64,000 nucleotides of DNA from Chloroflexota bacterium (GTDB taxonomy: Bacteria; Chloroflexota; UBA6077; SHYK01), in contig SHYK01000006.1 in NCBI GenBank assembly GCA_009692845.1, positions 16,534 through 80,533 of the forward strand, given 5' to 3'. Of this stretch, positions 1-64,000 are shown one piece after another. Every line of letters begins with the position of its first letter. Positions within the stretch are counted from its first letter, which is position 1. The translations under genes and the position numbers were made by a program. The notes under the pieces are model-generated. The model did not search any database. It saw only the letters and a program-made list of their open reading frames with translations, and was not told the DNA's origin.

Positions 1-373
1 CTTCCGTGAGTGCGTCGAAACAAGAGCCGTGAACCAGCCACCAGGCTTCGAGGCTGTCGGGACTCCGGGAGGCAAACGCAGCCGGATCTTTGGCCAGAAC
101 CTCCTGCTGGGCCCGATCCGCCAGAAGCGCGGTCCCGACGATTGACGGCGATCCCGGGGCAACGACCTCTGCGCAAGCCGGACAAATGGGCTGCTCATCC
201 TGAGCGTAGAGAAGCTGGCGGACGGCCGGTTTGGCGTGCGGCAGCCAGATGAGCTGGCGTGCGACGAGCAGATCGAATCCGTGACTACTGTCGACCCGCA
301 CCCCCCAAATGGCCCGGTATCGGAAGGGGTCGGGGGCAAACGGTCCGAATTCAGTCACGGCTGGATTCTCCAT
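1..373 (-). CDS. hypothetical protein; 3' end lies outside the window
   Basis: The minus strand is open from ATG (373-371) to position 1 with no stop (MENPAVTEFGPFAPDPFRYRAIWGVRVDSSHGFDLLVARQLIWLPH...). Third positions are GC-rich. It is absent from the ORF track because no stop lies in the window. No family recognised. Confidence 0.4.
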   Translation of the reverse strand, partial: MENPAVTEFGPFAPDPFRYRAIWGVRVDSSHGFDLLVARQLIWLPHAKPAVRQLLYAQDEQPICPACAEVVAPGSPSIVGTALLADRAQQEVLAKDPAAFASRSPDSLEAWWLVHGSCFDALTE

Positions 374-462
374 GAAAACTCGTTCTAACGAGAACGCTTT
401 GCCGAACCGGAAGCGCGATACTGGGATCGAGAGGCGGGTAGCCCTTGAATCGCACCCACAAC

Positions 463-1293
463 ATGATCGGCGTCGGGATTGTCGGCGGAATTTTTTCGGG
501 GCTCACCGGCGTTGGCGGAAGCGCCATCCTGGTCAGCCTTATGGTGGCCTGGCTCGGAATGAGCCAGCACCGAGCGCAGGGCACGACGCCCGCCGTCATT
601 CTCCCCACCGCGTTGGTTGGGGCCGCCAGCTATGCGGTCCAGGGCTTGAACGGGCAATTCCGTTTCGATGCCGGGCTGGCCTTGAGCTTGATCCCCGCCA
701 TTGCACTGCCGAGCATCGCAGGTGTCGCCATCGGTGCGACCTGGATGTCGGTTCTCCCGGCCGCGCAGCTCCGACGGGCCTTCGGGGTGTTTCTTTTCTT
801 CGTGGCCCTTTCGATGTTGACCCGCGGCATTCTCCCGATTGGGACCGCCAGTGGGCAAAGCCTGGCCATCCCGTTCATTTTCTGGATACTGCTTGGCTTC
901 GTGGCCGGGGTGCTGTCCGGTTTCCTGGGGATCGGCGGCGCCATGGTGATCATTCCCTTCATGACCCTGGGGGCCGGTATCCCCCAGCACATGACCCAGG
1001 GGGTTTCACTCGCGATCATCGCTATCACCGCGATCGCGGGAGCCTATACCCAGTATCGCCTCGGCCACGTTGAAGGTAGTGCCGTGGTGCCAATGGGAAT
1101 CAGCTCCGTGGTCGCGGTCGTCGCTGCTAGCCTGGTGGCGGGCCAAATCGACTCATTCTGGCTCACCAAAATTTTTGGGCTAGCGCTGCTGTTCTTCTCA
1201 TACCAGTTCACCTTCGGGTCGACGATTCCCAAACCACCGGTGGCTTCTTCAAGAGCACCCGTGGACTTCTCGCCCGGCTCCTACCAGATCTAG
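463..1293 (+). CDS. TSUP/TauE-SafE family (DUF81) anion exporter membrane protein
   Basis: ORF 445..1293. MIGVGIVGGIFSGLTGVGGSAILV plus a second GFLGIGGAMVIIPF repeat is typical of the two-repeat TSUP fold. ATG at 463 is preferred over TTG at 445. Stop is TAG. Confidence 0.85.
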   Translation: MIGVGIVGGIFSGLTGVGGSAILVSLMVAWLGMSQHRAQGTTPAVILPTALVGAASYAVQGLNGQFRFDAGLALSLIPAIALPSIAGVAIGATWMSVLPAAQLRRAFGVFLFFVALSMLTRGILPIGTASGQSLAIPFIFWILLGFVAGVLSGFLGIGGAMVIIPFMTLGAGIPQHMTQGVSLAIIAITAIAGAYTQYRLGHVEGSAVVPMGISSVVAVVAASLVAGQIDSFWLTKIFGLALLFFSYQFTFGSTIPKPPVASSRAPVDFSPGSYQI

Positions 1294-1310
1294 AGGCCTG
1301 GAGGACTCGG

Positions 1311-1996
1311 TCAGACCTGGGAGTCGATGAACCGCACCGCTTGAGCCGCCATCGCGGCTGCAAACTGACGGAAGGCAAGTGACGCTGCAGGGAAGGCAAC
1401 AGTCGTCGGACGACTCCTTGTCGCCAAGGCCAGACAAGCAGCGTTGTACTTCCTCTCCAGCACCAAGCGTTCGCACAAAATTTCGTACCGCTTCGCATAC
1501 GAGGAATTCTTGAAGAGTGGGTCCACCGAGAAGTGGGGCTCAACGTTTTTGACCGGTGTGTGGACCTTTGGACAATCTTCAAGCAGGAAAAATAGCCGAG
1601 GAAGGGGGGCGAACCCTTGCCAAACCTCCCCTCCCGGTAGGCGGTCCAGATATCTTCTGCGTTGCCGATGGCCTCTTCCGTTCGATTATTGAAGTTATTC
1701 CCGAAGCTGGGACCGACTTGCGACTTGAACTCGATAGCCGCGACAAGGCGCCCATCAGCCACGACGAGCAGATCCCATTTCTTTTCAGGACGGTAGTAGC
1801 CGGGGAGCTCAAGTGCGGTTCGGGCTTTGATGTATGTTTGGTTCAGGCCCGCATCCAGCAAGATGTCCGTGAGCAGCGTCTCAAGCGCACCCATCTGCGT
1901 TCCGCCGGTGACTGCGCCCCGCGTACCGGCATCAATCGTGCCTGCGTCGATTTGCTTCTGTTGTTGGCGCTCGCGCGCATCCCAGAAGGCCTGCAC
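1311..1996 (-). pseudogene. PaeR7I/XhoI-family type II restriction endonuclease, frameshifted
   Basis: The N-terminal part (ORF 1208..1996) carries AVTGG, ELPGYYRPEKKWDLLV and EFKSQVGPSFGNNFNNRTEEAIGNAEDIWTAYREG. Family similarity continues in another frame (ORF 1311..1526 and upstream: LLEDCPKVHTPVKNVEPHFSVDPLFKNSSYAKRYEILCERL). The frames join at an A5 run (1588-1592). One extra base there would read PPFLGYFFLLEDCP. Confidence 0.7.
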
Positions 1997-2029
1997 AGCC
2001 TGCTGAAATCGTTCCTCCAGGATTCCCCA

Positions 2030-3825
2030 TCACCGAAGTGTGCCGGCCATGTCCGCGATTCCATAGGCCTCAAGCGCGGCAGCCGTCGCGGCAGCCACGT
2101 CGCGAGATCGGAATGCGGAGCGGAGTTCATGCCTAATGGGCTCCGTCAGTGAAGATTCGTCCGGTACGCGTATTTTCCGGAGGTATTGGGCCTGAAATCG
2201 CAAGGTCCCCCCGCGCATTTTTACAGAGTAAGCTTCTATGAACAGTTGAGCCACCCGCGAAAGCAACAGCCCGCCAAGGACCTCAAGGTCCCAGCGGGTG
2301 GAGGTAAGGTAGTACAGGTTGTGGTGGGGGTACGTCTCGCCCGAATCGAGTACAGGGTTGCTCATGAGCTTCATGTCCGGAAAATAGAGCTTTGGCTGGT
2401 TTAGGAGACGGTGGTTCACCCGGTCAATCGTCCGATACCAGTCCTTAGCGTGCTTTCGTGCAACATTCCGTTGCTCGAGTTCCTGCCGATGACTTTCCAG
2501 ATAGTCGCGGAGCTTGGGGAACGAGCCAAGTTCGACGAGGCCACTCCCAACCGTCCAGGGGTCTACTAAGTAGTGCCTAGACCACTTGAGAGTGCCCTCC
2601 CGAGTATCTGCTGCCATAGCGAGGGGAAGGAGTCGCTCGGCTTCAACGATGCTTTCGTCCTTCGTGACGTAAACGCGATCAGACCCTGTCGCAACCCCGA
2701 TCCCAATTTTCGTCCCGGTCCTAGGATCCTCAAGCGGCTGAAACCCCTTCTCCAAGCGCAGAAGTATGGCGCGCCGATCAGGTTCAAGTGACGGCCATGC
2801 GCTTGACCCAACATGCCAGTCGGTCCTCGCAGCTGAAAACCCTGAAAGGGCTGAACCCTGCCTTCGGCAAGGTCAACAACTGCGTCCGCCAAGCTCTCGG
2901 CCCCAGGTAATGGCCCGGCCAGAGCGCCCGCACTGGCGACAATCGCGCTAGCCTGCAAGCCGCGACGTAGCACGATGACTGCCGGGTACGCGGACACTTC
3001 ATTCTCGAATGCCGGAGCGTTGTGCATTTCGATCACAGCCTCGACTCCGCAGACTTTGGCGACCAAGCGACGCAACTCCGTCCCATAGGCTGATCTCATC
3101 CAACGGTCGGCGCAGATGAAAGCGAGCACTCCATCTTGTTTGAGCTGCCGAATCCCAGCCTCGATGAAGCCAATGTAGACGTCTCCGCGCCCCACCATGG
3201 TTGGATACAGCCGTCGGTATTGCTGCAGCGTCAATTGCGCCATATCGTCGTATCTGATGTACGGGGGGTTGCCCACAACCAGGTCAGCGCGCCGATCGGC
3301 ACCCGATTCGAGTAAGTAGTCGCCCACTGTCACCCAACTCTTCGCGATCTCATTAGCTTCAAGAGAAGCAAGGCCATACTGATGCAGTTCCGTTGCCGCC
3401 AATTTGGCCGCGCGGGCCGCAGACTGCTCGTCAAGCTCGTATGCATGAAGCGCGAGTCGCGCATCGGCCACCTCGCGACCGTGCATTCTTGTCGAGGCAA
3501 GGAGACGGCGAACCATCGGCACCAAGAAGGCGCCCTCCCCGGAAGCGGGTTCCACGGCGTACATGCCCCCGAGGTCCTCGGAAGGCCGATAGCCGGCAAG
3601 GTCGAGGATGAGATCAACCACCCATGGCTTCGTATAGATGACCCCCTTGGGTTCCTTCGCACCAGTCACGGTCAGTGACGAACCGAGCGGCACGCTGGCG
3701 GTCACTGATTTATCCGGCGGAGATCGTTCCATTTCCAGGTCGAATTGCAGTTGGTATTGGTCCAGAGTAGCTCCAAAAGTGGTGCGCGCATTGCACCATG
3801 ACCAGTAAACCGCTTCGCCAAGCAT
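2030..3825 (-). pseudogene. N6-adenine DNA methyltransferase (Eco57I/TaqI-like, NPPY class), frameshifted
   Basis: ORF 2566..3825 has the AdoMet region (VEPASGEGAF) and the catalytic VVGNPPYIRYDD motif. Its tail turns to junk, while the protein-like sequence continues in ORF 2030..2755 and upstream of it (...FSAARTDWHVGSSAWPSLEPDRRAILLRLEKGFQPLEDPRTGTKIGIGVATGSD...). A 1-nt loss somewhere in 2770-2875 is needed. The best candidate is the A4 run at 2836-2839. Confidence 0.8.
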
Positions 3826-4082
3826 ATCGGGCAGGAAACGCGATGATACCAGAACATCTGTTTGGGAGGCACACCCCGGTGGGAGAGTCGCTCGCGACTC
3901 TCCAGCGCGTTCGTTATGGCCAACGACCGAGAACCGCCAGGGTGGTCTTGGTACCCCAGCCAGCTCTCTTCTCCTGCCAGGTCAGCCTTGTATCGACGCT
4001 TCTAAGCCTCGACGGGCTTCCAACACACCTGCGCACGTATCAGCCGGGTTCTAACAGGACCGAGTGAGCGAGGCTCATCAGG

Positions 4083-4113
4083 CCTGTAGCGGCGGATCGG
4101 CCGCCGCTACAGG
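4083..4113 (-). terminator. perfect 13-bp inverted repeat overlapping the MFS stop codon; possible terminator hairpin
   Basis: cctgtagcggcgg-atcgg-ccgccgctacagg. No U-tract follows on the minus strand, so terminator function is uncertain. Confidence 0.35.
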
Positions 4114-5336
4114 CGGACGCCCTCAGCCTTAGTCGACTCCGACGCAAACGCGACCAGCATAGCTGCCACGAGCGCAATGGCTGCCCCCCAGTAGAAGGCG
4201 GTCTGAACCCCGAAGCTGTCGGCCAAGAGCCCAGCGATAGTGGGGGAGAAGCTGCCGAAGAGGCTGCCGATCCCGAAGACCAGCGAGACGGTGGTCGCCT
4301 GAACCGCCGCGCCCACCCGATCCATCGCGGAGGCCAGGAACAGGCTCATCAGCGGGAACATGAATACGCCGATCCAGGCCACGGAGGCCATCAGCGCCAG
4401 GCCCTCGGAAGCCACGCTCAGCGCAAAGATACCGACGCTCAAGAACAGGAGGCTGGGGACGAGAGTCGCTCGTCGGCCAAATCGGTCCGACAGGTAACCG
4501 AGTACTGGCGAGGACCCGATTCCGGCGACCTGGCCGAGGAACAGATAACCGGCCGCCACGATGGGCGGGTAATTCAGCTCATTGCGGAGATAGATGGGCA
4601 GGAAGGTGCCCACCGCCGCCTGGGCCATGCTAAAAGCGCCAACTGAGAGAAATATGAACGCTAAGTGCGGATTGGTGATAAACGCGCGCAGGCTGCCCAG
4701 GTAACCGCCGAAGGAAGTCGTACCACTGAGGTGACCGGTGGTATTGCGCATGAGTATCCACACTACGGCTCCGGTCAGGACGGCTGGCACCAGACTGAGC
4801 TGGAGGATTCCCTGCCAGGTGAGGACGCCCAACAGCCCCCCGACGATGATCGGCCCCACCGCCTCGCCAATACTGCCGCCGCTCCCATGCAGCGAGATAG
4901 CGAAGCCCCTCCGTTCGGAGAAGCGGAGGGACAGGGCAGCGATCGCCGGTGGGTGCCAGAAGGCGATGGCGGCGCTAACCACCATGGCACAGGTGAGGAT
5001 CGACCAGTAGGCGTCCAGACTGCCCATGATGAACTGGAAAATGCCAATGACCACCATGGCGACGCCGAGGATGCGGCCCCACCGGTTGCTGAACCGATCC
5101 GCGACAAAGCCGGCCGGGAGGTTGCTGCCGCTTCCGGCGAAGCTGCGCGCCGTGTTGAGAAAACCGATGGAAGTGTTGCTGAGGTTCAACGCCCGAGCGA
5201 TTTCGGGCAGGATCAGGAAGAACCCCGAGTTGTAGGTGTGCTTGACCGCGTGCCCCGCCACCAGCAAGGTCGCGAGGACGGCCGGGGGGAGGGCCGGTAC
5301 CGGAACCGCAAGCGGCCGGGGAAGCGTGGTCTGCAT
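4107..5336 (-). CDS. MFS transporter
   Basis: 409-aa ORF with about 12 hydrophobic segments and an MFS-like loop motif (GFVADRFSNRWGR, LSDRFGRR). Confidence 0.85.
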   Translation of the reverse strand: MQTTLPRPLAVPVPALPPAVLATLLVAGHAVKHTYNSGFFLILPEIARALNLSNTSIGFLNTARSFAGSGSNLPAGFVADRFSNRWGRILGVAMVVIGIFQFIMGSLDAYWSILTCAMVVSAAIAFWHPPAIAALSLRFSERRGFAISLHGSGGSIGEAVGPIIVGGLLGVLTWQGILQLSLVPAVLTGAVVWILMRNTTGHLSGTTSFGGYLGSLRAFITNPHLAFIFLSVGAFSMAQAAVGTFLPIYLRNELNYPPIVAAGYLFLGQVAGIGSSPVLGYLSDRFGRRATLVPSLLFLSVGIFALSVASEGLALMASVAWIGVFMFPLMSLFLASAMDRVGAAVQATTVSLVFGIGSLFGSFSPTIAGLLADSFGVQTAFYWGAAIALVAAMLVAFASESTKAEGVRL

Positions 5337-5408
5337 GGGCGGGTCTCCCGGTGCACGACTCGGACGTCGACCATTATATCCGGGGGCGGTTTCTTGGCGG
5401 CCTCCGGC

Positions 5409-6302
5409 CTAACCGCGAGGCGCAAATGGGGACGAGCGAGCGATGAGGCGCGCTACTCGATCGGCGAACGAGCTGGCCTCTAGCTCCTCGCAGATAGACG
5501 GAAAACGGTCCGTGGGTCCGGCCCAGTACAGATCCTCGGGCGAGGTCAAGGTCGGCGCATCAAAGCGCAAGGTAGCGATATCGCGAAAGAGCAAAGCCAG
5601 CGCAAAGCCGTCCTTTAAGACTCCCGCGAGTTTCTCTGGCCCGCGCACGGGCAGGTTCCAGGGCGTGTCCAGAGGAATTGCCTCGAGGTGAACGTAACGA
5701 GCGAGGACCGCTGCCGTGGTCTTGGCGCCCCAGCCAGGAAGCCCGGGAAATCCGTCTGCCGAGTCCCCCACCAGGGCCAGGTAGTCGGGAATCGACTCGG
5801 GACGCACGCCGAATTTTGCGATCACCCCCGCTTCGTCGACGATCTTCCCCGCCCGGCGGTCTAAAACCACCACCCGGGTATCCCGGACGCACTGGGTGAG
5901 GTCCTTGTCCGGCGAGCAGATCAGAACCTGCCCCACTTTGGGTGACGCTGCGGACGTTTGGGCGGCCGCGCCCAGGGCGTCGTCGGCCTCCAGCTCGACC
6001 ATGGGCCATACGACGACTCCCAGCGCCGCGATGGCGTCCTCGAGCAGGGGAAATTGCTGAAGGATGCGCGGGTCCATACCCTCGCTCGTCTTGTAGCCAG
6101 GCCACATCGCATTGCGAAACGATTCGATGACGTGATCCGTGGCCATTCCGATGTGGGTGACCCCACCCTCGAGCATGCCGATCACCGAAGAGACCACACC
6201 GCGCGTGGCTGCTACCTCGCGGCCCTCGCGGTTAACCAGCGAAGGCAGAGCGAAGAAATGGCGAAACAGCTCGTAGGTGCCATCGAGGAGATAGACGTCC
6301 AT
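5409..6302 (-). CDS. stand-alone 5'-3' exonuclease (FEN/PIN plus H3TH, Pol I N-terminal-like)
   Basis: 297-aa ORF with LLDGTYELFR, ELEADDALGAAA and LVGDSADGFPGLPGWGAKTTAAVL motifs. Confidence 0.85.
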   Translation of the reverse strand: MDVYLLDGTYELFRHFFALPSLVNREGREVAATRGVVSSVIGMLEGGVTHIGMATDHVIESFRNAMWPGYKTSEGMDPRILQQFPLLEDAIAALGVVVWPMVELEADDALGAAAQTSAASPKVGQVLICSPDKDLTQCVRDTRVVVLDRRAGKIVDEAGVIAKFGVRPESIPDYLALVGDSADGFPGLPGWGAKTTAAVLARYVHLEAIPLDTPWNLPVRGPEKLAGVLKDGFALALLFRDIATLRFDAPTLTSPEDLYWAGPTDRFPSICEELEASSFADRVARLIARSSPFAPRG

Positions 6303-6342
6303 CTACGCCCAAGTGTAGCGAACAATCGCAGAGGGCCCGGTT

Positions 6343-7693
6343 CTAGGAACGGGCGGGGGTGGACTGCCCGCGCAGGATCCATTCGCGGACCCGGGTCCGG
6401 ACATGAGCCGGGGTGAAGGGCTTCGTAATGTAATCATTCACACCGGCGTCAAATCCTTCCAGTGAATCGGAGGATCCATCCCGCCAGGTCAGCATGACCA
6501 CTGGCACGTTTTTAAGCCGGGGATCGGAATCTGCCCGGATGGCCCGGCAGACGGCGAGCCCATCCATTTCGGGCATACCCCAGTTCAAAAGGATCACATC
6601 CGGGTGCTCCGCTCGCGCCATCTCCAACCCCAACCCGGCCATTGGCCGCGGAGAGGAACCGATAACCTTCATCCTTGAGGAGGTCGGCCAGCGAATCGAT
6701 CGCCGCGGGGTCGTCATCCACCACGAGGAGAGTAACGTCGCCGACCGTCGAGCCGGACATCTCTGCGCCCAGGGCCGGTCGGCGTCGACGAGTCGCTCCC
6801 ACGCCCTGCTCGGCAAACTCAACCGTCATTCCCTCAGCCGCAGCGACGACTTCGAGTGATGAGCCCCTGGCTTGGACCCGGGTTCGACACGATGCCAGGA
6901 CGGCATCTATCGCAACGTCACTTCGGAGCGGGTCGTGATGATACAGGGCGAGTTGTTTGACGCCCGCTGCGATCGCCACATCGATGACGTACTCGGCCGT
7001 GCTATGCCCCCATCCAACCTTTTTGCCATACTCGGCGGCGGTGTACTGCGCATCGTGGATGACCAGATCGGCCCCCTTGAGGAAGTTCGCGTGACGGGCA
7101 TCCTCAACATGGACCAGGTTGGGGAGATCGCCGGCCCGGGGCGCTTCCTGAGGATCGGCCTGATGACGCGAATGGGGCTCGTGGTCTGAAGAGTAGACCA
7201 CGTGGACCCCGCCGACTTCGAATCGATAGCCCAGAGTTACGGCGGGGTGATTCAAATATTGCGAGGTGACCCGGATATCGCCCAGCTCGAAGACACCCTC
7301 GGAGAGATTATGGTAGTTGGTTTAGGCCCCGAGTTGATCGATCGTGACCGGGAAGTACGCGTACTCCATTTGTCCGCGTAGGATCCCTTCGAGTCCTCCA
7401 CCCGCGCCAGGAGCGTAGACCTCCCATTCATTTCCAGGAACAAAAAACGGTGCGAAGAACGGAAAGCCCTGGATATGGTCCCAGTGGGTATGGGAGATCA
7501 CCACGTGACCCTTGGTGGGCCCGGAGCTCACCAATTTCTGGCCGAGCCCATGCGCGCCAGTGCCACAGTCAACCACCACCAGCGTGCCTCGGTCGGTCTC
7601 AATCTCGACGCAAGAGGTATTGCCACCATACCGAAGGGTGGTGGGTCCAGGCTTAGCGATCGATCCCCGGGTTCCCCAAAAACGAATTTGCAT
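6343..7693 (-). pseudogene. MBL-fold metallo-hydrolase fused to a response-regulator receiver domain, with an in-frame TAA and a frameshift
   Basis: ORF 7322..7693 (ISHTHWDHIQGFPFF) and ORF 6512..7255 are in the same frame, separated only by TAA at 7322-7324 (...DQLGA*TNYHNLSEG...). The receiver domain starts in ORF 6512..7255 (LLVVDDDPAAIDSLADLLKDEGYRFLSAANGR) and continues in ORF 6343..6822 (LGLEMARAEHPDVILLNWGMPEMDGLAV...ITKPF). Removing one base from the C run at 6634-6636 restores SAANGRLGLEMARAEHPDV. Confidence 0.75.
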
Positions 7694-7746
7694 ACTTCTC
7701 TATTTCACCCGAGATCCGACCGGATGGGGGAGAACAAATCGAGATC

Positions 7747-8358
7747 TCACAACGTTGCGTCCTTACCCCGTTTGGGTGGCTGGCCGGTAGAGCCTAAGGC
7801 TTGTCCAGACCAGCGGGCAAACAGCCCCTTCTCGACCTGGAACTGGTCCAATGCCCGCTGCACGGTCTGATTAACGATATCGTCCACCGTCTTAGGCTGA
7901 TTGTAGAAGGAAGGCACCGGTGGCAGGATGATCGCTCCATTTTCAGTTGCTTCGAGCATCAGCTTGAGGTGGCCACGATGCAACGGAGTCTCCCGGACCA
8001 GGAGCACCAATTTCCTTCGCTCTTTGAGGGTCACGTCCGCCGCTCGGGTCAGTAGCGCGTCATTGTATGAGTTTGCAATACCGGACAGGCTCTTGATGGA
8101 ACAAGGAGCGACAATCATTCCGTCAGTGTGAAAAGATCCACTCGAAACCGCCGCGCCAAGATCCTGATTGTCGTGGACGATACTGGCCATCGCCAGCACC
8201 TCGGAAAGACGGTAGCGAGTCTCGTATTCGATGGTTCGGGCCGCCGACTCGCTCACAATCAGATGCGTCTCAATGTCCGCCGCGTCGCGCAGGACTTCTA
8301 GTAAGCGAACCCCGTAAATCGCGCCGGTCGATCCCGAGATTCCAATCACCAGCCTCAA
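7747..8358 (-). CDS. ubiX: flavin prenyltransferase UbiX
   Basis: 203 aa with MRLVIGISGSTGAIYGVRLLE, MIVAPCSIKSLSGIA and LVLLVRETPLH. TTG start with AAGGAA upstream. Confidence 0.9.
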   Translation of the reverse strand: MRLVIGISGSTGAIYGVRLLEVLRDAADIETHLIVSESAARTIEYETRYRLSEVLAMASIVHDNQDLGAAVSSGSFHTDGMIVAPCSIKSLSGIANSYNDALLTRAADVTLKERRKLVLLVRETPLHRGHLKLMLEATENGAIILPPVPSFYNQPKTVDDIVNQTVQRALDQFQVEKGLFARWSGQALGSTGQPPKRGKDATL

Positions 8359-8464
8359 TTCAGCACCATTCCTTACGGGACGCCGACCCTGGACTCACCG
8401 CGCCGACCGTTGTAACGGCAGCAACTCTGCACCGGCAAGTAAGAGCCTTGGGCACGGGATGCGC

Positions 8465-10435
8465 TCAGTCGAGGCGCAGGAAGACAGCCCCGAGAGGCGG
8501 AAGGGTGAGGGTAAGACTGTGCGGGCGGCCATGAAGAGGGACAGGAACGGTTTCGCAGCCACCCAAGTTTCCTTGACCACTCCCACCATAATCCGTCGCA
8601 TCAGTATTCAAGAGCTCCCGCCAGAATCCAGCCGCTGGAACGCCGATCCGATGATTGTGCCTCACGACCGGGGTAAAGTTGCAAACCACGGCAATCGGCG
8701 GATCGGCCGGCGTGCCTAGCCGGAGGAAGGCCAGGATGCTGCTATCCGCGTCGCCGGCGTCGATCCACTCGAAGCCGCTCGGCAGACAGTCGCCTTCGTG
8801 CAGCGCCCCTTCACTCCGGTAGGCCGTATTCAAGTCGCTCACCAGGCGCTCGATCCCCGCATGGCTACCGGTTCCGGACAGATGCCAATCCAAGCTATTG
8901 TCGTGGGCCCATTCCACCCATTGACCGAGCTCAGCTCCCATGAATAAGAGCTTCTTCCCTGGCTGAGCGTACATGTAGGCCAGGAGCAAGCGGAGATTGG
9001 CAAACTTCTGCCAGTCGTCGCCGGGCATCTTCCCGAGCAGTGAGCCTTTACCGTGGACGGCCTCGTCATGCGATAGTGGCAGCATGAAATTTCCGGTCGA
9101 TGCATAGATCGACCGGAAGGTGAGCTCGTGCTGGTGGAAACGGCGGTAAATCGGATCGCGACTGAAGTATTGAAGAGTGTCGTGCATCCAGCCCATATCC
9201 CACTTGAGCCCGAATCCGAGGCCGCCCAGGTAGGTTGGCTGAGACACCATCGGCCAGGCGGTGGATTCCTCGGCGATGGTCTGGACTCCGGGATGGGATC
9301 GGTAAACCTCTTCGTTGAGCCGCCGCAAGAAGGCGATCGCTTCGATGTTCTCGTGCCCTCCATGCCGATTGGGGACCCACTCGCCCTCTTTCCGGGCGTA
9401 ATCCAGATAGAGCATGGATGCCACGGCATCGACCCGCAGAGCGTCAGCGTGGTACTTATCTAGCCAGAATAGGCCGTTGCTGATGAGGAAGCTCACCACC
9501 TCGGGACGGGCGTAGTTGAACAGGAGGCTGTCCCACTCAGGATGGATCCCCTGGATCGGAAGCGCATGCTCGTAGAGATGGGTGCCATCGAAGAAGCCCA
9601 GACCATGCTCGTCATTGGGGAAGTGGGACGGCACCCAGTCGAGAATTACGCCGATTTCGTGCTGGTGAAGATAGTCGATCAGATACATGAAATCCCGGGG
9701 GCCGCCATAGCGAGCGGTGGGCGCGAAGAAGCCGGTTATCTGATAGCCCCAGGACCCGTAGAAGGGATGCTCCATGACGGGTAGAAACTCGACGTGGGTA
9801 AAGCCCAGGCGCTGCACATGTTCGACTAGCCGGGGCGCTAGCTCGCGATAGGTGAGGCTCCGGTTCCCCTCCTCGGGAACTCGCATCCAGGACCCGATAT
9901 GCATTTCATACACGAACATGGGGGCGCTGAGCGCGTTCCGCTGTGCTCGCTGCGCCATCTAGGTGGCATCATCCCACTGATAGGTGAGCGCTGAGACCAC
10001 GGAGGCGGTGCGGGCCGGAATCTCGTGCTCAAAACCAAACGGGTCGGCCTTGTCCACTTGATAGCCCCGATAGCGGGAGATGATCCGGTACTTGTATCGG
10101 GTCTCGGTGCCCACTCCAGGCACAAACCCCTCCCAGATCCCGGATTGTCCCCGCGCGTTTAGCCGAGCACCCTAGCTCCACCCATTGAAGTCGCCGATAA
10201 CCGATACGGCTTCGGCATCCGGAGCCCAAACGGCGAATCGGGTTCCGCTCTGACCGCCAACCAGCTCAAGGTGCGCTCCAAGCTTTTCATAGAGGCGGAA
10301 ATGGCTGCCCTGGTTGAACAGAAAGAGATCGTCATCGGTGAGCGCACTCTGGCTGGGTGGCAGAGCCGGTTCGCTGGCCAAAGCTAGGACTCCCCCAGCA
10401 GCCACAAGATGCCGCGCAGTCGCAGTCCGATCCAC
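8465..10435 (-). pseudogene. glgB: 1,4-alpha-glucan branching enzyme GlgB interrupted by two in-frame TAG codons
   Basis: Three same-frame segments (10435-10175, 10171-9962, 9958-8465) are separated only by TAG at 10172-10174 (GDFNGWS*GARLNARGQSGIWEGFVPG) and TAG at 9959-9961 ([31 protein letters not shown]). The total is about 656 aa with GH13 motifs ([35 protein letters not shown]). The exact start is uncertain because it overlaps the mak 3' end. Confidence 0.8.
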
Positions 10436-13400
10436 TCCGGCCGATTGTTCAACTCATCGTCCAGCTCGTAGAGGGCCTTCTCCAGCAAATTCGCCTGCAG
10501 TAGCTGATGCAAATTTTCGCTGTTGCGGGGAACGAAGGGCGCATCGGCGGCGGTGGACAGATAGCCCCGGAGAAAGGCCGCGCTGGCCCAAATGCTCCAA
10601 TACCGCGCCCAGGGTTCAAGCTTGGGAACATCGCCCGGGCGCCCAGCCCGTTCTTGCTCCTTGATGAGCCCGTGCTGAGCCGCATATTCGAAAGAACGCA
10701 GCATGCCCGCCACATCCCGGAGCGCGCTCCGCTTGAGTCGTCGCTCGCTCAACGGACGGGTCGGCTCGCCTTCGACATCGATGAAATAGAAGTCGCCACT
10801 GGTGTAGAGCACTTGCCTCAGATGGAGATCGCCATGCTGTCGCATTCGCACGACGCGGATTAGCGGCCCCAATAAGAAGCTGAAGCGGTCGAGAAGCTGC
10901 TCTTCCAGTCCGATCAGCCGCTCGGCGTCGGGTCGGACATCGGCGGGTAGACGCGGGACCTGCTGGCGGAGGGCTTGAAGGGCCAGAATCGCCGCGCGCC
11001 GGTAGGTCTGGTACAGAGATCGCTGGTAAAAGGGGGTAAAGGGTTCGGGCACGAAAGCCCGGTCGTCGCTTTCAGACGCCAGGGCGACATGCATTTCCGC
11101 CGTACGTTGGCCAAGTAAGCGCGCGGTCTTCAGGTAGGGCCCAACGGCCGAATAAGCGTCCGCCGGGAGGTCAGCCGCCGCGAGATCGACCAACCTCGCG
11201 GCGGCTGACCTGGCGCTACCAGATCGGGCTGGGCCAGCACGCGCTCGAAATAGGTCGCCAGTTCGCCGAGGGTATTTTCCCAGGCATTGCCTTGATTCGG
11301 CACAAATTCTTCGAGAACGGCGACCGCTCTCGGCGGTCGGTGGCTCATTCGGTATTCGACATATCCACCCACAGCAGGAACCCGACGAAATTTGCTGCGT
11401 TCACTCAGAAATCGTCCAACTTCGAGATCCGGGTTCACTCCCTCGTCGGCGCGGCGGAAGAATTTCAAAATCATCTTTCCGCTATCGACCGCTGATGGGT
11501 TGCGGTGCTCGGCCTTCGCCACAACGGGATCGAGTGAGTCATCCGGCCGTCCCCGCATCGCGGCCAGCGCTCGCGTCGCCACGCCGATCACTTCACCGGT
11601 CTGGCCCCGGTGGTGGCGTCGGCCTGCGATGGCTTGCAGGAACATCCCACAGAAATCGGCATCGGAGGTCGCGTCGATCAACAGCATTTCACCTGCGCCG
11701 GATAGCCGGCTATCTAGCCGCGCGATCACTGCCTGCGGCGTCTCGCTACGCACATGCTCGGCCCGGTCGCCGCTGACCGCGGTTATCGGCAATACGTAGG
11801 TCTCCGGCTCCGAGTCGAGATAGTCCACACCGACCGTCAGCACGAAGGCCGCCGGATGCCCGACGGGCATAACCATCGGAACGACATCCTGGATTGTCAC
11901 GCTTTGGACTGCCCGGGCTTTCCCGCCAAACCACCGCCTTCCGGCGAGGTAGGCGGGAAGGATGGCTTCCAGTCGGGCCTTCTGTCGGCCGGCCAGAAGC
12001 GAAGGCCAGGTTCCGTTGACGCTCAGGGTCGGGAAACTGCTCGAGGCCGGCGACGAAGGCAGCATGTCGGCGGGCGTTGTTTCCAGCCGGAACCAGAAGA
12101 ATGTGTGGGGCGCCAGGGTCAGCAAATACGGTGCATCGGTAATCGGCGGAAATCCGGAGCAGCTCCACGGGAATGGTGCCGGACCAGTCCCTGAGATCCA
12201 AGTGCACGACCTGAGCAAAGCGAGAGAGGTTGGCCACGGCGAGGATGCGCTCCTCTTGCCAGGACCGGGCGAAGGCCAAGACCCGCGGGTTGTCCGGGCT
12301 CAGAAACTGAATCGCCCCCTTCCCGAAGGCTGGATGGCGCTTACGGAGGGCGATGAGACGCTTCATCCACGACAAGTGTGAATGGGGATTCGACTGTTGC
12401 GCCTCAACGTTGAGGGCCTCGTAGTGATATTCGGGGTCGACGATAGCAGGGAGATAGAGGCGCTGGGCATTCGCTCTGGAGAACCCGGCGTTGCGATCGG
12501 AGCTCCACTGCATTGGTGTTCGGACGCCGTTCCGGTCGGCCAGGTGGATGTTGTCCCCCATCCCGATCTCGTCGCCGTAGTAGATGACCGGAGTGCCAGG
12601 CAGGGACAGCAGGAGGGCGTTCATCAGCTCGATTCGGCGCCGGTGATTCCCGAGCAGCGGGGCGAGTCGGCGCCGAATGCCGAGATTGATGCGGGCCTCG
12701 GGATCCTGGGCGTATACCCGATACATATAGTCGCGGTCCTCGTCGGTCACCATCTCGAGTGTGAGCTCATCATGGTTGCGGAGAAAGAGCGCCCACTGGC
12801 AGGCGTCGGGAATGCTGGGCGTCTGCCGAAGGATGTCCACAATTGGGAATCGATCCTCAGTGCGCAGCCCCATGAAGAGGCGGGGCATGAGCGGGAAATA
12901 GAAGGACATGTGGCACTCGTCCCCATTTCCGAAGTAGGAGGCGGCTTCGTCGGGCCATTGGTTGGCTTCGGCTAGCAGCATGCGGCCCGGATAGCTCTGC
13001 TCCATGTGCTGGCGGAGCTCCCGCAAAAAAAGCGTGGGTTTCGGGCAGGTTTTCGCAGCTAGTCCCCTCTTGCTCGTACAGGTAGGGGATCGCGTCCAGC
13101 CGCATCCCATCGACGCCCATATCCAGCCAGAAATCCATGACTTGCAGAACGGCCCGCCTTACGTGTGCCGAACGAAAGTTCAGATCCGGCTGATGGGAGT
13201 AGAACCGGTGCCAGTAATACGCCTGCGCAACCGGATCCCAAGCCCAGTTGGATGTCTCGAAGTCTTGAAAAATGACTCGCGCTTCTTGAAACCGATCCGG
13301 CCGATCGGACCAGACGTAGAAGTCCCGCCAGCGTGAGCCCGGGGCGGCTCGGCGGGCGCGCTGGAACCAGGGATGCTGATCGGAGGTGTGGTTTGATCAC

Positions 13401-13724
13401 CAGCTCGGTAATGATCCGCAGCCCCCGATCGTGAGCCTCATGGATCAAACGGCGAAAATCCTGCAGAGTCCCGTAGGCGGGGTGCACGCCGCGATAGTCG
13501 ACGATATCGTAGCCGTCATCCTTGAGCGGAGATGGATAGAACGGAGGCAGCCAGATCGCCGTAACCCCGAGATCTTGGATGTAATCCAGCTTCTCGGTGA
13601 GCCCGCGGAGGTCTCCAACCCCGTCGCCATCACTGTCAAAGAAGGCCCGCACCGGGACCTCGTAGATGACGGCGTCCTTGTACCAGAGCGGGTCGGCTTC
13701 AGAGAGATAGCCGTTCTCACTCAT
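10384..13724 (-). pseudogene. treS: trehalose synthase / maltokinase fusion (TreS-Mak/Pep2) with four frame disruptions
   Basis: Five ORF pieces in different frames tile one TreS-Mak protein, from MSENGYLSEADPLWYKDAVIYEV...RIITELVI. The four junctions are:
- Extra base in the T3 run at 13392-13394, then NHTSDQHPWFQRARR...ENLPETHAF.
- Extra base in the A7 run at 13025-13031, then LRELRQHMEQSYPGRMLLAEANQW...IPVELL.
- Extra base at GG 12156-12157, then GFPPITDAPYLLTLAPHTFFWFRLE...RRWFGGKAR...YFERVLAQPDLVAP.
- Junction at 11168-11211, then LAAADLP...HGDLHLRQVL...IDVEGEP...LLGES. Confidence 0.8.
11168..11211. repeat. perfect 17-bp inverted repeat with a 10-nt loop, inside the mak coding sequence at a frame junction
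   Basis: aggtcagccgccgcgag (11168-11184), loop atcgaccaac, ctcgcggcggctgacct (11195-11211). Read directly from the sequence. Confidence 0.9.
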
Positions 13725-13846
13725 GAGGTTCCAGCCAGTCTGACTCCTGCCGTTGTTGCCATGCTTGGGGAATATGCACGAAAAGGGCAGCGTGCGCATC
13801 CGGATGGGAGTGGGCGGACTCCCGCCAATGCTCCACAATACTGAGC

Positions 13847-14758
13847 ATGCGAATCGTAGATGCTTTGGCGGGCGGCCGGCGCACCTTTTCCTTCGAGTTC
13901 TTTCCCCCAAGAACGGGCGAGGGCGTCCAGGCTTTGTTCAAGACGGTTGTCGACCTGGCTCCGCTGAAGCCGTCATTTGTTTCGGTGACCTATGGGGCGG
14001 GCGGAAGCACCCGCGATCTCACAGTGGACCTGGTAACCCGGATCAAGAATGAGGTGGGCCTGGAGTCGATGGCCCACCTGACCTGCGTCGGGCACAGCGC
14101 CGCCGAGATCGCGGGGATCCTGGACACCCTCCAAGCGCGGGGCATCGAGAACGTGCTTCCACTCCGGGGGGACCCACCCCGGGGTGAGATCCAGTTCGTG
14201 AAACCAGCCGACGGTTTCAGCTACGCCCAGGAGCTCGTGCGGTTCATCCGGCCCCGCTATCAATTTTGCCTCGGGGGAGCCTGCTACCCGGAAGGCCACC
14301 CCGAGAGCCTGGATCGGGAGGCGGATCTGGAGCACCTTTGCCAGAAGGTCAAGTCCGGCGTCGATTTCCTGATCACGCAGCTCTTCTTCGACCCGGACCT
14401 GTATTTCCAGTTCCTCGAAAGAGCGGCGGCGCGCGGCATTTCGGTTCCGATTATTCCCGGAGTGATGCCGGTCACGAATGTCAGCCAGATCGAGCGATTC
14501 ACCTCGATTATTGGGGCATCTATTCCCGCCAAACTAAAAAGCCGGCTCGACGCAGTGCGGGACGATGAAGCGGCGGTGGTAGCGACCGGCATTGAATGGG
14601 CAACCGAGCAGTGCCGCCGACTGTTGGACGGAGGAGCTCCGGGGATCCATTTCTACACCCTCAACAAATCACTCTCAACCCGGACCGTCTACCAGAACCT
14701 CAACCGCGACATCCCGAACGAGCCTCCGGAACGGAGTCAGCCGACGTTGCCACAATGA
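13847..14758 (+). CDS. metF: 5,10-methylenetetrahydrofolate reductase
   Basis: 303 aa with FSFEFFPPRT, VTYGAGGSTR, HLTCVG and ITQLFFD motifs. Its stop overlaps the gcvT start (ATGA). Confidence 0.9.
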   Translation: MRIVDALAGGRRTFSFEFFPPRTGEGVQALFKTVVDLAPLKPSFVSVTYGAGGSTRDLTVDLVTRIKNEVGLESMAHLTCVGHSAAEIAGILDTLQARGIENVLPLRGDPPRGEIQFVKPADGFSYAQELVRFIRPRYQFCLGGACYPEGHPESLDREADLEHLCQKVKSGVDFLITQLFFDPDLYFQFLERAAARGISVPIIPGVMPVTNVSQIERFTSIIGASIPAKLKSRLDAVRDDEAAVVATGIEWATEQCRRLLDGGAPGIHFYTLNKSLSTRTVYQNLNRDIPNEPPERSQPTLPQ

Positions 14759-15891
14759 CGGAAACCGCGTTGCGTGAGACTCCACTGAGCCAGGCGCATG
14801 ATGCGCGCGGCGCCAGGATGGTTGCCTTCGGCGGCTGGCGAATGCCCCTCCAATATCAGGGCATCCTCGCCGAGCATTTACACACCCGCGCGGCGGCCGG
14901 CCTATTCGACCTCTCACACATGGGACGCCTCTCGATCACCGGTCCTCAAGCCCTCGACTTGATCCAGCGGGCGGCCACCAACGACGCCTCTCGACTCCGA
15001 GTCGGGGCGGCTCAATATTCGCTCTTGTGTAACGAAGCGGGCGGCGTCATTGATGACATCCTGGTGTACCGAGCGACGGCTGGCTGGCGACTAATGGTGA
15101 ATGCATCCAACCGCGAGCGGGTGGTGGCCCATCTGGAGGCACTTCGAGAACAGCACGAGTATCAGGCCGACCTCGACGATCGCACGATGAGCACTGTACT
15201 GCTCGGCCTGCAGGGACCCGACAGCCTGGCCGTGCTTCAACCGCTGGTGCAAAGCGATCTGGAGGCGCTGCGGTACTACCATTTCGTCGACACCGAGCTA
15301 GCTGACGGCCTGGGACCAGCTTCCATCTCCCGGAGCGGATACACGGGGGAAGACGGATTCGAGATCACGATGGACGGAGGGGACGCTCCGGCACTCTGGA
15401 CTCGGCTGCTCGCCGATGACCGGGTCCAGCCGGTCGGGCTCGGCGCTCGGGATACGCTCAGGCTCGAGGCGGGCATGGCCCTGTACGGCCACGAGCTAGG
15501 CGAAACGATCACCCCCTATGAGGCCAACCTGGGTCGGGTGGTGCGGCTGGATAAAGGTCCCTTCGTCGGAAGCGAAGCGCTGGCGCGCCTGGCCGGCCAG
15601 GCCGTAGCCCGACTCCTGGTGGGCATCACGCTCGAGCGTGGCAGCGTTCCTCGCCAGGGGAATCTCCTCCAGGTGGGCCAGAAAACGATCGGGGCCATCG
15701 CCAGCGGGACCTTCTCGCCAACGCTCAAGCACCCGATCGCCACCGTCTTTGTTCCGCCGGCTTATGCCGCGCCGGGCACGGAATTGGGGGTTCTGATTCG
15801 TGACTCCGCAGCCCCGGCCCGTGTCGTATCATTGCCTTTCGTCAGCCACCAAACGAAAGTGCGTCCCCCTGGGGATGGCCTGCCGAATTAG
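14755..15891 (+). CDS. gcvT: glycine cleavage system aminomethyltransferase (T protein)
   Basis: Start taken at ATG 14755 (MTETALRETPLSQAHDARGARMVAFGGWRMPLQY...FDLSHMGRL...GYTGEDGFEI). ORF 14596..15891 extends upstream without similarity. Confidence 0.9.
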   Translation: MTETALRETPLSQAHDARGARMVAFGGWRMPLQYQGILAEHLHTRAAAGLFDLSHMGRLSITGPQALDLIQRAATNDASRLRVGAAQYSLLCNEAGGVIDDILVYRATAGWRLMVNASNRERVVAHLEALREQHEYQADLDDRTMSTVLLGLQGPDSLAVLQPLVQSDLEALRYYHFVDTELADGLGPASISRSGYTGEDGFEITMDGGDAPALWTRLLADDRVQPVGLGARDTLRLEAGMALYGHELGETITPYEANLGRVVRLDKGPFVGSEALARLAGQAVARLLVGITLERGSVPRQGNLLQVGQKTIGAIASGTFSPTLKHPIATVFVPPAYAAPGTELGVLIRDSAAPARVVSLPFVSHQTKVRPPGDGLPN

Positions 15892-15927
15892 CCCTCCAGG
15901 CACGGCTGGCATCGCTGAAATGAGGCC

Positions 15928-16320
15928 ATGATCGAACCGGATGAAATCCCGAGCGACCGCCGTTACACGCCCGAGCATGAATGGGCGCGGCGGGAGGGCG
16001 ACGTCGTCGCAGTCGGCATTACCGAATACGCGCAGCATGAGCTAGGCGACGTCGTTTACCCAGATCTTCCGGAAGTAGGCACCCACGTGGTGGCCATGGA
16101 AGAGTTCGGTGCATTGGAAAGCGTGAAAGCCGCTTCGGATATTTTCGCGCCGGTCACCGGCGAGGTCATCGAGCGCAATGAAGGCCTCATCGAGCATCCT
16201 GAATGGATCAATGACTCGCCCTATGACCTCGGCTGGATCGTGCGGATCCGCATGGACAACCCCAGCGAATTCGACGCCCTGCTCGACGCCGCCGCCTACC
16301 GAGCGCACCTCGACGGCTAA
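15928..16320 (+). CDS. gcvH: glycine cleavage system H protein
   Basis: 130 aa with YTPEHEWAR and the lipoyl-lysine context LESVKAASDIFAPVTGEV. Confidence 0.9.
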   Translation: MIEPDEIPSDRRYTPEHEWARREGDVVAVGITEYAQHELGDVVYPDLPEVGTHVVAMEEFGALESVKAASDIFAPVTGEVIERNEGLIEHPEWINDSPYDLGWIVRIRMDNPSEFDALLDAAAYRAHLDG

Positions 16321-16343
16321 CCTAGATTGAAGATGGGCGTCCG

Positions 16344-17696
16344 GTGACCTTCGTGCCTCTAACCGAGTCCGAGCGCACGGAGATGCTCGGTGCCCTCGGA
16401 CTCTCGCACGTCGAAGACCTTTTTGCCCTCATTCCAGCCGCAAGCCGCTTCCCGGAGATCCCGATCGGCCCAGCTCTTACCGAAATGGAAGCGGTCGGGT
16501 TAGTTGAGAGTCTGGCCGACCGAAACCGATCAGTGGCACGCGCCCCATTTTTCCTCGGCGCCGGAGCCTATCGCCACTTCATCCCAGCCGCCATCGGAAC
16601 CGTGACCAGCCGGAGTGAGTTCAGCACCTCCTACACGCCATATCAGCCAGAGGTGAGCCAGGGCACCCTGCAGTCGCTCTTCGAGTTCCAGAGCGCCATC
16701 TGTGACATCACCGGGATGGACGTCACCAACGCTTCGGTTTATGACGGGGCGACGGCCGTGGCCGAAGCCGCACTGATGGCGATGCGTCTGACCGGGCGCG
16801 GCCGGGTCGTGGTGGCTGGCTCGGTGCACCCGCACTATCGGGAGGTGCTGCGCACCTACACCGCCCCCCGAGGGGTCGATCTCTACACCACGACCGTGTC
16901 CGCCGGCTCCGTTTTGTCTGAAGAGGACATCGCGGCGGCTGTGGATGGGAACACTGCCTGCTGCATCGTGAGCCAGCCGACTTTTTTTGGCGAGATTCGC
17001 GACTTGAGGCCAATTGTTGAAGCTGCGCACGCGGCCGGCGCGCTGGTCGTCGAAGCCTACAACCCAACCTCGCTCGGGCTGCTGCGCCCACCGGGCGCCT
17101 GGGACGTCGACATCGCGGTTGGGGAAGGCCAACCGTTGGGGATCCCGCTCTCCTTCGGCGGTCCTTATGTCGGGCTGATGTCGTGCCGAGAGAGCCTGGT
17201 TCGCCAGCTACCGGGCCGGATTGCTGGGGCCGCCAGTGATAGCCAGGGCCGCCGCGGTTATGTGCTCACACTCCAGGCGCGGGAGCAGCACATCCGCCGA
17301 GAAAAGGCGACCTCCAATATTTGCACCTCGCAGGGATTGATTGCCCTGACTGCTTTGCTCTACCTGGCCCTCCTCGGTCCGGCTGGATTGCGAGCCGTCG
17401 CCGAGAGCTGCTGTGAGACCGCACGTTACGCGGCGGACCAGCTCGGAGGCATTCGAGGGGTCGAGGTCGTCACGCCGCGCCCGTTCTTCCACGAGTTTGC
17501 CGTTCGCACACCGCTTCCGGCCGCGGCCGTGAATCGGCGCCTGGCGGAGCACGATATCATCGGAGGCTACGATCTGGGTTGCGCCTATTCGGAGCTACGG
17601 GATTGTCTCCTGCTCTGCTGCACCGAAATGACCACTCGTGGGCAGATCGACCTGCTGGCCGGGGCCATCGCCGAAATCGTCAAGGGGGCTGGATGA
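16344..17696 (+). CDS. gcvPA: glycine dehydrogenase (decarboxylating) subunit 1
   Basis: 450 aa with FLGAGAYRHFIPAA, YTPYQPEVSQGTLQ and REQHIRREKATSNICT. GTG start. Confidence 0.9.
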   Translation: MTFVPLTESERTEMLGALGLSHVEDLFALIPAASRFPEIPIGPALTEMEAVGLVESLADRNRSVARAPFFLGAGAYRHFIPAAIGTVTSRSEFSTSYTPYQPEVSQGTLQSLFEFQSAICDITGMDVTNASVYDGATAVAEAALMAMRLTGRGRVVVAGSVHPHYREVLRTYTAPRGVDLYTTTVSAGSVLSEEDIAAAVDGNTACCIVSQPTFFGEIRDLRPIVEAAHAAGALVVEAYNPTSLGLLRPPGAWDVDIAVGEGQPLGIPLSFGGPYVGLMSCRESLVRQLPGRIAGAASDSQGRRGYVLTLQAREQHIRREKATSNICTSQGLIALTALLYLALLGPAGLRAVAESCCETARYAADQLGGIRGVEVVTPRPFFHEFAVRTPLPAAAVNRRLAEHDIIGGYDLGCAYSELRDCLLLCCTEMTTRGQIDLLAGAIAEIVKGAG

Positions 17697-19126
17697 CCGA
17701 GCCGCTGCTGCGCGAACTGTCCCGCCCGGGTCGTCCGACGCTGGCCATCGGGCGGCCGGACGTGCCCGCGACGGCGCTCGATATCCCGGAGGCGCTGCTC
17801 CGGGATAACCTTCCGCTTCCCGAGGTGGGGGAGCTGGAGGTAGTGCGGCACTTTACGCGGCTCTCTCAGCTCAATTTCTCGATCGACACCACCTTCTATC
17901 CGCTGGGCTCCTGCACCATGAAATACAACCCAAAGGTGAACGACGCCATGGCTGCACTTCCGGGAATGCGGAACATCCATCCGCTGCAGCCGGAAGCGAG
18001 CGTGCAGGGCGCGCTCCAGCTCATCCACGAGCTTCAGGATCTGCTGGCTAAGATCACCGGCTTCGACGGGGTCAGCCTTACTCCAGCGGCGGGCGCTCAC
18101 GGTGAGCTGGCGGGAATGCTGATGATCCGGGCCGCTCACGAAGCGAATGGAGACGGGGAGCGCCGGCGGCGGGTGATCATTCCTGACTCCGCCCACGGGA
18201 CCAATCCGGCCACCGCCGCGATGGCCGGCTACCAGGTGTCCTCGGTTCGTTCGGATGCGCGCGGCAACGTCGATCTGGCCGCGCTTCGAAAGCTGCTCGA
18301 TGACGACGTGGCCGGGCTCATGATCACAGTACCCAGCACGCTGGGGCTCTTCGACGAGGCGATGCTGGAAGTCAGCCAGTTGATCCACGAAGCCGGCGGC
18401 CTGGTTTATGGCGATGGGGCCAATCTCAACGCGCTGCTCGGCATCGTCCGTCCCCGGGAGCTGGGCCTCGACCTGATGCATTCGAATCTGCACAAGACCT
18501 TCACGACCCCGCACGGCGGCGGCGGGCCTGGAGCCAGCGCAATCTGCGCCACCGAAGCGCTGGTGCCGTTCTTACCGTTGCCGGTCGCCGCTCGACGCTT
18601 CGACGGCAGCTTTTACCTGGACGAGGATCGTCCGCAATCGATTGGCCGCTTGGGCTCGTTCCAGGGCCATTTCGGCATGCTGGTCCGCGCCTACACGTAC
18701 ATCCGAATGGTCGGCGCGGACGGCCTCCATGAGGTCAGCGAGGCGGCGGTTCTCAACGCGAACTACTTGCGCCAGCGACTCTCCGAGGCCTTCAACGTTG
18801 CCTACGACCGCGCCTGCATGCACGAGGTCGTGCTGTCCGGGCTGCGCGGCAATCAGGTCAGAACGATTGACGTCGCCAAGCGGCTGCTCGACTATGGCGT
18901 CCATCCACCGACGATCTACTTTCCGCTGGTCGTCCCCGAGGCGCTCATGATCGAGCCCACCGAGACGGAGACGAAAGCGACGCTGGATGCCTTCGTCGAT
19001 GCGATGCTCGCGATCGCCGAGGAAGCCGAGCGGGATCCGGAGCTGGCGCGATCGGCGCCCCACACTACCCCAATCGGTCGCCTGGACGAGACCGCCGCCG
19101 CCCGCAACCCCGTTCTGCACTGGTAG
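17693..19126 (+). CDS. gcvPB: glycine dehydrogenase (decarboxylating) subunit 2
   Basis: Start at ATG 17693 overlaps the gcvPA stop (ATGA). Motifs YPLGSCTMKYNP and NLHKTFTTPHGGGGPG (PLP lysine). Confidence 0.9.
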   Translation: MTEPLLRELSRPGRPTLAIGRPDVPATALDIPEALLRDNLPLPEVGELEVVRHFTRLSQLNFSIDTTFYPLGSCTMKYNPKVNDAMAALPGMRNIHPLQPEASVQGALQLIHELQDLLAKITGFDGVSLTPAAGAHGELAGMLMIRAAHEANGDGERRRRVIIPDSAHGTNPATAAMAGYQVSSVRSDARGNVDLAALRKLLDDDVAGLMITVPSTLGLFDEAMLEVSQLIHEAGGLVYGDGANLNALLGIVRPRELGLDLMHSNLHKTFTTPHGGGGPGASAICATEALVPFLPLPVAARRFDGSFYLDEDRPQSIGRLGSFQGHFGMLVRAYTYIRMVGADGLHEVSEAAVLNANYLRQRLSEAFNVAYDRACMHEVVLSGLRGNQVRTIDVAKRLLDYGVHPPTIYFPLVVPEALMIEPTETETKATLDAFVDAMLAIAEEAERDPELARSAPHTTPIGRLDETAAARNPVLHW

Positions 19127-19299
19127 TGGGGCGTCGCGGCGGGGCCAAACGCTGTGATGCGGAGCCGCGACAGCCGCGCCTGGGCTTTACCGCCTGATCT
19201 GGAAGAAAACATACGCGAGGCTTATAGCATGATGATCGAGCCCGACCCCGCCGAGCCCCATCCCCGATTGCGAACCAAAGACATCACCGTTGAAGTCGG

Positions 19300-20313
19300 T
19301 TGAGGCGCGGCGTCTTCATCCGCGAGTTCATTGCTGCCGCCACAAGGCGTAACAAGGTGGTGCGGCTCCCCATTCTTTCAGCGGCGTTGCTCGTTCTGGT
19401 CCTTTCACTCGGCGTGAGCCGGCTGGGCGCCGAAACCACGAGTGAACCACCCTCGCCTCGAGTCGAGCTCCAGGCGGCCGGGCCTGTCGAGGCATCACCT
19501 CTAGTAGAGACCGTCGCGGACATGAACCCGAGTCCGGAGCCTGCCTTGACGCCCCAGGACAGCACTAAAGCCCGCTGGGCGCCCGAGCCCGGGACGGCCG
19601 GGTCCATCATTGGATCTTCGCAGGGCGGGCAACCGCTGGTGATCAACCATCTGGGGGATGGCGCTTCACCCGTGCTGATTCTGGGCGGGCAGCACGGAGG
19701 CCCGGAGGAGAACACCGTCCGCCTGGTCGTCCAGCTTTTGGACTACTTTGGCCGGAATCCGGATACCATTCCCGCCAACCTCCGCCTCGACGTGCTCTCG
19801 GTGGCGAACCCGGACGGGCGCGCCCATGGCAGCCGCCAGTTCCTGAGCGGCGTCGACCCGAATCGAAACTGGGGCGGCCGGGACTGGGCCTCCGATGGAT
19901 GGGACAGCAACGCCGTTTTCCGGCGCGGTCTGGGCGGACCGGAACCATTCTCGGAACCAGAAACCCAGGCGCTTCGGGACTACGTGGCTCTTTCTCGCCC
20001 GGTCCTCGTGGTGAATTACCACAGCCGGGGCGGATTCATCTTCGGTGGCAACGGCCCCCAGGGCGGATCGATCGCCGACGCCTACAGCGAGGCGAGCGGC
20101 TATTTTCGGCCGCGACCGGGCGGCGGTGGCGGGAGTGTAGCCGCCCCGAGCGTGCTGGGCTACCGGGCGACCGGAAGTATGAACGCTTGGCTAGGGGACG
20201 AAGGCTACCGGGGAATGCTAATCGAGCTGGCCACCTCTTTTGATGCCGAGTTCAGCCGAAATTTGGCCGGCCTGCGTTCAGCGCTAGCCGCCCTGGCCGA
20301 GGAAGCGGAGTAA
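19300..20313 (+). CDS. secreted M14-family zinc carboxypeptidase
   Basis: 337 aa with an N-terminal hydrophobic signal, GGQHGGPEENT, VANPDG, DPNRNW and FSEPET motifs. Confidence 0.75.
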   Translation: MRRGVFIREFIAAATRRNKVVRLPILSAALLVLVLSLGVSRLGAETTSEPPSPRVELQAAGPVEASPLVETVADMNPSPEPALTPQDSTKARWAPEPGTAGSIIGSSQGGQPLVINHLGDGASPVLILGGQHGGPEENTVRLVVQLLDYFGRNPDTIPANLRLDVLSVANPDGRAHGSRQFLSGVDPNRNWGGRDWASDGWDSNAVFRRGLGGPEPFSEPETQALRDYVALSRPVLVVNYHSRGGFIFGGNGPQGGSIADAYSEASGYFRPRPGGGGGSVAAPSVLGYRATGSMNAWLGDEGYRGMLIELATSFDAEFSRNLAGLRSALAALAEEAE

Positions 20314-20350
20314 GGTCGCCGGCCCGCATTTGGGGGGCGGCCCTCACCCT

Positions 20351-20377
20351 CCCGCGCCCATTGCGATGGGCGCGGGG
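20351..20377. terminator. GC-rich hairpin between convergent genes (M14 peptidase and dedA)
   Basis: cccgcgcccat-tgcg-atgggcgcggg forms an 11-bp perfect stem with a 4-nt loop. No clear U-tract. Confidence 0.5.
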
Positions 20378-20395
20378 TAAACCCGTCAGGCCGGA

Positions 20396-21058
20396 TCAGG
20401 CACGCAGGTGGCGCACGTGGCGGTAGACGTAGAGGCCGACTGCGAGCACGATTACCAGGGCAATCGGATAGTCAGCGCGCTCGAGGACGTGGCGGACCTC
20501 CAGCCAGTGGTCGCCTGCCTGCATTCCCGCCCAGGCCAGACCCAGTGACCAGGGGAATGCGCCCAAGAGCGTGTACAGGCAGAACCGACCAAAGTTCATG
20601 TGGGCGATGCCGGCCGGCAGCGAAATGAAGGTCCGGACAACTGGAAGGAGCCGCGAAAAGAAAGCGGTCGCTTCGCCGTGTCGAGCGAACCAGCGATCCG
20701 CCAACTCCAGATCGTGCTGGGTGATGAGCAGGTAGCGCCCGTACCGATCCAGGAAGGGCCGCCCGCCTACCACTCCCACCCAGTAGGCGATGCAGGATCC
20801 CACCAGATTGCCGACCGCGCCAACCAAGCCGGCCGCGAAGAGGTCGAATTCTCCGCGCGAAGCCATCCACCCGGCCATTGGCATGATCAACTCGCTGGGC
20901 AGCGGGATGCAGGCGCTCTCAATGGCCATCGCTAGCCCGATGCCCAGGTAGCCCATGCTTCGATACAGGTTCTCGAGAAACGGAATAACATACTGTTCGA
21001 GCGCAGCGAGCAACTGTTTCTCCTGAGTGGTGAATGGACGCGTCGAGGTTTCCGTCAC
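20396..21058 (-). CDS. DedA-family (SNARE-associated/VTT domain) membrane protein
   Basis: 220 aa. Motifs ESACIPLPSELIMPMAG, YGRYLLITQHDLELADRWFARHG and FFSRLLPVVRTFISLPAG are typical of DedA. Confidence 0.85.
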   Translation of the reverse strand: MTETSTRPFTTQEKQLLAALEQYVIPFLENLYRSMGYLGIGLAMAIESACIPLPSELIMPMAGWMASRGEFDLFAAGLVGAVGNLVGSCIAYWVGVVGGRPFLDRYGRYLLITQHDLELADRWFARHGEATAFFSRLLPVVRTFISLPAGIAHMNFGRFCLYTLLGAFPWSLGLAWAGMQAGDHWLEVRHVLERADYPIALVIVLAVGLYVYRHVRHLRA

Positions 21059-21140
21059 CCCGGTGGGCGAGGCTGGAGCCGAGAGTGGTTCGCGCTGTCT
21101 AGGGTGGGCGCTCGCGAGAGATCAGGTCAGGGCCGGCCGA

Positions 21141-21515
21141 CTAACTCCGGCGATAGATGATGCGGTAGAGGCGCTCTTGCCAGCTATTGGGCGGCAAGCT
21201 CACGTATTTACCTCGCCACCAGCGAGGGCCAGCCCCATAAGGATGCACGAGGTGGGTGGCGACCGCCACCGCGATGCAGGCGAAAACGGCCAAGAATAGC
21301 TGACCGACGAAGATGTGCAGGAGGTGGCCCACCAGGAAACAGGCAACTCCAATGAGCACGAGGTCACCGGGACGGCGCGGCCGCAGATCGAGGAAGGACA
21401 GGTTGAGCCGCCTCCGCCGCCGGGGGCGTTTCGGAAGCTTGTCGACGCCGCCCTCGCGAAGCGCTTCCTCCAGGTCTCGCTGTATACGCTCCGGAAGCTC
21501 TGCAGGTTCAGCCAT
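21141..21515 (-). CDS. hypothetical small membrane protein
   Basis: 124 aa with a charged N-terminus (RRRRR) followed by two hydrophobic helices. No family recognised. Confidence 0.5.
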   Translation of the reverse strand: MAEPAELPERIQRDLEEALREGGVDKLPKRPRRRRRLNLSFLDLRPRRPGDLVLIGVACFLVGHLLHIFVGQLFLAVFACIAVAVATHLVHPYGAGPRWWRGKYVSLPPNSWQERLYRIIYRRS

Positions 21516-21536
21516 CAGTCGGTCCCTCCGCCAGAC

Positions 21537-21836
21537 ATGGCCGGGGTATTATGGGGCTCGCTTGGCTTGCTGACAACCGGGTGGACCGTGTATCGCGACA
21601 CCCTCCGGATGCGGGGTCTGACTATCAAACGCTACCCGCGGTGGCCGTCGGAGGATCTGGACCAGGAAAGTCAGCAGCATCTGTACGATGAGCTCGAGAA
21701 TCTGGGCGCTTTCTCGGTGCCGCTACAGGCGGAGCCCGCTGCCACTCAGCCTGGGCCCGCCGCTCCGTCGGAGTCCCAGCCAGCCGAAGAGGCGGTTGTC
21801 GAGCCAGCTATGCCGGGCAGCGCCGCCCCACTTTAA
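21537..21836 (+). CDS. hypothetical protein
   Basis: ATG 21537 within ORF 21315..21836 (MAGVLWGSLGLLTTGWTVYRD...). One N-terminal TM segment and an acidic/Pro-rich tail. It lies only 21 bp from the divergent gene, so the call is weak. Confidence 0.35.
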   Translation: MAGVLWGSLGLLTTGWTVYRDTLRMRGLTIKRYPRWPSEDLDQESQQHLYDELENLGAFSVPLQAEPAATQPGPAAPSESQPAEEAVVEPAMPGSAAPL

Positions 21837-21988
21837 CCCCGGCCTCAGTCCGCGGAAACGGTGGTTCGCCCCAAGCCGTTCGTGGTGAGCCCTTCGAGAG
21901 CCTCCGTGACCACCCCCGATCTTTGGTCCACTCATAACTTAAGTCCGGTCGGCTCATGACCGGGATGAACGGTTCCTCGTTGTCGTTG

Positions 21989-22594
21989 CTAGCCAAGATG
22001 AGCGAGGTCGTTCCAATAGCGAATCTCCGGCTCCGGCTGCTCCCAGACGATGCAAGAGAGCCCGCCGTTATCCATCCGGGCGGCCTGGGAATCGGCAAAA
22101 TCATAGCCATGCAGCCAAACGCCCAGCGCCATCAAGAGGGCGCTATGGGTAACGACCAGCACCGTGTCGCGCTCATGTCGAGTCCGCAGGAGGTCCACTC
22201 CCGCGATTGCGCGCTCCTGAAGAGCCAGCCAGCTCTCGCCGCCGGGCGGCGCGACCACCCACGCCACGTCATCCGACCAGCGGCGATACTCCTCGGGAAA
22301 TTGGGCCTTGATCTCGGCTCCAGTCAGCCCTTCCCAGGCGCCGTAGGAAATTTCCCGCCATACGACATCCTGCCGAACGGCCAGATCGCGCGCTTCGGTA
22401 ATCAGCTCAGCGGTGCGCCAGGCTCGCTCCAGATCGCTCGAATAAACGGCATCGATAGGCTCTCCGGACAATCGCTGGGCCAAGCAGCGGCCCTGCCTTT
22501 CCCCGTTTGCCGATAAAGGGACGTCGGCCTGCCCCGTGTAGCGCTTTTGCACGTTCCAGGAGCTCTCGCCATGGCGGGCCAGCAGCAAACGCAT
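21989..22594 (-). CDS. histidine phosphatase family protein (phosphoglycerate mutase/CobC-like)
   Basis: Start at ATG 22594 (MRLLLARHGESSWNVQKRYTGQADVPLS...SSDLERAWRTAE...VVTHSALL). Contains the RHG catalytic motif. Confidence 0.8.
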   Translation of the reverse strand: MRLLLARHGESSWNVQKRYTGQADVPLSANGERQGRCLAQRLSGEPIDAVYSSDLERAWRTAELITEARDLAVRQDVVWREISYGAWEGLTGAEIKAQFPEEYRRWSDDVAWVVAPPGGESWLALQERAIAGVDLLRTRHERDTVLVVTHSALLMALGVWLHGYDFADSQAARMDNGGLSCIVWEQPEPEIRYWNDLAHLG

Positions 22595-22657
22595 TTTCTT
22601 TCCAATTTGGTCGGGATTTCGGGGCATGCAGGCGCAATTGTTTTTGCTCCGCAGGAG

Positions 22658-22663
22658 TATAAT
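22658..22663 (+). promoter_or_regulatory. TATAAT -10 hexamer 6 nt upstream of the nrtR ATG (possible leaderless or short-leader promoter)
   Basis: gcaggagTATAATgccggcATG. There is no Shine-Dalgarno sequence between the hexamer and the ATG. Confidence 0.3.
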
Positions 22664-22669
22664 GCCGGC

Positions 22670-23404
22670 ATGTTGAGCGTTCGAGAGCACGTACTCACGC
22701 CTACCGCGACCCTCGCGGTGGACGTTGTGGTGTTCACCTTGCGGCCTGACACCGTCGAGCGCGCCTGGCAGGTACTCCTAGTCCCCCGGCCTGATCCCTG
22801 GTCCATCAGCCGCCGAGCCCTCCCCGGGGTTCTGGTCGACGAGGACGAGACTTTCGACGAAGCGGCCCGACGCGCCTTGCTGGTCAAGACCGGGATCGAC
22901 GCTCGGGATTGGTATCTCGAGCAACTGGCCACCTTCGGCTCCCCCACCCGGGACAGCCGGGGTCGGGTTGCCTCGATCTCCCATATCGCGCTCATTCAGA
23001 GTGACAACATCAAGATCCACCCAGTAGAGACCGACTCGCCGGCCGAATGGTGCCCGGTGACGGCGATCCCCTGGAGCGATCTTGCCTTCGATCATGCCGC
23101 GATCCTTCGGGAGGCCATCAACCGCGTCCGAGGCAAGGTGCGCTACGCCTGGGTGCTCTTTCAGCTGCTTCCGCCGATCTTCACGATGTCCGATCTTCGC
23201 GCAGCCTACGCGGCAATCCGCGATCCGTCAGTGCTCAACATGAGCACGTCGAACGTCCGCAAACTGTTTCGACGACTCATCGACGATCAGGCGCTGGTGG
23301 CAGTGGGCAAGCGAGCCGAGGCCCGGGGCAGGGGAAGGCCGGGCGACCTGTTCCGCTTCGACGGACCGTTGACCGGCACCTGGGATCGAGAGCTGCCATG
23401 GTAG
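22670..23404 (+). CDS. nrtR: Nudix-related transcriptional regulator (NrtR-like: Nudix domain plus C-terminal winged helix)
   Basis: Start at ATG 22670. It has a Nudix-like fold (LAVDVVVFTL...LPGVLVDEDETFDEAARRALLVKTG) without an intact catalytic box, and a C-terminal LAFDHAAILREAINRVRGKVRY...MSTSNVRKLF region. It lies immediately upstream of nadA. Confidence 0.7.
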   Translation: MLSVREHVLTPTATLAVDVVVFTLRPDTVERAWQVLLVPRPDPWSISRRALPGVLVDEDETFDEAARRALLVKTGIDARDWYLEQLATFGSPTRDSRGRVASISHIALIQSDNIKIHPVETDSPAEWCPVTAIPWSDLAFDHAAILREAINRVRGKVRYAWVLFQLLPPIFTMSDLRAAYAAIRDPSVLNMSTSNVRKLFRRLIDDQALVAVGKRAEARGRGRPGDLFRFDGPLTGTWDRELPW

Positions 23405-23478
23405 GGCACTCGTTTGCGCGGTAATTCTGCTCTACGAGATTCGAATTTAGCCTTCAGTTTGGACTGAGGAGGCAAACC

Positions 23479-24525
23479 ATGAACCAGAACTTGAACGTTG
23501 GACATTTCAGCGAGCCGATTCAACTGCACGGTGACCTGCGCTCGATCGCTCGACAGTCGGAGGCGACCCCCGAGTTACTGGCGGACATCGTCGAGCTGCG
23601 CGCCGAGCGAAACGCGATCATCCTGGCTCACAACTACCAGGTGCCCGCGATCCAAGACATTGCCGATTTCGTCGGCGACTCACTGGCTCTGGCGCAAGCG
23701 GCGGCGCGGACCAGCGCCGACGTCATCGTGATGTGCGGGGTCTACTTCATGGCCGAGAGCGCCAAGATCTTGAACCCGAGCCGCACGGTGCTCATTCCGG
23801 ATGCGCGAGCCGGCTGCTCGCTGGCGGATTCCATCACCGCGGACCAGCTCCGAACGTGGAAGGCCGAGCACCCGGGGGCGGCTGTAGTGAGCTACGTGAA
23901 CACCACCGCTGAGGTGAAATCGGAAAGCGACTATTGCGTGACCTCAGGTAATGCCGAGGACGTGATCGCTTCGATCCCGAGGGACCAGGAGATTCTCTTC
24001 TGCCCGGATATGTTCCTCGGTGCTCATCTCGAGCGCGTGACCGGTCGAAAGATGCAGGTCTGGGCCGGCGAATGCCACGTGCACGCGGGCATTCGTCCGG
24101 ATGAGATCGAGGCCAGACGACTGGCGAACCCGGACGCGGACTTGCTCATCCATCCCGAGTGCGGCTGCACCACCCAGATGGTGTGGGCGCGCAGCGCAGG
24201 TGAGATTGGATCGGAACACTCCTACATCCTCTCTACCGAGAAGATGGTGGCCCACGCGCGACAATCACCCCGAACCCACTTCCTGGTCGCCACCGAAACG
24301 GGCATTCTGCACCGGCTCGAGAAAGAAGCGCCGGGCAAGATCTTCGAAGCAGCCGATCCGGGCGCGGTTTGCCAGTACATGAAGATGATCACCCCATTGA
24401 AGCTCCGCGACGCGCTCAGGGACCTGACCCCAGAAGTGACGGTTGACCCAGCCATTGCCGCTCGGGCGCGGGTAGCCATTGACCGCATGCTCGCCGTCCC
24501 CGCGAGTCGGCCCTCCTTCGAATAA
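23479..24525 (+). CDS. nadA: quinolinate synthase
   Basis: 348 aa with ILAHNYQVPAIQD, VYFMAESAKILNP, SYVNTTAEVK and HPECGC motifs. GGAGG sits 7 nt upstream of the ATG. Confidence 0.9.
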   Translation: MNQNLNVGHFSEPIQLHGDLRSIARQSEATPELLADIVELRAERNAIILAHNYQVPAIQDIADFVGDSLALAQAAARTSADVIVMCGVYFMAESAKILNPSRTVLIPDARAGCSLADSITADQLRTWKAEHPGAAVVSYVNTTAEVKSESDYCVTSGNAEDVIASIPRDQEILFCPDMFLGAHLERVTGRKMQVWAGECHVHAGIRPDEIEARRLANPDADLLIHPECGCTTQMVWARSAGEIGSEHSYILSTEKMVAHARQSPRTHFLVATETGILHRLEKEAPGKIFEAADPGAVCQYMKMITPLKLRDALRDLTPEVTVDPAIAARARVAIDRMLAVPASRPSFE

Positions 24526-24526
24526 G

Positions 24527-24543
24527 GGCGGGGGCGCCCCGCC
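24527..24543 (+). terminator. GC hairpin just after the nadA stop
   Basis: ggcgggg-gcg-ccccgcc forms a 7-bp stem with a 3-nt loop. No U-tract. Confidence 0.35.
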
Positions 24544-24601
24544 TCGCCCGCCGATGGGGAAGCGATTGCCCAGAGTGCTCGCGGGTTAGCATAGAGACAC
24601 T

Positions 24602-26563
24602 TTGACTTCGCCTACCCCCCTGACCGGCCCCGCTGGGCCACTCACTCCAGACGCCGCGCCGAATGGAGCTGGCCCGTCACCCTTGGCGGGTGGCGTTCGG
24701 CAACCACTCCGGCGACGGCTCCTGCTCGGTCATTGGACGCCGGTTGCTCTGCTATTGATCCTCGCAGCCGGGCTCCGATTCAGCGGCCTCTCCGCCCAGA
24801 GCTTCTGGCTGGACGAGGGCATGACCGTCTTCTTCATCAACCTGCCCCTGGACCGGCTTCTACAGGTCACCTTCGTCCAGGAGCCGAACCCGCCCCTCTA
24901 CTATTTGCTGCTCTGGGTATGGGTGCATGCGTTCGGCGAAGGGGAAGCGGCGATTCGCGCGCTCTCGGCGCTGTTCGGTACCCTGTGCATACCCGTAACG
25001 TTCGCGCTGGCTTCCGACTTAGGGGGCCGTCGCGCGGGTTGGCTGGCAGCCCTAGCCGCCCTCGCCAGCCCTTTCCTACTCTGGTACTCGCAGGAGGCGC
25101 GGGCCTTTGCTCTGCTGGCCTTTCTCGCGGCACTGCTGCTCTATCTGACCCACCAAGCCACGCAATCCCCGCGTCGTCGCTTGCTTGCCGTTTGGGCGCT
25201 GACCGCCGCGCTGACCTGCTACACCCACATCTACGGGGCATTCGCGGTGGGTGCATGCACGCTTGCACTCCTCGTTGCCGGTCGAGCGCGGATCGATTGG
25301 CGGGCCGGCACAGCGGTCATTCCAGTGGCGCTATTCGCGCCCTGGATGGTGGCCACCCTGATCCAAAGCGCCGCGGCTCGGGGCTGGCGCGCACCGGTCG
25401 GCCCCGACGAGCTAGTGGCTCGGGCGCTGGCCACGGTTGCCCACAATGAAGTGTTTCCCGATCCACTCGGCCCCCTGGCGGTTCTGGTGCTCGGCGGAGC
25501 CGCGCTCATCGGGCTGGCCTCAACCCGCCGATCGAGCGCCTGGTTACTGGGACTGAATATCGGGGTGCCGCTACTCTGCGCCTACGGGTTGTCCTTCTTC
25601 AAACCGATATTTGCCGAGCGGTACATCATCCCCATCGCCATTCCGCTCTATGTGGCCGCCGCGATCGGCATGACGCGACTTGCGGGCCGCCTTCGGGGCC
25701 TCGACGTTGCAGCGGGGATTGCGGTGGTGGCTCTGTTGGTCTCGGCCCTAGCGGCCTGGCAGCAGCCGCGGTTCGAGAAGGAGAATTTCCGGGCCGCTGC
25801 CGATCGGGTCATCCAATCCGCGACAACTGACGACGTGGTCGTATTCGTGGCCGAGTTCACCGAGCACCCGTTCGAGTACTACTATCACGGTCCTGGTCAG
25901 CTAGTGGGGTTTTTCGGCGACCACAAGGATCCCGGCCCATTCCTGACTCCAATCATCGGAAAAGCCTCAACCGTGTGGCTGCTCGAATCGCACTGGGATC
26001 GCTATGACCCGGACCACAACGTTCGCCGCTGGCTAGAGGACCGCTACCCGCTGGTCACCGAGGCCTTCCCCCAGGGAATTCATCTGCGGGCCTTCCGGGT
26101 GCGGAGCCAGGTCGATGCACCGCCCAGCACCGCGCGGCCGATTACTGCGAGCTACGGCGGGCTCATGTTGACCAGCGTCGAATTCCCCGAGTCGACTTCA
26201 GCGCACGATGAGCATCTCCATCCGCCGAGCGGCTGGCTGCCCGTTACGATGTATTGGCAGGCCGTGGCACGCCTGCCGACCAACTACAAGCTGGTGCTGG
26301 ATCTGGCCGACGCGCGAGGCGTTTGGGGTCGTTCGCTCCTGCGGGAAGGCGATCTGTTCGCCAAGGTGCCCACCAGCACGTGGACCCCGGGCCAAACGAT
26401 GATCGAGTCGACGGATCTCAACTTGAACCCGGCCACCCCGCCGGGCCGGTACATCTTGCAGCTAGCGGTACTGGATGAGCAGGGCAACCCGGTCACCGGC
26501 GAGCAGCGCGGCACTCCTCTGAACGGACCATTGACCCTAGGTGAGGTCGAGGTGCGGGGCTAA
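24602..26563 (+). CDS. GT39/ArnT-like (PMT_2) membrane glycosyltransferase with a C-terminal extracytoplasmic domain
   Basis: 653 aa. The N-terminal half has about 10 TM helices and LRFSGLSAQSFWLDEGMTVFF, typical of dolichyl/undecaprenyl-phosphate sugar transferases. Confidence 0.75.
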   Translation: MTSPTPLTGPAGPLTPDAAPNGAGPSPLAGGVRQPLRRRLLLGHWTPVALLLILAAGLRFSGLSAQSFWLDEGMTVFFINLPLDRLLQVTFVQEPNPPLYYLLLWVWVHAFGEGEAAIRALSALFGTLCIPVTFALASDLGGRRAGWLAALAALASPFLLWYSQEARAFALLAFLAALLLYLTHQATQSPRRRLLAVWALTAALTCYTHIYGAFAVGACTLALLVAGRARIDWRAGTAVIPVALFAPWMVATLIQSAAARGWRAPVGPDELVARALATVAHNEVFPDPLGPLAVLVLGGAALIGLASTRRSSAWLLGLNIGVPLLCAYGLSFFKPIFAERYIIPIAIPLYVAAAIGMTRLAGRLRGLDVAAGIAVVALLVSALAAWQQPRFEKENFRAAADRVIQSATTDDVVVFVAEFTEHPFEYYYHGPGQLVGFFGDHKDPGPFLTPIIGKASTVWLLESHWDRYDPDHNVRRWLEDRYPLVTEAFPQGIHLRAFRVRSQVDAPPSTARPITASYGGLMLTSVEFPESTSAHDEHLHPPSGWLPVTMYWQAVARLPTNYKLVLDLADARGVWGRSLLREGDLFAKVPTSTWTPGQTMIESTDLNLNPATPPGRYILQLAVLDEQGNPVTGEQRGTPLNGPLTLGEVEVRG

Positions 26564-26695
26564 AAGCGCCGACTCTCGAGATTCACAACCCGGGTCGCCC
26601 CGCAGCCCCTCAAAGCCGCCGCGGGCCATCAATCAGGCTACACTTTGCGAACTCTACCTCGCAGCGACAATGGCCGGAGGGCCGACGGAGTACAA

Positions 26696-27580
26696 ATGAA
26701 AGTTGGCGTGATTTTCCCTCAGACCGAGATCGGCATCGACCCAATGGTCGTGCGCGATTACGCTCAGGCCGTGGAGCAGATGGGGTTCGCCCATCTGGCA
26801 TCCTATGACCACGTGCTGGGAGTGGATCCGAGCAGCCGGCCGGGTTGGCGAGGCCCGTACACCAAGGACACCGTATTTCACGAGCCGCTGGTGCTCTTCG
26901 GCTACCTGGCTGGCCTGACCACGACGATCGAGCTGGTCACTGCAATCATCATCCTTCCGCAGCGCCAGACCGCCCTAGTGGCGAAGCAGGCGGCCGAGGT
27001 GGACGTGCTGAGCCAGGGGCGCCTTCGGTTTGGGGTCGGCCTGGGCTGGAACGAGGCCGAATACGAGGGGCTGGGCCAGAACTTCCACGTGCGGGGGCAG
27101 CGAGTCGTGGAGCAAATTGCCGTGCTCCGCGCCCTCTGGACCAACGAAGTCGTGGATTTCGAGGGGTGCTGGGACCGCATCACCGGAGCCGGCATCAATC
27201 CGCTCCCGATCCAGCGGCCAATACCGATCTGGATGGGCGGGGGCGGCAATGAGACGAACCGGATCGAGCCCGCCCTGAAACGGATTGCCAAGATTGCCGA
27301 CGGATGGTTCCCCCAAATGCAACCGAACGACGACGCGCGGGCCACCTTGGAAGCGGTCCGAGGGTACGTGCGGGAGGGCGGACGAGACCCTTCGGCGCTC
27401 GGCATCGAAGCCCGGGTCAGCGTCGGCAGGGGCGACCCGGAGGAGTGGGTAGGACGCTTCAACGCGTGGGACGAGCTGGGGGCGACTCATCTCTCGGTGA
27501 ACACGATGGGGGGCGGCTTTACCCGGCTGGCGGAGCACCTGAGCGCCCTGGAGCGATTCAAAGAAGCGACGCTGCGCTAG
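26696..27580 (+). CDS. LLM-class (luciferase-like) F420-dependent oxidoreductase
   Basis: Start at ATG 26696 (MKVGVIFPQTEIGIDP...) with GGAG upstream. The GLGWNEAEYEGLG motif is typical of the family. Confidence 0.8.
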   Translation: MKVGVIFPQTEIGIDPMVVRDYAQAVEQMGFAHLASYDHVLGVDPSSRPGWRGPYTKDTVFHEPLVLFGYLAGLTTTIELVTAIIILPQRQTALVAKQAAEVDVLSQGRLRFGVGLGWNEAEYEGLGQNFHVRGQRVVEQIAVLRALWTNEVVDFEGCWDRITGAGINPLPIQRPIPIWMGGGGNETNRIEPALKRIAKIADGWFPQMQPNDDARATLEAVRGYVREGGRDPSALGIEARVSVGRGDPEEWVGRFNAWDELGATHLSVNTMGGGFTRLAEHLSALERFKEATLR

Positions 27581-27593
27581 CGGTCCGAGTCGC

Positions 27594-28208
27594 TCACAGC
27601 CCACCTTCGAAAGTGTAGGGCTGCGGGGGCACATCCTGCCCCACATCGAGCTGGATCAGAGCGTGCGGGGCGAGCGGGATGTCCCCTGGGTCGCCACTGA
27701 AGCGCTGGCCTCCGACGTAGGCGATCACCTGGCCCTGAGCTGAGCCCACCTGGGTCGCGCTGAGGGGCTGCTGCCAGATATCGAAAAGCTGGCGCAGGGT
27801 GAAGGCCTGGGGCGCCGCGGCTTCGATGTGAATCAGCCCGTCGTTGGTGTGGGTGTGCAGCCAGTAGAAGCAGCTGCCGCCGTCCACGAAAGGACTTCCG
27901 CCGCCGTTATCCACATGACGGGGCGCTGCAATCCCGATGCCCTCCGGTACGGGACGGGCCTGGCCATTGAAAAAGATCGCCAGGTGGGCGTGGACGTGGT
28001 AATTGACCACCTCGGTCAGCCCGCAGGGGATGCCGTCGATGGTCGTCTTTTGCCCATAGTCGGGCGCGGCGGCGAGGGGCAGTCCAGCTGACCCGGCAGC
28101 GACGGGAGTCGAGGTCTGAGCTGGGTTACAAGCCGCTAAGCTCGTAATGGCGAGCATGCACAGCAACCGAGTGGTATAGGTGATCAGCTCAACCATGGTG
28201 GCCGCCAT
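27594..28208 (-). CDS. hypothetical lipoprotein
   Basis: 204 aa with a signal peptide and lipobox (LAITSLAAC), plus a His-rich conserved-looking core (NYHVHAHLAIFFNG, FYWLHTHTNDGLIH). Confidence 0.6.
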   Translation of the reverse strand: MAATMVELITYTTRLLCMLAITSLAACNPAQTSTPVAAGSAGLPLAAAPDYGQKTTIDGIPCGLTEVVNYHVHAHLAIFFNGQARPVPEGIGIAAPRHVDNGGGSPFVDGGSCFYWLHTHTNDGLIHIEAAAPQAFTLRQLFDIWQQPLSATQVGSAQGQVIAYVGGQRFSGDPGDIPLAPHALIQLDVGQDVPPQPYTFEGGL

Positions 28209-28268
28209 GTTAAGGCACTGTTCAGCGACGCGCTACCGCGATGGATTCCCTCCGATAGAATCGCGCCC

Positions 28269-29193
28269 ATGATGCTCCCTTACTCACTGCGGGCGGCGGC
28301 TCTCCGCGGCTATTGGCAGACCACGTTGGTCTCGGCTGGAAGCAATCTGGGCGACCCCGCTCTCTATCTGCTCTGGTGCCTGGTCGGGTTCTTGCGGTCG
28401 CCACCCTGCTGTCGATCTGACGCATGATCCTGCAACCCGACCAGGTCGTCGGCGGCATGTCCACTGGGTCAGTGCTGACCTACACCCTCATTGCCGGCGT
28501 CTTCGCCCAACAGCTCGACGTCAGGACTGAGCTCGGCGACACCTTGTGGAGCGGGGCGATCGCGACCCGCTACCTCCAGCCGATCGGCATCGTCGGCATG
28601 TACGCGGCCGAGCTCATGGGCCACTGGGCTTTCGCCTTCGCGACCTTTTCACTGCCACTGTCGCTTGCTGCACCGCTGCTCGGCGTGGACGCGCGCCCAG
28701 CCTCCCCGGCCCACGCGGTCGCCTTCATCCTGAGCCTCGGCTTGGAGTAACGGTCGGGCTCGCCCTCGACTTCTTGTTCGGCGCCGTGCTAGTCGCGTTG
28801 CGAGAGACCAGCCACGACATGGGTGATCTCGAACAACTGGCCGGCCGGATCGTCCTCATCAACCATGGCGAGATCGCCTACGACGGGACCTTTGCCGGTC
28901 TTCCAGGGAGGGTGGCTGGCCAGCGGCGGCTGGTGATCGACACGGACTCGGAGCAGGCGCCCACGCTAACTGGCGCTGATTTGATCGGGTCAGATGGCGC
29001 GCGCCACACCTACACCTTCAATGCGAGTGACGCCCGGCTGCCCGGCCTGCTGGCTCAGGCGGCGGCGCAAGCTCAGGTCCTCGACGTTGAAACCGAGCGA
29101 CCGGACATCGACGACGTCATCGCGGATTTGTACGAGTCCTGGCAGGCCGACGAGCGGCCGCAAGCGTGGCTCACAAAGCCAACTGATAAATAG
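28269..29193 (+). pseudogene. chimeric remnant: degraded ABC-2 (DUF990-like) permease 5' part joined to the 3' tail of an ABC ATPase
   Basis: The permease reads MMLPYSLRAAALRGYWQTTLV...LYLLWCLVG and then has three lesions:
- Frame change around 28380-28400, then VLAVATLLSI.
- In-frame TGA at 28418-28420, then RMILQPDQVVGGMSTGSVLTYTLIAG...AFILSLGL.
- 1-nt loss at GG 28744-28745, then GVTVGLALDFLFGAVLVAL.
At about 28800 it runs directly into an ATPase H-loop and C-terminal domain (TSHDMGDLEQLAGRIVLINHGEIAYDGTF...). Confidence 0.65.
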
Positions 29194-29262
29194 GCTCTGA
29201 ATCGGCTGGATTGGCCTCAATCACTTGGGTTCAATAGGTGAATCTGGGCAAGTGAGGGACAA

Positions 29263-30219
29263 ATGAGGACAATGGCAGCCGATACGCTGCTTTCTACCCA
29301 GCAGGTTGCGGAGCAGCTGGGCGTCGAAAAGAAGACCGTGCTCCGCTATCTCCATTCAGGAAAGCTCAAGGGTACTCGGATCGGGCGAGACTATCGCATC
29401 GCGGCGGGTGCCGTGTCAGCGCTGCTGGATCCTCCCCGGCAGGTGCCGGTGGCCGAGCGGACCGCAATCGTGACCGCAGTCGTCAACCAAAAAGGCGGCG
29501 TCGGGAAAACGACCACCGTCTTCAACCTCGGCGTGGCTCTGCACCTCCTGGGGCGCCGCGTCCTGCTGGTCGATCTCGATCCCCAGGCTGCACTGTCCGC
29601 CAGTGCCGGTATTCCCGTCGCCCACCTCACGATCAGCATCTATCAGGCATTGTTGGACGACACCCTCGATCCGATCCCGATCATTCGGCAAACCCCGTCG
29701 GGGGTGGACGTCCTGCCGGCCACCCTCGATCTGGCCGCCGCGGAAGTTGAGCTGGTCAACGTCACCCTGCGCGAGCTGGTCCTGAAGGATCTGCTGGCCA
29801 AGCTGCTACCCCGCTACGACCACATTCTGATCGACTGTCCGCCCAGCCTCGGCCTACTTACCATCAATGCATTGGCGGCCGCGGATCGGGTCATCATCCC
29901 GCTTCCCTGTGAGTTCCTGGCGACCCGAGGACTGAACTTGTTACTGCGCACCCTGGAAAAAGTTCAGGCCCGCCTGAATCGAGATCTCAAGATGGCCGGC
30001 ATCCTGCCTACGATGTTCGACGGCCGGACCACCAACGCCAATGAAATCCTCCAAGAGCTGCGCGCCTCTTTCCCGGGCCAGGTCTTCGACGTGATCATCA
30101 AACAGACCGTGCGGTTAAAGGAGTCGCCCGCCGCCGGCCTCTCGATCCTCGAGTACGACCGCGGGCACGACGTGTCCCGTTCCTACCTGCAGCTGGCCCA
30201 GGAGGTGGACCATGCCTAA
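29263..30219 (+). CDS. ParA/Soj-family ATPase with an N-terminal excisionase/MerR-type HTH
   Basis: 318 aa. The HTH (LSTQQVAEQLGVEKKTVLRYLHSGKLKGTRIGRDYRI) is followed by a deviant Walker A (VNQKGGVGKTTT), then LVDLDPQ and IDCPPSLG. Confidence 0.85.
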   Translation: MRTMAADTLLSTQQVAEQLGVEKKTVLRYLHSGKLKGTRIGRDYRIAAGAVSALLDPPRQVPVAERTAIVTAVVNQKGGVGKTTTVFNLGVALHLLGRRVLLVDLDPQAALSASAGIPVAHLTISIYQALLDDTLDPIPIIRQTPSGVDVLPATLDLAAAEVELVNVTLRELVLKDLLAKLLPRYDHILIDCPPSLGLLTINALAAADRVIIPLPCEFLATRGLNLLLRTLEKVQARLNRDLKMAGILPTMFDGRTTNANEILQELRASFPGQVFDVIIKQTVRLKESPAAGLSILEYDRGHDVSRSYLQLAQEVDHA

Positions 30220-30616
30220 GCGGATATCCCTCCAAGGTAAAGGCGTCGACCTCTTCTTCCCCTCCGCGGCGGAGGATCCAGCCCGGGCGAGGTCTGAATC
30301 CTCCGGCCCCGCTGATGCGGCGCCCCAGCACGCTCCGTCGGCGACCCGCTCGATCATGCACGCACGCACGCACCCAACCAGCGCGGATGATCTACTCCGC
30401 GCCCTGAGTGCCAAGCAGCGCCTGGCGTCTTCGACCTTCCGCTTTCAGCCCGACGAGCTGGAGCGCCTGGATGTGATCGTGGACGAGCTGAGCCACGCGC
30501 ATCCAAGGCGGATCAGCAAAAACGATCTCGTGCGCTTGGGGCTGCTCTGGCTCCTCGCCGACTACGAGGCCGATCCCGATCAGAGCCTGGTGGGCCGGCT
30601 GCTTACCCGCTTCTGA
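30212..30616 (+). CDS. small partner protein; putative ribbon-helix-helix centromere-binding protein
   Basis: The start overlaps the parA-like stop by 8 nt. It has a disordered N-terminus. The C-terminus STFRFQPDELERLDVIVDEL...ISKNDLVRLGLLWLLADYE fits a strand-helix-helix pattern. The fold assignment is inference. Confidence 0.55.
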   Translation: MPKRISLQGKGVDLFFPSAAEDPARARSESSGPADAAPQHAPSATRSIMHARTHPTSADDLLRALSAKQRLASSTFRFQPDELERLDVIVDELSHAHPRRISKNDLVRLGLLWLLADYEADPDQSLVGRLLTRF

Positions 30617-30639
30617 TCGCTCGAGAGCGTTTATCGAGG

Positions 30640-30983
30640 CGGGTAAGCCGATGCTGCGCCGAGCCATACCGGCGATGGTGCGGGCCCCAACGAAGCCGGC
30701 CCAGACCAGGTCCGCGAGCTGATCGGCCACCCGGATGGCCCCCTCAACGGCCGAAGGCCAGGCGAGGAACCAAAGAGTGGAGGGGATACTTCCTGTGGTG
30801 AGGTCGCGGGTCGCATAAGCCGAGCGCCGACCTCCGCCTCCACCCGGTCCGCGGCCACCGCCACGGGGCTGTCGGGGCCGCGCACCCGACCCACGCCGGG
30901 GCGTTGCCGTTGGCGGGGAGTGCCCCGTTCGTGCTGTCGGACGCAACCGGAAAAGGGGTCGCGGCTCCGTCAATTCGACTCAA
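30640..30983 (-). pseudogene. 5' remnant of a second MATE efflux gene (paralogue of 31220..32752), frameshifted and truncated
   Basis: MSRIDGAATPFPVASDSTNGALPANGNAP, then a frame change near 30895, then ...RGGGRGPGGGGGRRSAYATRDLTTGSIPSTLWFLAWPSAVEGAIRVADQLADLVWAGFVGARTIAGM. This aligns residue for residue with the N-terminus of the intact MATE at about 60% identity. Similarity ends around 30640, next to the stop of the preceding + strand gene. Confidence 0.65.
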
Positions 30984-31000
30984 ACGTTCATTTCATACAC
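30980..31000 (-). promoter_or_regulatory. 6-codon upstream ORF (GTG TAT GAA ATG AAC GTT TGA, MYEMNV) overlapping the TTG start of the MATE remnant
   Basis: Same peptide as the uORF at 32749..32769. The only differences are synonymous (GAA/GAG, AAC/AAT). Confidence 0.35.
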
Positions 31001-31088
31001 TGATTCGTGGCAGGCGAGCTCGGCTTGGGAGAAGTGGCCGAAATCGAAAATGCCTTACTAAATCCTAATGGAACCATAAGCAGACCGC

Positions 31089-31117
31089 ATAGTAGTTCCT
31101 TTTTGGGGGCCGCTCAA
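31089..31117 (-). promoter_or_regulatory. sigma70-type promoter of the MATE remnant (-35 TTGAGC, 17-nt spacer, -10 TACTAT)
   Basis: The minus strand reads cTTGAGCggcccccaaaaaggaacTACTATgcggtctgcttatgg. The architecture is identical to 32842..32870. Confidence 0.45.
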
Positions 31118-31219
31118 GGCAGGCTGGTCGGCTCCCGAAGCGCCAGTGCCCGACGGCTGGAGAGACTCCGCCTCGTGGTGTGGCAGACGAAGTAGATCTG
31201 CGGCTACCGACCCGCTGAT

Positions 31220-32752
31220 CTAGGCGAAGATTTTTACCGTGCTCCAGCGGCCCCAGAAAATGTAGGGCACCAGGATGAGTGGTCGGACGAGCATTGGCGC
31301 ACACATAGCCCAGGCGATTCCCAGTACTCCCAGGTCCGTCGCTTGGGAGAGGAACAGAGCAAGCGGAAGACTGCCCCACATCGTGACCAGCGTCACGATC
31401 ATCACGATGAGCGTGTCACCTGCGCCCTGGAAGGATTGGGAGGCCACCTGGGTGAGTCCAGTAAACGCATAGCCGACCGCTTGGATGAGTAGCCAGGTGC
31501 GCGCTTGCTCGAGGAACTCGGGATCGCGGGCAAACAGGGACATGAAAAGGTCCGGGAAGAGCACGATGAGGACCGTAAGGATGCCGTTGAATATTAGCCC
31601 GAAACCGCAGGCCCACAAGATCGTATTCCTGGCGCGCAAGGGTTTGCCCGCTCCCAGGCTCTGGCCGACGATGATTCCGGCCGCCTGTCCGAGGCCCTGG
31701 CTTCCCAGCTGCGAAAACATCTCGGTCCGTCGCGTGATAGTGTACGCCGCGGTTGCGATATCGCCGAAAGGGGTGACCAGGCGAAGGAACAGCAGCTGGG
31801 CGAGGGATCGCTCCATCCCGTTGACGACGGCCGGCAGCCCAATCTTGATGAGCTGCTTGATTATTGCGGGGTCGAATCGGAAGCCCCGGAAAGTGAGGTG
31901 TAGCCGGGAGCGCCCGGTAAACAGAACCCAGGACAGGTACGTCAGGGCGACCACGTGGGCGATGACGTTGGCAAGAGCAGCGCCGGCGATGCCGATCGCC
32001 GGGAGGCCGACCAGCCCAAAGACAAGCGCGGGGCTCAAGAAAACGTGGATGAAACGGGAGATCACGGCCGACTTCATCGGGGTCACCGTATCGCCGGCGG
32101 CGGCGAGGGAATGCGCTGCGAGGTTCTGCATCCCAATCGCCAACTGTCCCACGAACTGCACCCGCATGTACGTTGCTCCTTGCTCCACGACCGCCTCGGA
32201 TACCCCGATCAGGCGAAGCAAGTGGTCGGTGAGATAGATGCCTATGAAGGCCAGGACGAGGCAATAGACGAAGCTGATCGTGACCGCGTGCACGACGACC
32301 TGATTGGCAAGGGCGGGGTTGCCCATCCCTATGGCCCTAGAGACCATGGCCCGCATGGCCCAGTCCATGCCCATCCGGGCAGTGAAGGTCAATTGGGCGA
32401 ACTGCTGCGCGGCACCGATGCCTGCGATAGCGACGTGGCCGAAGAACCCGGCCCAAATGAGGTCAGCCACCTGATCGACGACGCGCAGGATGCTCTCAAT
32501 GAACTGTGGCCAGGCGAGGTGGAACAGGTTGCGGGGGATGCTGCCCGAGGTTAGATCCCGGTCGGCGTAAGGCGAGCGGCGACCGCCGCCCGGCCCGCGA
32601 CCTCCGCCCCCACCGGGCCCGCGCACGCCGCGGCCAGGATTCTGGGGGCCCACACTCGAGCCAGCCAATACCGGGGCAGTGTCGTTGGCTGGGAGCGCGG
32701 CGCCGTTGGCGTCAACTTTGGTGGGTGTAGCGGCTCCCTCAATTCGACTCAA
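31220..32752 (-). CDS. MATE-family efflux transporter with a roughly 65-aa Gly/Arg-rich N-terminal extension
   Basis: 510 aa with 12 TM segments. DLTSGSIPRNLFHLAWPQFIESILRVVDQVADLIWAGFFG is a typical MATE N-terminus. TTG is the only start available in this frame. Confidence 0.85.
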   Translation of the reverse strand: MSRIEGAATPTKVDANGAALPANDTAPVLAGSSVGPQNPGRGVRGPGGGGGRGPGGGRRSPYADRDLTSGSIPRNLFHLAWPQFIESILRVVDQVADLIWAGFFGHVAIAGIGAAQQFAQLTFTARMGMDWAMRAMVSRAIGMGNPALANQVVVHAVTISFVYCLVLAFIGIYLTDHLLRLIGVSEAVVEQGATYMRVQFVGQLAIGMQNLAAHSLAAAGDTVTPMKSAVISRFIHVFLSPALVFGLVGLPAIGIAGAALANVIAHVVALTYLSWVLFTGRSRLHLTFRGFRFDPAIIKQLIKIGLPAVVNGMERSLAQLLFLRLVTPFGDIATAAYTITRRTEMFSQLGSQGLGQAAGIIVGQSLGAGKPLRARNTILWACGFGLIFNGILTVLIVLFPDLFMSLFARDPEFLEQARTWLLIQAVGYAFTGLTQVASQSFQGAGDTLIVMIVTLVTMWGSLPLALFLSQATDLGVLGIAWAMCAPMLVRPLILVPYIFWGRWSTVKIFA

Positions 32753-32769
32753 ACATTCATCTCATACAC
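32749..32769 (-). promoter_or_regulatory. 6-codon upstream ORF (GTG TAT GAG ATG AAT GTT TGA, MYEMNV) whose stop overlaps the MATE TTG start
   Basis: The uORF TGA (32751-32749) overlaps the main-ORF TTG (32752-32750). It is conserved in the paralogous leader with only synonymous changes. Confidence 0.4.
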
Positions 32770-32841
32770 CGAATCGTAGCCCCGGATCGGCCTCGCGAGG
32801 GGAAATGTCCTCTTAAAACTATCAATCCATAAGCAGACTGC

Positions 32842-32870
32842 ATGGTAAATCCTTTAGGGGGGCTGCTCAA
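32842..32870 (-). promoter_or_regulatory. sigma70-type promoter of the MATE gene (-35 TTGAGC, 17-nt spacer, -10 TACCAT)
   Basis: The minus strand reads cTTGAGCagcccccctaaaggattTACCATgcagtctgcttatgg. This block is conserved in the paralogous leader while the flanking leader sequence is not alignable. Confidence 0.5.
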
Positions 32871-33002
32871 GGCGGATCGCAACGTAGGCCTTGCCATCGC
32901 CGCTGGCGTACTAACTACGGTGCCAAATGGCACGTGAGTCACCCAAGACCTGATCCACGGATTCGCGACTCACTGCTCGCATCAACCTGATTCGGAGGAG
33001 CC

Positions 33003-33809
33003 TTGGCTCAGACTTCGCCTGCGTACCTTCCCTCAGACGAGGCCCGTAGCCCGTCCCGTGACTGGCTAACGCCGCTCCTCGCGCTGGTGTTCGTGCTTTC
33101 AGGAATCAGCGGCCTCATCTACCAGATAACCTGGGTGAAGCTCCTCGCGCTGACCTTCGGAGTCACGGTCTTCGCCGTGAGCACGGTCGTGGCCGCCTTC
33201 ATGGGTGGCCTAGCCACTGGCTCCCTCCTGGGGGGCAGGCTCGCCGACCGGGTGCGCCGACCGGTGATCTGGTACGCGGCCGCGGAGATTCTGGTCGCTC
33301 TGCTTGCGCTCCGATCCGTGGACGCCCTCAAAACCGTTCAGGCGATCTACGTAGCCCTGGTTCCGAAGGACGTAGAGGTCGCCTCTCTGGGGGTGACTGC
33401 ACTTCGTTTCGGCCTGTCCGCTGCCGTCCTGGCCATCCCCGCGACGCTCATGGGAGCCACGCTTCCGCTGATGATCCGCGGGTTCACCGCCGCCTTCCCC
33501 TACGTGACGATGTGGCAGGACGCATCAATCCTGATAGGCTCCAATCAGCCCATCGATCCCCTGGATCCGGCGCTCGACACACGCTGGCAGCAGCGAAATC
33601 TCGGGGCCCTCTTAGCCGAGACGGGCGTTACGAGCCTCGCCGACTTGCAGAGTCGCTTCGTGCTGAACGATAGGGAAGTCCGGGCCTGGGCCGGGACCGG
33701 GACCGGGACCGGGACCGGGACCGGGACCGGGACCGGGACCGGGCAGATCATGACCGACGACCATCCTTATGCGGAGTACTTCCTCACGATGACGGGGCCG
33801 GAGAGCTGA
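33003..33809 (+). pseudogene. fused-MFS/spermidine-synthase-like gene with a large in-frame internal deletion (remnant)
   Basis: N-terminal TM region LSGISGLIYQITWVKLLALTFGVTVFAVSTVVAAFMGGLATGS. At about 33485 it jumps to the family's C-terminal end (FPYVTMWQDASILIGSNQPI...IMTDDHPYAEYF). The whole methyltransferase-fold core is missing. The family pattern is from memory. Confidence 0.5.
33691..33743 (+). repeat. perfect hexanucleotide microsatellite (CCGGGA) x8.8, in frame, encoding (Gly-Thr)8
   Basis: ccggga is repeated 8 times at 33691-33738, plus a partial ccggg. The ORF translation is AWAGTGTGTGTGTGTGTGTGQ. Confidence 0.95.
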
Positions 33810-33983
33810 GAGGAATCCGCGATAAGACGGCTCGAACACTCGCCACTGCGCAGATTGTGACGTTGGCCGAAGTATTGAGCACGCACGCATGCACCCGATT
33901 CGGCGAGATGCCCTCTCTGCGCCTGGGCTGCTCCGTCCTCACGGCCTCTTAAGGCGAATCCCGACGAAAGCCGGCTCGGACGG

Positions 33984-34610
33984 CTATTCGCTCGCATTTG
34001 AGCCCGAGCCATAGAGGCCCTGCTCGGCGATAAAGTCCGCCACTGGTCCGGGGACGAAATAGCGAATCGAGCGGCCGGTCGCGACCCGGTGACGGATGTC
34101 GGATGCCGAAATCTCCAGGCCGGGCGCGTCGAGGATTGTCACCCTGCCTCTCGCCTCAGGCAAGTGGGCTTCGAGCGCAGCGAAGTCTCCCGCTCCAACG
34201 CCTCCCCGGGCTACCGCGACAATATGCGCCAGGTGCAGGATTTCGGCAGGATCGCGCCAGTGCACCAGCTCCGGAAGCGAATCCATCCCAATGAGGAAAA
34301 AGAGCCCCGCATCCGGGAAATCGGCTTTGAGCAACTTCAACGTGTCGACCGTGTAGGACGGCCCCGGGCGGTCTAACTCGACCACTGAGACCGCAAAACG
34401 CGCGTTGTCAGCGATTGCTAGCTGCACCATCGTGTAACGCTGCTGCGGGGTCGCTAGGGGGCTCGTGCTTCGGTGTGGCGGCACACTGGCCGGCACGAAG
34501 ATCACCTTCGCCAGATTCAGGACGCTCGCCGCTTCTTCGGCGATGAACAGATGGCCGATATGGATCGGATCGAAGGTGCCGCCAAAAATCCCGATCCGGG
34601 CTAGATCCAT
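33984..34610 (-). CDS. nadD: nicotinate-nucleotide adenylyltransferase
   Basis: 208 aa with GIFGGTFDPIHIGHL and SASDIRHRV motifs. Overlaps the obg 3' end by 10 nt. Confidence 0.9.
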   Translation of the reverse strand: MDLARIGIFGGTFDPIHIGHLFIAEEAASVLNLAKVIFVPASVPPHRSTSPLATPQQRYTMVQLAIADNARFAVSVVELDRPGPSYTVDTLKLLKADFPDAGLFFLIGMDSLPELVHWRDPAEILHLAHIVAVARGGVGAGDFAALEAHLPEARGRVTILDAPGLEISASDIRHRVATGRSIRYFVPGPVADFIAEQGLYGSGSNASE

Positions 34611-35851
34611 TCGAGCTCGAAGTCGCCGACTCGCACCGTAGATCCCTCTTCAACTCCGGCTTCGCGGAGCGCTTTATAAACGCCCAAGCGCTCCAGCAGC
34701 CGCTGAAGCTCACCCAAGCCCCCATCGGTGTCCATATCCGCCATGGCGACGATCCGCTCCACGCGCGAACCATAGACCCGAAAGCCATCCGCTTCCCGGC
34801 TCAAGGTGAAGTCTGGCTCCTCCGCCTCCAGGCGGTAGACCTTCACCGGCGGTGGAGGTTCCTCCTCCAAAGCCCGGTCCACCGCCTTCTGGATGGCCTT
34901 GAGCAAGACGTCGATGCCTTCTCCGGTGAGCGCCGAAACCGGCTGAGACTCGACCTTTTCAGTCCGCAGGCGGCGCTGGAGAGACTGAGCCCGGTCCCGA
35001 GCGCCCTCTAGATCAATCTTGTTGAGGGCCACTAGCCGCGGTCGATCGAGCAGCGTCTCATCGAAGAGCCGAAGCTCCGACACGACCGCCTGATATCCCG
35101 CCCAGGGGTCTTCCTCGGAGACATCCACGACCTGGATGAGCACCCCCGCCCGCTGGACGTGCCGCAGAAACCGGTGCCCGAGCCCAAGGCCGGTGTGGGC
35201 GCCTTCGATGAGCCCGGGGACGTCGACCAGCACGAAGTTCACGTTTCCCACCGTCGCCACGCCGAGGTTTGGAGTCAGCGTGGTGAATGGATAGGCGGCG
35301 ATTTCGGGGTGAGCCGCCGTGGTGGCGGCGAGCAGGCTGGATTTCCCGGCGTTAGGCAGCCCCACGAAGCCGACCTGGCCGAGCGTGCGAAGATCCAGAT
35401 CCAACATTTTGTCTTCGCCGGGCTCGCCCCGCTGAGCAAAATGCGGAGCCCGACGGGTGGGCGTCGTGAAATGGACGTTCCCCAGGCCGCCCCGTCCGCC
35501 CCGGGCGACGACCACCTCTTGGCCCGGGCGGATGATGTCTCCGATGACCTGCCCTTCGCATGAGATCTCGGTCCCCAACGGCACCGCCACGACCTGATCC
35601 TCGCCGCGCTTTCCGTGCTTGCGTGCCCCCTGCCCATCGCCACCTCTTTCCGCGGCGACCCGCTGGCGCCGCGCGATCGATGAGAGCTCCCAGAGATCGT
35701 GGCTGCCTCGGAAAATGACGTCTCCGCCCCGGCCTCCGTCACCGCCGTCCGGCCCGCCTAGCGGGACAAATTTCTCCCGGCGAAAGCTCTTGGCGCCATT
35801 CCCGCCGCCGCCTGCTTTCACCTGGACCTGGGCTTCATCCGCAAATGGCAT
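34601..35851 (-). CDS. obg: GTPase Obg/CgtA
   Basis: Start at ATG 35851 (MPFADEAQVQVKAGGGGNG...). It has a Gly-rich Obg fold, G1 GLPNAGKSSLL, DVPGLIEGA and NKID motifs, and a C-terminal OCT-like domain. Confidence 0.9.
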   Translation of the reverse strand: MPFADEAQVQVKAGGGGNGAKSFRREKFVPLGGPDGGDGGRGGDVIFRGSHDLWELSSIARRQRVAAERGGDGQGARKHGKRGEDQVVAVPLGTEISCEGQVIGDIIRPGQEVVVARGGRGGLGNVHFTTPTRRAPHFAQRGEPGEDKMLDLDLRTLGQVGFVGLPNAGKSSLLAATTAAHPEIAAYPFTTLTPNLGVATVGNVNFVLVDVPGLIEGAHTGLGLGHRFLRHVQRAGVLIQVVDVSEEDPWAGYQAVVSELRLFDETLLDRPRLVALNKIDLEGARDRAQSLQRRLRTEKVESQPVSALTGEGIDVLLKAIQKAVDRALEEEPPPPVKVYRLEAEEPDFTLSREADGFRVYGSRVERIVAMADMDTDGGLGELQRLLERLGVYKALREAGVEEGSTVRVGDFELEWI

Positions 35852-35892
35852 GCATTCTGTCCTTTGGGGCGCGACCATTGTTCACCGAAGAG

Positions 35893-35960
35893 CTACGTAT
35901 ATAGTAGAAAGTTATCTTTACAGATATATTTTTAGAAAAAGAGACGTAGGTATTAGCGCG
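35893..35960. promoter_or_regulatory. AT-rich island in the divergent obg / sigma-fusion intergenic region
   Basis: ctacgtatatagtagaaagttatctttacagatatatttttagaaaaagagacgtaggtattag is roughly 25-30% GC in a genome above 60% GC. It contains several TATA-type hexamers on both strands. Confidence 0.4.
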
Positions 35961-36181
35961 GTGGAAATGTGGAAAACAGGCACAGCGGGTGGCCAACAAT
36001 GTGTCAATAACTCGGTGAATACGGCTGGCTTCAGGACCGCGCCCAGGCAACATCCTACGGCATCACGAGTATCCGGCTTTCCCCAGTACCCACCCGAGCA
36101 ACAGTTACCACCATTTGAGAGGCCACTTTCCCCAGTCGGTCCCCAGCACTTTCCCCCGACCTGTCGGGGAGGACCTAGCCG

Positions 36182-37999
36182 GTGAGTGAGGACCGGGGCG
36201 GCCCAACGGCGGAGGACACCACCCCCGATATCGCTTATCGGGAGCTGGTTTACCACGAGGCGGAGCGACTCTACGAGTTCGCTGTTCTGATGGTAGAAAA
36301 GCCGATCGTCGCTCAGGAACTATTGATGAGCGCCTTCGAGCGCACCTGGACGTCGCTCCGCAAGGACCAGATCTACATGGACGTTGATGAGGCGGCGTAC
36401 TGGCAGGTAACCCGAGAAGCTGCCCAGCTCCTGGGCCGCACCGGCACGAGGAGCTTCCAGCCGCCGACCACCAGTGACGACCGCCATATCACGGCCGTGG
36501 GTATTTTGGATCGGTTTCCGGCTGAGCAGCGCGCGGCCATTTATCTGGCCTGCCGAATGGGGACCGACTACCAGTTTGCTGGAGCAAGCGGAGGAATTGG
36601 AGAGACGCGGGCGCGGGATGTCATTGTGGCCGCCCGCCAGGAATACCGGGAGGCGCGAGAGCACTGGGCGCCCTCCGTCCCGGACTGCTCGCGCATCACG
36701 CCCTTTCTGTCCGCCCGGGCCGACGGACAGCTCCACCCTCAGGACCGAGAACGGGTGGAGGCGCATCTCTCGTCGTGCCCGGTCTGCACCTCGACCGCAC
36801 GTCTGTTTGCGGATTTCTCGACGGCACTCAAAGAACTGCGGCTTCCGTCGCCGGAATCCGACGTGGTCGAGGACGCGCTCGGAATCGCCACCGGACAGAG
36901 GGCGCGGGAGGCCCCAAGCTGGCGGCGACGCTTGGTCAGGCTGGCGACCGGGCCACTGGCGCTGATCCCGTTCTTCATCATCGGCGCCTTTCTACTTCGT
37001 CGTTGCGAGCCGGTTGCGGTGGACACGGGCCTTGGAAGAACCAATGACATCGTCTATGCCAGGGCGACTGGCGGCGACTCTATCCTGGTCCTGGACTCCG
37101 GCAATGGCCGAGAGCTCAATCGACTCCCGGCCGGTTTCTTGGCGCTGAGCGGGATCGGTGTGTTCGGGGAGTCGCCGAACTGCACGGCGGGGGGCTGCCG
37201 GACGACTTTGCTGATGACCGACACTGCTACCGGTGCTACGTCCACCATCGGCAACGTGGCCGGGCACTTGCATACGGTGGCGACCACGGAACAGGCGGCT
37301 TATCTGGTAGATGAAGACGCGGCTTGGAATGAATTGGTCGTCGTGAGTCTGGACCGGGGGTCGGTCACCGGCCGTCTCCGCGCTCCGCCTGAAATACAGG
37401 AGGCGTTTGGCCCGCGACTCCCCGTCCTGGGGCGGGACGGCAAGACGCTTTTGACGCTCGGCCGGCAATCGCAGGTAGAGGGTCTGGCTCTGGTCAGTAC
37501 CGATCTGTCAACCCTTCAGGTGAAAAGCTGGCTTCCCTTGCCCGGATCGACGGTCCTCGGGGTGGGATTGGTGCCGTCTCGTGATGGCACCCACGTGTTC
37601 GTGTACTTCCCGGCCGGCCCCACGGTGTTGGACGTCGATCTCATCAAGGGTGAGACGAGGCAGAGTTTGGGCATCGGGGAGGTGGGCATCGCGCCTGGCC
37701 GGACCGGTGCCGACAATGTGGCCAAACTCATTGCGGCCGACCCGAAAGGGGAGTTGCTCTATTGCGCGCTCCCTTCGGGGGGCGTGGCCGTCGTGAAGGC
37801 GGCGCCCTTCGCCCTGGTCAGCACGCTGGCCACCGACCGGCAATACCGGGCGGTGGAGGTGAGCAGCGACGGAGCTTCCCTTATCACACTTGGTTTTGAC
37901 GGCAGCTATCAACTGCTTGACGCGGCGACCGGCAAAGAGCGGTATCGACGGCCCCAGGTGCGAGCTGACGATATCCTCCAGGTCAATGCTGGCGCCTGA
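36182..37999 (+). CDS. single polypeptide combining an ECF-sigma-like domain, a zf-HC2 anti-sigma motif, a TM helix and an extracytoplasmic beta-propeller-like domain
   Basis: 605 aa with a GTG start. Domain evidence:
- Sigma region-2-like: LYEFAVLMVEKPIVAQELLMSAFERTW.
- Sigma region-4-like: LDRFPAEQRAAIYLACRMGTDYQFAGASGGIGETRARDVIVAARQEY.
- zf-HC2: CSRITPFLSARADGQLHPQDRERVEAHLSSCPVC.
- TM helix: LATGPLALIPFFIIGAFLL.
- Roughly 320-aa repeat-like C-terminal domain. Confidence 0.7.
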   Translation: MSEDRGGPTAEDTTPDIAYRELVYHEAERLYEFAVLMVEKPIVAQELLMSAFERTWTSLRKDQIYMDVDEAAYWQVTREAAQLLGRTGTRSFQPPTTSDDRHITAVGILDRFPAEQRAAIYLACRMGTDYQFAGASGGIGETRARDVIVAARQEYREAREHWAPSVPDCSRITPFLSARADGQLHPQDRERVEAHLSSCPVCTSTARLFADFSTALKELRLPSPESDVVEDALGIATGQRAREAPSWRRRLVRLATGPLALIPFFIIGAFLLRRCEPVAVDTGLGRTNDIVYARATGGDSILVLDSGNGRELNRLPAGFLALSGIGVFGESPNCTAGGCRTTLLMTDTATGATSTIGNVAGHLHTVATTEQAAYLVDEDAAWNELVVVSLDRGSVTGRLRAPPEIQEAFGPRLPVLGRDGKTLLTLGRQSQVEGLALVSTDLSTLQVKSWLPLPGSTVLGVGLVPSRDGTHVFVYFPAGPTVLDVDLIKGETRQSLGIGEVGIAPGRTGADNVAKLIAADPKGELLYCALPSGGVAVVKAAPFALVSTLATDRQYRAVEVSSDGASLITLGFDGSYQLLDAATGKERYRRPQVRADDILQVNAGA

Positions 38000-38007
38000 G
38001 CCCAAAC

Positions 38008-38892
38008 TTACTTGCGTTCTCCAACGGTGACCGCGGTATCCATGAGCTCCCCGCCCCTAATGAGGTGAACCAGGGGCCGTTCACCGACCCGCTCGGGGGT
38101 GAGGATCGCCCGGAGGTCTCCTCCGTCCTCAAGATTCTGATCACCCAGGGTCAGCATCACGTCGCCCAGCAACAGCCCTGAGGTATCGGCCGGAGAAGCA
38201 GGCTCCACACCGGAAATGAGTAGAGCGGCCGCCTGCTGGATGCCGAGCTTCTCGCGGAGCGATTGAGTGAGGGCCACCGATTGGGTGACGACGCCGATGT
38301 AGCCCCGTTGGACCTTGCCGCCGGCGAGCAGTGTTTCGGCGGTCTCGACCACTGAGTCGAGCGCTACCACCATGCCGGCTCCGGCCCGGGAGCGGGAGCT
38401 GTTGAGGCCAACCATGCGCCCAGCCGCATCGAGTAGCGGCCCGCCGGAAAAACCCGGGTACAGGAGCGCATCGGTCTGGATCATCGAAGCGCCACCGCCG
38501 CGTCTGCGCCCAGCGCCCCGGACGGCATTGACCAGGCCAATCGTGGCCATAACCCGTTCGCTGAGCCGGCCGATAGCCAAGACCAGGTGCCCGACCTTGG
38601 GCGGTTCCCCTCTGGGCAGGGACGGAAAGCCATTGGTGGCCACCCGGACGAGGCCCACATCGCGATCCGGATCGCGCCCAACGATCGTGGCCGGCAGGGA
38701 TTTGCCGTCCGGCAGGGTCACGGTGATGTCCTGGCCCCGTTCCAGAACGTGGTCGGCAGTCACGATCAGCCCGTCGGTGTCCCAGATTACCCCGGTCCCC
38801 TGGCTACGCTGGTTGCGCGCTTCTACACGTACCACGCTCGGCGAAACGCGCTCGACGGTATTCGCGACCGCGTCCGAAAAAGTGGTCAGCAT
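38008..38892 (-). CDS. HtrA/DegP-like S1C serine protease with a PDZ domain
   Basis: Start at ATG 38892 (MLTTFSDAVANTVERVSPSVVRV...). Triad context TADHVL, DVGLVRV and PGFSGGPLLD, with a C-terminal PDZ-like domain. No signal peptide is evident. Confidence 0.8.
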   Translation of the reverse strand: MLTTFSDAVANTVERVSPSVVRVEARNQRSQGTGVIWDTDGLIVTADHVLERGQDITVTLPDGKSLPATIVGRDPDRDVGLVRVATNGFPSLPRGEPPKVGHLVLAIGRLSERVMATIGLVNAVRGAGRRRGGGASMIQTDALLYPGFSGGPLLDAAGRMVGLNSSRSRAGAGMVVALDSVVETAETLLAGGKVQRGYIGVVTQSVALTQSLREKLGIQQAAALLISGVEPASPADTSGLLLGDVMLTLGDQNLEDGGDLRAILTPERVGERPLVHLIRGGELMDTAVTVGERK

Positions 38893-38915
38893 GGCGACCG
38901 AATCCACCTCTAAGC

Positions 38916-39434
38916 TCACGATTCGCTCCCTTCTGCATGATCCAACTTGGTGGCCGGCGAACTGGCCACGCGAGAACTGGTGACTGGAGAAATGGCGGCC
39001 GACGAAATAGAGGGCGGCGCACCGGTGGCTGGGAAAAGGCGGGAGATGAATGTCCTGGCAAAGGCTTCGGCCGTAACCCCATTCTGCAAGGATGGCGAGT
39101 CGGTGGGGCCAACCAATGGGCCCGCCCACTCAACGCGAAGACCGGCCGCGGCCAGCTGCTCCAGTGCCCGCTCAGCCGCGGCAAGTGAGGCCGGCGCATG
39201 CTTGGCAAGGGCTACCAAATCGAGGGCGGTGGCAACCCGCTCGATCCGGGCCTCGGGCATTGGGCCTTCGCTAACCTCTAGACACTGATCGGAGCCGATC
39301 ACCACCGTAGCCAATGCTTCACTGGCGCCATCCGCGATCACGACGACTTCGCCAGGCGCAATGGTCCGGTCCCCCGAGTCGACGAGGAGCACGGGGCTTC
39401 CCCGCGCAATCCGCACGCCACAGAGGGGACTCAT
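38916..39434 (-). CDS. hypothetical protein; N-terminus resembles RicT/YaaT (PSP1-type) proteins commonly found after holB
   Basis: Its ATG at 39434 overlaps the holB TGA (ATGA). The sequence is MSPLCGVRIARGSPVLLVDSGDRTIAPGEVVVIADGASEALATVV... The remainder is low complexity, so the family assignment is tentative. Confidence 0.45.
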   Translation of the reverse strand: MSPLCGVRIARGSPVLLVDSGDRTIAPGEVVVIADGASEALATVVIGSDQCLEVSEGPMPEARIERVATALDLVALAKHAPASLAAAERALEQLAAAGLRVEWAGPLVGPTDSPSLQNGVTAEAFARTFISRLFPATGAPPSISSAAISPVTSSRVASSPATKLDHAEGSES

Positions 39435-40426
39435 CTGGAGGGCAGAGCCGGAAGCGGCTGAATGGGCAGCCTGGGCCACAGCAGCAGGAGACTTTCCAGG
39501 GCCAGCCGAGGGTGGGCATTGGCTTTGAGCGCCTCGAGCGTATCAAGAGTCGCCGCCAAGGCGGTGCGCACGTCGGCCAGGTCGAGGGATTGGCCCGAAG
39601 TCAGGTCCAAGTTCTGCCATTGGCCAGTGAGCCCCGCTTTCGATAGAGCGAGCCCCCGCCAGGCGTCGATCCATATCTCCAGCACGTCCAATACCTGCTC
39701 ATTGTGTCCACTCCAGCGGTCAGCCAATGTGTCGGCATACTTCAGCCGATCCAGGCGGCTCGACTGGAGCAGCTCCGCCAGGTCCCGTCCCCGTTGCCGC
39801 TGCTCATCCTGGATTTCGGGCTGCTGCTGAGCCAGGATGGCCCAGCCGGGCAGCCCGTGACTTAGCTCCGCGATCGTTCGCGCCTGTGACGCGTCTACTG
39901 CCAGATTCGCGGTCAAATGCTCTTGAATGACCTCGGCTGGGACCCGACGGAGAGAAAGGCGATGGCATCTCGACACCACGGTCGGCAGCAGGCGAGCCGG
40001 GTCGGTCGCCGTCAGGAGGAGGGTGACCGCCGGAGGCGGCTCCTCGATCGTCTTCAGGAGCGCGTTGGCTCCATCTTCGGAGAGGAGGTCGGCGGAATCG
40101 ATAATGTAGACCTTGCGCTCCGCCTCCAGGGGCTTGAGGGCGATGCCCTGAGTGAACTCGTGGACGTCGCGGATGGGAATCGTCCTCCGATCGGCCGGGA
40201 GCTCCAGAATCCGCAGATCCGGATGGATCCGACGTCCGACCAGCTGACAATGGCGACACTGGCCGCAGCCGGTCTGCTTCTCGCACAGCAGGACCTGGGC
40301 CATCGCGAGAGCGGTGGTTAGCTTGCCCACGTGGGTAGGGCCAGTCAGTAGATAGGCGTGGTGAGCACGGCCCTCCGCGAGGACCCGTCGAATGAAATCG
40401 ATGACCCACTCGTGGCCAATATTCAC
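39431..40426 (-). CDS. holB: DNA polymerase III delta-prime subunit
   Basis: 331 aa with HAYLLTGPTHVGKLTTA, a zinc module (CGQCRHCQ) and VYIIDSADLLSEDGANALLKTIEEPP. Confidence 0.85.
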   Translation of the reverse strand: MNIGHEWVIDFIRRVLAEGRAHHAYLLTGPTHVGKLTTALAMAQVLLCEKQTGCGQCRHCQLVGRRIHPDLRILELPADRRTIPIRDVHEFTQGIALKPLEAERKVYIIDSADLLSEDGANALLKTIEEPPPAVTLLLTATDPARLLPTVVSRCHRLSLRRVPAEVIQEHLTANLAVDASQARTIAELSHGLPGWAILAQQQPEIQDEQRQRGRDLAELLQSSRLDRLKYADTLADRWSGHNEQVLDVLEIWIDAWRGLALSKAGLTGQWQNLDLTSGQSLDLADVRTALAATLDTLEALKANAHPRLALESLLLLWPRLPIQPLPALPSR

Positions 40427-40444
40427 GGCGTTGGTCGGGAGCGT

Positions 40445-41074
40445 CTAGACGGCCGTCCGGCTCGCCGCCCCGTCCGTTGAAGCGGCCACTGGCGCCGCTG
40501 GGTGCCGTTGGGGTCCCTGGCTGGAAAATTCCTGGTTGGCCGCCATCATCTCTTCTTCGACCAATGCGGTTGGATCCCAGTCTTTTCTGATCTGGGAGCT
40601 GATCACGCGGAAGTCCTGCCGCAGGTCGTCGAGGGTGGCTCGGCCCCAGTAGTAGTAGCCGTTGTAGACCTTGTAGATCGTCAAGTCCGGATAGAGGATG
40701 TAATCCCTGGGAAGGTCAGGATGGGCTCGCGAGGTCACTTCCACCAAGCCCATCGCTTCCTGCGCGACCCGATCCGCATCCGAGAGAATGCTGAAGTTGG
40801 CGCCCAGCCCAGCACGGAGGGCGGCATTCTCTCGCCACGAATCCACGCTAATGGCCACAACCTTGGTGTAGGCGACGGCCAGCTCTTTTTCGAATTCAAC
40901 CAGGTGGCGCAACTGCACCAAGCATTTCCCTCAATACCAACCTCGGAAGAAAAAGATCGCCAGCGGGTCTCGCCCCCCGGCGATTTCCGAGATGTGAACC
41001 ATCTTCCCGGTGTGATCCGGCAAGGCGATATCGGGGAATTTGGCCCCGGGCCCAAAGTCCGAAAGCTTCACCAT
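40445..41074 (-). CDS. peroxiredoxin-like (AhpC/TSA, PRX-like2-type) protein with one in-frame TGA at the first Cys of CxxC; candidate selenoprotein, otherwise a nonsense pseudogene
   Basis: ATG 41074 is preceded by AAAGGGGGAG. ORFs 40931..41122 and 40445..40921 are in the same frame, separated only by TGA at 40931-40933: ...DPLAIFFFRGWY[TGA]GKCLVQLRHLVEFEKELAVAYTKVVAISVDS... Confidence 0.6.
40903..40919 (-). other. short hairpin 12 nt downstream of the in-frame UGA (candidate bacterial SECIS)
   Basis: RNA GGUGC-AGUUGC-G(C)CACC: 5 bp with one bulged C and a G/U-containing apical loop starting 17 nt after the UGA. The stem is weak. Confidence 0.3.
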
Positions 41075-41261
41075 GCTCGCTCCCCCTTTCACTCGCGGGC
41101 GCTCCGCGGTTAGTCTGCTCAACGGCTTCCGAGTCTACATCAGTGCGCAGCCTTGTGGCAGGGCCCTGGGCAACGCGGCCGCCGCGTACAGGTGCGTGCA
41201 CGCATGTGTGGGCCAGATGTGTCCAGGCGGGATCGCCTCGGTGGCGGCCGGGCGAAGAAGC

Positions 41262-43661
41262 TTAGACCGCTAGGGCGGGGGCTGGCTCTGCGAGTGGTGA
41301 TGCTGGTGTAGCGGTCTCGAGAGGCTCAACGTATTTCACCACGAGCGGACGGACATTTTCCATAAGCGGGTCGAACAGGCCCGGTGATTCGCTCAGGACG
41401 GCCTCCAGATCTTCGCGGTCCAGGGCCTTGTCCAATCGCTGGAGGCTCGCGGTGCGGAGGCGATCGACGTAGTAGGCCGCATCGTACGCCGAGGGCGGGT
41501 CCGATAGGAGCCGCTTTCCGGACCGGGTCTGGTAGTAGCGGATGCGAGTGCCGGTTTTCCACGTGGGGTTACCCGCGTTAATCCACACCTCATAGGGTTC
41601 TTCTTTGCGCTCGCTCGATGCATATTTCTCAGGGTCCTTGGTGAGGGGCATGGTCACGCAGAGGTCGGCGACTGGAACCCGACCGGCCCGGAGATCGGCG
41701 CAAGTTGCCCGGTACAACTGCTGGAGGCTGGACACATCGCCCCGGAGCAAGGCCAACAGTGCCTGGCTCAAAAAATGGTCGATGAATGGTTCCAGCTTCG
41801 TCGAGCGGAAAGCCGAGCCGACCAGGCGTACTCTCGTGCTTAGGGTTGGCTCAACATCGGAAGAATAGTCGAGTAGGGCGTAGTTCTTTTCCATGTAGCT
41901 GTACATCGAGCGATAGCGGCCGTCATGCTCCAGATGGATCCCGGCCGGAAGCAGCCCGGCGACCTCGTCGATCAAGGCCGCTTCGGTTTGGTATGACCAG
42001 GGCTCACCATCGGCGCGCGTCGGCAGGCTGAACAGCACCCCGTCGGTGTCGGCCTCGATGAGGATGGCACTCCGGGCCTCCAGCCCGTCCAGCACCATCT
42101 GGAGAATGTCGCGGCCGCGAGCGGTGACTTGTTCGGCGGCGGATTTGTCACAGAAGAGCGCGAAGCTCGCGCCCAACATTCCGTAGAAGGAGTTGATGAG
42201 CACCTTCATGGCACCCTGCATCGCCTCCTCGAACCGACGCTCATCGGCGCTAAGCTCAGCGTTGCGAGCCTGGGCTTTGTGGTGCAGCCGCCGTCCGGTG
42301 AGCTCTTCGAGCAGAGTCAGGAAGGCGCCCGCCTGGTCGCTGGCCGGGGCGATTCGCTCGGCGAGCATGATGCTGGGGTAGAGCGAGGCCACGTCGGCTT
42401 TGACCACGTTGTCGACGATCCCGGTCGCGAAGATGCCAGTTCGGCCGCCCGCAAAGGAGCCAACCGCCTGACCGGAGGGAAGCGAGTGGCCGCCAGCCAG
42501 ATAAGCGCGGACCAGCAGGGGCTCGATGAGTCCCTGTCCCGTCCCAGCGGTGGCGATGCGCTCATACGACTTGGGGACCATCGAGGCCAGGGCGAAGGAG
42601 GGGCCTAGCAAGATGGTGGAAAGGGAGGCGACCTCCTCTACATCATTCATGCAGTAGGCTCGCACCAGGGCGGGGTCGCGCAGGAAAGTGGGATAAACCT
42701 CCGCCCCTTCCAGGTACACGCGATCCGGGGGAGCGACGCCAAAGTAACGAGCGGCTTCCTTGAGCCCGTTGCTCCTTAGATCGCGCTGGATCGCGCTATA
42801 GCGTTTAGTGGCGTGAAAGGTATCGACGATCTCGCGGCCGACCAGGCTGAACCGCGTGAATCCTTCGTTGATGGCACCGACCTTGACGGAATCGCGGCTC
42901 TCGGTAAAGGTCGAGCCATCGCGGCCGAGCGGCAGGGGCACCCCCAAAGCATGAGCGCGACGTACCAGGAACCGGATGTCGAATTCGAAGATGTTGTGGT
43001 TCTCAATGATGTCGGGATCTCGCTCGCGCACGATGCGAACGAATTCGCCGATGAGCTCCGCTTCCGACATGGAGGTCGTGTCCAAAATCGTGGCGAACCC
43101 ATCGGAATCCCGGATGGCGACCATGAAGATGTGATGGGCGTTCGCATCGAGGCCGGAGGTCTCCAGATCGAACTGCAGTCGCCGGACGTCGTGATAGCTC
43201 ATGCCCTGGTAGTAGGTGCGGCCGGAGATGGTCAGATATTGCTCGAGGGCGGGCCGGACGTAGATGAGCTGGGAAAGCGGCTCGGTGAAGCGTCCCTCTT
43301 CGTGGCCCTGGCGGGCCGCCTCGATGACCCGGCGCTCGACCTCGTCCAATTGGTCCGTGAGCACGAGATAGCCAAAGTGGTTATCGCCAGCGAGCTTGAC
43401 CAATCCCACGGAGCCTTGGAGATTCGCCCCCCCAGTGGCCAGCACCGACGCATCCAATTCCTGGACAGGCAGGCCGTCGACTAGCTCCGGGCGGGCGAGA
43501 AAGAACCAGCTGGGATAGGTGGCTTCCTCGTAGCGCACCCGGCCATCGACTCGTCGCCAGATGCGGGCGTGGCCCGAGCGATCGGCTAGTACGGACACGA
43601 TGCCAGGAGTGGGGTCGGATCCGAAGAGCAGAGCCGGGCGGATTGGGGAAGGGGCGATCAA
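41262..43661 (-). CDS. polB: family B DNA polymerase (Pol II-like)
   Basis: 799 aa. Exonuclease motifs FDLETSG, NHNIFEFDIRFL and YCMNDVEE. Polymerase motifs DVASLYPSIM, KVLINSFYGMLG, IEADTDGVLF and KNYALL. Confidence 0.85.
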   Translation of the reverse strand: MIAPSPIRPALLFGSDPTPGIVSVLADRSGHARIWRRVDGRVRYEEATYPSWFFLARPELVDGLPVQELDASVLATGGANLQGSVGLVKLAGDNHFGYLVLTDQLDEVERRVIEAARQGHEEGRFTEPLSQLIYVRPALEQYLTISGRTYYQGMSYHDVRRLQFDLETSGLDANAHHIFMVAIRDSDGFATILDTTSMSEAELIGEFVRIVRERDPDIIENHNIFEFDIRFLVRRAHALGVPLPLGRDGSTFTESRDSVKVGAINEGFTRFSLVGREIVDTFHATKRYSAIQRDLRSNGLKEAARYFGVAPPDRVYLEGAEVYPTFLRDPALVRAYCMNDVEEVASLSTILLGPSFALASMVPKSYERIATAGTGQGLIEPLLVRAYLAGGHSLPSGQAVGSFAGGRTGIFATGIVDNVVKADVASLYPSIMLAERIAPASDQAGAFLTLLEELTGRRLHHKAQARNAELSADERRFEEAMQGAMKVLINSFYGMLGASFALFCDKSAAEQVTARGRDILQMVLDGLEARSAILIEADTDGVLFSLPTRADGEPWSYQTEAALIDEVAGLLPAGIHLEHDGRYRSMYSYMEKNYALLDYSSDVEPTLSTRVRLVGSAFRSTKLEPFIDHFLSQALLALLRGDVSSLQQLYRATCADLRAGRVPVADLCVTMPLTKDPEKYASSERKEEPYEVWINAGNPTWKTGTRIRYYQTRSGKRLLSDPPSAYDAAYYVDRLRTASLQRLDKALDREDLEAVLSESPGLFDPLMENVRPLVVKYVEPLETATPASPLAEPAPALAV

Positions 43662-43685
43662 TCGAGGTGAAAAGGCTCGCGCTGC

Positions 43686-44873
43686 TTAGTCGTGGACGTA
43701 GACCGGCGTGCCTACCGTGGCGAATTCCCAGAAGAAGAGCGAATCGTCATAGGCCATTCCCAGGCAGCCGTGACTGCCCGTATAGCCCCAGTTGCTGCGC
43801 CAATAGTTGTAGTGGAGGGCGGCGCCATCGCCGCTGAAATACTGAGTGAACAGCACGTCCTTGAGGTAATAGCCGTCCGGAGACATCCGGGGAATGCCCA
43901 GGGTGAGGCTGTCCATCGTCTCGTTCGCTACTCGGCGGAGGATGCGGAATACGCCGGTGGGGGTTTCAAAAGTGGTTCTACCCTTCACGGCTAGAGCCGA
44001 GAAGACCGGCCGGTCGTCGTCGTAAGCTGTAAGCATCACGGGCTCCGAGATGCTGGCATCGATCCAGCGGCCGGGGAAGGTCCGATCCGGAGGTTGAGGC
44101 AGACGGACGGTGGTGGCCGGTACATATTGGCCGTCCCCGACCCGGTACCATTGCTGGCCTTCGGATGTGTTCAGCTCGCCTTCGACTTGCACCGGTTGAT
44201 TGATCTCCCATCGATCCGACGCGAAATAGTCCACCCGGGCGGGTCGCTCGAACCAATCGGTGGCTTGGATGATCCGCCCGGGCAGCCCAATCGCCTCGTC
44301 GTCCGACGGTGGGTCGCCGAAGTATTCCGGCGGAGGCGGGCCGACCGGGCCGATCGTGTTGGCGTTGACGAAGAGCTGAGAGTGACTGCGGGGATCGACC
44401 GCCAGCACCCGTTTGCCGTAAACGGGGCTCAAGACCTGCAGATAGCGCCACTGGGGAATCTCGCCCCAGGCCTGGGCGTCGGAATCCGACGCTGACCAGG
44501 CGGTGGCGTTCACGTGGGTCATGGCCCACCAGGGTTGGAAGTTTTTGAGCGCGGCCAGCTCCGTCGCCGATGGCTCCTCGGTCGGGGTCAGGTCCGCCCG
44601 ATCCGCCCAGGCTAAGCCGTCGGGAAGGGGATTCCAGACCCGAACGCGACTCCCCGAGGCCGCCACTACCTGTAAGAGTAAGCCGGCTGGAGCCGGGCCA
44701 AAATTCAGCGCGTCGGAAGTCGGCCCAGACCAGAGCGTGGTCGTCGCTGCAGCGATCGCCCAATATGGGGCCGTGGTCGTTGGGGGCTGTTGCGCGGCGA
44801 CGGGGGCCACCAAGGCAACGGCGGATAGGACACACATCACACCCAGGGCAAGGCGAAAGAGGTGTTTCCGCAT
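43686..44873 (-). CDS. secreted L,D-transpeptidase (YkuD domain) with an N-terminal repeat region
   Basis: Start at ATG 44873 (MRKHLFRLALGVMCVLSAVALVAPVAAQQ signal peptide). C-terminal catalytic region HYNYWRSNWGYTGSHGCLGM. Confidence 0.85.
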   Translation of the reverse strand: MRKHLFRLALGVMCVLSAVALVAPVAAQQPPTTTAPYWAIAAATTTLWSGPTSDALNFGPAPAGLLLQVVAASGSRVRVWNPLPDGLAWADRADLTPTEEPSATELAALKNFQPWWAMTHVNATAWSASDSDAQAWGEIPQWRYLQVLSPVYGKRVLAVDPRSHSQLFVNANTIGPVGPPPPEYFGDPPSDDEAIGLPGRIIQATDWFERPARVDYFASDRWEINQPVQVEGELNTSEGQQWYRVGDGQYVPATTVRLPQPPDRTFPGRWIDASISEPVMLTAYDDDRPVFSALAVKGRTTFETPTGVFRILRRVANETMDSLTLGIPRMSPDGYYLKDVLFTQYFSGDGAALHYNYWRSNWGYTGSHGCLGMAYDDSLFFWEFATVGTPVYVHD

Positions 44874-44941
44874 CAATTCGCTCTCAGTGTACACCCCGAC
44901 GACCCTTGATTTATTCGGGGGTGGAGACACCTCCGACTTTG

Positions 44942-45652
44942 CTATTCGAACAGGAGCTCGGGCAGGGAGCTGATGACCCGATCTGGGCGAATCCTCGGTT
45001 GGAGAGCGGCCCCCTGGTTGCTCGATTCGACCCAGATGGCATGGATGCCGAGCCGCTGCGCACCAGCTACGTCGACGAGCTGGTCGTCGCCGACCATCCA
45101 CGCGTCGCCTGGCTGGGTTTTCAAGGCCTCGAGAGCGATTCGGAAAATCCGCTCGTCAGGCTTGCCGAACCCCAGCTCGCCCCCGATGAGAATGCAATCG
45201 AAGAGTGATTCGAGATCGAGCTGATCGATCTTGGGACGCTGCAGATCGGGAGGCCCGTTGGTGAGGAGGGCGAGTTGGACGCCTTCCGCGTGGAGCGCCT
45301 GCACGGTCTCGAGAGCGCCCGGAATGGCCGCCCACTTAATCCGACGCGCTCGATACGCGTCGGTGATCGGATCGGCCAAACCGGGACCGACGCAAAGCGC
45401 GCCGAGCGCGTCCGATACGATCTCGCGGACGACCGCTCGCAAATCGTACGGACCGACCGGGATTCGACCCTGATCGGTCCAGAAGGCGAAACGAGCGGTA
45501 TCGATCGCGGTGTACAGATCGACCGACGCTACCTGAACGGCCTGAGCGGCCTCATCGCAGACGGCGCGCCAGGCAAATTCGGGGGGCTCGAGCGCGTCGA
45601 TGATGGTGCCGTCGAGGTCGAGCAGCGCGGCTTTGGGCAAAGAACGGGTCAA
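44942..45652 (-). CDS. HAD-superfamily hydrolase
   Basis: Motif I LLDLDGTIID, LLTNG, and GKPDERIF...VGDD. TTG at 45652 is chosen because the upstream part of ORF 44942..45865 has no HAD similarity. The start is uncertain. Confidence 0.7.
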   Translation of the reverse strand: MTRSLPKAALLDLDGTIIDALEPPEFAWRAVCDEAAQAVQVASVDLYTAIDTARFAFWTDQGRIPVGPYDLRAVVREIVSDALGALCVGPGLADPITDAYRARRIKWAAIPGALETVQALHAEGVQLALLTNGPPDLQRPKIDQLDLESLFDCILIGGELGFGKPDERIFRIALEALKTQPGDAWMVGDDQLVDVAGAQRLGIHAIWVESSNQGAALQPRIRPDRVISSLPELLFE

Positions 45653-45704
45653 CGAAAACCTCAATTGCTGGGATGGAAAAGGCGATGACTCGTTGAAGGG
45701 CGCG

Positions 45705-46628
45705 GTGAATCGCTCGGATAATACCGCCCGAGCCGGCCAACTAGCCCACTGCACCCGGAGAAATCCCACGAACGACGCTATCCATTGGCAGCACGTCATC
45801 GGCATCGTCGGTGGCCTGGGTCCCCACGCACACATTGAACTCGAGAAGGCCTTGCTCGAGGCCACCGCCAGGTTGCTGAATCGACCGCCTCAGGACCAGG
45901 ACTATCCCGCCTGGCGGCTGGCATCATTCCCGGCGACTCCTGACCGGACGCTCGCCCTGCTCGGGCTCGGTCCATCCCCGCTGCCCTGGCTAGAGCGGAG
46001 CGTTCGAATCTTGACTTCCGGCGCCCGCGGTTTTCAAGCGGACTTCATTGTGATTGCGTGCATTACGGCTCATGCCTATCTCGAGGAGCTCCAGAAGCGA
46101 GTTGCGGTGCCGGTGCTGGACATGGTGGCGGAAACAATCAGGGCGGCGTCCGACCTCGGCGCTCGTCGGCTAGGGGTGTTGGCCACCACCGGTGCGCTGC
46201 AGGCCGGAATTTACCAGGAGGCCGCCGCCCGCATCGATCCCACCCTGGAAATCACCTCGCTGCTGAGCTTGAACGACGGAGATCGTTCGGGGGAGTGGCT
46301 CCAGGAGCATCTGGTCATGGAGCCGGTCTATGGCCCCCAGGCGGTCACCGGACGGGCGGGGGGCGGTCTCAAATCGGGTCTCGCACCTGGACCGGACGGG
46401 GCAGGCTTCCGAGAGCCACTCCTAGAGGCTGTTCAGCTCTTGGAGGCGGCCGGCGCCGAGATCGTGATTCTGGGCTGCACGGAACTTCCGATGGTTCTCG
46501 GTCAAGGCGAATGGAAGGGAGCGCCGCTGTTGGATCCTCTACAAGTAATTGCGACCGCGGCGGTCAAGATCGCCTCGGGCGCTTGGCCGCTCCCCGTCGT
46601 CGCTGCGCTCGCTTCGCATCCTCGCTGA
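45705..46628 (+). CDS. Asp/Glu/hydantoin racemase family protein
   Basis: GIVGGLGPHAH, VIACITAHAY and ILGCTELP give the two-cysteine racemase pattern. The GTG 45705 start is uncertain. Confidence 0.7.
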   Translation: MNRSDNTARAGQLAHCTRRNPTNDAIHWQHVIGIVGGLGPHAHIELEKALLEATARLLNRPPQDQDYPAWRLASFPATPDRTLALLGLGPSPLPWLERSVRILTSGARGFQADFIVIACITAHAYLEELQKRVAVPVLDMVAETIRAASDLGARRLGVLATTGALQAGIYQEAAARIDPTLEITSLLSLNDGDRSGEWLQEHLVMEPVYGPQAVTGRAGGGLKSGLAPGPDGAGFREPLLEAVQLLEAAGAEIVILGCTELPMVLGQGEWKGAPLLDPLQVIATAAVKIASGAWPLPVVAALASHPR

Positions 46629-46674
46629 GGGACGCCGGCCGTCCGGCCAAAGCTATTCCCATGGAGGTACTTAA

Positions 46675-46887
46675 GTGGATCCGGAACTGCCGGCATTGAC
46701 AAGACCGAACGACGGTTGCGCGGTCGATTGGTCATGGCTCGAAGGACGAGAGGTCGCGTCGGCGTGGTCCGACCTACAGTCGCTCAAGGTCGCGTTCCGC
46801 GATGGTCAGACTCTCGAAATAAAGGCGGCTTTGTATCAGGGAGCGCCCTTCTTGAGCTTCACACCCTGGAGGCCGATGCCCTCTTAG
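46675..46887 (+). CDS. hypothetical small protein
   Basis: 70-aa ORF with protein-like composition and a GTG start. No family recognised. Confidence 0.3.
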   Translation: MDPELPALTRPNDGCAVDWSWLEGREVASAWSDLQSLKVAFRDGQTLEIKAALYQGAPFLSFTPWRPMPS

Positions 46888-46928
46888 GGTTCTCCCGTCA
46901 CGAGGTATCAGCGACAAGCCCGCGAACT

Positions 46929-48446
46929 CTAGGTAGTAAGCACCGGGCGGAGAGACGGCACGGCTTCGGGGCGAACCTCGGCCGGCTGGACGGTTGGGTG
47001 ACCTGGCACAGTGGGGAGCCAAATCGTGAAGGTGCTCCCAGATCCGAGCTCGGATTCGACCTCAATCAACCCGTGGTGCTCATCGACCAGCCATCTCGCA
47101 ATGGTGAGGCCCAGACCCGCGCCGCCCGCCCCGCGCGCTCGATCCACTCGGTAGAAGCGCTCGAAGATTCGCTCTTGCTCGTCCTTTGCGATCCCGGCCG
47201 CGGTATCGCTGACTCGAACCCCCACCCCCTCGCGCCCGGCTCGGGTCAATGCAATCGTGTCGATAGATACTCGGCCGCCGTCGGGTGTGTACTTGACCGC
47301 ATTGTCGAGCAGAATCAATAGCAGCTGCTTGAGCCGGTCTGGGTCGCCGGCGACCCAGACCGGGCCGGGCACGTCGCCCAGGTGGAGCTCCACCCCTTCG
47401 CGGAAAAAGCGGGCCGCCCGGAAGGCGTTGTGGACGATGGGGGTTAGCTCGGTGGGCACCAATTGCAGGTGCTGGCCGGCGTCGGCCTGATCGAGGAGCA
47501 GCAGGTCTCCGACCAATCGCGAAAGCCGCTCGGTTTCGGCCGCGAGGTCCGCGAGCACCTGTTCGCGCTCTTCGGATGCGGCCCCGACCGGACTCTCCCA
47601 GGCCATGCGTCGGAGCAGCTCGACATTCCCACGCATAGAGGTCAACGGCGTTCGCAGCTCGTGGCTGGCATCTCCGACAAAGCGGCGCTGCGCGGCGAGA
47701 GCGGCCTCCACCTGGTCGTAGGCACCCTGGAGGCGAGCCAGCATCTGGTTGAACTCACCGGCCAGGCGACCCACCTCGTCACGTCGCTCTCTTCGACCCA
47801 GGGGGACGCGGCGACCAAAGTCTCGAGCCAGACCGATCGCGTGAGCGGCAGCCGCCAATCGGTCGATTGGTCGGAGCGCCGCCCGTGCCAGCAGCCACCC
47901 GATGATGAGAGACGCGAGAACTCCGGCTGCGCCTAGGGTCAAGAAAATGGTTTGGAGGGAGCGAACCGCGGTGTAGAGAGGCTCCAGGGGTCGCGCCACC
48001 TGGATCAAGCCGACCGGGACGCCCTCCCGCAAACGGAGGGGCGCGACATACATCCGGAGGGGCTGATTTTCCACCTCGATGTCCGCGAGCAGATCTTCTC
48101 CGGCCAGCGCCCGGCGGAGCATATCGGGGTCATTGGGGAGAGTCGTGTCCTCGTCGAGGTTCTGGCTGCGGCCGACGATCTCGCCGCTGGGGGTAATGAT
48201 CTGAATAAAGACGTCGGGAGCGGCTAGCGCGCGCGGGCTGGCAAGCACCACGACGCGAGAGCGTCCGGCCACCCGCTCGAACAACTCGCTGCCAGCGGTA
48301 AATGTGCGGGCTTGCTCCCGCAAAGAAGCGTCGAGGCTTCTTTGCAGCGCCTGCTGCTGATAGGCGTAGGCCACGCTGGCGAAGGCGGCTACGGTGAGCA
48401 ACAGGACCAGACCATTGAGCAGGGTGAGCCGAAGGCCCAAGCTCAT
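46929..48446 (-). CDS. sensor histidine kinase (TM-HAMP-HisKA-HATPase)
   Basis: 505 aa with the H-box FVGDASHELRTPLTSM, N-box LLDNAVKYT, and G-boxes GLGLTIARWLV. Confidence 0.85.
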   Translation of the reverse strand: MSLGLRLTLLNGLVLLLTVAAFASVAYAYQQQALQRSLDASLREQARTFTAGSELFERVAGRSRVVVLASPRALAAPDVFIQIITPSGEIVGRSQNLDEDTTLPNDPDMLRRALAGEDLLADIEVENQPLRMYVAPLRLREGVPVGLIQVARPLEPLYTAVRSLQTIFLTLGAAGVLASLIIGWLLARAALRPIDRLAAAAHAIGLARDFGRRVPLGRRERRDEVGRLAGEFNQMLARLQGAYDQVEAALAAQRRFVGDASHELRTPLTSMRGNVELLRRMAWESPVGAASEEREQVLADLAAETERLSRLVGDLLLLDQADAGQHLQLVPTELTPIVHNAFRAARFFREGVELHLGDVPGPVWVAGDPDRLKQLLLILLDNAVKYTPDGGRVSIDTIALTRAGREGVGVRVSDTAAGIAKDEQERIFERFYRVDRARGAGGAGLGLTIARWLVDEHHGLIEVESELGSGSTFTIWLPTVPGHPTVQPAEVRPEAVPSLRPVLTT

Positions 48447-49192
48447 TGGGCGGCAACCTCTTCCCGCATCACGTATCCAGCGGATCGCACCGTATGCAGC
48501 ACCCGCGGCTCACCTTCCGCCTCGAGTTTTTGCCGTAGGTGGCCCAGGGTGACCTCGATCACGTTCGAATCGCCCAGGAAATCGAAGTCCCAGACTTCCT
48601 CGAAGATCTCCCGCCGGCTGAGCACTCGGCCCGGATGGCGGAGGAAGAAGGCGAGCAGTTCGTATTCCATGTTACGTAGCTCGAGCTTGTGACCGCCGCG
48701 GACCGCCTCGTGAGCGTCCTGATCCAGCACGATATCCGAAAAAGTGAGCGTCCCGCGTTTACGCTCGGCGGCATTGACCTCCTGGCGGCGGAGCAGTGCC
48801 CGCAAGCGCGCGAGCAGCTCTTCGAGGGCGAAAGGCTTGATGAGGTAATCGTCGGCACCGGCATCGAGGCCCATCACCCGGTCCTCGATGGCGTCACGGG
48901 CGGTGAGCATCAGAATGGGGACTCCTCCACCTGCCCGTAGGCGGCGGGCAACTTCGAGGCCGTCGAGCCCCGGCAGCATGACGTCCAGTACCACGATGTC
49001 GGGCTGCTCGGCTTCGGCAGCGGCGAGAGCGGCCGGACCGTCGATTGCGAGCTTCACCTGGTAACCGGCCTGGGAGAGGGCTCGCTGGATGAAGGCGGCG
49101 ATCCGGTAGTCGTCTTCCACAATGAGCACTTTGGGAGTTGGGGAAGGGACCGGGCTGCCGCGCCCGCTGAGGTCCAAATTTCTAATGGCCAT
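48443..49192 (-). CDS. OmpR/PhoB-family response regulator
   Basis: 249 aa with a receiver domain (VLIVEDD, DIVVLDVMLPGLDG, KPF) and a winged-helix output (EYELLAFFLRHPGRVLSR...VRSAGYVM). Overlaps the kinase start by 4 nt. Confidence 0.9.
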   Translation of the reverse strand: MAIRNLDLSGRGSPVPSPTPKVLIVEDDYRIAAFIQRALSQAGYQVKLAIDGPAALAAAEAEQPDIVVLDVMLPGLDGLEVARRLRAGGGVPILMLTARDAIEDRVMGLDAGADDYLIKPFALEELLARLRALLRRQEVNAAERKRGTLTFSDIVLDQDAHEAVRGGHKLELRNMEYELLAFFLRHPGRVLSRREIFEEVWDFDFLGDSNVIEVTLGHLRQKLEAEGEPRVLHTVRSAGYVMREEVAAQ

Positions 49193-49342
49193 GGGATGCT
49201 CCCTGCTCCTGAAAGTTTAGGCCCTAGCGGGCGGCAAAGTGCAAATTTTGTTGGACCAGCATTTCGTCGGGCCTCCAGGTGTGAGCTGGCTAGCCTTCTT
49301 CCGTTGCGCGAAGGGTTGCGCGAAGGATGGAAGAGAGTGCGA

Positions 49343-49374
49343 AAAGGCTGCCCTGACCAATCGGGGCAGCCTTT
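49343..49374 (-). terminator. intrinsic terminator downstream of 49415..50107
   Basis: The minus strand reads aaaggctgccc-cgattggtca-gggcagccttt followed by tc. This is an 11-bp stem whose 3' arm runs into a T-tract (TTTTC). Confidence 0.55.
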
Positions 49375-49414
49375 CGTGCGTGGTTGTAAGACCTGATTGA
49401 GCGAGTCGGCCCGT

Positions 49415-50107
49415 TTAAGAGCTCCTCGGGTTGGCATCCGAGCCCGGGACCCGCTGACCACCCGGCTGGCCCGGCTGACCACGTTCCTGGCCGGGTCGAG
49501 CACCGGTGCGACCCTGGGGAATCACCCGGTCGAGCGCCTGGTCGATCTTCTGGTCGATCATTGCCTTGGCCTTCGCCGGGTCGAACCGACCGGCTGCTAC
49601 TGCTTGGTCGATGCGCTGATTCGCCGCGCTCTTGAGTGCGGCAGCGACGTCCGCTGGACTCTTTCCGTGGGCCCGAGCGACGTCGGCCAATGACTTGCCG
49701 GGAAGCTCCTGACGAAGCTGCTCGGGGGTGATGCCGAGGGCCTGGGCGGCGGCTGACAACGCGAGTGCCATGCCTGGCATTCCGTGAGCTTCGGGCCTGG
49801 AGCCGCCTGGGCGAGACTCAGGTCGCGACATTCCGCCTGGCCTTCCGGCCGACCGATCGGGAAGCCCCAGGTCCTTGCGGGCGTCGGTCATCGCTTCCTG
49901 CAAGCGATCGGTGGTGATTCCGAGATGCTTGGCGACTCCATCCCAGAAGGCCTGGATCCCGGGCCGGGCTTGCCCCTGGCCGGTGGTGGGGGTGGGAGTC
50001 TGCTGGGCCAGCACTACCCCGAGGGTGGCACCACCGAGCAGCAAGGCCCCGCTAGCGGCGAGAAAAATCCTATTCGAGAATAAGGCCGTCTTCAATATGG
50101 ATCGCAT
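49415..50107 (-). CDS. secreted repeat protein, tentatively CpxP/Spy-like (LTXXQ-type motifs), upstream of the two-component pair
   Basis: Start at ATG 50107 (MRSILKTALFSNRIFLAASGALLLGGATLGVVLAQQ signal). Repeated LGITTDRLQEAM / LGITPEQLRQEL segments. The family assignment is tentative. Confidence 0.55.
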   Translation of the reverse strand: MRSILKTALFSNRIFLAASGALLLGGATLGVVLAQQTPTPTTGQGQARPGIQAFWDGVAKHLGITTDRLQEAMTDARKDLGLPDRSAGRPGGMSRPESRPGGSRPEAHGMPGMALALSAAAQALGITPEQLRQELPGKSLADVARAHGKSPADVAAALKSAANQRIDQAVAAGRFDPAKAKAMIDQKIDQALDRVIPQGRTGARPGQERGQPGQPGGQRVPGSDANPRSS

Positions 50108-50190
50108 GGACTGTGGCTCCTTCGTGGTGTGCTGTCGAAACCATATCAAGTCCCGGGACAGGCAAAGCGTCCGTCCGCTGAAATCTCCCT

Positions 50191-50212
50191 AAAAAGGACC
50201 CGAAACGGGTCT
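50191..50212 (-). terminator. intrinsic terminator downstream of the CoA-binding protein gene
   Basis: The minus strand reads agacccg-ttt-cgggtc followed by CTTTTTAG. This is a 6-7-bp GC stem plus a T5 tract, 20 nt after the stop at 50232. Confidence 0.6.
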
Positions 50213-50231
50213 GACTCCTAGCCTGGCTGGC

Positions 50232-50651
50232 TCAGACTCCGAGCAAGGTTACGTAGGCCACCGCGAGACAGCGATCCATGACGACCGTGAGTCCACCCGC
50301 TTCGGCTCGGGAGGCGGCCGCTTCGCTCACGATGCCCTGCTGAAGCCAGAAGGCCCGGGCGCCGATCTTGACCGCCTGGTCGGCGATCGGCGGCGTATCC
50401 TCGGCTCGGCGAAAAACGTCGACGATGTCAATCGATTCGGTCAAGTCTTCCAGGGATCGATACGCCTTCTCGCCCAGCACTTCGGTCTCATTCGGATTGA
50501 CCGGAATCACGCGATAGCCGGCCCGCTGCAAGTGGCTCATGACGCCATGGGATGGCCGATCCGGCTTGGAGGAGGCGCCGCCCATGGCAATCGTCTTGCT
50601 CGTTTCCAACAAGGTCCAGATCTCATCGTCCGACGGATTGACGTGCATCAC
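50232..50651 (-). CDS. CoA-binding domain protein (YccU/YneT-like)
   Basis: 139 aa with IAMGGASSKPDRPSHGVMSHLQRAGYRVIPVNP and IVDVFRR motifs. Confidence 0.8.
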   Translation of the reverse strand: MMHVNPSDDEIWTLLETSKTIAMGGASSKPDRPSHGVMSHLQRAGYRVIPVNPNETEVLGEKAYRSLEDLTESIDIVDVFRRAEDTPPIADQAVKIGARAFWLQQGIVSEAAASRAEAGGLTVVMDRCLAVAYVTLLGV

Positions 50652-50778
50652 GGTCTCTCCCTTGCCAAACTCAATCAGAGCATATCAGGATGAACGGCAG
50701 GCACGACTTGGGGAAAGCGGGACATCCGGCGAGACGGCCTGCACGTTTAGTCAGCAATAGAGCTAAATTGGTAGTGCA

Positions 50779-51620
50779 ATGAGTAACCTCTCGCCCGAGC
50801 CACCCAGCAGCGAGATCACCCCCGAATCCCTGTACCTGAATCGGCGGGAATTCATGAAGAACGGCGCCTGACCCTCGGAACGGCGACGATCGTGGGGAGC
50901 GGGCTGCTGTCCCTGGTGGGCAATGCGCCGCCGCCCGACCAAACGGAGCCGAGCCCGGGTCCGGACACTGGTCCGATAGTAGCCAACGGTGCTTTCGACA
51001 CTGACGAGCCGGCGAACTCCTATCGGGACGTCACGACCTACAACAACTTCTATGAGTTCGGACAGGGCAAGAGCGACCCCGCTCGCAACGCCGGGACCCT
51101 GCACACCCGCCCGTGGACGATCAAGGTTGAAGGCGCGGTGGCCAAACCGCAGACGATCGATATCGACGACATGCTCACCTGGTTTCCCTTGGAGACGCGG
51201 ATCTATCGCATGCGCTGTGTCGAGGCGTGGTCGCTAGTGATCCCGTGGGTGGGATTCCCGCTCGGGGCGCTGATCAAGCGGCTGGAGCCCACCGGGAACG
51301 CCAAATTTGTGGAATTCACCTCGCTGCTGCGCCCGGAGGAGATGCCGGGCCAGCGCGCCCCGATCCTGGCCTGGCCGTACGTGGAAGGCCTGAGGCTGGA
51401 CGAGGCGATGCACCCGCTTACCTTGCTGGCGACCGGGCTGTATGACAACCCGCTCCCGAATCAGAACGGGGCACCCATCCGCCTGGTCGTCCCATGGAAG
51501 TACGGACTGAAGGGGATCAAGTCCATCGTCAAGATCCGCTTCACGGACACTCAACCCAACACCATCGGGGATCGGTTTCCCGGCGGTGATCATTCGGCCG
51601 CTGGCCCTGGTTTGAGATAG
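50779..51620 (+). pseudogene. msrP: protein-methionine-sulfoxide reductase catalytic subunit MsrP (YedY), frameshifted in the Tat signal and 3'-truncated
   Basis: [30 protein letters not shown] is followed by TGA at 50869-50871. The continuation ([14 protein letters not shown]...YNNFYEFG...[20 protein letters not shown]...[24 protein letters not shown]) is in the next frame, and one extra C in the CC run at 50867-50868 would restore it. Family similarity stops after TDTQPNT at about 51565. The usual EYGFY...HPRWSQ tail and msrQ are absent. Confidence 0.7.
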
Positions 51621-52582
51621 CGGCCGAGAAAGGCCGGCACCGTGAGGAGGGCGTCAGCCCGGGCATCCGGATCGGTTCCGAGATGTACACCGCCCGTCTG
51701 GGCAGCGGCGCGTACGTCGGTCCGGACGTGAACCGGCGTGTTGGGATCGTCGAAGGCATGGTAGGCGCCTGGGTAGGTCTTCAGGGTCAAGGGCTCGGGC
51801 GATTCGGCGGCGCGTGTCAGCAGCGTGCGGCAGGGCCCGACCGGAGTCCAGTCGTCGGCTTCGCCGACGAGGATGAGCAGGGGTACGGAGCTCGCCACGC
51901 GTCGAGGAGCGGCGGCGGCTCGGCACCCGGGGTAGAAGGCGATGGCCGTGCGGAACCGAGCACCTCCTTCGGTGTCGGACTCTGAGCTACTTTGGTCCGA
52001 CTGGCCGTCGAGAGGCCCGACCACCGTCGCCAACGTCGAGGCGCCACCGTGCGACCAGCCAACCAGCCCGGCCCGGTCCCCGTCCACGAAATCTTGCGAC
52101 TGCAAATACGCCAGTGCGCCCCGCGCATCGGCGGGCCGGTCCGTGCTTGAGGAAACCGGCTGCGGAGATCGGGTGCATTCCTCGCGGAAGCCTCGCGAGT
52201 TGAAGCTGTCCACGAGCAGCACCACGTAACCGTCTGCGAGCAGTAGCTCGGCCCACGCGCGATAGCGGCTGACTAATGCTCTGGTCGCGGTCAAGAGACC
52301 GCCGCAGCCATGAAGGAGCACAAGGGCCGGGAACGGTCCAACTCCTGAAGGCCGTGCGAGTAGGGCGTTCAGCATGACCTCGTTAGCTGCCGGATCGGTG
52401 AGCTGGGAAGGGAAGGCCACCCAGCTCATGCCGATCTGAGTCGGCTGTGCGCCGGCGGGCTCGGCGGGAATTAGAAGCAGAATGAAAGCCAACGTCAGCA
52501 CCCCGAATTTCAAGTCGGAGTGACCCGTTCGGAGTCGGGCCCCGCCGTCAGGCTGAAACGCCGCACGGACAGGTGTCGCCAC
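51590..52582 (-). CDS. secreted dienelactone hydrolase family protein
   Basis: 330 aa with a signal-like N-terminus, LVLLHGCGG, the nucleophile elbow GWSHGG, and GEADDWTP...AYHAF. Confidence 0.8.
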
Positions 52583-52611
52583 CTCCCCGCCCAGGATCAG
52601 GGGTGAAATAA

Positions 52612-52791
52612 CGGCCGCGCGGCATCGATCCCGAGCCGATGGATTGGTACCTGGAGGCGTTCCGGCACCGCATGCTGCCGCAGGGTGGCTTCGCCATCGG
52701 TTTAGAGCGGTGGGTGGCCCAGCTCATCGGTGCGCCCAACGTGCGGGAGGCCGCGCTATTTCCGCGCGACCTCCATCGCCTCGTGCCGTGA
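52612..52791 (+). pseudogene. 59-codon 3' fragment of a class IIb aminoacyl-tRNA synthetase (AspRS/AsnRS-type motif 3)
   Basis: The frame is open only from the TAA at 52609-52611: RPRGIDPEPMDWYLEAFRHRMLPQGGFAIGLERWVAQLIGAPNVREAALFPRDLHRLVP*. The GGFxIGLER...NxREaxxFPRD pattern is the C-terminal end of the family. Nothing corresponds to the first 350 aa or so. Confidence 0.6.
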
Positions 52792-52799
52792 AGCCCAGC

Positions 52800-53000
52800 C
52801 TAGTCGCGCTTTACGATGTCGTAGCCGAGCTCTTCCACCGCCGAGAGGATGTCCGCGACCGCCGTCGAATCCTGAATGTCGGCATGACCCAGGCGCACGC
52901 TGACCTTGTAATTCGCCCCGAAGGGGTGATGCTCCTTGCGAAATTGGATGATTTCGCGAGCGAGCGCAATCGGGTTGGCCTTTTGCGGGTCAGCGTCCAT
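52800..53000 (-). CDS. small conserved-looking protein at the end of the sdh operon (possible SdhF-like fourth subunit)
   Basis: 66 aa with an ATG 20 nt after the stop of the HdrB-like gene on the same strand. Composition is protein-like and there is no TM segment. The function is inferred from position only. Confidence 0.45.
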   Translation of the reverse strand: MDADPQKANPIALAREIIQFRKEHHPFGANYKVSVRLGHADIQDSTAVADILSAVEELGYDIVKRD

Positions 53001-53020
53001 GGCGATCGGTCCCAGCTGGC

Positions 53021-53899
53021 TTAGCTCAGCATCTCCACCTTGGCGTTCACCACCTTGGTCGAGACGATGTGCTTGCCCAGGCCCAATTCACTGGGGGTCA
53101 TGCCCAGGGCGAGGCCGACGAACTGGGGCAGGTGCAAGATGGGAAGGTTGATCTCCTTGCCCACTTGCTTCTCGGCATTGGGCTGGTTGCCGTCGAGGTT
53201 CAGGTGGCACAGCGGACAAGGGGTGACCATCACGTCGGCGCCCTTCTCTTTCGCTTCACCCGTGTGCTTGGCGGCCATGGCCAGGGAGTTCTCTTCATTC
53301 GCGGTCAGGACGGGGAAGCCGCAACACTTGCCTTTGCCGGCGATGTCGATGAATTCGGCCCCCATCAGCTTGATGAGGTCATCCAGGTAGGTGGCGCGCT
53401 TTTCGAATCCGGGCGGGGTCATGACCTCTGGGGGCCGACGCAGATAGCAGCCATAGAAGGGTGATACCGCAAGCCCGGCCAAGGGCTTCTGGACCATCGC
53501 CTGGAGCTTCTCGGCGCCGATATCCTCGAACAGCACCCAGAGCAGGTGCTTGATCTCGGCGGTACCCTTGTATTCGAGTCCTTCGTCGGCCAGATATTTG
53601 CGGTTGATTTCTTCCCGGTATTCGGGGTCCTCGGTCAAGCGGTGATTGGCCTGGGTCATCACACCCTGACAGGTGCTGCAGATCGTCATGATCGGCATTC
53701 CCATCGCTTCGGCTTTGGCGAAGGTGCGGGCATTGATCGGATCGGAGAGGCCCTGAGGCAGCACGCCAGCGCCGGTGCAGCCAACGTCGTGGAGCTCTTC
53801 GAGCTCGATCCCGAGGCGGTCGGCAACCATCAGAGAGGCCGGGTAGAGTTCGGGGCAGCCTCCCTTAGAGACGCATCCGGTGTACAGCGCGTACTTCAT
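53021..53899 (-). CDS. HdrB-like two-CCG-domain protein (SdhE/SdhC of type-E succinate:quinone oxidoreductases)
   Basis: 292 aa with two Cys-rich CCG-type domains ([14 protein letters not shown]...CTGAG...CSTCQG; FYGCY...CCGFP...CPLCHLN). Overlaps the sdhB stop by 4 nt. Confidence 0.8.
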
Positions 53900-54846
53900 T
53901 TCCCTCTCTCATCTCCCTTTTCAAAGATCTCAGTGATCCGTTTCGCCCCCGGTCGCTTGTGATGCAAATAGGGGATGGGGGCCTTGCCCTTTATGGCGGC
54001 GCGCGCCGCTATCGGGAGCAGCTTCATCAGCCCGGAGATATTGGTAAGCCCCTCCGATTCAATCGCCAGACGGGCCTCGTCTAGCCAGCCACTGGCCTTC
54101 ACCGAGGCGGCAAAACTCGTGTGGTGGCGGGCCACTCTTTCGTTCGTGATGCCCTTCTCAAAAGCCATGTCGCGGAGCTGCACGATCCGCTCGGTGGGTC
54201 CAATATTGCGGGGGCAGTGCTCGCTCGCTTCATAGCAATGCACACAGTCCCAGATGCCCTCGGCTTGCTGGGCCATCTTCAGATGCTCGCCGGGATTCTT
54301 GTCCCGCGGATCCGCCGCCAACCGATAGGCTTTGGTGAGCGCGGCCGGCCCGAGGAACTTCATGTCGACCGGGAGGACGGTGCAGCCCTCGTCGCATAGG
54401 CCGCAGTAATAGCAGCTCATGGCGTTGCGGAGATCCGCCATCACTTTGTCGGGCACGGTCCGCACGCCGTCGGTGGATTCCTGGGGCTCGATCCAAGGGT
54501 TGAGCACCTTGATCTTGTTCCACATGAAGGCGTCCCAATCGAAGACCAGATCCTTAATGACCGGGACCATGCGGATGGGTCGCAAAGCAATCTCGGGCCG
54601 GTTCATGAAGTTCGCGACCTTGGCCGTGCAGGCGAAGGTGTTCTTGCCATTGATGCTCATCATGCAGTCGCCGCAGTAGCCCCTCAGGCAGGAGCCCCGG
54701 AAAGCGAAATTCGGGTCTTCCTCGTCGCGGATCTTCAGCATGCCATCCATGATGGTGGCATCTTCGGGCAGGTCGAGCTTGTACACGCCGCGCCGGTATT
54801 CCGCTTCCCCCGGCTCGCGTCGATAGGCGTTAAAGGTTACTTCCAC
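53896..54846 (-). CDS. sdhB: succinate dehydrogenase/fumarate reductase iron-sulfur subunit
   Basis: 316 aa with a 2Fe-2S motif ([21 protein letters not shown]) and 4Fe-4S/3Fe-4S motifs ([23 protein letters not shown]). Confidence 0.85.
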
Positions 54847-54861
54847 TCCACTTCTCCTCTA

Positions 54862-56472
54862 TCAAGCAGCCGTGATTGGTTTCTTCTCGACCGCTGGCGA
54901 GCCGTCAACCAGCCTGGCCGTCGTGTGGGCGCTCCAATTGGCATCGTCCTTAGCCGGGAAGTCGCTGCGTCGGTGCGCGCCTCGAGTCTCGGTTCGCTGG
55001 CGGGCGGAAACGGCGATCAGTTCGGCGCAGGTCAACATCGCCCCAACCTCGAAATAGCCGGTCAGCCCGTAATTGAAGACTCGGGTGGTCGCTCCGATCT
55101 TTATGCGCGAATAGCGGTCCTTGAGGCCGCGAATCTTCCCGATGGCCGCGTCTAGACCTGCCGCGTCGCGGACCAGGCCGACTTGCTGATCCATGAGCGC
55201 CGTCAGCTCGGCATGCAGCTTGCCGGGGGTGTCGCCCGAGGTGTTCTCCCCGGTTATCCCCTGGATGCGATTCTCTTCATCGCCCAGGCGGGATTGGGAG
55301 ACACTCTTGCGGCTCTCCAGCCGAGCATGGCTGGCGGCGGCTTCGCCGGCCCGGCGGCCGAACACCAATGCCTCGGTGAGCGTGTTGCCGGCCATGCGGC
55401 TCGCTCCATGCACGCCGTTCGACGCGCACTCGCCGGCCGCGAACAGGCCGCGGATCGAAGTCTCGCCGCTAGCATTCGTCTCGATCCCGCCCATTGGGCG
55501 GTGAGCGGCGGGTCGGACTGGAATCGCTTCCTGGGTAACGTCGAGGCCCGACATGGCCTTGACCAGCTCGTGGGTCTGCGGGAACCGAGTCATGATGTTG
55601 GCGGCGCCGATCGGCCGCAGATCGATCTTGGCCGAATCGCCATTCGACGACTGGGTAGCGAGGGCGAGCTGGTGGCGGGGGAGCCCCCGGGTGTCGACCG
55701 CCGCACCCTTGGCGTCCACGAGCTGGGCCCCTTCGCCAAGGGTAGCTTCGGTGATCAGGAGGCCGGGACCGGCCGGGAAAATCATGGGGTGGAATTGGAC
55801 GAATTCCATGTCGACGAGGCCGGCGCCGGCCTGATAAGCGAGGCTCTGGCCGTCGCCAGTGGTCCCGACCGACCCGGTGGAAGGCGCGTAGAGTCGGCCC
55901 AAGCCACCTGTGGCCAGGATGACGGCTCGGGCGCTGAAGGCCTCAAGGCTACCGGATCGAAGCCCGAGGGCCAGGGCGCCGGTACAGGCCCCATCCTCGA
56001 TCACCAGAGACGTGACATACCATTCCTCGAAAGCGGTCACCCGGGCGCGCTGCAGCTGCTCGTAGAGCACCTGGAGCGCCATGTGGCCGGTGCGATCGTC
56101 GGCAAACACGCTGCGATTGCGGCTGTTGGAGCCGAAAGCGCGAAAGGCCAGCTTGCCCTGGGCGTCTCGGTTGAACGGGGTGCCGGCTCGCTCGAGCCAG
56201 AGCACGTCGCGCGCTGCTTCGCCGGCGAAGGTCTTGACCGCCTCCGAGTCGCAGAGTCCGTCCCCGGCCTGCATGGTGTCGGCCGCGAAACTTTCAGGAG
56301 AGTCGTCCGGGTCGAGGGGTGCGTTGAGGCCGCCCTGGATGAGGCCGGTGTGGGTTCTGAGTGGATGGGCTTTGGAAATCAGCCCGACTGAGGCGCCGGC
56401 CTCCTTGGCGGCAATGGCCGCTCTGAGTCCCGAGGCCCCACCGCCGATAACGAGAACGTCAAATTCTGGCAC
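54862..56472 (-). CDS. sdhA: succinate dehydrogenase/fumarate reductase flavoprotein subunit
   Basis: 536 aa with a GTG start and GAGGAG upstream. Motifs DVLVIGGGASGLRAA, THTGLIQGG, VQFHP, GLFAAGE and ETRGAHRR. Confidence 0.85.
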   Translation of the reverse strand: MPEFDVLVIGGGASGLRAAIAAKEAGASVGLISKAHPLRTHTGLIQGGLNAPLDPDDSPESFAADTMQAGDGLCDSEAVKTFAGEAARDVLWLERAGTPFNRDAQGKLAFRAFGSNSRNRSVFADDRTGHMALQVLYEQLQRARVTAFEEWYVTSLVIEDGACTGALALGLRSGSLEAFSARAVILATGGLGRLYAPSTGSVGTTGDGQSLAYQAGAGLVDMEFVQFHPMIFPAGPGLLITEATLGEGAQLVDAKGAAVDTRGLPRHQLALATQSSNGDSAKIDLRPIGAANIMTRFPQTHELVKAMSGLDVTQEAIPVRPAAHRPMGGIETNASGETSIRGLFAAGECASNGVHGASRMAGNTLTEALVFGRRAGEAAASHARLESRKSVSQSRLGDEENRIQGITGENTSGDTPGKLHAELTALMDQQVGLVRDAAGLDAAIGKIRGLKDRYSRIKIGATTRVFNYGLTGYFEVGAMLTCAELIAVSARQRTETRGAHRRSDFPAKDDANWSAHTTARLVDGSPAVEKKPITAA

Positions 56473-56631
56473 TTCCGCCCTATTCTCCTCGTCGGGATTT
56501 GGGACTCCGACCGCCGCTGGATCGGGAGTGTCGGAGCGCGCTCGGGCCGCTCAGCGGGTCAAAGGGCCGCCGGGCGCTGCGCAGCACATCATCGCCAAAA
56601 GTCCGAAGCCGCGCAATGTCTTGTTCGGGAG

Positions 56632-57699
<1,068 letters not shown>

Positions 57700-57763
57700 C
57701 TATAATCCGAGATATGGCACTGCCGTCGCTTGATCCAGAGCCGCTCGGAGTGCGGCTGGCACC

Positions 57764-58600
57764 CTAGCGGGTCGGGGCGTTCTGCCTGCCGAGCTGAGGC
57801 CAGGCGGCGGGGGCGCTGGCCTTGGCCAGGCGCTCCTCGATGGGCAGCTCCTCGTCCCAGAACTCAGCGACGACTCGGTGGTTGTTGAAGCCGTCCGAGG
57901 CGGGCGAAGCGAGCCACACGACGGGCCGCTGCATGACTTCGGGTTGCAAGCGATTGTCTTCGGCTCCTGGCGGGCGGGCCCCACCGGTCATATTGGTCGC
58001 GACCGAGCGACCCGGGATGAGCACGTTCGCCGTCACGCCGGTTCCTTCGAGCTGAAGCGCCATCGCGGAAATGAAGGCCTCATGGGCCGCTTTGGTCAGG
58101 CCGTAGGGCGCGCCCCGAAACATGGTGTCGAGGCTGGTGGTCACTCCGATGATGCGGCCCCAGCCCTGCTCCAGCATGGGCAGAGCGGCAGCCCGGGCCA
58201 TGAAGAAGGGGCCGTTGATGTTCACTGAGATCGTCCGCACCCAGTCATTGACCGGGATCTGGGTGAAGGCAGGCCGGCCAGGCTCAGCGGTGATCCGGGG
58301 ATTCACGCCCGCGTTGTTGACCAGGATGTCGAGCTTGCCGAGCTTGGCAATGGTGTCGGCAACGATGCGCTCGCCATCTTCTGGCTTGGTGACATCACCA
58401 ATGATTGTGGTCACGCAGTCCTGGCCGCCGACCGCCCGAGCGTCGATGGCGCTCTGCTCGAGGGAAGCGCCATCGATATCCACCATGGCCACCCGAGCCC
58501 CGGCTTTGACCAGCGCGAGGGTCATTGCCCGACCGAGCCCGATGGTGCTGCCGGCGCCGGTCACGATAGCGACTTTACCTTGAAGCGGCTGTTCACTCAC
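57764..58600 (-). CDS. SDR-family oxidoreductase
   Basis: 278 aa with TGAGSTIGLG, NNAG and the YGLTKAA catalytic motif. Confidence 0.85.
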   Translation of the reverse strand: MSEQPLQGKVAIVTGAGSTIGLGRAMTLALVKAGARVAMVDIDGASLEQSAIDARAVGGQDCVTTIIGDVTKPEDGERIVADTIAKLGKLDILVNNAGVNPRITAEPGRPAFTQIPVNDWVRTISVNINGPFFMARAAALPMLEQGWGRIIGVTTSLDTMFRGAPYGLTKAAHEAFISAMALQLEGTGVTANVLIPGRSVATNMTGGARPPGAEDNRLQPEVMQRPVVWLASPASDGFNNHRVVAEFWDEELPIEERLAKASAPAAWPQLGRQNAPTR

Positions 58601-58700
58601 GAGAAGCCTCCATTCTTTATCGGCTGGGTCGGTGCGTCAGGCGTTGAACTTGGGGCTCTGCCCCAAACCCCGCCAAAGGGTCGCTTGGCTGGTGGGTTCT

Positions 58701-59081
58701 CTAAATCAGTGGAGCGCTCCTCCGGATATCGGGTTTGTAAAAGCTGTGCAGGAAGTTGTGGCGGTGCGCCCATCGGTGGGTTTCTCTCAAGATGTCCACC
58801 GGCAACAGTGCGCCGGATGGGGCGGCAATCTTCAGCTGCTGGAAGCTCTTGCCGGGGTTAACCGGCGCATCGTCGGCCAGCCCAACCGAGAACCCGCGGG
58901 CTTCCACCAGGCGTTGGAGCTCTTCGAATCCCTTTAACCGCTTGTTCGGAGTCAGGTAAATCCACACGCTGGTGCTTCCCAGGAGATCCTTGAGATGGTC
59001 ATCCGCATTCGGCCCACCGAACTGGGGGTTCGACCCTTTACGCCGAGCGGCCCGGTTCAAGCCGAAGTTCTCCATGGTCAT
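58701..59081 (-). CDS. hypothetical protein
   Basis: 126-aa ORF with protein-like composition, tightly packed after the DinB-like gene. No family confidently recognised. Confidence 0.45.
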   Translation of the reverse strand: MTMENFGLNRAARRKGSNPQFGGPNADDHLKDLLGSTSVWIYLTPNKRLKGFEELQRLVEARGFSVGLADDAPVNPGKSFQQLKIAAPSGALLPVDILRETHRWAHRHNFLHSFYKPDIRRSAPLI

Positions 59082-59084
59082 GAG

Positions 59085-59528
59085 CTAGCCCAGCGCGTGA
59101 GTTTCGAAGCCGCCCAGGTGGCGGGCGTCCAACACGTTCCCTACGTGGCGGAAGGCATGGGCGTAAATGTCCAGCATGGCGTTGGCGCCGACGAGCTCGT
59201 TGCTACCCACCTTGACCACTCCGCTCAGCTGAGCGTCGGTGATCCGTCCGATCAGCTCATTGGCCCGGGCATGGGCGGTGTCGACGTAAGCCAGCAGCCC
59301 GGCGGTGGTCTGGGGCAGCTCCGGGACCGGATCGCGATCAATCCCGAGGAGGGCGCAGCTTCGGTTGAGCACCCCTCCGTAGAGGTGGACTACAACGTTG
59401 GCAATGCCCCGCTCATCGACGGCCTCATGTCCGTAGCTGACCTGCGCGTCGGTGAGGTCGCTGCAGATCCGAGTCAACTGGTTCTGCACGATGTTGTTGT
59501 TGGTCAAGAGCAGTTCTTTTGCGTCCAT
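59085..59528 (-). CDS. DinB-family (four-helix bundle) protein
   Basis: 147 aa. The His spacing (VVHLYG ... YAHAFRHVG) is typical of the DinB/YfiT metal triad. Confidence 0.7.
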   Translation of the reverse strand: MDAKELLLTNNNIVQNQLTRICSDLTDAQVSYGHEAVDERGIANVVVHLYGGVLNRSCALLGIDRDPVPELPQTTAGLLAYVDTAHARANELIGRITDAQLSGVVKVGSNELVGANAMLDIYAHAFRHVGNVLDARHLGGFETHALG

Positions 59529-59540
59529 GGCCGGGTCCCC

Positions 59541-61274
59541 CTACTTCAAGTCCCAGTTCTGGATCCCCATGATGATTCCTCGGTTGAGGACAATGCCTCG
59601 TCCGACATTCAGCACGCCCTTCCGCACCGCCACCCCGTTGGGGGTGTAGTAAACCGGAAGCATCGGGATCTCGTTGGCGGCGATGGTGAGCAGCTGGAGC
59701 TCGATCGATTGCCGCTGTCCAGGGTCTAGCGTGCCCATGGCCTTCGTGTAGAGGTCGTCGTAGGTTGAGTTGCTCCAAGCGATGCTGTTGAGCCCGACCC
59801 ACTGGTTGTTGTCGCCCGGGATTTGGGCGGAGATGAAGTCGGCCCAGTTCTCCCCGATGGCAGGCCGGAAGTTGCTGACCAATCCGCCCCAGCCGAGCGC
59901 CTGAATCTTGCGGGTCTCCAGGGCCGAAACGCCGGCTGGAGCGCCGGGAACCGGATAGATGACGTCCAGACCAGCGGTCTTCATGTAGGAGCCGAAGGCC
60001 ACGGCCTCGCGCTCGTTGTTGGAGTCAGCGGCCCGCCGGCAGCAGGGGAAGGGAACGGTCTCCCCGCCCGCGTTTCGGAGTAGTCCGTCGGCGCCCTTGG
60101 TCCATCCGGCCTCGGCGAAGAGCCGGCTGGCGGAGGCCGGATCGTAGAGATTCTTGGGCACGTTGCGCTGCTCGGCGAGCTTGTAGAGGGGATCCTGGCG
60201 GCCGGCGAAGTATTCGGCGATCGGAACGAAACCGAACTGGAGGTCCTCAGTCAGCTGCCCGCGGTCCATCGATTGCAGCATGGCCTGTCTGAACCGGACG
60301 TCCCGGGTCCAGGCCCCGTTTTCGCGCCAGTTCAAGGCCATGGAGCGCACGTCCGTCTCAGCGGTGTAGACGTCTCCGCCGTCCGGGCCCCACTGACTGC
60401 GTAGCTGGACGAGCTGCTCGGGCTTGAATCCACTCGCCGAAGGCGCTACGTCAACCGCGCCGGCCAGCATCGCCGCGACCAGCACATTGGGCTCGGGGTA
60501 CCAGCGATAGACCAGCCTGTCGATTTTGGGGCGACCCAGGAAGAATTTATCGAAGGCCTGGGCTTCGATCTGGCTGCCTATGACCAGGCTGGTGACCTTG
60601 AACGGCCCGAGGCCGATGTATTCATCCCGCCAGGCCGGACTCGCCGCGAAGGCGGGTGCCTCGCTGTTGAGGTAGGTCTCTTCGAGCGCGTGCTTGGGGA
60701 TCGCGGGGATACCCTCGATCGCGTTGGCGTTCCCATAGATCGATGGCTCCTTCCAACTAACCCGCAGCGTGTGCGGATCGACCGCCTGCACCTTCGAGAT
60801 CTTTAGCAGCTCACCGAGACCGGTTACCGGCAGCTTCTTGTCGGTGACCACCTGAAACCCGAAGGCGAAGTCTTCCGCCGCCAGCGGAATCCCGTCGTGC
60901 CAGTAGGCATCCGGGCGGATGTGCCAGGTAACTTCCATGGTCCCGTCCGGACTGACCTTCCAGTCGCCGTTCTCAATGCTCGGGACCTTCTCGGCGGCAT
61001 AAGCCACCACGTTGCTTTGCTGGTCGTAAATAGTCAGGTTGGCGTGGAAAATCTGGTACCGTTCGTACCTTGCGCTGGTGTTTCCGCCCTCACCGAGCCG
61101 CCCATAGAGGAGCACGGTGGTCGCCTCATCCTGGACCGCCATGATGAGGGTCTTGGGAGCGGCGGGCTTGGCGGCTTCTCCGGTGATGCCGGGATTGGTG
61201 GTTGCCGCCGGCGCGCAGGCCAGGGCGAGCAGGGCGGCGCCAACCAGCGGAATGATTCGACGGAACGAGCACAT
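59541..61274 (-). CDS. ABC transporter substrate-binding lipoprotein, family 5 (peptide/nickel type)
   Basis: Start at ATG 61274 (MCSFRRIIPLVGAALLALACAP lipobox). About 577 aa, with family-5 features (WHDGIPLAAEDFAFGF, GLGPFKV). Confidence 0.85.
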   Translation of the reverse strand: MCSFRRIIPLVGAALLALACAPAATTNPGITGEAAKPAAPKTLIMAVQDEATTVLLYGRLGEGGNTSARYERYQIFHANLTIYDQQSNVVAYAAEKVPSIENGDWKVSPDGTMEVTWHIRPDAYWHDGIPLAAEDFAFGFQVVTDKKLPVTGLGELLKISKVQAVDPHTLRVSWKEPSIYGNANAIEGIPAIPKHALEETYLNSEAPAFAASPAWRDEYIGLGPFKVTSLVIGSQIEAQAFDKFFLGRPKIDRLVYRWYPEPNVLVAAMLAGAVDVAPSASGFKPEQLVQLRSQWGPDGGDVYTAETDVRSMALNWRENGAWTRDVRFRQAMLQSMDRGQLTEDLQFGFVPIAEYFAGRQDPLYKLAEQRNVPKNLYDPASASRLFAEAGWTKGADGLLRNAGGETVPFPCCRRAADSNNEREAVAFGSYMKTAGLDVIYPVPGAPAGVSALETRKIQALGWGGLVSNFRPAIGENWADFISAQIPGDNNQWVGLNSIAWSNSTYDDLYTKAMGTLDPGQRQSIELQLLTIAANEIPMLPVYYTPNGVAVRKGVLNVGRGIVLNRGIIMGIQNWDLK

Positions 61275-61330
61275 CTTGAGCACTAATCCAACCTCCCACT
61301 TTCGATGTCTGGGCGCTCCCATGGACTCGG

Positions 61331-63067
61331 CTAGTCGCGATCCCAGTCGAAGATGTTGGTGTTCACGTTCCCATAGTCTGCACTGGGGCCGCGGATGCCG
61401 GTTAGCACGAGCTGAGGCAAGATTTGCCAATAGACCGGCACCAGGAAGACATCCTGGGTGTATTCATGCAGCAGCAGCTGCTCGAGCGGCAGGCGAGCCC
61501 GGGGATCGAGGGTAGTAGCCAGCTGATCGACGAGGGCGTCCGCCTTGTCGTTGGAATAGCTGCCGTAGTTCACGCCCGCCCAGTTGGTAGCGGCAGCGGG
61601 AATCTGTCGTTTGTGGGAATGGCCCGTGAAAATGGCGCTCAGGCCCGCCTGGGGGCAGCACAAATACCCGGGCCGCTTCCGCTCGACCTCTCGGTCACCC
61701 CGTTGAGCATCGCTTTGGATGACCGGGGTGGCGTTGATGCCGATCCGTTTCCAGTAATCGGCGACGATGCTGGGTACCTTCTCGACTGGGCCCGGTCGTC
61801 CCCAGACTTCGATATCGAAGCGCTGGCCATCGCTCTGGCGAACCAGCGTACCGTCTGCCCCCTTGTTCCAGCCTGCCTGGCTAAGCAGCTGTGAAGCTCG
61901 GGTGGGGTCGTAGGGATACTTGACGAGGGACGGCTCGAGCTGGGCCAGTCTCGGCTCATTCGGGGGGTAGTAGCCCTCTGCCGCCGGTGATAGACCGGTG
62001 GTCATGATGTCCGCAATGGTCGGCCGATCGATCGCGTGCTGCAGTGCAATGCGGACCGTCTGGTTGGTCTGGGTATCCAGCGGCTTGGTATAGAGCGGGT
62101 CCAGTTGGTATTCGCCGTACAGGAAGCTGCCCGTGTACACGTTGACGACCTTATTGGTGGTCCCTTCCCACCGCTTGCGAACCTCGTTCGCCTGGTCGAG
62201 GCTGATGCCCTGGCCGCTGGTTGACACTGCTACGTCCGCAGCCCCGGATAAGACACCGGTGACCTGGGCATTGGAATTCCCGACGAACCGAACGTAGATC
62301 GTATCCAGCTTGGGGCGGCCCAGGTAGTAATCGTCGAATCGGTCCGCCTGGAGATGGGAACCGCGCTCCCAGCTCACCAGCTTGTAGGGACCGAGCCCCA
62401 CGAACTCGGTGTTCATGAGGGGAGTCGTCTGGAGGTTCATTTTCTCTTTTTGATAGACCTCGTCCAGTAGATGCTTGGGCGCGATCTGCCCAGCCGTAAC
62501 CGTGTTTGCGTCCACGTACGGGCTGTTCCATTGGACGGTGAAGGTCAGCGGATCGGGGGCCGCGACCGAGTCGATGAGGCGGTCAAAGGCCGAGACCTGG
62601 GCGCCGGCCACGTCCTTGTCGCGTCGAGTCTGAAATGTGAAAACCAGATCGTTGGCCGTGAATGGCTGGCCGTCGTGCCACTTGACGTTCGGGCGAAGCT
62701 TCCAGATGGTTTGCATACTGCCGTCCGGGTTGATCTTCCAGGTGCCCTTTTCAACCGAAGGAAGCTCCGTGGCCAGGGCTGGGTCCTCGTTTTGATAGCC
62801 CCGGCTACGAGTCAGGTCGTCGTGGATGATGAAGCGGATGTTGTTGGCACTGAGCGGCGGGCCGCCGGTCGTGTAATTCTCGACGACGAACTTGGGCTCG
62901 TAAGTATCCGCGATGGTGATGACCTTTTTGGCCACCGGTTGGGCCGGTGCGCCTGAGGTCGGGCCTGTTCCACTACTCTGGGGGGCACAGGCGCTCAAAA
63001 GAGTCAGGACCCCAACCAGGAAAGAAATACTCCGTGCCCACTGGTGCCTCATCCGCTTCTTCTCCAT
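61331..63067 (-). CDS. ABC transporter substrate-binding lipoprotein, family 5 (tandem paralogue)
   Basis: 578 aa with the lipobox LTLLSACAP, plus WHDGQPFTANDLVFTF and GLGPYKLVSWERG. Confidence 0.85.
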   Translation of the reverse strand: MEKKRMRHQWARSISFLVGVLTLLSACAPQSSGTGPTSGAPAQPVAKKVITIADTYEPKFVVENYTTGGPPLSANNIRFIIHDDLTRSRGYQNEDPALATELPSVEKGTWKINPDGSMQTIWKLRPNVKWHDGQPFTANDLVFTFQTRRDKDVAGAQVSAFDRLIDSVAAPDPLTFTVQWNSPYVDANTVTAGQIAPKHLLDEVYQKEKMNLQTTPLMNTEFVGLGPYKLVSWERGSHLQADRFDDYYLGRPKLDTIYVRFVGNSNAQVTGVLSGAADVAVSTSGQGISLDQANEVRKRWEGTTNKVVNVYTGSFLYGEYQLDPLYTKPLDTQTNQTVRIALQHAIDRPTIADIMTTGLSPAAEGYYPPNEPRLAQLEPSLVKYPYDPTRASQLLSQAGWNKGADGTLVRQSDGQRFDIEVWGRPGPVEKVPSIVADYWKRIGINATPVIQSDAQRGDREVERKRPGYLCCPQAGLSAIFTGHSHKRQIPAAATNWAGVNYGSYSNDKADALVDQLATTLDPRARLPLEQLLLHEYTQDVFLVPVYWQILPQLVLTGIRGPSADYGNVNTNIFDWDRD

Positions 63068-63096
63068 TCAACAGGTCGCTCATGCAGCCAGGCGGT

Positions 63097-64000
63097 TCAG
63101 ATTGCGTAGAACTCCATCGGGTTGTCGTGGACGATCTTGTCCACGACCGCAGCCGAGATGTCTTCCCGATGGTGGAGCTCGGCGAAGATTGCGAGGTCGC
63201 CGGATGGATCGCCGCCCTTCAGTCGGTTCTCGAAGGAGACTGGATCCATGGTGGGTACCTGGCCGCCGTGGTGCCCGTAGTCGGAGCCGGCGACCAGATT
63301 GTCCTCTCCGATGTACTGCATGAGGTAGGGAATGTCTTCATCCGACTCGCAGGAGATGAACAGTCGATTGTTCTTGAAGAGCTCGGGGCCCAGGTGGGGG
63401 ACGTCGAGGGTGTTCTTGCGTCGCCAATCGCGCTCGATATAGTGCAGCACGTAGGGTATCCAGGACGCTCCAGTCTCGAGGAACCCGACCTTGAAGTCCG
63501 GGAATTTCTCGAGGATCCGGTTGGAGACTAGGTGCTGGAAGCCGATGACCGGCAGCATACGGACGCCGGGGAATGATCCGCCGATGCGGATGTCGAGGAC
63601 ATTCGTCAGCGCCGGGCAGCCGGGTCCGGTGTGAATGCACATGGGCATTCCGGCCTTGGCGGCCTCTTCATAGAGCGGGAAGAACCAGGGCTCAGCCAGA
63701 GAGCGTTCGCCCTCGATACCGCGCGCGATGAACCCGACCGCGCCGTGCTCCTGCGACCAGTGCATCTGCTCGATGCTGGCCGGGATGTCGGTAAACGGCA
63801 GCAGCGCGACCCAGCGGAGCTTATTGTGGCTCTGTTCCCAGGCTTGGGCGACGTAACGGTTGTAAGCTTTGGCCAGCGCCACGTCGAGCTTCGGATCGTC
63901 GGTCACGTGGGCGATGAACAGGGTGGGGAAAATGACCTGGGTGTCGACGCCCATCTGGGCCATCTCTTCCAGGCGAGCGGGTACGTCGTCCAATGACTTG
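63097..64000 (-). CDS. amidohydrolase-2 family (TIM-barrel metal hydrolase) protein; 5' end lies outside the window
   Basis: The ORF is open to the window edge, with FPTLF, CIHTG, GFLETGASWIPY and SDYGHH motifs. Confidence 0.75.
   Translation of the reverse strand, partial: KSLDDVPARLEEMAQMGVDTQVIFPTLFIAHVTDDPKLDVALAKAYNRYVAQAWEQSHNKLRWVALLPFTDIPASIEQMHWSQEHGAVGFIARGIEGERSLAEPWFFPLYEEAAKAGMPMCIHTGPGCPALTNVLDIRIGGSFPGVRMLPVIGFQHLVSNRILEKFPDFKVGFLETGASWIPYVLHYIERDWRRKNTLDVPHLGPELFKNNRLFISCESDEDIPYLMQYIGEDNLVAGSDYGHHGGQVPTMDPVSFENRLKGGDPSGDLAIFAELHHREDISAAVVDKIVHDNPMEFYAI

Follow-up and report, generated by a model that had tools for sequence, protein, structure and literature searches.

Overlaps of stop and start codons of the NUGA type, UUGA included, are the commonest geometry of coupled ORFs, also among uORF-ORF pairs with an SD-less downstream ORF, according to PMC6728339 and bioRxiv 10.1101/2022.06.01.494293. 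Gene pairs with ATGA or TGATG are likewise coupled in bacteria and archaea, as described by Huber et al. 2019 (PMC6728339), and the 5' leaders of Mycobacterium tuberculosis contain coupled uORF-ORF pairs with NUGA overlap (D'Halluin et al., bioRxiv 10.1101/2022.06.01.494293). The locus described here lies in a 64,000-nt stretch of a Chloroflexota contig (SHYK01000006.1; the window) and resembles these pairs in that the stop codon of a uORF and the overlapping start codon of a MATE efflux gene together occupy 4 nt (UUGA), the main ORF has no SD, and the genome is GC-rich with non-AUG starts. In comparison with the coupled NUGA pairs, however, this uORF, whose translation is putative, is extremely short (3-6 codons) and preceded at best by GGUG, and only two paralogous copies in a single lineage show the arrangement.

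Translational attenuation by leader peptides is known for ermC/ermB, cat, and cmlA, and also for the mef/msrD leaders. The MATE locus shares with erm, cat, and cmlA a very short ORF in the leader of a resistance/efflux-type gene. In contrast to those systems, no stem-loop masks the MATE start, the uORF overlaps this start and is not followed by a hairpin, and the MATE leaders contain no conserved arrest peptide. For tetA(L) of Bacillus subtilis, translational reinitiation after a leader peptide was reportedly described by Stasinopoulos, Farr and Bechhofer in 1998; that leader is said to have 20 codons, its own RBS, and leader structure, unlike the MATE leader. The likeness is that translation of the efflux gene would need ribosomes that come straight from a leader ORF, as is proposed for MATE. 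Finally, repressor operators of the TetR/MarR/PadR type over efflux-pump promoters have a parallel in the perfect or near-perfect 18-bp inverted repeat over the -10 of the clade's MATE genes. In contrast to such operators, however, a regulator gene is adjacent neither in the window nor in related loci, and only the left half-site is intact in the window copies.

The tandem MATE genes and their leader islands

The intact transporter gene, MATE1 (31220..32752, minus strand), is an ORF of 510 aa with a TTG start that matches PF01554 in 2 stretches (E 1e-50; 171.9 bits against a cut-off of 24.9) and so belongs to the MatE family. The protein has a Gly/Arg-rich N-terminal extension of ~65 aa and homologues in Chloroflexota MAGs at 82-86% identity; no MSRI(E/D)GAA N-terminus was found among the matches listed (120 homologues). 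The second copy, MATE2, is adjacent to MATE1 in the same orientation. According to its alignment to MATE1, it retains the 5' ~110 codons of a paralogue (30650..30983, minus strand), with the cut end at ~30650-30665. The earlier note had called it a 5' remnant; the truncation is indeed present, but there is additionally a frameshift near 30893, which that note had missed. The N-terminus of MATE2, read in the TTG frame, is identical to MATE1 residues 1-34 at 19/36 positions, and the core matches MATE1 in a different frame from the N-terminus. On this alignment, copy 2 is a frameshifted, truncated pseudogene. A protein identity of about 60% had been given for the paralogues, and 60% is what the conserved core yields. 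MATE2 is nearer to the proteins P0009, P0013, and P0006 of other genomes (73-75%) than to MATE1 (60%). Because of this relation and of the low core identity, the tandem copies are, by these identity values, old paralogues that diverged anciently. Next to the cut end of MATE2 and abutting it, a ParA-like ATPase with an HTH_17 domain is found together with a 134-aa ORF (29263..30616, plus strand); both lie outside the regulatory element and are context only. No regulator gene is adjacent, which agrees with the earlier description.

A repeat search independently recovers two conserved blocks in the leaders, all on the minus strand: block A, with 47 nt at 85% identity (32827..32873 in copy 1 and 31074..31120 in copy 2), and block B, with 57 nt at 86% (32724..32780 and 30955..31011). 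The positions previously assigned to both blocks, to the uORF, and to the overlap are correct, as is the remark that most of the leader sequence is unalignable: the stretches between the blocks, 57 and 73 nt long, barely align. The core of block B, from GTGTATGA to GGAGCCGC, is identical at 37/40 positions, compared with 63% over the whole 488-column two-copy alignment, and column permutation for an equally conserved window gives p = 0.015, 0.0025, and 0.0046 (30, 51, and 57 nt, respectively). Block B is significantly conserved beyond chance versus the rest of the duplicated segment. Since the sequence between the blocks is unalignable, selection is a better account than a single tract of recent conversion. 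Part of the conservation in copy 2 could, as this copy is a pseudogene, reflect recent loss and not continuing selection.

We propose that the two islands are two control points of the MATE efflux gene, kept by both tandem paralogues. Island A would be a promoter, directly followed by the half-palindrome GCTTATGG, to which a putative dimeric regulator from elsewhere would bind. Island B, an AU-rich and unstructured stretch of 40 nt, would be the translation-initiation region. Its mini-uORF, with 6 codons from GTG or, more probably, 3 from the internal ATG, would end in a UGA overlapping the SD-less UUG (UUGA), and ribosomes ending there would reinitiate on this UUG, i.e., by termination-reinitiation (translational coupling). 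The role of coupling may be the constitutive loading of ribosomes on a weak start. Within this explanation we infer the translation of the uORF, the coupling, the place of the transcription start, and a protein on the palindrome. Taken as a whole, a promoter/operator island combined with a uORF island coupled by termination-reinitiation seems quite possible, though somewhat short of probable. As for its translational part, ordinary coupling rather than a drug sensor is most likely.

The candidate promoter island and its palindrome

In block A of copy 1, the candidate -35 TTGAGC (32865..32870), which is identical in both copies, stands 17 nt before the candidate -10 TACCAT (32842..32847; TACTAT in copy 2), and TACCAT is followed by GCAGTCTGCTTATGG. 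In copy 2 the promoter elements occupy 31117-31089 and read TTGAGC-17-TACTAT, with GCGG and GCGGTCTGCTTATGG; this block lies ~100 nt downstream of the MATE1 stop. The positions, the hexamers, and the 17-nt spacer reported earlier are all accurate. The score versus consensus, however, is only 8/12 (4/6 + 4/6; T1, A2, and T6 of the -10 matched), just below the cut-off of 9/12 used in the promoter scan, and hence this promoter was not listed. Block A may be described as a promoter region with the candidate sigma-70 promoter TTGAGC-17-TACYAT. In the alignment by MAFFT, the -35 of the clade promoters, TTGCTA(T), falls on the candidate -10 TACCAT.

Within block A, conservation is highest in GCTTATGG, which corresponds to the left half of the 18-bp palindrome GCTTAT-N6-ATAAGC. 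Both window copies contain degenerate versions of it on the minus strand: GCTTATGGATTGATAGTT in copy 1 (32817..32834; 3 mismatches, left half intact, right half 3/6) and GCTTATGGTTCCATTAGG in copy 2 (31064..31081; 2 mismatches, right half 4/6). Thus, the left half-site plus GG is perfect in both copies, and the right half is degenerate in both. With at most 1 mismatch, GCTTAT-N6-ATAAGC is present 55-75 nt 5' of the start codon in the related loci L004, L088/89, L090, and L091, and no other occurrence at that spacing was detected in 608 kb of related loci. In the closest MATE clade, from other Chloroflexota, the palindrome overlaps the promoter -10. MAFFT places block A on the palindromes of these relatives, with copy 1 positionally homologous to L004, L088, L090, and L091. 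The palindrome resembles an operator that a dimeric transcription factor, encoded at another locus, would probably bind, and this suggests transcriptional control by an unlinked regulator.

The mini-uORF and the TTG start

In copy 1 the uORF reads GTG TAT GAG ATG AAT GTT TGA (32749..32769, minus strand; 6 codons, MYEMNV), and in copy 2 GTG TAT GAA ATG AAC GTT TGA (30980-31000). A 3-codon uORF, ATG AAT GTT TGA (32749..32760, minus strand), is nested in the former, with GGTG 6 nt upstream as the sole SD-like element. In both copies the uORF TGA overlaps the MATE TTG (32752 and 30983, respectively) as TTGA, a stop/start overlap of the NUGA type. Only ~2% of the NTG triplets in the window show an NTGA overlap with an ORF of 2-10 codons, which gives the chance rate of this geometry.

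TTG 32752 is, by several comparisons, the real MATE start, since an in-frame stop lies 4 codons upstream, all 4 differences between the copies in MATE codons 1-10 are at third positions ((1/3)^4 = 0.012), and homology between the copies extends over the N-terminal 34 residues. It had been named as the only available start, which is true between the upstream in-frame stop and codon 29; further down, however, in-frame TTG and GTG codons exist. Substitutions follow the phase of the uORF up to the TTGA overlap and that of the MATE gene from there on. Within the uORF, both differences are at third positions and synonymous, as the earlier note had emphasised, but as evidence they weigh little, being two transitions between two sequences, with p ~1/9 (~0.11).

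No SD motif was found before TTG 32752. Many window genes are led by AGGAGG, GGAGG, or GAGG at proper spacing. The anti-SD duplex energy of SD-led window genes ranges from -9.5 to -11.5 kcal/mol, and at the MATE TTG it equals -5.5 (copy 1) and -1.8 (copy 2) kcal/mol. The initiation signals of the downstream ORF are thus weak, namely a TTG without SD. Before the uORF GTG, no SD was found in either copy, and the internal ATG is preceded only by GGUG in copy 1 and AGUG in copy 2 (duplex energies of -5.5 and -1.8 kcal/mol), with copy 2 at the background level. Judged by these motifs and energies, the uORF is without a convincing ribosome-binding site of its own.

The earlier note had made conservation of the uORF in orthologous leaders decisive; this comparison was run, and block B and MYEMNV are absent from ~10 independent leaders of the closest relatives (L001-L004, L086-L093). 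Instead of the uORF arrangement, the closest relatives have a normal GAGGT SD with ATG or GTG, and the closest orthologue shows a TAATG overlap with an unrelated 8-codon uORF. L003 and L004 lack the stop/start overlap geometry, and in most relatives the start is of the ordinary, SD-led kind. MAFFT aligns block B with the SD/start region of relatives too weakly to decide on an ancestral-start role of the uORF ATG. Neither block was found by blastn-short in 80 more distant GTDB loci, which also lack MYEMNV and were collected with an alignment-based protein scan (a single-protein pattern scan found nothing). In the JGI metagenome scan, a 22-mer of block B gave 0 matches, and a 21-mer of block A gave one chance match, inside a CPBP-protease gene of a low-GC organism. 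Across the genomes and metagenomes searched, the block B/uORF element is confined to one lineage. Of the arguments for termination-reinitiation, the real TTG, the missing SD, the UUGA geometry, and the change of substitution phase stand, while the synonymous argument is weak, the uORF has no convincing RBS, and the relatives examined do not contain it.

Alternative readings and significance

Block B might also act as a nucleic-acid element with an incidental uORF, i.e., an AU-rich standby or landing site for SD-independent UUG initiation, or a site for a translational repressor, an sRNA, or a DNA-binding roadblock protein. We regard this as a real possibility, though a rather unlikely one. Conservation runs as one continuous block through ~12 nt before the uORF, the uORF itself, and 20 nt of the MATE ORF; the core has ~32% GC in a genome of 63% GC and is unstructured; and no start codon in block B has a good SD. 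There is also an internal repeat, TGAGATGAAT / TGAGTCGAAT, followed by TGAG, and the synonymous argument for the uORF is weak (p ~0.1). Weighing against the preferred explanation, block B harbours further mini-ORFs (MNV* and ATG-AGA/AAA-TGA in both copies, MFESN* in copy 1 alone) and TGA in all three frames within 16 nt, so that the chosen uORF is not the sole possible reading. Against a nucleic-acid element, the third-position pattern changes frame precisely at TTGA, the overlap with a short ORF has the low chance rate given above, and the copy 2 changes in the first repeat unit (GAG to GAA and AAT to AAC) reduce its likeness to the second. The element also belongs to no Rfam family and has no shared fold. 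A cmscan of positions 30000-34000 against Rfam 15 (E up to 10) reported only spurious eukaryotic and viral families, with no riboswitch or leader family among them. Folds of the whole leaders and of the start region contain no stable or copy-shared hairpin masking the start and are no more stable than shuffles (z from -0.08 to +1.64; +0.5 to +1.6 for local folds of block B), and the weak hairpin that copy 1 can form around the uORF has no counterpart in copy 2. An unstructured region is as expected for an open initiation site.

That the blocks are now functionless, either as gene-conversion patches between the tandem copies or as slowly decaying remnants with the uORF as a by-product, appears improbable. 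In line with it, the tandem copies sit side by side and point the same way, the second of them is a pseudogene, no other genome searched contains the blocks, and in the DNA metagenomes with the same population (n = 3), which are all identical in sequence, the blocks are found on no other contig. However, two patches of ~45-55 nt split by 57-73 nt of unalignable, indel-bearing sequence are unlike a single conversion tract, and the N-terminal codons 11-34 beside block B are also diverged. Furthermore, the substitutions respect two reading frames, and half of block A is conserved across genomes.

A stalling leader peptide, MYEMNV, through which a drug or metabolite would induce the efflux gene as in erm, cat, and cmlA, is very improbable. 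This idea, put forward in the earlier note, draws on the short ORF directly 5' of an efflux gene, the two synonymous substitutions, the missing adjacent regulator gene, and the fact that other resistance and efflux genes are well known to be under the control of leader peptides. The analysis does not support it: alternative start-masking hairpins are absent, with folds that are weak, unshared between copies, and no better than shuffles, and, as uORF and start overlap, stalling on the uORF would block this start and not open it. In addition, the uORF has no SD of its own, MYEMNV is absent from all related leaders examined, and the operator-like palindrome of the clade offers a simpler route to induction. 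To our knowledge, MYEMNV carries none of the known arrest motifs.

The two blocks could also be the ends of one 28-codon leader ORF (32757..32843, minus strand), in which block A gives the RBS and start, block B gives the stop, the middle is unconstrained, and MATE is coupled; we find this highly doubtful. Such an ORF, open for 28 codons in copy 1 only, would start at AAAGGA-N6-ATG in block A, stop with the TGA at 32757, 4 nt before TTG, and account for exactly two conserved islands. Its AAAGGA-N6-ATG, then C(A/G)G TCT GCT TAT GG, is kept in both copies and, of all leader sites, pairs most consistently with the anti-SD (-5.5 and -5.8 kcal/mol). In copy 2, however, the frame stops after 10 codons (TAG TAA), and the 16-nt difference in block spacing is not divisible by 3. 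The ATG is also located within the candidate -10 and 5' of the start that the clade-homologous promoter predicts, so that neither candidate promoter would transcribe the ORF and a third, unseen one would be needed. Besides, the second codon is followed by 11 nt that do not differ between the copies, not even by a synonymous change, and the clade palindrome explains them.

Three further candidates were rejected: programmed frameshifting that would carry uORF ribosomes into the MATE frame (a slippery sequence is missing, and in the +1 frame a stop follows after 4 codons), a leaderless transcript from the uORF (no convincing -10/-35 at the right distance in both copies), and antisense ORFs across block B (their similarity mirrors nucleotide conservation, and the differences are non-synonymous).

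As for the meaning of the preferred explanation, a promoter/operator island plus a coupled uORF island, neither the coupling nor the palindrome alters current concepts. There is only a slight chance that MYEMNV, or its MNV core, is a regulatory leader peptide whose pausing or UGA termination responds to a substrate or ribosome drug and sets reinitiation at UUG; if true, MATE transporters would gain their first described leader-peptide or reinitiation switch, one from Chloroflexota. If the coupling is real, the locus would provide an example from uncultured Chloroflexota of an SD-less, UUG-initiated transporter fed by a 3-6-codon uORF via UUGA; such initiation is increasingly seen to be common among GC-rich bacteria but has been little studied outside mycobacteria. 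The MATE-promoter palindrome, as a candidate operator and regulon of a Chloroflexota efflux-pump family, is probably of more general use.

MATE paralogues and their surroundings

The Chloroflexota genome that contains the window has a GC content of about 63%, the source being freshwater metagenomes. The intact MATE efflux gene, MATE1 (31220..32752, minus strand), encodes a 510-aa transporter (PF01554, E 1e-50), and a second leader lies about 100 nt 3' of its stop. This leader precedes MATE2, the 5' remnant of a paralogue (minus strand, 30983 down to ~30650), of which the first ~110 codons are left. MATE2 is frameshifted as well as cut, with its N-terminus and conserved core in different frames: the N-terminus, in the frame of TTG 30983, has 19/36 residues identical to MATE1 residues 1-34, and the core has 32/53 (60%) identical to residues 60-112. 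In the core MATE2 is nearer to P0009, P0013, and P0006 (73-75%), proteins from other genomes, than to MATE1, and MATE1 has relatives with 82-86% identity elsewhere. By these sequence comparisons the two copies are old paralogues and not a recent duplication.

MATE2 is cut where two features terminate, a 134-aa ORF and a plus-strand ParA/HTH_17 gene (29263-30219), which encodes a ParA-like ATPase with HTH_17 at its N-terminus. Upstream of the two lie ORFs with no Pfam match and a fragment-like appearance; the whole stretch, 28200-30650, could be the scar of an insertion or rearrangement. As for other genomes, the MATE gene of P0005 (locus L090:1-260) follows the 3' end of a further MATE gene (...PYYLSGRWLRIRVFG*), so the tandem arrangement of two MATE genes and an internal promoter recurs in the clade. 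MATE1 residues 1-65 (window 32555-32752) form a clade-wide cytoplasmic N-terminal extension also found in homologues, with a variable, low-complexity first part and, at its end, a Gly/Arg-rich segment plus a conserved motif, RRSAYATRDLTSGSIPRNLWFLAWP. An unusual architecture is seen in the Chloroflexota homologues P0051, P0067, P0083, P0096, and P0110 (620-650 aa), in which a DnaJ J-domain (PF00226) is fused N-terminally to MATE. A (GGACCG)n hexanucleotide tandem repeat of ~10 units (33682-33747), encoding a Pro-Gly-type run, sits within a divergent ORF for a membrane protein (33003-33809) whose one domain match, to MFS_1, is faint.

Conserved leader islands and the palindrome

All coordinates and sequences in the earlier note proved correct on rereading, and its sequence observation is confirmed overall. 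An independent repeat search reports two islands shared by the minus-strand leaders: block A (32827-32873 vs 31074-31120; 47 nt, 85%) and block B (32724-32780 vs 30955-31011; 57 nt, 86%), the core of the latter, GTGTATGA..GGAGCCGC, being identical at 37/40 positions. In comparison, the full alignment of the duplicated segment has 63% identity, the well-conserved coding core has just 60-75%, and the stretch between the blocks (57 vs 73 nt) is barely alignable. According to alignment-column permutation, windows as conserved as block B have p = 0.015 (30 columns), 0.0025 (51 columns), and 0.0046 (57 columns). A single recent conversion tract would not give a pair of islands, 45-55 nt each, in otherwise diverged sequence; the economical reading is that both islands were under purifying selection, at any rate before MATE2 was disrupted. 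Three DNA metagenomes, all from one population, are the only ones that contain the sequence, with no variants and no extra copies of the blocks.

Block A contains the best promoter candidate in the window, the TTGAGC-17-TACYAT proposed earlier, although it scores 8/12, below the scan threshold. Common promoters of relatives are TTGCTA-17-CAsSAT (L088, L090, and L091) and TTGCTA-17-TAAGGT (L004, L003, and L001). In the closest MATE clade (at least 65% identity to MATE1), the promoters have an 18-bp palindrome over their -10, GCTTAT-N6-ATAAGC, found at L090:199-216 (GCTTATGGCAGGATAAGC), L091:95-112 (GCTTATGGCACCATAAGC), L088:1439-1456 (GCTTATGGCAGCATAAGa), and L004:35-52 (GCTTATGAACAGATAAGg). 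With 6-nt spacing and at most 1 mismatch, it occurs at the promoter position alone in 608 kb of related loci; with at most 2 mismatches it is confined to the same clade, ~1.6 matches being expected anywhere in 43 kb of upstream regions. No copy turned up in more distant members of the family.

The window has degenerate copies at 32817-32834 and 31064-31081, with an intact left half and 3/6 and 4/6 matches in the right half. MAFFT aligned the window's TCTGCTTATGG-N-AT... to the palindrome and TTACCAT/CTACTAT to the relatives' TTGCTAT. According to this alignment, the 12 best-conserved nucleotides of block A, previously taken for the transcription start, instead represent the left half, still intact, of an operator-like site shared across the clade. 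The palindrome is a candidate operator, which would imply a dimeric regulator encoded elsewhere; as already noted from the sequence, there is no adjacent gene for a TetR or MarR regulator.

MATE start codon and the upstream ORF

An in-frame TGA precedes TTG 32752 by four codons, and this TTG is the sole canonical start ahead of codon 29. The copies differ at four sites in codons 1-10 (GAG/GAC, GCT/GCG, ACA/ACC, and CCC/CCT), each a third position in the MATE frame ((1/3)^4 = 0.012), and the ~25 residues after codon 10 are recognisably homologous; on both grounds the TTG is the real MATE start. No Shine-Dalgarno sequence (SD) precedes it, while many window genes have AGGAGG, GGAGG, or GAGG at 4-10 nt. 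The anti-SD duplex energy at the TTG is −5.5 (copy 1, MATE1) and −1.8 (copy 2, MATE2) vs −9.5 to −11.5 kcal/mol in SD-led genes, with ~37% of random positions reaching −4.

The TGA of the 6-codon upstream ORF (uORF), MYEMNV, and the MATE TTG share TTGA, a 4-nt NUGA overlap. Such overlaps are the commonest geometry among coupled ORFs (bioRxiv 10.1101/2022.06.01.494293; PMC6728339). In M. tuberculosis they are frequent for uORF/main ORF pairs, and more than half of such main ORFs have no initiation signals (bioRxiv 10.1101/2022.06.01.494293). By chance, only ~2% of NTG triplets in this window overlap an ORF of 2-10 codons as NTGA. The synonymous character of the uORF changes holds, both being third-position transitions, so that the substitution phase follows the uORF frame up to the overlap and the MATE frame after it; two substitutions, however, give a p of only about 0.11. 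Neither copy has an SD for the uORF GTG. The internal ATG (MNV*) has GGUG 6 nt 5' in copy 1, the same element as precedes obg, but AGUG in copy 2.

The earlier note named a lack of uORF conservation in orthologous leaders as refuting its reading, and neither block B nor MYEMNV occurs in any of the closest relatives' leaders read: L001/L002 (86% protein identity), L003 (82%), L004 (84%), L088/L089 (65%), L090 (67%), L091 (66%), and, near the MATE2 lineage, L087 and L092/L093. The L086 contig covers just 23 nt 5' of the gene. These relatives have a short leader and a good GAGGT-type SD followed by ATG or GTG. Matching the window leaders against 84 loci with blastn-short gave nothing above noise, and the metagenome scan reported 0 matches for a block B 22-mer and one for a block A 21-mer. 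The latter (L085:283-303) falls within the gene for a protease of CPBP type (EEVMFRGTMQSAYG); the organism is unrelated and of low GC, and the match was rejected as chance. In the closest orthologue (L001:3955-3985, the same in L002 and L005), the first in-frame ATG, without an SD, overlaps the stop of an 8-codon uORF as TAATG; the database annotation starts 7 codons downstream at a GTG. This ATG-initiated uORF encodes MRRVLVNA, unrelated to MYEMNV, and the overlap, the only parallel to that of the window, is analogous, not homologous. A comparable overlap is absent in L003, L004, and most other relatives.

Readings of the two islands

The reading we tentatively prefer, while giving it somewhat less than an even chance, combines a promoter/operator island with a translation-initiation island. 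In the latter, the SD-less UUG would be fed by termination-reinitiation from the 3-6-codon uORF, as a constitutive coupling with no sensor. The main rival, which we consider rather unlikely, is that block B is an RNA- or DNA-level cis element and the uORF is incidental. Further mini-ORFs in block B are ATG-AGA/AAA-TGA and MFESN* (the latter confined to copy 1), and every frame has a TGA inside 16 nt, so another description fits the block as well as the MYEMNV uORF does.

A 28-codon ORF (MQSAYGLIVLRGHFPSRGRSGATIRCMR; 32757-32843, copy 1 only), running from AAAGGA-N6-ATG in block A through conserved codons to a TGA 4 nt before the MATE TTG, would join both islands and neatly account for why the two were kept. 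Its frame, however, is broken in copy 2, where the equivalent ATG meets a stop after 10 codons; moreover, its ATG falls within the candidate -10 and its invariant codons are accounted for by the clade palindrome. As for the drug-dependent stalling of the erm/cat type suggested earlier, nothing supports it. A ribosome stalled on the uORF would sit over the UUG, since the uORF overlaps the start and does not precede a masking hairpin. In the leaders, no secondary structure was either stable or common to both copies (z-scores −0.08 to +1.64, no better than shuffled sequence), and no Rfam family matches them. Programmed frameshifting, a leaderless uORF, and antisense ORFs were examined and dropped.

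If constitutive reinitiation coupling is correct, the uORF-MATE arrangement would belong to a known kind, termination-reinitiation coupling, in a lineage-specific form.
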